DNA from: a virus
Taxonomy: Duplodnaviria; Heunggongvirae; Uroviricota; Caudoviricetes
Length of the DNA stretch: 22,360 nucleotides
Direction: 5' to 3' (one strand)
IMG/VR virus record: IMGVR_UViG_2737471845_000014
Location: 1-22,360 of that record
Positions within the stretch are counted from its first letter, which is position 1, and every line of letters begins with the position of its first letter. Positions 1 to 22,360 of the stretch are shown here, piece by piece. The notes below the pieces were generated by a model. That model made no database searches, was not told the DNA's origin, and saw only the letters and a list, made by a program, of their open reading frames with translations. The position numbers and the translations under genes were made by a program.

Positions 1-54
1 GGCCATAACAGTATCTACATAGTCCCTGCAATAGATTGAATTAGCAAGGGTTTG

Positions 55-90
55 TAGGCCGGATAAGGCATTCACGCCGCATCCGGCAGT
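55..90. repeat. REP (repetitive extragenic palindromic) element downstream of cmoB
   Basis: Imperfect palindrome GCCGGATAAGGC...GCCGCATCCGGC at 58-87, the typical E. coli REP consensus, in the intergenic space past the cmoB stop. Confidence 0.6.
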
Positions 91-102
91 AATACCAGAC
101 CT

Positions 103-2250
<2,148 letters not shown>

Positions 2251-2302
2251 ACAAACTCCCTTTAAAATGGCCGATGGCACCTGTCTATGATAGGTGGCAA
2301 AT

Positions 2303-3028
2303 TCAGAAAAGAGAAGATTGCTGTGGAATAGCCGGAACTGCTCCGATCTCTGGAAGCGTTTTACGTAAGTCTTCCCACAGGGTATGTACCAGTTCCGGGG
2401 CCTGGGCAATGTCTGGCGTATGTAAAAAAAGATAAGGCGTAGTGGTCTGATGCCACTGCGCTAATTTTTGTAACCAGACCTGAAATAATTCCCGGTTTTG
2501 CGTCATATCATCACTACCGATAAAACGGATCAGCGGATTTGTCGCCGTCAGTACAGCATGTACCGGAACTTTAGGTTTTTTTCGTTGAGCGTCGCGAATA
2601 GCTTCACTGTGTGGACGTGCTGCATGAACCGGGCGGCTGTCTAAAATCACCCGATTAACGCCGCGCTGATGTAAACCGCGATTAAGCGTTTGTTCCTCTT
2701 CCCCTTTGGCGAAAAACTGTGGATGGCGGACTTCCACACCATAATTAAATTCGCCAGGGAGAGAATCGAGAAAATGCCAAAGCGCAGGCAGCTCCCGTGG
2801 GCCGAATGTGGCAGGCAGTTGCAGCCAGTATTGCCCAATGCGCGGAGCCAACGGTGACATGCGGGTCAAAAATTCAGTCACTAAATCATCGCAATGTCGT
2901 AATGCTGCCTGATGCGAAATGGTCGCCGGAAACTTAAAACAGAAGCGGAAGTCATCTGTGGTCTGTTCACGCCAGCGCAGGACAACCTCGGGTTTCGGCA
3001 GGGCGTAAAGCGTGGTGTTGCCCTCCAC
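2303..3028 (-). CDS. yecE: DUF72-family protein YecE, 5'-truncated by prophage insertion
   Basis: 241-aa ORF beginning at a GTG (3026-3028), with sequence VEGNTTLYALPKPEVVLRWREQTTDDFRF typical of DUF72/YecE; the conserved N-terminal ~30 residues are absent. The frame stays open upstream only to a stop at 3086-3088, inside the integrase 3' end. Confidence 0.75.
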   Translation of the reverse strand: MEGNTTLYALPKPEVVLRWREQTTDDFRFCFKFPATISHQAALRHCDDLVTEFLTRMSPLAPRIGQYWLQLPATFGPRELPALWHFLDSLPGEFNYGVEVRHPQFFAKGEEEQTLNRGLHQRGVNRVILDSRPVHAARPHSEAIRDAQRKKPKVPVHAVLTATNPLIRFIGSDDMTQNRELFQVWLQKLAQWHQTTTPYLFLHTPDIAQAPELVHTLWEDLRKTLPEIGAVPAIPQQSSLF

Positions 3029-3054
3029 GCAGTTAACATGACGGGTATTGAAGG

Positions 3055-4368
3055 CTAACCCACTGATTTTAATAAGTCTCTTGTGTCACTTTGGTGACCA
3101 TGGGACATCATTGGGACATAATCTGCCAGCTTCTGATTCAGCATTGCGATCTGTTCTGCATTACTGTCAGTCATCCATGCTCCGTATACATTGAACACCA
3201 TCTGGGCACTTGCATGGCCCATCTGGCTGGCAATGAAGCTTGGGTTTGCTCCGGCAGATAATGACCAGCACGCATAAGTGTGTCGTGACTGGTATGCTTT
3301 CCGGTGCCTGATGCCCGCACGCTTAATGGCTGTTTCCCATGAGTCGCCAATAGAATCTACCTTGTAGATAAAACCGACCTGTTTGCTTTTTCTAACCACC
3401 TGGGGGTTAAATACGAAAGTACATTCATGGTTCACTGTACGTCCATATTCACGTAGTTGAACCTTGATGTGGTGCTGCTTACCCAGTCTTGTCATTTCAG
3501 CCTGATTTTTCAGGACACTGATAGCGGGCTGGATAAGATGCACAACCCTGTTTGTACTTGCTTCAGTTTTAGGTAGAGTGAACTCACCGAGTTTCGTATA
3601 ATTGCGCCTGATAGTAATTGTTCCTGCTTTCAGATCGATATCTTCCCAGGCCAGGGAGACCAGTTCACCATGACGCATTCCTGTGTACACAGCCAATGAC
3701 CACAGGTTTTTTGTCTGCTGATGCCGGCAAGCATCTATCAGGCGAATAAATTCGTCACGAGTTAGCGGATCTGGCTCTGCCCTGGCTCTTTTAAGAGGCT
3801 TAATTCCCTCGAAGGGATTTGCTTCTAAGTAACCGTGATCTGCAGCAAACTGAAACATTCCAGCGATTGTCGTCATATAATAATTTACAGTAACGACGCT
3901 CCGTCCTCTTGCTGGTGCTTTGTCTTTCGTTGAATTCTGATATCCGGTCAGCAAATCTTTCCTGATATACAGTAATTCCTCTTTGGTCACCGTTGACACC
4001 AGTCTGCTACCTCCAATTTTCGGAACCACCGTTCTTGCAACGGATTCATAGCGATTGAATGCATTTGCAGAGATTTCCATGCGTTTCAGATCCAGCCACT
4101 TTTCTTCAAGCTCTTTCACCGTAATTTCTTTTTTATTTACCCCAAAAGCCTTGAGGTTAGGAGAGTCAGGGAACTGCGCAGCGTAATCAAAGTTTCCTGT
4201 ACGAATGGCAAAACATACAGATGTCCGCAGCTCTCCGGCGATCTTCCTGTTCTTGGCAGTGTCAGGGACACCAAGATTTTCCCTGACACGTTTACCTTTA
4301 AAATTAAACCAGATGCGTAATGTGCCACCGTGGTTTTCGACGCCTGTTGGATATTTGACTTTATCCAT
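3055..4368 (-). CDS. int: Phage tyrosine integrase
   Basis: 437-aa ORF with tyrosine-recombinase C-terminal motifs (…RHTYACWSLSAGANP…, HASAQMVFNVYGAW); GGAGG Shine-Dalgarno 6 nt before the ATG at 4368; stop TAG at 3055-3057 abuts yecE. Confidence 0.92.
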   Translation of the reverse strand: MDKVKYPTGVENHGGTLRIWFNFKGKRVRENLGVPDTAKNRKIAGELRTSVCFAIRTGNFDYAAQFPDSPNLKAFGVNKKEITVKELEEKWLDLKRMEISANAFNRYESVARTVVPKIGGSRLVSTVTKEELLYIRKDLLTGYQNSTKDKAPARGRSVVTVNYYMTTIAGMFQFAADHGYLEANPFEGIKPLKRARAEPDPLTRDEFIRLIDACRHQQTKNLWSLAVYTGMRHGELVSLAWEDIDLKAGTITIRRNYTKLGEFTLPKTEASTNRVVHLIQPAISVLKNQAEMTRLGKQHHIKVQLREYGRTVNHECTFVFNPQVVRKSKQVGFIYKVDSIGDSWETAIKRAGIRHRKAYQSRHTYACWSLSAGANPSFIASQMGHASAQMVFNVYGAWMTDSNAEQIAMLNQKLADYVPMMSHGHQSDTRDLLKSVG

Positions 4369-4423
4369 CGATACCTCCAGACGCCCAAGAGCGATACGAG
4401 CTTACATATTTCATGGTATTAAA

Positions 4424-4660
4424 TCACCCAGGTTGTTTGTTTTTCATTGAAGCGACCCAGGCATCGATTGCTTTTCTGTTATACATACATTCGCTGGAAG
4501 GTTTTGGATTACCGTCAGGCGATACGTGAATATACTCTCTTCCTACCATCCAGCATTCTTTCCGGGCCCGGAGAATTGTGCCTGGTTTGAGCCCGGTAAT
4601 TGCGATAAGAACGCTTTCACAAACCCATTCATTGGGAGCCAGTTGAATCACATTGCCCAT
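4424..4660 (-). CDS. xis: Excisionase (DUF1233-type Xis)
   Basis: 78-aa ORF directly upstream of int on the same strand; the LIAITGLKPGTI…GREY…VSPDG…SEC pattern resembles excisionases of P22/HK620-type int-xis modules; GAGGT RBS. Confidence 0.75.
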   Translation of the reverse strand: MGNVIQLAPNEWVCESVLIAITGLKPGTILRARKECWMVGREYIHVSPDGNPKPSSECMYNRKAIDAWVASMKNKQPG

Positions 4661-4668
4661 GCATTACC

Positions 4669-4815
4669 TCACACAACACTCAGCCCACGGCAGTGGCACC
4701 ACACTTCAAGCATTCGTTTCACAATTTCACGGCAGTAGAAACCGTCAACATCTCGCGTCAGGTCATAGCGATTGCCGTAACGCTGGCGTACCCATAGCTC
4801 AAACGCTTTATTCAT
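4669..4815 (-). CDS. Hypothetical small protein (48 aa), not in the supplied ORF track
   Basis: Hand translation of the reverse strand gives MNKAFELWVRQRYGNRYDLTRDVDGFYCREIVKRMLEVWCHCRGLSVV, with an AAGGAAG RBS 6 nt upstream of the ATG at 4815 and tight packing between neighbouring genes. Confidence 0.35.
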   Translation of the reverse strand: MNKAFELWVRQRYGNRYDLTRDVDGFYCREIVKRMLEVWCHCRGLSVV

Positions 4816-4818
4816 TCT

Positions 4819-5061
4819 TTACTTCCTTTGCATGGCTCGTAATTTTTTCAGATGAGCTTCCTGCTCTGTTTCTGCCAGAATTTGTCGGTATTCCTGGTGA
4901 TCGATCCGTTCAAACAGTCCATTAAAATCGTTTATTTTTACCGACTGCATTTGCCCATCCATTCTTCTGTACAACACAGTGTTATTTATGCAGCGAACAA
5001 TTTTTACCGGGTAACCGGCACTGTCGGTATACAGTTGTCCTTGATTAATCAGAGCGAACAT
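4819..5061 (-). CDS. Hypothetical protein (80 aa)
   Basis: Internal ATG at 5061 preceded by an AGGAGA RBS (MFALINQGQLYTDSAGYPVKIVRC…); the longer 121-aa ORF would overlap the upstream gene by about 90 nt. Confidence 0.5.
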   Translation of the reverse strand: MFALINQGQLYTDSAGYPVKIVRCINNTVLYRRMDGQMQSVKINDFNGLFERIDHQEYRQILAETEQEAHLKKLRAMQRK

Positions 5062-5092
5062 TTTTTCTCCTGCTCTCTGAATAGTGAGAACT

Positions 5093-5470
5093 TCAGAGTC
5101 GTATGTTTGTAGCGGGTTCAATACTGATAATTTCTGCTGAGACAAGCATCCCGGCAAGCCAGAGCTCTCCGGACAGGTCTTCATCCTGGCATATCAGTTC
5201 GCCAATATTAATGGTGGCCATGATATCCGTTTCCCCAGTACGCTTATCCCTGACTTCTTCATAAGGTAGCGTTGCGTACAGGCTTTCAATAGCGCAACTG
5301 ATAACATCCAGTCCGGTCAGATTGCCGCCGACAGTAACTTCGAATGTTTCGCGGTATTCCCATAGTCCGAAAGTTAATCGAACGGTTTGTTTTGCCATGC
5401 GTCCGCACGACGTCAGATTCGGGTCATAGTTCATTATTTGCGGTTGAGTATTCTGGGTGTTCATCTGCAT
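5093..5470 (-). CDS. Hypothetical protein (125 aa)
   Basis: ATG at 5470 preceded by AAGGGA (MQMNTQNTQPQIMNYDPNLTSCGRMAKQTV…); no recognisable domain. Confidence 0.55.
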   Translation of the reverse strand: MQMNTQNTQPQIMNYDPNLTSCGRMAKQTVRLTFGLWEYRETFEVTVGGNLTGLDVISCAIESLYATLPYEEVRDKRTGETDIMATINIGELICQDEDLSGELWLAGMLVSAEIISIEPATNIRL

Positions 5471-5504
5471 TTCCCTTAGCCCGGCGGCCTGCCGGGCATA
5501 TAAG

Positions 5505-6332
5505 TTATTTAATCTGGATAAATGGTGTATTGGCACCACTGGTCATGTATTGCGGCAGTGTACCGTTCCACTTGTTGATGGCTTCCAGCTCCATGACGCC
5601 TGGGTTCTGGCGCAGAGCTTCGCCGCGTAAACGAATGGCATCGGCTTCTGCCTGGGCTTTTGTTCGAATGGCATCAGCCTGTCCGGCAGCTTCCGCACGT
5701 AGCATGTTGGCCTCCGCTTCACGTTGCTTGACTTCCTGTTCGCGCTGCAGGGTTTTCTGGTTTGCCGTGACTTTGGCGTTAATGCTGTCGATAACGGTTG
5801 GAGGGTATTCCGGTTTACCTACATAAGAGAGGCTCATTACCTGAATGCCGATGGGTGTCATCTCTTCCTGAATGTCTTTAAGTGCGGCATCCAGTAGTTC
5901 AGACTTGCCGCCGTCGATAAATTTGTCAGTGGTCATTTTGCTGGCCAGCCGATTGAGTGCGTCGGCAATTTTCTGGCGCAGGTCAGTGTCGGTAATGTCA
6001 TCCACGCCTTTGCGGTAGGTCTGAAACACCGTGGTAACTTTGGATGGATCAACTTTGTAGGCCACACCGATGTGATAGCCGATGGTTGTACCGTCACTCA
6101 TCTGGAAACTGAACGGTTCATCGTAGGTCTTCATTTGTTTGAAGGTGGGGAAGATATAAACTTCAGTATTCCAGCCAGTCCAGTAGCGACCAACACCGAC
6201 CACCTCACCGACGCCTTTGTCGTCGCCCAGTTTATTTACCTTGATGCCAACATTACCTGGTTCAACGCGATCGCAACCGACAAGGCCAATTGTCGGCAGA
6301 ACAATGGCTAAAGCAAAAATAATTTTTTTCAT
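5505..6332 (-). CDS. SPFH/band-7 (prohibitin/HflC-like) domain lipoprotein
   Basis: 275-aa ORF with lipoprotein signal peptide and lipobox (MKKIIFALAIVLPTIGLVGC), then an SPFH-like core and an Ala/Glu/Arg/Gln-rich coiled-coil tail (EQEVKQREAEANMLRAEAAGQADAIRTKAQAEADAIRLRGEAL), as in HflK/HflC/YqiK. Confidence 0.8.
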   Translation of the reverse strand: MKKIIFALAIVLPTIGLVGCDRVEPGNVGIKVNKLGDDKGVGEVVGVGRYWTGWNTEVYIFPTFKQMKTYDEPFSFQMSDGTTIGYHIGVAYKVDPSKVTTVFQTYRKGVDDITDTDLRQKIADALNRLASKMTTDKFIDGGKSELLDAALKDIQEEMTPIGIQVMSLSYVGKPEYPPTVIDSINAKVTANQKTLQREQEVKQREAEANMLRAEAAGQADAIRTKAQAEADAIRLRGEALRQNPGVMELEAINKWNGTLPQYMTSGANTPFIQIK

Positions 6333-6517
6333 CTTTTATCCTTAGTGAAAGAAAGCCCCTTGTAAATGGCATAAATGCAGGGCGGGGTCAGAAACGCCAG
6401 TGCAAAGCCAGAAATAACTGCTATAGTATCCTTCATGGATATAAGGAACGGAACAAGTAATCCGTAAATGCATGCGATAATTGCCAGTAAAATTACTATT
6501 GTGAAATACAGTCTCAT
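6329..6517 (-). CDS. Small two-helix membrane protein (62 aa), coupled to the SPFH gene
   Basis: Two hydrophobic helices (MRLYFTIVILLAIIACIYGLLVPFLI… / VISGFALAFLTPPCIYAIY); its stop overlaps the SPFH start (ATGA at 6329-6332). Confidence 0.55.
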   Translation of the reverse strand: MRLYFTIVILLAIIACIYGLLVPFLISMKDTIAVISGFALAFLTPPCIYAIYKGLSFTKDKR

Positions 6518-6540
6518 TGGTCTGTGGTATCCCGATATTT

Positions 6541-6648
6541 TTAACCGACTGACAGCGCAATAAAGAGAATAATGATTTCTGTTAGTGTAAGCACTGTGGC
6601 AAGGATTAAAATCAGTTTTACTCTGTTTAATTCACGGTTGCTTTTCAT
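6541..6648 (-). CDS. Putative small membrane peptide (35 aa), not in the supplied ORF track
   Basis: Hand translation: MKSNRELNRVKLILILATVLTLTEIIILFIALSVG; single hydrophobic helix; lies 23 nt upstream of the 62-aa membrane gene. Confidence 0.3.
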   Translation of the reverse strand: MKSNRELNRVKLILILATVLTLTEIIILFIALSVG

Positions 6649-6693
6649 ATAAACGGTTAGTAAAAAATGGAAGAATTATAGTCTTCTTAATAT

Positions 6694-7275
6694 TTAATGT
6701 GTCACTGGCGCTTCTGGCATACCATGAGTATTCAGGTCGTTAATCATTTCATCCAGAAGGAGTTCAAGCCCTTCGCGCCCCATAGCAGATACAATGAAGC
6801 CATTATCAGGATCTGCGATGAGCATTTTTTGATAGAGAAACAGAACTCGCCCCATGCCTTCAGCTTCACCATATTTTTCAATAAATCCCCATTCGACATG
6901 GTTTTGCAGGGCAATGCGAAGTGGTCCTGGGTATATACTCATGCAACCATGCTTCCCCTTATAAATAACTGCGCGATCTGTCGTCCCGTTATCGTTAGGG
7001 ATATCAATAGTGCCATTCTTGTCTTCCTCTTCACTGATAAACTTCATCACATACAGCCAGCGCCACTGAGCAACCTTCATATCGACTGAAAATCTTCCCA
7101 GGAATCCGGCATCATCGGCTTCTGCAATACATTGCATGATTCTTAAACCGTGCCAGTATGGATTGTCGTATTCACCATCATTAAGCCGCTGTACGGCCTC
7201 AACATAATCAATGGTTGTATTGCCAATTTTTATGCCATGAGCTGTCGCTTCTGGTTTGAATTCAAAATTGTTCAT
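6694..7275 (-). CDS. Hypothetical protein (193 aa)
   Basis: ATG at 7275 with an AAAGGAA RBS (MNNFEFKPEATAHGIKIGNTTIDYVEAVQRL…); preceded by a 415-bp AT-rich non-coding gap; no recognisable domain. Confidence 0.6.
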   Translation of the reverse strand: MNNFEFKPEATAHGIKIGNTTIDYVEAVQRLNDGEYDNPYWHGLRIMQCIAEADDAGFLGRFSVDMKVAQWRWLYVMKFISEEEDKNGTIDIPNDNGTTDRAVIYKGKHGCMSIYPGPLRIALQNHVEWGFIEKYGEAEGMGRVLFLYQKMLIADPDNGFIVSAMGREGLELLLDEMINDLNTHGMPEAPVTH

Positions 7276-7690
7276 AATGTTTGTTCCTTTGCTGGTGGAA
7301 TAATCGTGTAACCCGCTCTTTTTGCCATCCACAGAAATGTATCCATGCAACCAACGAATTCATTATCCAACAGATGTTTTGAGTAAATTACTTTCCCATT
7401 TTCAATGGTTAGCAACACTCTTACTTTTTCGTGTATTACCCCCCCTGCTCAGGCTCATTCTGCATTTTATTTCGTGCTGATGTCTCCATTATTTTATCTC
7501 CCATAAGCCTTGCGCAAATACAGGTTGGCTATATGAAGATAAGAATCTCCATGTTGTGCAATGAGGCAGGCAGTTTTATACGATGCCTTATGTTTCAGGA
7601 AAGTCATAACTGAGTTTCTCTATGAATAAAGGTTGTAACAATACCCGGCGATTAAACCGTAATATATTATTCGAAGATGACTTGTTTTAT

Positions 7691-8056
7691 TTAACTGGAT
7701 AGTTCTTTTTTAGCTGCTGCTTCAGCATAGCAACGTGCAAATTCAAGAACTTCATCACCTGTTCTTTTTATTGCGTCATTGTCTGACATTTGTAATACGA
7801 CAACTGCGCATAATAAATCATGGATATTGTTTGCAAAGGAATCCGGTGCCAGACAGAGACCCTCATAATTATTTCGTTGTAAGTTAGCTTCCGTCATTGG
7901 CTCCGAAGTGCCGGTGAGCCGGTTTTTGACAATCACGCGGTCTCGAATCACTATATCGGCAGTATCAGCTTCCCGGGCAACAGGCGGGAGGAGATGTCCG
8001 TTAATATAATCAGAGTTATCAATTTGGAGAACGGTTATGTTTTCAAACTTATTCAT
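7691..8056 (-). CDS. Hypothetical protein (121 aa)
   Basis: ATG at 8056 with GAGG upstream (MNKFENITVLQIDNSDYINGHLL…); same strand as the leftward early operon. Confidence 0.5.
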   Translation of the reverse strand: MNKFENITVLQIDNSDYINGHLLPPVAREADTADIVIRDRVIVKNRLTGTSEPMTEANLQRNNYEGLCLAPDSFANNIHDLLCAVVVLQMSDNDAIKRTGDEVLEFARCYAEAAAKKELSS

Positions 8057-8297
8057 GGCTTCCTCTGCTGACATGTATGTTCTGTTATATAGTGAGTCTC
8101 AGAAGTGTTTTCATATTGAGACTGTTTCCGCAATGGTTGAGAGAAATGTCCGTATGTATCTTGATGGCAGAAGTGGCGATTATGTCACTCTGGCTTTCGG
8201 CTCCTCAGTTGAAGAACTTCGTGAAATTCGCTCTCAGCTTATAGAAAAGCGCGGCGATGTTATTGCCCCATGGTATCTGATGAAGCCCGGGCAATAG
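8037..8297 (+). CDS. Hypothetical small protein (86 aa), uncertain
   Basis: ATG at 8037 with GGAG 7 nt upstream; its 5' end overlaps the start of the minus-strand 7691-8056 ORF and its 3' end overlaps the 8260-8928 gene, so it may be spurious. Confidence 0.3.
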   Translation: MFSNLFMASSADMYVLLYSESQKCFHIETVSAMVERNVRMYLDGRSGDYVTLAFGSSVEELREIRSQLIEKRGDVIAPWYLMKPGQ

Positions 8298-8928
8298 GCC
8301 CACCAGTTAACAGCCACATCGGATCGCAACCAAGCGCATTAGCCAGTGGAATGATCTGGCTTGCGGGGACTTCGCAGATACCGCACTCCCAGTCGTTTAT
8401 GGGGTCGTTGTAGGTGTGAATCATGCGCGCCAGGTCTGCTTCTGTCAGTCCAACTTTTTTACGTGCGGCTTCTATACGTGTGCCAATGCTTTCCTCCTGG
8501 ATGTCTGGCTGATTTACGGTAACAGCAGCAGCGCTATTTTTTTCACTCAGCAGAGAAAGAGGATCGCATCCCAGGACATTTGCCAGGGGGATTAGCATGC
8601 TGATGGTTGGTTCATACTCTCCGCTCTCCCACTGGATGATAATTTCTTCATCGAGATCGAGCAGCCTGGCGAGTTCGGCGGTTGTTAAGCCGCAGGATTC
8701 GCGTTGGGTGCGAAGACGGTTGTTGATTGCAGAATTTTTGTTCTGTAAAAGCATTGCTGACGATAGCTTTCTGGATATGCTATTTGTCATATCCCATGCC
8801 AGTCCTGCGCATGACTCGATATCGCCAGAGAGCGTAGCATCTGGCGTTGCTTTGGCTATTAGTGTAATGAGACTGCCGAGGTTTTTCAGTTCTTCAAGAC
8901 AGTCAAGAGTTGTAGCTTTATTGATCAT
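8260..8928 (-). CDS. Tandem helix-turn-helix (XRE-type) DNA-binding protein
   Basis: 222-aa ORF with two internally repeated HTH units (GLTTAELARLLDLDEE…IPLANVLGCDPLSLL and GLTEADLARMIHTYND…IPLANALGCDPMWLL); first gene leftward of the OL-like operator region. Confidence 0.7.
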   Translation of the reverse strand: MINKATTLDCLEELKNLGSLITLIAKATPDATLSGDIESCAGLAWDMTNSISRKLSSAMLLQNKNSAINNRLRTQRESCGLTTAELARLLDLDEEIIIQWESGEYEPTISMLIPLANVLGCDPLSLLSEKNSAAAVTVNQPDIQEESIGTRIEAARKKVGLTEADLARMIHTYNDPINDWECGICEVPASQIIPLANALGCDPMWLLTGGPIARASSDTMGQ

Positions 8929-8959
8929 GAGATGATACCTCAGTTACGAACTTTGTTTT

Positions 8960-9012
8960 ATGGTAACTAAGGTATCAAGGTGTGGCAAGTGATTTTTGAT
9001 ACTTTGGTTTCT
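8960..9012. promoter_or_regulatory. OL-like operator/promoter region (TGATAC half-site repeats)
   Basis: Inverted 12-mers ACTAAGGTATCA (8966-8977) and TGATACTTTGGT (8998-9009) between the CI stop and the tandem-HTH gene start; related motifs recur in the cI-cro intergenic region. Confidence 0.45.
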
Positions 9013-9031
9013 TTTTGTGTTTTGAGTCTGG

Positions 9032-9688
9032 TCAGAAAATATCCCACCTGGCATCAACTACAACACCTACTATTTCGCAATCATTGTCCATTTCTATGAT
9101 TGGATATTGTGGATTAAGGGGCTTTAGAAACGCCTTTCCCATTTCAGAAATATATTTTTTGAATGTTGCTTCATTGGTGGATTTTTTTCTGGCGATGACG
9201 TAACACCCTGAAAAAACTTCTTTATCTGGGTTGACAAGGATCGACATTCCTTCAGGAAATGTTATTCCTACGGGCGAAGTCATTGAGTCTCCGTGCACTT
9301 CCAGCCAGAACCCCCTATCACCAGCGTATTTTACAGAATGCCTCCAGTTATCCTGATCATACATGTTGTAGTCATCACCAGCAGTTGCGAATAATCCTGC
9401 CTGAACCCAGTTAATTACAGGGTAAGAGTGTGCTGTGTCTCTCTGTGGGCAGCTCTTAACATTATTTTCCCAATGCTTATCTTTTTCATCTCCGCTCTGA
9501 AGCCACTGCGGTGAACACTGCAGTGCAGCTGCGACTTTAAAAAGGGTGTCACCGTTGAAACTTTTTGTAAGGCCTTGCTCGGCTTTACTGATTGCAACTC
9601 TGGTGACCCCTGCTTTTTTAGCCAACGCATCTTGCGTTAACCCAGCTTTTTGTCGTGCGTTGATGAGGCGTTCACCTAAAGATTTCAT
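9032..9688 (-). CDS. cI: CI-like prophage repressor (HTH plus S24 LexA-like autopeptidase domain)
   Basis: ATG at 9688 with an AGGAGAAGAA RBS gives a 218-aa protein: N-terminal HTH (LINARQKAGLTQDALAKKAGVTRVAISKAEQG) and C-terminal S24 peptidase region (LEVHGDSMTSP…VVDARW); divergent from the cro-like gene. Confidence 0.9.
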   Translation of the reverse strand: MKSLGERLINARQKAGLTQDALAKKAGVTRVAISKAEQGLTKSFNGDTLFKVAAALQCSPQWLQSGDEKDKHWENNVKSCPQRDTAHSYPVINWVQAGLFATAGDDYNMYDQDNWRHSVKYAGDRGFWLEVHGDSMTSPVGITFPEGMSILVNPDKEVFSGCYVIARKKSTNEATFKKYISEMGKAFLKPLNPQYPIIEMDNDCEIVGVVVDARWDIF

Positions 9689-9704
9689 TTTTCTTCTCCT
9701 TTCA

Positions 9705-9765
9705 TGGCTGCTGATACTAAAGTAACAGAATCTCTTGATACTTTGGATTCTCGCGTTTAACATTC
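9705..9765. promoter_or_regulatory. OR-like operator region with divergent pRM/pR promoters
   Basis: Direct repeats TGATACTAAAGT (9712-9723) and TGATACTTTGGA (9736-9747) in the 111-bp space between the divergent cI and cro-like starts; same motif family as the 8960-9012 sites. Confidence 0.5.
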
Positions 9766-9799
9766 TTGGATAACAGAGTATCCGGTGTGAGACTAAAGA

Positions 9800-10027
9800 A
9801 TGACCCTTTATGAAATATTAAAAACTCAATTTAAAACCAATGCCGCTATTGGCCGCAGGTTCCCAAAGAAAGGAAAGCCTCGTGGCAGTCAAGGTGTTGG
9901 AAAGTGGAAAACGAGAGGTGTTCCAGAGGACGTAGCTATTCTCTGCCATCTGGATCCAAGTATCCCGTATATCCATCCTGATTTAGCGCACACAGAAGAG
10001 GGGCAAGGTAAGCAATCGGAGGTGTGA
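9800..10027 (+). CDS. Cro-like early regulator (putative)
   Basis: 75-aa ORF divergent from cI at the canonical cro position; only weak HTH-like pattern (…NAAIGRRF…GVGKWKTRGVPED…) and a weak RBS, so the function is by position. Confidence 0.45.
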   Translation: MTLYEILKTQFKTNAAIGRRFPKKGKPRGSQGVGKWKTRGVPEDVAILCHLDPSIPYIHPDLAHTEEGQGKQSEV

Positions 10028-10040
10028 TATGTCACAGTGC

Positions 10041-18556: not shown

Positions 18557-19435
18557 TTAAAGTAGTTTCCTATCTGCCGCCGCTCTGTGGCGTATAACCT
18601 TAGTAATACTATAGCGTGGTTTAGACAGCGCGCCATTTGTTTCTTTTGTTGTTTCTGTCAGTTCTACAACAAAAAGATCACCCTTACAGAATGCTGCTTG
18701 GTTGTGTTCAACCCGTTCAAGAAAAGCCTCATCTTTCATAGATGCGCTAACTTCTTCGCCATTTGGCAGGATGATATCCCAGCTTTTGCCTTGCTTGAAT
18801 CGAACATTAGCAAAATGTACATTAGCTTGGCGTGTCGTTACGTGCGTTTTCTCGACAAAGGTGGATTTTGCAGTTTTAAAACTTACTGCTTCAGCTTGCG
18901 TCACCCTGACTACCTTATGCTTCTGCTGTGAAACTGAGAACGTGGATGGTTTTTCAGTCTGCAGGGGTTTATAGATTAATTTATCCAGTTCTTTTCGGAT
19001 GATTGGACTGGTTATTAATTTTTGAATGTCGTTACTGCATTTAACCTTCTCACCATCCACTTCGATTTCTGCTGTATCTTTTTGTTCATCGACGACAATG
19101 GAGCTGATTTTACGCCCTTTGAGCCATTCGATTATCCCGAGTACGCCACCTGCGGCAACTCCACCACCTGCAACGAGGCCAAGGGCGTTAATAGTTTTTA
19201 TGCTCCCCATCACAGCAACAAGCAAAGTAAATGAACCTTCTTTTGTTGCCTTGATGTTGACTTTCGGCTCTGCTGTTTCGCCATTAATTATTTTTTCGGC
19301 GTGTTCAATCAGGGCACTAAGAGAGGTTAAGGCTTCGCCTAATGTTTTCGCGTCGATCTGATTATCTGCGTATGCCTCTCCACCGTAGGCAATTTCGATT
19401 TCTGTTATTGGCATGTTTTCGAGTTGCTGCGTCAT
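18557..19435 (-). CDS. Hypothetical protein with a central glycine-rich TM segment (about 292 aa), first gene of the operon
   Basis: ATG at 19435 (GGA upstream; the ORF track's GTG at 19468 is the alternative); central hydrophobic stretch (LGLVAGGGVAAGGVLGIIEWL); C-terminal ~190-aa K/E/T-rich domain; no recognisable family. Confidence 0.6.
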   Translation of the reverse strand: MTQQLENMPITEIEIAYGGEAYADNQIDAKTLGEALTSLSALIEHAEKIINGETAEPKVNIKATKEGSFTLLVAVMGSIKTINALGLVAGGGVAAGGVLGIIEWLKGRKISSIVVDEQKDTAEIEVDGEKVKCSNDIQKLITSPIIRKELDKLIYKPLQTEKPSTFSVSQQKHKVVRVTQAEAVSFKTAKSTFVEKTHVTTRQANVHFANVRFKQGKSWDIILPNGEEVSASMKDEAFLERVEHNQAAFCKGDLFVVELTETTKETNGALSKPRYSITKVIRHRAAADRKLL

Positions 19436-19555
19436 CAAAAGCATCCTTTGCGCAAGAGAAATAGCCACAGGATACAGATAATTATGAAAAAATCACTAAC
19501 GCGTACGCAAAAACTATCTTAATCTGTTAAGAGTGGTCGCTTCGCCACACAACTT

Positions 19556-19581
19556 AAACCCGCATCAAGCGGGTTTTTTTG
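19556..19581 (+). terminator. Intrinsic terminator-like hairpin
   Basis: AAACCCGC-atcaa-GCGGGTTT followed by a T run (19574-19580); lies between the opposite-strand operon's upstream region and the tRNA promoter. Confidence 0.5.
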
Positions 19582-19662
19582 TGCCACTTATCTCGGATAG
19601 ACATGGTGAATGCGCTGGTGGAGGAGATAAGGGTGATTTTTAACCAGGTGATTTTTGAATGC

Positions 19663-19691
19663 TTGCAACATTGATTTCGTAACGTTATTAT
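19663..19691 (+). promoter_or_regulatory. Candidate strong sigma70 promoter for the tRNA cluster and late operon (pR'-like)
   Basis: TTGCAA (19663-19668), 17-bp spacer, TATTAT (19686-19691), about 10 nt upstream of the first tRNA. Confidence 0.45.
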
Positions 19692-19700
19692 CCTGCGCCC

Positions 19701-19776
19701 GGCCCTTTAGCTCAGTGGTGAGAGCGAGCGACTCATAATCGCCAGGTCGCTGGTTCAAATCCAGCAAGGGCCGCCA
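19701..19776 (+). tRNA. tRNA with CAU anticodon (Ile2/lysidine-type or Met)
   Basis: 76 nt: acceptor GGCCCTT/AAGGGCC, anticodon loop CTCATAA, T-loop TTCAAAT, encoded CCA; resembles E. coli ileX/ileY-type tRNA from memory. Confidence 0.8.
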
Positions 19777-19777
19777 A

Positions 19778-19854
19778 CCGCCACTAGCTCATCAGGAAAG
19801 AGCGTCAACCCTTTAAGTTGAGTGTGCGAGGTTCGAGTCCCCGGTGGCGGTCCA
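19778..19854 (+). tRNA. tRNA-like gene with atypical anticodon loop (apparent UUU, C at position 33)
   Basis: 77 nt: acceptor CCGCCAC/GTGGCGG, D-arm GCTC…GAGC, anticodon stem TCAAC/GTTGA with loop CCTTTAA, T-arm CGAGG-TTCGAGT-CCCCG with one A-C mismatch, encoded CCA. Confidence 0.5.
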
Positions 19855-19856
19855 GT

Positions 19857-19932
<76 letters not shown>

Positions 19933-19935
19933 TAT

Positions 19936-20010
<75 letters not shown>

Positions 20011-20069
20011 GTCAGAGTCTTTCAGTCTGCGATGATGGGAAATCCCGGAGTGGCTGAAAGACGTTTAAG

Positions 20070-20142
20070 TTATGAATGATCGCCTTTTTTTGCAAAATTG
20101 CTGTGCAGAAATACTAACCTTCGGGCAGGCGATCATTCATAA
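20070..20142. repeat. Perfect 15-bp inverted repeat with 43-bp spacer
   Basis: TTATGAATGATCGCC (20070-20084) and its exact reverse complement GGCGATCATTCATAA (20128-20142); a smaller inverted repeat GTCTTTCAG/CTGAAAGAC lies at 20017-20062. Confidence 0.6.
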
Positions 20143-20218
20143 GCACTCTGCTTTTATTCCGATCAACTGTGAGTGGTTTGTTGGATAGAGTGCTTTCCTT
20201 TCTGTATATATCGTTTCG

Positions 20219-20240
20219 CCCGCTTTTGCGGTTTTTTCTT
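20219..20240 (+). terminator. Short intrinsic terminator-like hairpin upstream of the holin (tR'-like)
   Basis: CCGC-tttt-GCGG followed by TTTTTTCTTTT; only a 4-bp GC stem, so a weak call. Confidence 0.4.
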
Positions 20241-20302
20241 TTCAAATCCCTTTCATTTCTCAGTGTAAAACTACGCCATCCGTTATTTGCGGAGGTGAGG
20301 CT

Positions 20303-20518
20303 ATGAAATCCATGGACAAAATTTCAACGGGCATTGCCTACGGCACCTCCGCAGGCAGTGCTGGCTACTGGTTTTTACAGTGGCTTGATCAGGTCAGTCC
20401 GTCACAGTGGGCTGCGATTGGTGTTCTGGGGAGTCTGGTTCTGGGCTTCCTGACTTATCTGACAAATCTGTACTTCAAAATCAGAGAAGACAAGCGTAAG
20501 GCTGCACGGGGAGAGTAA
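20303..20518 (+). CDS. Pinholin (phage 21 S21-type class II holin)
   Basis: 71-aa ORF; translation ([71 protein letters not shown]) matches remembered S21 with two TM helices and a possible dual start (M1/M4); GGAGG RBS. Confidence 0.9.
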
Positions 20519-20522
20519 TTCA

Positions 20523-20837
20523 ATGACTCAAAACTATGAACTGATTGTGAAAGGGATCCGCAATTTTGAGAATAAAGTTACGGTAACTTTAGCGTTACGG
20601 GACAAAAAACGCTTTGACGGCGAAATTTTTGACCTGGACATCTCGCTGGACCGTGTTGAAGGTGCAGCGCTGGAGTTTTATGAGGCGGCAGCCAGAAGGA
20701 GCATCAGACAGGTCTTCCTGGATGTTGCTGCCGGGTTATGTGAAGGGGACGAGCTGTTGCCAGAAACGCGCCCCTGTTCAGAGGCGCGGTATACCATAAA
20801 AATTAACAGTTCTGATAACTCGATTACAGGTTGTTAG
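20523..20837 (+). CDS. DUF1327-type protein (YdfR-like), between holin and endolysin
   Basis: 104-aa ORF (MTQNYELIVKGIRNFENKVTVTLALRDKKRFDGEIFDLD…) resembling the ydfR-type gene found between essQ and rrrQ in E. coli prophage lysis cassettes, from memory. Confidence 0.6.
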   Translation: MTQNYELIVKGIRNFENKVTVTLALRDKKRFDGEIFDLDISLDRVEGAALEFYEAAARRSIRQVFLDVAAGLCEGDELLPETRPCSEARYTIKINSSDNSITGC

Positions 20838-20892
20838 CTTTTTGCAGTTGGCTTTCCAGTATCTTTCATTGGTAGCATCCTGATAAATATCC

Positions 20893-21426
20893 ATGAGCGC
20901 AAAAATCAAATACGGCCTGTCAGCTGCGGTTCTGGCGCTGATTGCTGCAGGCGCGTCTGCTCCTCAAATACTTGACCAGTTTCTGGATGAAAAAGAGGGT
21001 AACCACACTACGGCATACCGCGATGGTTCCGGCATATGGACCATCTGTCGTGGTGCCACAATGGTGGATGGTAAGCCCGTCATACCGGGAATGAAGCTGT
21101 CGAAGGAAAAATGCGACCAGGTTAACGCTATTGAACGTGATAAGGCGCTGGCATGGGTGGAGCGCAATATTAAAGTACCACTGACCGAACCACAGAAAGC
21201 GGGTATAGCGTCATTTTGTCCCTATAACATTGGCCCCGGTAAGTGTTTCCCGTCGACGTTTTATAAGCGGCTGAATGCCGGTGATCGTAAGGGTGCATGC
21301 GAGGCGATTCGCTGGTGGATAAAAGATGGTGGGCGCGATTGCCGCATACGTTCAAATAACTGCTATGGGCAGGTTATTCGTCGTGACCAGGAAAGCGCAT
21401 TAGCCTGTTGGGGGATAGATCAGTGA
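20893..21426 (+). CDS. SAR endolysin (phage 21 R21-type lysozyme with signal-anchor-release domain)
   Basis: 177-aa ORF with an N-terminal weakly hydrophobic Gly/Ala-rich SAR helix ([18 protein letters not shown]) and a T4-lysozyme-like catalytic region (E…D…T pattern: [22 protein letters not shown]). Confidence 0.9.
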
Positions 21427-21887
21427 GCAGAGTCGCCGCGATTATTTATGCTCTGGTTATCTGCATCATCGTCTGCCTGTCGTGGGCGGTCAATCATTAC
21501 CGTGATAACGCCATTACCTACAAAGCCCAGCGCGACAAAAATGCCAGAGAACTGGAGAAGGCGAACGCCACCATTACTGACATGCAGCAGCGTCAGCGTG
21601 ATGTTGCTGCGCTCGATGCAAAGTACTCGAGAGAATTAGCCAATGCGCAAGCTGAAAATGAAACTCTGCGCGCTGATGTTGCCGCTGGTCGTCGTCGGTT
21701 GCACATCAAAGCAGTCTGTCAGTCAGTGCGTGAAGCCACCACCGCCTCCGGCGTGGATAATGCAACCAGCCCCCGACTGGCAGACACCGCTGAACGGGAT
21801 TATTTCACCCTCAGAGACCGATTGATGACGATGCAGATGCAACTGGAAGGGGCACAGGAGTATATCCGCACTCAGTGCATTAAGTAG
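21408..21887 (+). CDS. i-spanin Rz
   Basis: Translation closely matches remembered lambda Rz ([46 protein letters not shown]…); true start may be the GTG at 21423 rather than the ATG at 21408; overlaps the endolysin 3' end. Confidence 0.85.
21643..21825 (+). CDS. o-spanin Rz1 (lipoprotein), embedded in the +1 frame of Rz
   Basis: 60-aa ORF with lipobox (LVVVGC) and a proline-rich segment ([14 protein letters not shown]); matches remembered lambda Rz1; fully nested within Rz. Confidence 0.85.
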
Positions 21888-21929
21888 CCTTTTTATCGTG
21901 GTAAACATTTCGCAGGGTATGAGGTATTT

Positions 21930-22280
21930 ATGCCATCACGAATCCCACGCGCCTGCCGTAAGCGTGGATGTGCAGGTACAACCACAGACAGTTCTGGTTA
22001 CTGCGATAAACATCGTGGCGAAGGATGGGTACAGCATCAACGCGGACTGAGCCGCCACCAGCGTGGCTATGGCTCGAAATGGGATGCCATACGTGCGCGC
22101 ATACTGAAGCGTGATAATCATCTGTGTCAGAACTGCCTGCGCAATGGGAGAGCCGTTGAAGCCAGAACTGTGGACCACATCATTCCGAAAGCTCATGGTG
22201 GCACGGATGCAGACAGTAACCTGCAGAGTCTGTGCTGGCCCTGTCATAAAGCAAAAACAGCGCGCGAACGCATCAATTGA
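21930..22280 (+). CDS. HNH homing-type endonuclease
   Basis: 116-aa ORF with Cys pairs and an HNH core (CQNCLRNGRAVEARTVDHIIPKAHGGTDADSNLQSLCWPCHKAKT); typical position just before phage terminase genes. Confidence 0.85.
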   Translation: MPSRIPRACRKRGCAGTTTDSSGYCDKHRGEGWVQHQRGLSRHQRGYGSKWDAIRARILKRDNHLCQNCLRNGRAVEARTVDHIIPKAHGGTDADSNLQSLCWPCHKAKTARERIN

Positions 22281-22360
22281 TAACAGTTCCCATCTGTAGG
22301 GGAGGGGCGGGTCAAATCTCTGCAACCCTGGCTGCTCAGTACCGCCGCCTGACCTTTCCT

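Follow-up and report, generated by a model that had tools for sequence, protein, structure and literature searches.

Positions 3019–3125 of the 22,360-nucleotide stretch of viral DNA analyzed here (hereafter the window) are very probably (probability roughly 0.93) the int-proximal attachment junction of a temperate phage resembling phiP27, formed by Int-mediated recombination between attP and a site in the host gene yecE, with yecE inactivated while the prophage is resident. The junction is an ordinary, already described phiP27-type attL in yecE, and the prophage is stx-free. An earlier note on this DNA had located a junction between prophage and host within yecE, where the yecE ORF starts at a GTG without its conserved N-terminus 26 nt from the int stop, and had called yecE a known site for Stx-type phages and the prophage free of stx at the usual position; all of these points held up in our analysis. 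A passage in one review that cites Recktenwald & Schmidt 2002 gives yecE as the phiP27 integration site (PMC8065619), and Stx1a, Stx2a, and Stx2d phages have been reported at yecE, which diverse Stx and non-Stx phages occupy (Nakamura et al. 2021, PMC8112680). Table 1 lists the features of the locus.

Table 1 Host genes, attachment-site elements and recombination genes at the yecE junction (window coordinates).
Feature	Position	Strand	Evidence and comments
cmoB	103-1074	(-)	K-12 and SE11 annotations, ORF listing
cmoA	1071-1814	(-)	K-12 and SE11 annotations, ORF listing
yecN	1855-2250	(-)	K-12 and SE11 annotations, ORF listing
yecE (DUF72) 3' remnant	2303-3028	(-)	K-12 codons 32-272, from first canonical start; ORF listing, Pfam, identity
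Host-side half-site GTGGAGGGCA	3019-3028	(-)	Right arm of attB inverted repeat; candidate core-type Int site (putative function)
11-bp identity core TTAACTGCGTG	3026-3036	(-)	Four-way alignment; phiP27 record annotation
Upstream extension of yecE frame	3029-3088	(-)	19 open codons, TGA at 3086-3088; translation
Phage-side half-site TACCCGTCAT	3038-3047	(-)	Alignment; candidate core-type Int site
Tyrosine integrase (int), 437 aa	3055-4368	(-)	Stop 3055-3057; N-terminal arm-DNA-binding domain
Candidate IHF-consensus-like site AATCAGTGGGTTA	3056-3068	(-)	20 nt from core, overlaps int stop codon
Candidate arm-type Int sites, two direct ATGTCCCA copies	3101-3119	(-)	In int 3' coding region, 11 nt apart
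Excisionase (xis), 78 aa	4424-4660	(-)	Directly upstream of int; PHROG 539, E 7e-40

Host flank and the yecE remnant

The host flank had the gene order cmoB-cmoA-yecN-yecE, the same as K-12. Genes yecN, cmoA, and cmoB lie downstream of yecE and are co-oriented with it, and the prophage now parts them from yecD and its upstream region. The minus-strand yecE ORF encodes 241 aa, and its GTG start at 3026–3028 corresponds to Val32 of the 272-aa K-12 YecE, leaving residues 1–31 absent from the ORF. This missing part includes the N-terminal 'MIYIGL' segment, which aligned with 'MIRLGL' of E. faecalis EF0366 (PDB 1VPY). The ORF retained a match to Pfam PF01904 (DUF72) of 147 bits over profile positions 22–215 of 217, compared with 170.9 bits over positions 10–215 for K-12 YecE.

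The remnant was 98.7–100% identical to yecE of K-12 and other strains including MB06172. Homology to uninterrupted yecE, of which 4,862 empty sites were counted, ended at 3036, or at 3048 with mismatches allowed, and host-derived DNA thus defined runs to 3036, beyond the ORF start. The earlier note had named an intact in-frame yecE N-terminus, or homology ending elsewhere, as findings that would count against a junction here. By alignment, the full-length YecE N-terminus (residues 1–31, the MIYIGL segment, and the yecD-coupled ATG) was absent at the junction, where host homology stops at codon 29.

In the mechanism that we favor, Int would exchange attP and attB within their common TTAACTGCGTG, leaving the lysogen at its int-proximal end with a phage half-site, the core, and a host half-site. 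yecE is split: codons 29/32–272 lie here, and codons 1–28 together with a copy of the core are found beside yecD at the far prophage end, going by E. coli SE11 as a proxy. The remnant is without the translationally coupled yecD-yecE ATGA start, and because it lacks this ATGA start, a canonical start, a Shine-Dalgarno sequence, and the conserved N-terminus, yecE is probably inactive while the prophage is resident. Excision by Int and Xis would be expected to restore yecE precisely.

Attachment core and half-sites

We aligned attB from K-12 and MB06172, the window, the SE11 attR, the ends of phiP27, and the contiguous attP of phage CharmingMan. The 11-bp core was common to attB, attL, and attR, and 10/11 positions were found in the CharmingMan attP. 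It is exactly the sequence of the misc_features 'attL' (1–11) and 'attR' (42565–42575) of the phiP27 record AJ298298, and it spans YecE codons F29 (part), N30, C31, and V32. The relation attB x attP -> attL + attR held base for base across the aligned sequences. Judged from these alignments, strand exchange must take place within the core or immediately beside it.

The earlier note had expected the attachment core within 3029–3090, beside the int stop. The core does lie next to the int stop, but it includes the GTG and falls only partly inside that interval. The alignment to an uninterrupted yecE that the note had proposed defined the core, and the matching attR was visible in SE11 as a proxy and not in the window: the only exact TTAACTGCGTG copy in the window is the one at the junction, and the search for attR within the window returned one other match (11626, 1 mismatch), which we attribute to chance.

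The attB sequence, TGCCCGCCACTTTAACTGCGTGGAGGGCA, contains an imperfect inverted repeat of the form TGCCCGCCAC-N9-GTGGAGGGCA (in full, TGCCCGCCAC-TTTAACTGC-GTGGAGGGCA). A scan of attB with arms of 6–8 nt gave 7/8 matches in three overlapping registers centered on the core, extended by eye to 9/10. On the phage side of the window junction, TACCCGTCAT stands in place of the host TGCCCGCCAC and is identical to it at 7/10 positions. Within it, phiP27, the window, and CharmingMan all retain the element CCCGTCA, which reads GCCGTCA in the 297-type Stx phages described below. The reconstructed attP pairs across the core as CCCGTCA-N11-TGACAGG (6/7), and the phage att site, TACCCGTCAT-GTTAACTGC-GTGACAGGGC, is related to attB. 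These putative core-type sites, arranged as an inverted repeat, appear to flank a short overlap region as in a lambda-type att site.

Integrase, excisionase and accessory sites

Int contained the Pfam domains Arm-DNA-bind_2 (84.6 bits) and Phage_integrase (66.9 bits). Its protein identity by blastp was 98.6% to phiP27, 85.8% to CharmingMan, and 75.2% to EH297, and the gene was 98.1% identical to phiP27 int at the nucleotide level. Counterparts of the excisionase were annotated as 'excisionase family protein' in SE11 and as L02, 'putative excisionase', in phiP27.

The two ATGTCCCA copies (TGTCCCA) near the int 3' end are the only exact copies in the 22-kb window. Since 12/100 shuffles yielded at least two matches in the window, two copies alone are not statistically decisive. 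TG(T/C)CCCA occurred at the same int-proximal place in CharmingMan, and the distal arm of SE11, phiP27, and CharmingMan carried it 4–5 times, all in one orientation, such that the position and orientation of the arm repeats are conserved across the three phages. Differing in sequence from the core, the repeats are candidate arm-type Int sites of the two att arms, which the arm-binding domain of Int presumably engages. The IHF pattern WATCARNNNNTTR had five matches in 22 kb vs 1.95 expected. Its match near the core, AATCAGTGGGTTA, is also present in the phiP27 and CharmingMan attP, a conservation that could equally reflect int coding.

Relation to phiP27 and prophage integrity

The window junction shares its 11-bp core, target gene, crossover point, and xis with the Stx2e phage phiP27 (AJ298298 / NC_003356), as well as the int-proximal arm, both ATGTCCCA repeats included. 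In an alignment to phiP27, 64% of the prophage part of the window matched with 93.6% identity, and the match reached approximately to the phiP27 cos site. Unlike phiP27, the window is without stx2e, the methylase, and the ileZ/argO module, and its lysis cassette (holin, SAR-endolysin-like, and Rz) differs. The window spans Q (17494–17907) to the holin (20303), the slot for stxA/stxB between Q and the lysis genes, and no stx was found there. Searches of the window with phiP27 stx2e by blastn and tblastn gave chance matches only (E >= 0.28). The position of stx2e in phiP27 is taken here by a minus-strand three-gene cassette with a PDC-S42 candidate defence protein and by four other tRNA genes.

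The junction might instead be a fossil, the end of a cryptic or decayed prophage with a dead att site and a permanent disruption of yecE. Many E. coli prophages are defective, with the ompW prophages as a case (PMC8112680), and such a reading would accommodate both the single visible prophage end and a backbone that is mosaic in comparison with phiP27, which covers 64% of the query. We nevertheless consider this unlikely. The full-length, 437-aa int product matches the Int of a sequenced Stx2e phage as given above and xis is intact. Compared with phiP27, neither the core and half-site nor the two arm-type repeats carry mutations. The repressor, replication, Q, lysis, and HNH genes are likewise uninterrupted ORFs in the window.

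The yecE frame upstream of the GTG

Translation upstream of the GTG read *HKRLIKISGLAFNTRHVNC-V, which is 19 open codons back to the TGA at 3086–3088 and agrees with the roughly 19 codons through the int 3' region given in the earlier note. The note had also suggested that the int 3' end reads into the yecE frame. We found that the two genes are read in different frames with a 1-nt offset: the stop codon of int begins at 3057, and yecE codons begin at 3058, 3061, and so on. The yecE frame overlaps ~10 codons at the end of int in a different register, and 26 nt (3029–3054) separate the int stop from the GTG. An Int-YecE fusion or read-through product was rejected on account of this offset.

The 19 phage-derived codons (3029–3088) contained no ATG, GTG, or TTG, and no such in-frame codon was found upstream of the core in any of four phage types. 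Sequence inspection found no purine-rich Shine-Dalgarno within 15 nt upstream of the GTG. A promoter and terminator scan of 1700–4700 gave counts at or below shuffled expectation. On the minus strand, it detected no promoter-like site preceding the remnant, nor any terminator-like site in the gap from int to the remnant; the nearest terminator candidates on that strand were at 2547 (in the remnant) and 2164 (in yecN).

In SE11, PGAP begins the yecE reading frame at an ATT corresponding to window 3071–3073 and calls the resulting 256-aa ORF a 'DUF72 domain-containing protein' (WP_049768377.1; SE11 locus 3054–3824, window 2303–3073) rather than a pseudogene. This version scored 160.1 bits against DUF72 vs 147 for the GTG version, with the additional 13 bits contributed by phage-derived residues. 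The phage-side likeness to yecE consists of T-R-H-V-N-C-V vs A-R-H-F-N-C-V in the host, and the phage arm restores at most ~8 yecE-like codons, of which T-R-H is accounted for by the half-site TACCCGTCAT.

The earlier note had raised the possibility that the phage supplies a new 5' end for the remnant. In its strongest form, lysogens would make an N-terminally remodelled, active YecE' from read-through transcripts, either from the ATT or by re-initiation at the GTG after int, and the yecE-like phage codons would have been kept for that reason. The gain in DUF72 score fits this account, particularly as the match then reaches profile position 10, where that of intact YecE also begins, and so do the 19 codons of open frame in phage DNA and the failure of PGAP to flag a pseudogene. 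The R-H and N-C-V residues persist across the phiP27-type, 297-type, and CharmingMan phages, with codon differences of the synonymous type (CGC/CGT, CAC/CAT), and int and the remnant are co-oriented at close range with no terminator-like site found between them on the minus strand. However, ATT initiates very poorly in E. coli, the other start is without the Shine-Dalgarno looked for, and none of the four phage types offers an in-frame ATG, GTG, or TTG upstream of the core. The 297-type frame is open for only ~7 codons, and every version loses at least residues 1–16, and up to 1–31, including the conserved MIYIGL. The conserved nucleotides are also the ones that make up the left arm of the expected Int core-binding inverted repeat. 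We regard a functional YecE' as very improbable, and rejected a replacement 5' end supplied by the phage as the main reading given the missing canonical start and the confinement of the likeness to the half-site. A low-level truncated or chimeric YecE-derived protein may be made in the lysogen. If YecE' were nonetheless real, integration would bring an uncharacterised DUF72 protein under the transcriptional control of the phage, and would not be a plain knock-out.

Under the attachment-site reading that we prefer, the phage-side likeness to yecE is best explained as the sequence requirement of a core-type Int site. Since the conserved phage-arm nucleotides form the left arm of the inverted repeat, their retention would be explained without selection on yecE. 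The inverted-repeat reading of attB would likewise explain why two Int lineages that are 75% identical strike the same nucleotides and why their phage arms are faintly yecE-like.

Far junction and distribution among genomes

Window positions 2250–3350 were 100% identical to E. coli SE11. The far junction (attR) was examined in SE11 and phiP27 as proxies, as this prophage's own far end lies outside the window. In SE11, the other prophage end carries the missing yecE 5' end in the form of a 34-codon pseudogene, next to yecD, ~45 kb away in the record. By analogy, the far end of this prophage would read yecD, yecE codons 1–28, TTAACTGCGTG, ACAGGGCC/ACACGGCT, and then 4–5 TG(T/C)CCCA repeats.

Among 5,426 complete E. 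coli genomes, the int-yecE junction was present in 399 (120-nt junction probe) to 491 (1.1-kb probe), a frequency of ~7–9%, and 4,862 had an intact yecE site. The 297-type junction was found in 100 genomes vs 399 for the phiP27 type. In a whole-window megablast, the best coverage by any complete E. coli genome was 75%. Misassembly, or an ORF boundary arisen by chance, can be dismissed almost entirely, as the finished chromosome of SE11 contains both the identical 1.1-kb junction and the complementary one, and the former recurs in the 399–491 independent complete genomes.

Other integrators and annotation of the locus

The yecE prophage of the commensal E. coli SE11 (NC_011415, ~2,122,5xx-2,167,3xx) shows both junctions, and its 100% match to window 2250–3350 takes in int, the core, the yecE remnant, and yecN. 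Its late region is unlike that of the window, with lambda-like head and tail genes and an M15 endolysin, and the two diverge beyond the early region. The 297-type Stx phages (EH297, AJ431361; O145:H28 phages, LC5678xx) target the same yecE nucleotides as the window, with the junction CCGTCACATTAACTGCGTG|GAGGGC and the order xis-int-core-yecE remnant. Their Int is 75% identical to that of the window in protein and 72% in nucleotides, and their annotated identity segment is 19–21 bp vs 11 bp in the phiP27 type. They further differ in their phage arm, with the shorter open frame noted above, and most carry stx.

Lambda-type integrators that carry a duplicate of their target gene's end, such as phage 21 and e14 in icd and the tRNA-gene integrators, also combine an arm-binding tyrosine integrase with a core in coding sequence and likeness beyond the core. 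Such phages replace the 3' end of their target, and the gene stays complete and functional. At yecE it is the 5' end that is lost, with ~8 similar codons and no start codon provided in its place, and yecE is not reconstituted because of this. Assessed as a gene-restoring integration, the junction failed, since the chimeric gene had no canonical start and only ~8 yecE-like codons.

The prophage boundary in the window is fixed at 3026–3036, and the element is an Stx-free member of the phiP27 group. The 'DUF72 domain-containing protein' autoannotated from an ATT overlapping int is a chimeric remnant, best handled as a disrupted gene. The survey counts can serve as a reference for typing yecE occupancy in STEC surveillance; beyond correct annotation, the junction has little significance. 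Names in existing records vary: the phiP27 record labels the int-proximal junction attL, the EH297 record 'attR'.

A phiP27-type junction in yecE

The host side of the window, cmoB-cmoA-yecN-yecE, follows the K-12 gene order cmoB-cmoA-yecN-yecE-yecD-aspS, and the chromosome of the commensal E. coli SE11 is 100% identical to window positions 2250-3350. The prophage junction inside yecE described in the earlier note was confirmed and its interpretation there supported, with corrections to the position of the core and to the continuity between the integrase (Int) and yecE frames. The junction corresponds to the phiP27-type attL already known from yecE; here its carrier is an Stx-free relative, and the feature is ordinary and previously described. 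Int of phiP27 shared 98.6% protein and 98.1% nucleotide identity with that of the window, compared with protein identities of 85.8% for CharmingMan and 75.2% for the Stx phage EH297. The phiP27 alignment covered 64% of the sequence from the core to the window end at 93.6% identity and stopped near the phiP27 cos site. The best coverage of the window by any complete E. coli genome searched was 75%. The literature agrees that yecE is a known integration site of Stx phages: one review cites Recktenwald & Schmidt 2002 for phiP27 (PMC8065619), and Nakamura et al. 2021 (PMC8112680) listed yecE as occupied by Stx1a, Stx2a, and Stx2d phages, and by non-Stx phages too, the att measuring 21 bp.

Coordinates of features in the host flank, at the junction and in the prophage portion of the window
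Feature	Position	Strand	Remark
cmoB	103-1074	-	host gene
cmoA	1071-1814	-	host gene
yecN	1855-2250	-	host gene
DUF72/yecE ORF	2303-3028	-	241 aa; GTG start at 3026-3028
att core	3026-3036		11 bp
IHF-consensus match	3056-3068		candidate site
integrase	3055-4368	-	437 aa; stop at 3055-3057; Arm-DNA-bind_2 domain
ATGTCCCA pair	3101-3119		candidate arm-type sites
excisionase	4424-4660	-	78 aa; same orientation as integrase
SPFH/Band-7 domain protein	5505-6332	-	early-left region
506-aa ORF	11523-13043	+	probably spurious
HTH antitoxin	11735-12043	-	early region
Gp49/HigB-like toxin	12033-12362	-	early region
Q-like antiterminator	17494-17907
three-gene cassette	17921-19468	-	303-aa product at 18557-19468
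tRNA Met(CAT), Lys(TTT), Thr(TGT), Gly(TCC)	19701-20010	+	upstream of holin
holin	20303

Attachment core and site anatomy

All sequences were turned to yecE sense and aligned: the empty sites (attB) of K-12 and MB06172, the window junction, the SE11 opposite junction, both ends of the phiP27 record, and the contiguous attP of phage CharmingMan. attB reads …TATGCCCGCCACT-TTAACTGCGTG-GAGGGCAAC…, the window junction …AATACCCGTCATG-TTAACTGCGTG-GAGGGCAAC…, and the SE11 far end …TATGCCCGCCACT-TTAACTGCGTG-ACAGGGCCA…. The segment common to all three, TTAACTGCGTG, is identical to the 11-bp "attL" (1-11) and "attR" (42565-42575) features of AJ298298 (phiP27) and covers YecE codons F29 (part) to V32. Comparison with uninterrupted yecE loci, the check proposed with the original observation, defined the core. 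A matching far junction was seen in SE11 and the phiP27 record, that of the window's own prophage falling outside the window; in SE11 it adjoins yecD, ~45 kb from the first junction, and holds a 34-codon yecE pseudogene. The core had been placed within 3029-3090, which is only partly right, since it begins at 3026 and so takes in the GTG.

Centred on the core in attB is an inverted repeat, TGCCCGCCAC-TTTAACTGC-GTGGAGGGCA (K-12 yecE locus 2270-2300; window 3019-3047). Our scan scored TGCCCGCCAC-N9-GTGGAGGGCA at 7/8 matches in three overlapping registers, and the 9/10 figure comes from extending these registers by eye. Int-proximally, attP has TACCCGTCAT, and on the other flank GTGACAGGGC, with CCCGTCA and TGACAGG matching at 6/7 across an N11 spacer. 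This layout is as expected of lambda-family integrase core-type binding sites flanking a short overlap region, and strand exchange would occur inside the (G/T)TTAACTGC spacer. The phiP27-type and 297-type Int lineages, with only 75% protein identity, use one crossover point: Int of the 297-type phages, those described by Nakamura et al., has diverged, yet yecE is broken at the same nucleotides, between CCGTCACATTAACTGCGTG and GAGGGC. The ATGTCCCA octamer occurs only twice in the 22-kb window, 11 nt apart and within the int 3' coding region. TG(T/C)CCCA recurs at the corresponding position of CharmingMan, and the opposite arm in SE11, phiP27, and CharmingMan contains 4-5 copies with this orientation; these repeats are candidate arm-type sites. 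The IHF-consensus match, AATCAGTGGGTTA, lies 20 nt from the core. Every protein-binding assignment at the att site is a prediction from such motifs.

Reading frame and fate of yecE

As the earlier note stated, the yecE-like ORF starts at a GTG and the int stop lies 26 nt away. This GTG is Val32 of K-12 YecE (272 aa). Upstream of the GTG the yecE frame translates as *HKRLIKISGLAFNTRHVNC, exactly the 19 open codons estimated, closed by TGA at 3086-3088. The conserved DUF72 N-terminus was also correctly described as missing, because the Pfam match shortens from profile positions 10-215 (170.9 bits) in intact YecE to 22-215 (147 bits) in the ORF, and the MIYIGL… stretch, which aligns with MIRLGL… of the solved DUF72 structure EF0366 (1VPY), is absent. 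The claim that the integrase 3' end reads into the yecE frame did not hold. A 1-nt shift separates the two frames, so int does not continue into yecE; the open yecE frame runs across the final ~10 codons of int in a different register.

The suggestion that the phage may supply a new yecE 5' end was not supported either. Phage-derived codons (…SGLAFNTRHVNCV vs host …TSLEEYARHFNCV) do raise the DUF72 score by 13 bits (160.1 vs 147), and for the disrupted yecE of SE11 PGAP calls an intact 256-aa "DUF72 domain-containing protein" (WP_049768377.1; 3054-3824 of the SE11 prophage/yecE locus). The start of that protein is an ATT in phage DNA (window 3071-3073), which gives a 19-nt overlap with int; the genuine yecE 5' fragment, at the other SE11 prophage end, carries the pseudogene flag. 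However, the window, phiP27, CharmingMan, and EH297 all lack an in-frame ATG, GTG, or TTG upstream of the core, and EH297 has only ~7 open codons in the yecE frame. The GTG has no preceding Shine-Dalgarno sequence, the ATGA coupling of yecD-yecE in the intact locus is lost, and at least 16 N-terminal residues are absent under any reading. The yecE-like nucleotides (CCCGTCA vs CCCGCCA) coincide exactly with the inverted repeat's left half-site, which explains their retention with no need for selection on YecE. On this evidence we infer that integration inactivates yecE in the lysogen and that precise excision would restore the gene; a low-level chimeric YecE product is improbable.

Occurrence among E. 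coli genomes

The survey covered 5,426 complete E. coli genomes: 120-nt probes found the intact attB in 4,862, the phiP27-type junction in 399 (491 with a 1.1-kb probe), and the 297-type junction in 100; by these counts the junction is both frequent and real. Three further matches in this genome set (H29, H30, and H96) included one genome in which two places match and yecE homology stops at ~2649 of the window, another with just 141 nt left beside yecN, and a DUF72 fragment on a 439-kb record. These suggest further insertion or deletion events at yecE in a few genomes.

The stx position and other cargo

The earlier note was right that stx is missing from its usual position: the window spans the Q-like antiterminator to the holin, where phiP27 has its methylase/tRNA/stx2e module, and blastn and tblastn searches of the window with phiP27 stx2e returned chance matches only. 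In the stx2e slot, between the Q-like antiterminator and the tRNA/lysis genes, the window instead carries the three-gene cassette. Its 303-aa product matched the PADLOC candidate defence family PDC-S42 (E 3.3e-53) and had no Pfam domain, and its 81-aa and 128-aa partners matched only PHROG families of unknown function. The four tightly packed tRNA genes after the cassette take the position of ileZ and argO in phiP27.

Pfam assigned an early-left gene to SPFH/Band-7, in disagreement with the "putative serine protease" annotation of its phiP27 homologue, L05. The Gp49/HigB-like and HTH genes are apparently a toxin-antitoxin pair and lie antisense within the long 506-aa ORF.

Follow-up and report, generated by a model that had tools for sequence, protein, structure and literature searches.

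Described SPFH systems and the phage cassette

The SPFH cages (HflK/C, prohibitin, stomatin, erlin and flotillin) have been understood structurally only recently, and the content that they enclose defines their function. HflK/HflC, the cage of FtsH (PDB 7vhq, 7wi3, 9cz2), belong to the same superfamily as the phage protein described here and match it structurally over the full length, with an SPFH core followed by a long helix, and the phage protein would share their periplasmic orientation at the inner membrane. However, the identity is 16-18%, the phage protein has a predicted lipid anchor where HflK/C have an N-terminal transmembrane helix, and it has a two-helix partner, which HflK/C lack. 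Since there is one gene and not a K/C pair, the phage SPFH protein is probably a homo-oligomer. In the SPFH-NfeD operons, such as E. coli QmcA-YbbJ (PDB 8z5g), the SPFH gene is likewise co-transcribed with a gene encoding a small membrane protein, which presumably joins the assembly, but the phage partner does not contain an NfeD/OB-fold domain and is encoded upstream rather than downstream. Among phages, MbpS of Kayvirus (Staphylococcus phage K group) is a distant member of the family, with about 25% identity (E about 1e-7), and keeps the motif I-E-K-W-N-G-K-x-P. As in the pair described here, its gene is preceded by an abutting gene encoding a small membrane protein (MbpV), but MbpV has a single helix and falls outside the two-helix partner family (E=0.31), and this pair is within the lysis region. 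Lambda CIII, which inhibits FtsH competitively as a small cytoplasmic protein, resembles the cassette in genomic position only; the two are unrelated in sequence and structure, and the cassette is also found in phages without lysogeny.

The SPFH gene was already known as L05 of phage phiP27, and annotations commonly call its product an SPFH domain protein. L05 and its upstream neighbour, an unannotated ORF, which correspond to PHROG 200 ("lipoprotein") and PHROG 1130 ("membrane protein"), show as a pair no sequence difference from the cassette, which is therefore already catalogued. New here are the dedicated two-helix, non-NfeD partner owned by the phage version of SPFH and the presence of a common cassette in temperate and strictly lytic phages, among them the genetically tractable N4. 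The sharing with lytic phages weakens the usual guess of a role in lysogeny through HflK. The names "putative serine protease" and "lipoprotein", given in databases to phiP27 L05 and PHROG 200, are no reliable guide to function.

Genomic location of the SPFH cassette

The window, the whole stretch of 22,360 nucleotides analysed, is a phiP27-like prophage of E. coli inserted at yecE. The SPFH gene (5505..6332) and the gene of its 62-aa partner (6329..6517) are on the minus strand, in a leftward operon with int/xis (3055-4368, 4424-4660) on one side and a gene encoding an S24 CI-type repressor (9032-9763) on the other, which bears out the early-left placement proposed in the sequence-only reading of this DNA. 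The SPFH gene is the orthologue of phiP27 L05 (98.9% amino acid identity) and the 62-aa protein is identical (100%) to the product of the ORF upstream of L05; the phiP27 genes also adjoin int/xis.

The SPFH lipoprotein

The SPFH/Band-7 gene encodes a protein of 275 aa, which matches phrog_200 (E=1e-114). Its N-terminus, MKKIIFALAIVLPTIGLVGC followed by DR, shows MKK, a hydrophobic core and the lipobox L-V-G-C with Cys20 (6273..6332, minus strand, read directly from the sequence), in agreement with the lipobox pattern [LVI][ASTVI][GAS]C, so lipidation is predicted. Cys20 is kept in at least 90% of 116 family members (alignment A3) and 113 of 150 cluster representatives match the strict lipobox pattern, while members without the Cys show a plain N-terminal helix instead. 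The residue at +2 is Asp. In E. coli, Asp at +2 leads to retention in the inner membrane, although Arg at +3 could weaken this effect. Across the family the +2 residue is variable (T, S, D, G, E and others), and because of this variation some members might sort to the outer membrane.

The SPFH domain comprises residues 22-208 (5709..6269, minus strand; Pfam envelope), with strands and helices in residues 20-175 of the AlphaFold2 model. The Band_7 profile (PF01145) matches with E=6.1e-31 and 108.3 bits (gathering cut-off 23.6 bits) and is covered from position 2 to 176 of 176. The AlphaFold2 model, predicted as a monomer like the other models, has a mean pLDDT of 89.8 and contains the SPFH alpha/beta core followed by a single helix of 65 residues (178-242; 5607..5801, minus strand), which is rich in Ala, Glu and Arg, has pLDDT mostly above 90 and corresponds to the "coiled-coil" wall segment of SPFH cages. 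In Foldseek comparisons this helix superposes on the helical walls of the HflK/C, prohibitin and erlin chains. The top PDB folds are HflC/HflK (7vhq, E=3e-14), followed by prohibitin and erlin; the matches to HflK/C, prohibitin, erlin and stomatin have probability 1.00, with E values from 1e-14 to 1e-11 over 255-300 columns, whereas QmcA (E=1.6e-8) and flotillin are weaker. With phmmer, HflK is the best sequence match in the PDB (E=2e-4). The NCBIfam search gave matches to HflK, HflC and FloT, all below threshold: TIGR01932 HflC reaches 25.5 bits (cut-off 134.4), TIGR01933 HflK 23.4 (159.4), NF008181 20.1 (660) and NF008259 18.6 (427). Downstream of the long helix, the signature I-N-K-W-N-G-T-L-P (5553..5579, minus strand) shows an invariant W255 and near-invariant G257 and P260 in alignment A3, and it is preserved across E. 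coli prophages, Kayvirus MbpS and a crAss-like phage. The description of this gene product from sequence as a lipoprotein with an SPFH core and a coiled-coil tail thus agrees with the lipobox, the Band_7 match and the modelled helix, and the comparison with HflK/C and QmcA proposed at the same time found the SPFH fold, with HflC/HflK closest. By Band_7 match and model, the protein is a member of the SPFH superfamily with the fold of its cage-forming class and is nearest to HflK/C.

The two-helix partner and its coupling to the SPFH gene

The 62-aa protein matches phrog_1130 (E=2.5e-23), which PHROGs places in the category "moron, auxiliary metabolic gene and host takeover". It shows two hydrophobic helices and a basic C-terminal tail, and between the helices a conserved loop motif, P-x-[LM]-[IV]-S-[AS]-x-[DS]-T, with Ser27 invariant and Pro23 near-invariant (alignment A1). 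From the charge distribution, the predicted topology is N-in/C-in, with the motif loop in the periplasm and the basic tail in the cytoplasm. The partner gave no Pfam hit at E<=0.1 and nothing significant in NCBIfam, and its profile had no significant match in the PDB, where YbbJ of 8z5g was not hit; it is therefore assigned neither to NfeD nor to a known holin family. Assignment to NfeD also fails because 62 aa are too short for two helices and an OB fold.

The TGA of the partner gene (6331-6329) overlaps the ATG of the SPFH gene (6332-6330), forming an ATGA junction (6332-6329) preceded by the Shine-Dalgarno sequence AAGGA (6343-6339; whole junction 6329..6343, minus strand). The coupling of the SPFH gene to a two-helix membrane gene through ATGA, described in the sequence-only reading, is confirmed by the overlap and this Shine-Dalgarno sequence. 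Overlaps of 1-16 nt at the same junction are found in Ostro, E173, PHB09, BcepF1, P88, ST340, Fraca, N4/VEc25, P19-618, PB119, S6 and PHA46. In the window both PHROG profiles are matched by adjacent, overlapping genes on one strand.

Searched with the A1 profile, 16 of 18 diverse phages show the partner near the SPFH gene, including N4 and the crAss-like phage, where it was found as an unannotated ORF: it is immediately upstream in 13 and within about 700 nt in three more. In the remaining two, Kayvirus and a phiCbK-like phage, the gene before the SPFH gene encodes another kind of small membrane protein. In reverse look-ups, 18 of 18 contigs from three partner subfamilies show a Band_7 gene next downstream with a 4-nt overlap, and an independent tblastn search found the partner adjoining the SPFH gene in virulent myoviruses of 145 kb. 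These co-occurrences are drawn from annotated phage records and exact-protein look-ups; a scan of viral contigs gave near-identical loci only. The pairing of the SPFH gene and the 62-aa gene is real and old.

Continuous ORFs containing partner and SPFH protein appear in about 20 of 150 cluster representatives, a share that may be inflated if clustering prefers the longest sequence as representative; a homologue of 347 aa with both parts in one ORF has an AlphaFold2 pLDDT of 89.6. A word-indexed search with the partner profile, of too low a sensitivity for a 62-aa membrane protein, found 64 proteins, none of them fused. The fusions were downgraded as "Rosetta stone" evidence, as the one fusion inspected, P0002, departs from the two-gene layout by a single base in an A-run where the SPFH gene starts. 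They still show the conserved adjacency.

Distribution of the cassette

SPFH relatives are found in 741 of 50,697 phage genome records (about 1.5%), and 409 of 5,426 complete E. coli genomes (about 7.5%) carry the phage version. Many relatives belong to strictly virulent phages (N4, N4-like Schitoviridae, Seunavirus, Kayvirus, phiCbK-like and crAss-like phages), and others to haloarchaeal tailed viruses. Lambdoid and phiP27-like prophages have the pair in their leftward early operon, P2-like phages in the early operon after cox, and N4 (VEc25 genes 19-20) after the RNAP2 genes. The many virulent carriers argue against a role like that of cIII, and the cassette is unlikely to be a component of the lysogeny switch.

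Proposed role and alternative explanations

Sequence and model establish an SPFH fold of the cage-forming class, the lipoprotein signal and the dedicated two-helix partner, which accompanies the gene through widely differing phages. The best explanation of the whole, to which we give a probability of about 0.5, is a mobile coupled cassette encoding a periplasmic SPFH cage at the inner membrane and a transmembrane partner, with a function in membrane conditioning during lytic growth. The two genes would form one horizontally mobile cassette, with a fixed ratio of the products through translational coupling. We infer lipidation, membrane location, oligomerisation and contact between the two proteins in the following form. 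The SPFH protein would be exported, receive a lipid at Cys20 and, owing to Asp at +2, stay at the inner membrane facing the periplasm. QmcA faces the cytoplasm; the phage protein would be on the same side of the membrane as HflK/C. The outer face of the cytoplasmic membrane would be the location common to the family, because the members without Cys have an N-terminal helix and the phages of Gram-positive bacteria deal with one membrane. Oligomerisation through the long helix and the C-terminal I-x-K-W-x-G-x-L-P tail may give a ring or cage, which would fence off a patch of the cytoplasmic membrane. The partner, N-in/C-in and with its P-x-L-V-S-A-x-D-T loop at the periplasmic interface, may be the membrane-spanning part, by analogy with the N-terminal helices of HflK/C or the NfeD partner of QmcA. 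The cassette would be expressed with early or middle genes and act in the lytic development of temperate and virulent phages, where it would condition or insulate the host membrane without setting the lysis-lysogeny switch. Among the functions suggested earlier for this locus, an effect on membrane microdomains fits the evidence best. As worded, membrane conditioning specifies no client and is difficult to falsify. In a bolder version, which we regard as speculative, phages from N4 and phiP27-type prophages to the crAss-like phages would share a periplasmic SPFH cage that brings a transmembrane subunit of its own. This cage would take hold of a membrane machine universal among hosts, which may be FtsH or another protease, a channel or the translocon, or else close the membrane to a second infection or to abortive-infection effectors that target membranes. 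If true, this capture or sealing would define a new class of devices for host takeover or exclusion.

As suggested in the sequence-only reading, a cage mimicking HflK/C could instead modulate FtsH; it would bind or sequester FtsH from the periplasmic side and stabilise phage proteins, whether of the CII/CIII type or others. Structural and PDB sequence comparisons both place HflC/HflK first, the predicted topology is periplasmic as in HflK/C, and the gene is in the early-left operon at the position of lambda cIII, but this explanation is unlikely: at 16-18% identity the HflK/HflC equivalog scores are about 20-25 bits against cut-offs of 134-660, and prohibitin and erlin match about equally well. 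Archaea are not known to have FtsH, and the family is present in haloarchaeal viruses, is patchy even inside one genus and is abundant in strictly virulent phages, which have no lysogeny decision. The FtsH/lysogeny idea was previously raised, and doubted on the same ground, in print (PMC8540360). Superinfection exclusion or envelope defence, in which a periplasmic assembly blocks the DNA entry of a second phage or its membrane damage, is possible but doubtful. The cassette resembles known exclusion genes in being accessory, mobile, envelope-located and early-expressed (predicted), PHROGs places the partner in its moron/host takeover category, and the gene immediately upstream in N4 (VEc25) matches phrog_1510 "superinfection exclusion" (E=1e-50), although this last point is guilt by association based on a database label. 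On the other side, PADLOC-DB v2 at E<=0.1 gave no match for the SPFH protein, the 62-aa protein, the 35-aa ORF upstream of them or four neighbours, and a literature search found no link between SPFH proteins and anti-phage defence or superinfection exclusion, so the envelope-level defence module proposed in the sequence-only reading found no direct support. A promoter and terminator scan of 4300-10100 gave site counts not above those of shuffled sequence, and expression in the lysogen is therefore not indicated, which also counts against exclusion.

In size and layout, with two helices and a basic tail, the partner resembles class II holins, and the cage might hold such a holin-like protein, or organise the secretion of lysis enzymes, until late in infection. 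This accords with Kayvirus, where mbpV-mbpS are located between the endolysin gene lysK and the transglycosylase gene tgl, beside holA, and with a crAss-like phage in which the SPFH gene is two genes upstream of a peptidoglycan hydrolase gene. It has been suggested by its authors that Kayvirus MbpS may aid the export of Tgl (PMC7150955). The lysis set of N4 is described as gp60-63, with no mention of the SPFH pair (bioRxiv 10.1101/2025.11.12.688109). Since in the window the lysis genes (lysozyme, 20893-21426; Rz, 21408-21887) are about 15 kb from the pair, and the conserved loop motif of the partner is not known from holins, we consider a lysis regulator or export scaffold improbable. Less probable still is a surface or vesicle lipoprotein of lysogenic conversion from which the bacterial host would profit, through virulence or immune stimulation for instance, since conversion cannot explain the abundance in virulent phages and TLR2 activation is general to bacterial lipoproteins. 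The observations in its favour concern a possibly related "HflK/C-like" prophage protein of Pasteurella multocida of 25-35 kDa (PM0222), which is found in outer-membrane vesicles and activates TLR1/2, and whose deletion attenuates virulence (PMC9872710); its presence in vesicles also counts against the inner-membrane model (PMC9872710).

The 35-aa ORF and flanking sequence signals

An ORF encoding a single-helix peptide of 35 aa (6541..6648, minus strand) precedes the pair in the window and is open in 26 of 27 sequence variants, but it is doubtful as a gene. It shows no Shine-Dalgarno sequence, no family match and no RefSeq annotation. Its 8 synonymous and 18 non-synonymous changes give no sign of purifying selection, and the density of polymorphism is equal inside (24/108 sites) and outside (17/73 sites). 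Of 82 loci with an SPFH gene 97-100% identical, 31 lack it, and no such ORF is upstream of the pair in any of the more distant phages examined. As a third partner it is rejected on the absent Shine-Dalgarno sequence, the polymorphism and the patchy presence. Of the two small membrane genes originally grouped with the SPFH gene, the co-occurrence analysis thus retains the 62-aa gene and not this ORF, which exists in the window but is not conserved with the pair.

A GC-rich hairpin, GCCCGGC-aggcc-GCCGGGC (5479..5497, minus strand), was read from the sequence in the 40-nt gap that follows the stop codon of the SPFH gene; it has no T-run after it and was not reported by the terminator scan. Just before the 35-aa ORF, visual inspection gives two candidate signals: a TATAAT preceded at 19 nt by a GTGACA, and a hairpin rich in AT with a T-run.

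Prophage setting of the SPFH cassette

The window starts with the host genes cmoB, cmoA, yecN and yecE, which are followed by prophage genes encoding an integrase (3055-4368, minus strand) and an excisionase (4424-4660, minus strand). The genes after the excisionase are likewise on the minus strand, and include those encoding an HTH protein (8260-8928, minus strand) and an S24 CI-type repressor (9032-9763, minus strand). Beyond the repressor there is a rightward operon with Rha/Ash regulators, a DnaC-like loader and a DnaB-like helicase, and then the lysis genes. The cassette, formed by the gene of a 275-aa SPFH lipoprotein (5505-6332, minus strand) and that of a 62-aa protein with two hydrophobic helices (6329-6517, minus strand), therefore lies in the leftward early operon, between int/xis and the CI-type repressor, in agreement with the early-left placement made in the sequence-only reading. 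The 1.6 kb around the cassette shows 98.9% identity to an E. coli chromosome and 95.4% to phage phiP27, where the cassette genes are in the matching location, adjoining attL, int and xis.

The SPFH lipoprotein

The 275-aa protein shows a standard lipoprotein signal at its N-terminus (MKKIIFALAIVLPTIGLVGC-DR, with Asp at +2), a Pfam Band_7/SPFH match covering the entire domain (E=6.1e-31) and a match to PHROG 200, labelled "lipoprotein" (E=1e-114). The AlphaFold2 model, obtained from an alignment of 116 sequences, is confident (mean pLDDT 89.8): the SPFH alpha/beta core leads into a single helix of 65 residues (178-242), after which come a short helix and a flexible tail. Foldseek against the PDB ranks E. 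coli HflC and HflK at the top (E=3e-14), then cage subunits of prohibitin, erlin and stomatin, with QmcA and flotillin weaker; when sequences are compared without structure, HflK is the sole solved relative of note (E=2e-4). The model thus shows a predicted SPFH fold of the cage-forming class, and the earlier description of an SPFH-core lipoprotein, for which comparison with HflK/C and QmcA had been proposed, holds. An HflK/HflC orthologue was ruled out, since the equivalog models score 20-25 bits against cut-offs of 134-660. Just 3' of the SPFH stop codon, in the 40 nt that separate it from the DUF5406 gene, is a GC-rich hairpin with a 7-bp stem (5479-5497) and no T-run after it.

The partner gene

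The 62-aa protein matches PHROG 1130 ("membrane protein"). Its stop codon overlaps the SPFH start in an ATGA (6332-6329), and an AAGGA Shine-Dalgarno sequence is located 7 nt upstream of this junction, an arrangement which shows the translational coupling claimed from the first reading. About 20 of the 150 best SPFH cluster representatives have an N-terminal extension whose homology to the 62-aa protein is clear: a hairpin of two helices that carries P-x-[LM]-[IV]-S-[AS]-x-[DS]-T as its motif. Extensions and stand-alone partner proteins were combined into one profile, and in 13 of 18 diverse phage genomes this profile matches the gene directly preceding that for SPFH; several of the matches (P19-618, PB119, PHA46, PHB09, BcepF1, E173 and Fraca) lie outside the training set. 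In a six-frame scan, three more phages show a partner upstream at a distance of no more than about 700 nt: PaCe (gene 50), PMBT37 and a crAss-like phage (an ORF). The latter, in Bacteroides phage PhiCrAssBcn2 (2278-2499), is an unannotated ORF of 73 codons which overlaps the SPFH start (E=6.6e-5). Only two of the 18, a Kayvirus and a phiCbK-like phage, show a different small membrane protein upstream. In the reverse direction, Band_7 is the next gene, with a 4-nt overlap, in all 18 contigs retrieved via three divergent partner proteins. The proposed co-occurrence of the SPFH gene with small membrane genes is therefore borne out for the 62-aa protein (16/18; reverse, 18/18), which is shown to be a real and dedicated companion, but not for the 35-aa ORF discussed below. 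From charge counts, the partner has both termini on the cytoplasmic side and its conserved motif at the interface with the periplasm. With no match in Pfam or among PDB chains, the partner does not belong to the NfeD proteins.

The fused partner-SPFH ORF P0002 and the two-gene layout are one base apart, in an A-run at the SPFH start. In E. coli contig JAPPYW010000018.1 (3195-3240), six As after the SPFH ATG give a fused ORF of 347 aa, and seven would bring back the usual two overlapping genes; the six-A sequence was found again in a second, independent sample. AlphaFold2 of the fused protein is confident, hairpin included (pLDDT 84-90 in the hairpin). Because of this one-base difference in the one ORF inspected, and because cluster representatives may be biased to the longest sequence, the fusions are read as showing conserved adjacency and not as proven natural fusion proteins.

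The upstream 35-aa ORF

The description given in the sequence-only reading was largely correct, except for its third component, a 35-aa single-helix peptide (6541-6648, minus strand), which is not supported. This ORF is present and has no Shine-Dalgarno sequence. Across 27 sequence variants, polymorphism density is equal within and beyond it, and its changes are 8 synonymous and 18 non-synonymous. The segment is wholly missing, with another gene instead, in 31 of 82 loci whose SPFH gene is 97-100% identical. No such ORF was found in the more distant phages examined, among RefSeq calls or in the family libraries searched, and its standing as a gene is doubtful. Between it and the stop of ORF 6694-7350 (about 6655-6690, minus strand) there is a perfect TATAAT with GTGACA 19 nt upstream, overlapping an AT-rich hairpin, GAAGA(A/C)T-ATA-ATTCTTC, which is followed by a T-run. 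This site at the cassette head, unreported by the promoter/terminator scan, could serve as a promoter or as a terminator, weak in either case.

Distribution

Relatives of the SPFH gene were found by tblastn in 741 of 50,697 phage records. Among the temperate carriers are phiP27-type and Stx-converting phages, the P2-like P88 and the lambdoid Fraca. Virulent carriers are many: coliphage N4 (strain VEc25), other Schitoviridae, Seunavirus myoviruses of about 145 kb, jumbo phages, Bruynoghevirus, phiCbK-like Caulobacter phages, a crAss-like Bacteroides phage, Lak megaphages and Staphylococcus Kayvirus (MbpS). Haloarchaeal tailed viruses are carriers too. When 1.84 billion cluster representatives were searched exhaustively with HMMER, 3,008 clusters passed E<=1e-3 and 227 of them also E<=1e-30; most are 270-300 aa long and align over their full length. 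The lipobox Cys is kept in at least 90% of family members, and the C-terminal signature I-x-K-W-[DN]-G-x-L-P, with invariant W255, is retained even in the Kayvirus and crAss-like members. This distribution shows a cassette mobile among unrelated phages. The cassette region is also in 409 of 5,426 complete E. coli genomes. Homologues with about 76% identity (P0107-P0114 and P0120) lie on contigs roughly 110 kb long, and plasmids account for 27 of the E. coli matches, which suggests phage-plasmid carriage in addition to integrated prophages.

The SPFH gene entered GenBank with the phiP27 sequence and is routinely annotated "SPFH domain-containing protein"; several phage genome papers mention it, calling its role unclear. 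Three points appear to be undescribed in the searchable literature: that the gene has a dedicated two-helix partner which is not NfeD, that a C-terminal signature runs through the whole family, and that the cassette extends from prophages of enterobacteria to N4 and to phages of the crAss-like kind.

Possible function

The cassette is an operon of an SPFH scaffold plus its partner. By analogy with the HflK/C, prohibitin, stomatin and QmcA-YbbJ cages and with the E. coli +2 sorting rule, the SPFH protein would be anchored at the periplasmic face of the inner membrane; of the structural steps, sorting is the least secure, as family members differ in their +2 residue. As in known SPFH cages, it may oligomerise via the long helix and conserved tail and surround a membrane patch, with the partner as transmembrane component. 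The cassette would act during lytic development, since it is in early/middle operons and present in phages without lysogeny.

A cIII analogue acting on FtsH, favoured in the sequence-only reading, draws on the HflK/C resemblance and the map position, but virulent phages and viruses of archaea have relatives too, similarity to HflK/C is low and the partner is distinct, all of which weaken it; it is the least likely option which that reading listed, and both the idea and the objection to it are already published (PMC8540360). An exclusion or defence device fits an early accessory cassette located at the envelope. In Escherichia phage VEc25 (species N4), the partner/SPFH pair is genes 19-20 (1907-3331), directly after a gene matching phrog_1510, labelled "superinfection exclusion" (E=1e-50), which follows the RNAP2 gene and a Hoc-like head-decoration gene; however, no PADLOC model matched in the cassette scan, and no supporting paper was found in the literature searched. 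A link to lysis is suggested by the Kayvirus context and by a peptidoglycan hydrolase gene two genes downstream of the SPFH region in PhiCrAssBcn2, but fails for the window, for the N4 gene layout and against the N4 lysis study. A virulence role, reported for a Pasteurella prophage protein that may be related (PMC9872710), would leave the virulent-phage members unexplained.

Other genes of the window

One ORF of 506 aa (11523-13043, plus strand) joins an Ash to a Rha domain, where the annotation of the closest RefSeq relative has two separate ash-family genes and then a Rha gene. A 303-aa protein (18557-19468, minus strand) matches the PADLOC candidate defence family PDC-S42 (E=3.3e-53) and no Pfam family. 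Together with two further unassigned ORFs beside it (17921-18307 and 18308-18553, both minus strand), its gene runs opposite to the surrounding rightward replication-to-lysis operon, resembling an inserted defence island.

Follow-up and report, generated by a model that had tools for sequence, protein, structure and literature searches.

The first gene of the PL operon in phage lambda is N. In the lambdoid-looking prophage described here, the corresponding position is taken by a gene for an acidic 222-aa protein made up of a helical hairpin and two helix-turn-helix (HTH) units that resemble the N-terminal domains of phage repressors. What might such a protein do at the head of an early operon? 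The gene lies in a 22,360-nt stretch of DNA (IMG/VR record IMGVR_UViG_2737471845_000014), referred to here in its entirety as the window, which is an E. coli chromosomal segment that carries a phiP27-type prophage and has the host genes cmoA/cmoB at its left end. The whole window aligns with E. coli chromosomes at ~94% identity over ~75% of its length, and a megablast search with positions 7600-10100 matched phage phiP27 with 92.6% identity and a group of Stx1a- and Stx2a-converting phages with 84-85%.

In public annotations the protein and its homologues carry only general labels: “helix-turn-helix domain-containing protein”, “transcriptional regulator”, “putative CII repressor” and “DicA”. 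No characterisation of the 222-aa protein was found in the literature on phiP27, Stx-phage early regions, tandem HTH proteins and antirepressors.

The gene and its predicted leftward operon

The coordinates of the gene, its domains and its neighbors are given in Table 1. A preliminary description of this DNA had placed the gene first leftward of an OL-like operator. This placement is borne out by the presence, between the gene and cI, of three GATAC-N4-GTWWC sites and a promoter-like site. TGATAC occurs five times in the 196 bp of the OL and OR intervals, with 0.10 occurrences expected, and the OL/PL layout is kept in two related loci (L016 and L018). Because the promoter-like site is interleaved with the OL sites, ORF 8260-8928 heads a PL operon under CI control, as far as the predicted promoter and operators indicate. 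The ribosome binding site of the ORF is GAGG at 8938-8941, with the ATG 9 nt further downstream. No terminator between cI and PL was found in the window or in phiP27, whereas several related types have one between the repressor gene and the promoter. Past the gene, leftward transcription from PL would run into a convergent ORF at 8037-8297.

Table 1. Positions in the window of the 222-aa protein gene, its domains, and associated sites and genes
Feature	Position	Strand	Remarks
Integrase	3055-4368	-	
Next leftward gene, phiP27 L08-like, 127 aa	7691..8074	-	C-terminal 61 aa form a second acidic hairpin
222-aa hairpin and tandem-HTH protein gene	8260..8928	-	phiP27 L10 homologue; matches phrog_4739 and phrog_4836
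HTH2 (residues 146-210)	8299..8493	-	Recognition helix Y173-N174-D175-P176-I-N178-D179; nearest is P22 C2 N-terminal domain
Disordered inter-HTH linker (residues 128-145)	8494..8547	-	pLDDT <50 at residues 129-144
HTH1 (residues 66-127)	8548..8733	-	Recognition helix starts D93-E94-E95
N-terminal acidic helical hairpin, “type A” (residues 1-62)	8743..8928	-	AlphaFold2 helices, dN/dS, free-standing homologues
OL/PL interval, 103 bp	8929..9031	.	Three operators, leftward promoter-like site, RBS
OL operators	8934-47, 8963-76, 8998-9011		14-bp GATAC-N4-GTWWC sites
Leftward PL-like promoter, TTGCCA-17-TACCAT	8988-8960	-	-35 at 8983-8988, -10 at 8960-8965; overlaps OL operators
CI-type repressor, 218 aa	9032..9688	-	XRE HTH and Peptidase_S24
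OR region	9689..9799	.	Three operators, 9713-26, 9737-50, 9769-82
Basic 75-aa gene at Cro position	9800..10027	+	phrog_4749, pI 9.5
Rha-domain genes (Rha/Ant-type)	10813-11520 and 13040-13891		
Q-type antiterminator	17494-17907		

It should be noted that the source record seemingly annotates only 176 aa of this protein, beginning at Met47 (P0012). Codons 1-56 are under purifying selection (dN 0.06-0.07 versus dS 0.26-1.16), and thus the 222-aa reading frame is the correct one.

Domain architecture and fold

The two internally duplicated XRE-type HTH units proposed in the preliminary description are readily recovered. Pfam HTH_3 (PF01381) matches the protein in two stretches (E=3e-16, 59.6 bits versus a cutoff of 23), and the two units (~66-130 and ~146-210) align with each other without gaps over 65 aa, with 43% identity (E=1e-17). 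An AlphaFold2 monomer model, built from an alignment of 44 family members, displays a hairpin of two helices (4-27 and 31-62), a five-helix HTH1 at 69-126, a disordered linker at 129-144, HTH2 at 148-208 and a disordered tail. The model has a mean pLDDT of 72 and a low pTM, the latter being expected for a beads-on-a-string layout. The N-terminal part, previously described as a domain of ~55 aa, does form a separate domain, but it is longer than had been estimated, as the modeled hairpin ends at about residue 62.

In Foldseek searches the HTH fold is closest to P22 C2 and 434 repressor, with TM scores of 0.87-0.89 (target-normalised) and rmsd values of 1.2-1.5 A. Searches of PDB and BFVD returned single-domain HTH matches and uncharacterised tandem-HTH viral proteins, of which BFVD contains further examples; the hairpin is without a match in both. 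Both HTH units share the five-helix fold of the P22 C2, 434 cI and DicA N-terminal domains, as well as the motif W-E-x-G-x-x-E-P, and HTH2 aligns with the P22 C2 N-terminal domain at 34-36% identity and an rmsd of 1.2 A over 63 residues. The 222-aa protein differs from these repressors in its tandem units, in the lack of an S24 or DicA C-terminal domain and in the position of its gene under the predicted PL and not PRM. There is no Peptidase_S24 match by Pfam, although the neighboring product of 9032-9688 has one. DicA itself (NCBIfam NF007257) was rejected as an identification, with 74.4 bits versus a cutoff of 101 and a match restricted to profile positions 2-67, without the C-terminal domain.

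Antirepressor domains ANT, Phage_pRha and Bro-N are not among the Pfam matches of the protein, and homology to a characterised antirepressor or second repressor, the result that would have refuted the preliminary interpretation, was not found. Two XRE HTH domains in one phage polypeptide are also seen in Wmk, the male-killing protein of prophage WO. However the 222-aa protein is not a member of that family (NCBIfam NF047948, 33.7 bits versus a cutoff of 300), and host, context and N-terminal domain differ.

Modularity of the protein family

The protein matches two family profiles, phrog_4739 (function unknown), with E=3e-102 over residues 1-147, and phrog_4836 (“CII-like regulator”), with 5e-67. 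E. coli supplies nearly all of the homologues, and Salmonella a few. The location of the gene is the same in all related loci examined, long-tailed Stx1a and Stx2a phages included: it comes first after the repressor gene, ~100-146 bp past it, behind a promoter-like site and on the xis/int strand. The repressors of these loci differ, with S24 CI proteins of four kinds, one DicA-like repressor of 126 aa and another repressor of 130 aa among them.

The N-terminal part of the protein changes with the repressor. At least six hairpin types, unrelated-looking or distantly related, precede a nearly invariant HTH1, and the hairpin type switches along with the repressor/operator type. The type A hairpin co-occurs with the CI, Cro and TGATAC operators described here in the window, in phiP27, in an L-Stx2a phage and in Salmonella, and the pairing holds even where CI identity drops to 64-74%, in phages from metagenomes and of Klebsiella type. 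In such phages the hairpin is free-standing, i.e., a 67-72 aa protein encoded by the first gene ~125-137 bp past cI (P0125, P0127 and P0135). The second gene of these operons, and sometimes a third, encodes another small acidic hairpin (63-66 aa in the related loci); the C-terminal 61 aa of the 7691-8074 product is a paralogue of those second PL gene products. Thus the hairpin is an autonomous unit that heads PL operons, and the HTH modules are an addition made in E. coli and Salmonella. A phmmer search against 1.8 billion representatives, together with a profile search, revealed as hairpin relatives only family members and free-standing hairpins, all of them unnamed.

The remainder of the protein varies in a different manner. 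The second HTH and a variable tail are optional, with HTH copies ranging from one to two. The two-HTH “transcriptional regulator” of L-Stx1a and L-Stx2a phages (e.g., BCI98936) is 75-78% identical and occupies the same position. The phiP27 member, L10 (NP_543062), has a hairpin identical to that of the window protein and the same position, but is 138 aa long with a single HTH that ends in an HTH2-like “...DPMWLLTG” and has the look of an HTH1/HTH2 recombinant; its sequence fits gain or loss of a repeat unit by inter-repeat recombination. The window allele is itself a mosaic, with a phiP27-type hairpin and HTH1 and an HTH2 that is 96% identical to that of phage ASU11. A Salmonella relative (L015) displays the type A hairpin followed by a degenerate HTH1 and then by two different HTH units, which are also acidic.

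Charge, selection and DNA binding

The 222-aa protein has a pI of 4.47 and a net charge of -13. The 65-aa HTH1 and HTH2 units carry net charges of -6 and -4, respectively, in contrast to +6 for the 65-aa unit of this phage's CI, +3 for that of a DicA-like repressor from a sister locus and +5 for the P22 C2 N-terminal domain. The base-contacting positions have changed as well. Residues S31-N32-V33...S36-Q37 of P22 C2 align with D93-E94-E95...I98-Q99 of HTH1, and with Y173-N174-D175(-P176)...N178-D179 of HTH2. These Asp, Glu and Pro residues are conserved: D93 and E94 are each present in 42 of 44 sequences and E95 in 37 of 44, and in HTH2 the counts are 27/32 for D175, 28/32 for P176 and 31/32 for D179.

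Sequence conservation is maintained by selection in all three modules. Between loci of six hairpin types, HTH1 shows dN of 0.01-0.07 versus dS of 0.2-1.5. HTH2 shows dN of 0.03-0.12 versus dS of 0.25-1.8, a range that omits one near-identical pair (dN 0, dS 0.05), and the hairpin has a dN/dS of 0.06-0.2 within type A. The acidic reading positions themselves are under purifying selection (dN/dS ~0.03-0.2). A degenerate, non-functional duplication was rejected on these grounds.

The acidity of the HTH units and the Asp/Glu residues of their recognition helices argue against canonical DNA binding. The units look unfit as operator readers, and we infer, from sequence comparison, that the canonical activity has probably been lost. 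In addition, HTH1 is nearly invariant across at least six immunity/operator types. Thus the partner of HTH1 should not be the type-specific OL or OR but something common to the phages or to their hosts. A second repressor, one of the roles proposed in the preliminary description, is therefore unlikely at the TGATAC operators.

Should the protein nevertheless be considered a genuine DNA-binding transcription factor? In such a model the hairpin dimerises, so that a dimer presents four HTH units to a conserved phage or host site, e.g., at left-arm genes, at int/xis or at a host promoter. The strong HTH_3 matches and the proximity of the fold to DNA-bound P22 C2 and 434 repressor are what one would expect of such a factor. 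An invariant HTH1 would suit an invariant DNA target, and the gene is constantly linked to a conserved left arm (Band_7, DUF5406, DUF4222, DUF1233 and integrase). Three or four Arg/Lys residues are retained in helix 1 of each HTH unit, and source annotations read “transcriptional regulator”, “CII-like” and “DicA”. However these labels are without experimental basis, the score against the DicA model is below its cutoff, and there is no Phage_CII match. The charge of the units, opposite to that of their DNA-binding relatives, and the conserved acidic residues at the base-contacting positions weigh against the model, and the type-specific operators are excluded as its target by the constancy of HTH1. 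The near-identity of the left arms in sequence gives little purchase for recognising a shared DNA target, and no conserved site emerged as a candidate. A transcription factor of this kind is thus possible but somewhat unlikely.

A possible role against the host or its defences

The first-expressed early genes of temperate phages often have counter-defence or host-modulating functions, and DNA mimics and antitoxins typically have an acidic composition. The protein could therefore be a host-takeover or anti-defence protein whose acidic pseudo-repressor domains serve as DNA mimics or decoys for a conserved protein of the host or of a competitor, e.g., region 4 of the RNA polymerase sigma-70, a nucleoid protein, the XRE regulator of a defence system or a toxin, with a hairpin unrelated to immunity. 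Both the early position of the gene and the acidity of its product would fit. Strong purifying selection on HTH1 across different switches points to a partner shared by all hosts, small acidic hairpin paralogues, two or three in number, are lined up at the operon head, and there is weak profile similarity to the HTH regions of capH, RmrA and antitoxins. However the PADLOC and NCBIfam matches are to generic HTH and fall far under the family cutoffs, and no adjoining toxin or defence partner was found. Moreover, linkage aside, the pairing of hairpin type with CI type over large evolutionary distances is left unexplained, and we consider this role unlikely. A component of a defence system was rejected as well, since the PADLOC matches are only to generic HTH.

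Absence of N, CII and CIII

None of the 26 early-region ORFs, from integrase to the Q gene, matched the N, CII or CIII families in a PHROGs scan, in agreement with the earlier observation that no homologues of these were recognisable. The 222-aa protein was likewise correctly described as not being an arginine-rich, N-like antiterminator: only 17 of its 222 residues are K or R, and residues 1-62 have a pI of 4.66 and 5 K+R. A proposed check for nut-like sites, made on boxA and with Rfam, gave a concordant result. There is no exact boxA, and the 21 one-mismatch boxA sequences (13.9 +/- 3.8 by chance) include none in the PL 5′ UTR. Rfam reveals no RNA element near PL or PR. A lambda N analogue by homology is ruled out by the acidity, the lack of an arginine-rich motif and the lack of boxA and Rfam elements.

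CII was also considered, since the gene is labeled “CII-like” in PHROGs and “putative CII repressor” in GenBank. It was rejected: no Phage_CII match to the 222-aa protein was obtained with Pfam at E<=0.1, and the gene is found to the left of cI, where a cII gene would be expected directly right of cro. Its match to phrog_4836 denotes membership of that PHROG and not CII function.

The suggestion of a non-lambda regulatory circuit is supported by these absences and by what the early region does carry. Its CI is of S24 type, the gene at the Cro position is not that of lambda, and two Rha/Ant-type genes, isrK/C4 antisense RNAs and a Q antiterminator are present as well. A simple scan showed no minus-strand intrinsic terminators between 8300 and 3000; thus N may not be needed, and may simply be dispensable in the left operon. 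Stx phages without N, CII and CIII were noted earlier, in a different replication type, Eru1 (PMC8044961).

A comparison with lambda N is nonetheless instructive. Both proteins are encoded by the first gene of the PL operon, and in both the N-terminal part co-segregates with the immunity region; however there is no sequence similarity, the charge is opposite, the 222-aa protein is folded and helical where lambda N is an arginine-rich peptide that is disordered, and the boxA and Rfam searches revealed no nut-like sites. The division of the 222-aa protein into a variable, immunity-linked N-terminus and a conserved remainder parallels the architecture of lambda N. A non-homologous functional substitute for N, in which a phage-specific N-terminal module and a conserved host-transcription module bring about PL read-through to xis/int, would accord with that parallel, with the N position of the gene and with a long left operon that lacks N, but it is highly improbable for an acidic protein without an arginine-rich motif, encoded behind a 5′ UTR of just ~25 nt with neither boxA nor a nearby Rfam element, in an operon where antitermination is not evidently needed.

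Possible role as a protein-binding modulator

The reading that we prefer, if only tentatively, is that the 222-aa protein modulates the lysis-lysogeny switch early on by binding proteins and not operators. When PL fires, a decoy or adaptor protein would be made at once. Its hairpin would bind a partner specific to the immunity type, with CI or Cro of the same phage as the most plausible candidates, and its invariant pseudo-repressor domains, as protein-binding or DNA-mimicking modules, would engage a partner shared by all these phages. In a circuit that lacks N, CII and CIII, the protein would thereby tune how the phage commits itself to lysis or to lysogeny. Protein binding, the choice of partners and the effect on the switch are what we infer from the co-segregation of hairpin and immunity, the constancy of HTH1 and the charge of the HTH units. 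In this respect an anti-immunity factor, which had been among the earlier suggestions, is plausible.

A working analogy for the proposed binding to CI, and the nearest precedent in mechanism, is Mor, a small HTH-fold protein. The Mor proteins of TP901-1 and phi13 are antirepressors that bind the CI N-terminal domain directly, and it is in this way, not as repressors in their own right, that they modulate the switch (PMC11149083). Unlike the 222-aa protein, Mor consists of one domain, and its gene takes the Cro position, divergent from cI; no sequence relationship between the two is detectable.

Several considerations weigh against the protein-binding reading. The association between hairpin and immunity could be plain physical linkage, as the hairpin codons are only ~25-70 nt from PL and recombination would rarely part the two. 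Expression in lysogens should also be considered. With no terminator between cI and PL in the window or phiP27, read-through from PRM could produce the protein in lysogens, which would be awkward for an antirepressor. In addition, the hairpin and the HTH units may have unrelated functions, since hairpin-only phages do without the HTH modules.

A broader proposal extends the protein-binding reading to a large class of prophages of E. coli, Salmonella and Klebsiella, and is more doubtful. These may replace the lambda N/CII/CIII layer with an array of small acidic hairpins at the head of PL, of which the first would bind the CI or Cro of its own phage in a manner specific to the immunity type. 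The E. coli hairpin would have captured two “dead”, DNA-mimicking repressor domains and become a decoy or adaptor on which the efficiency of induction, and with it the output of Shiga toxin, would depend. Long-tailed Stx1a and Stx2a phages are counted within this prophage class.

Implications for Stx phages

Such prophages are common in pathogenic E. coli, Stx-converting phages included. A single allele of the family, P0044, accounts for 1,920 indexed data blocks, and the DNA of the window allele matches 332 of 5,426 complete genomes. Induction efficiency of Stx phages determines toxin production. According to a preprint (10.1101/2024.03.06.583675), L-Stx2a phages of types CI-4 and CI-5, between which a segment with cI and three further genes is swapped, differ in induction efficiency, Stx2 production and virulence; the mechanism behind the difference was left open there. 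Two L-Stx2a phages compared here are 98.8% identical from integrase to residue ~69 of the protein, at the junction of hairpin and HTH1, and then diverge through cI and cro. The hairpin is part of the divergent segment mapped between them, and the immunity swap described in the preprint starts exactly at this junction.

Taken broadly, the 222-aa protein belongs with the XRE-fold regulators and antirepressors of phages. If it is an ordinary DNA-binding regulator, the finding is a routine one. If the protein-binding reading is true, the DNA-binding domain of a repressor has been repurposed as an acidic module that does not read DNA, and the locus shows how the early decision is laid out in lambdoid-looking phages without N and CII. 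A protein that modulates the switch in this manner would be a candidate determinant of Stx2 output.

The leftward operon and its junction with cI

In two related phage loci a GC-rich hairpin followed by a T-run forms a terminator that separates cI from PL (L016, 3864-4000; L018, 3876-4000). This terminator is not seen in the corresponding interval of the window (8929-9031) or in phiP27, where the interval measures 103 bp, versus 125-137 bp in the related phages that have the terminator. Because the terminator is absent, PRM transcripts may extend into the tandem-HTH gene (8260-8928, minus strand) in lysogens. It should be noted that the source record seems to give only a 176-aa product for this gene, with a start at Met47 (P0012), and that this annotation leaves out most of the conserved hairpin.

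The PL operons of this phage group open with two or three paralogous genes for small acidic helical hairpins of 63-72 aa, with pI values of 4.4-5.1. The second hairpin of the window is fused to an N-terminal extension (66 aa).

The 86-aa ORF and the tandem-HTH gene converge, and 38 nt at the 3′ end of the latter lie within the ORF. In L011 and L012 the homologous gene is likewise overlapped at its 3′ end by an ORF with 75% identity to this one, and in the majority of the other loci a same-strand gene is found in its place. If the 86-aa ORF is real, PL transcription would collide with it.

Features of the window and of related loci
Feature	Position	Strand	Remarks
Small acidic hairpin genes of PL operons	window 7691-8074	-	
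	L002 4797-4997		
	L016 4207-4613		
86-aa ORF	8037-8297	+	phrog_6104 match, 3e-44; phiP27 L09-like
Long ORF	10029-10775	+	overlaps opposite-strand ORF 10041-10847
Long ORF	10041-10847	-	annotated in phiP27 (L13)
isrK + C4 pair, copy 1	12438-12626	+	Rfam
isrK + C4 pair, copy 2	13094-13282	+	Rfam
Three-gene cassette	17921-19468	-	between Q gene and tRNA/lysis region
Four tRNA genes	19701-20007	+	upstream of holin/endolysin/Rz genes

Other genes and ORFs

Two long overlapping ORFs lie in the stretch that separates the Cro-position gene from the first Rha/Ant gene, and PHROG, Pfam, NCBIfam and PADLOC gave no match for either. The three-gene cassette is probably a defence moron. Its 303-aa product matches the candidate defence family PDC-S42 (PADLOC, 3e-53), the two other products (81 and 128 aa) are membrane protein-like by sequence, and none of the three proteins has a Pfam match. 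Stx phages carry tRNAs and stx at the position equivalent to the tRNA cluster; no stx gene is present within the window.

Tandem isrK/C4 pairs

The isrK sRNA and C4 antisense RNA are present as a pair twice in tandem, with Rfam scores of 58-83 bits, all above the gathering score. An inserted Gp49/HTH pair (HigB/HigA-like, 11735-12362) adjoins the duplication, and copy 2 lies within or upstream of an Ash/Rha-type gene (13040-13891). The tandem pairs and the location of copy 2 thus suggest a putative antisense-controlled antirepressor module, similar to P1 immI, as a second immunity layer.
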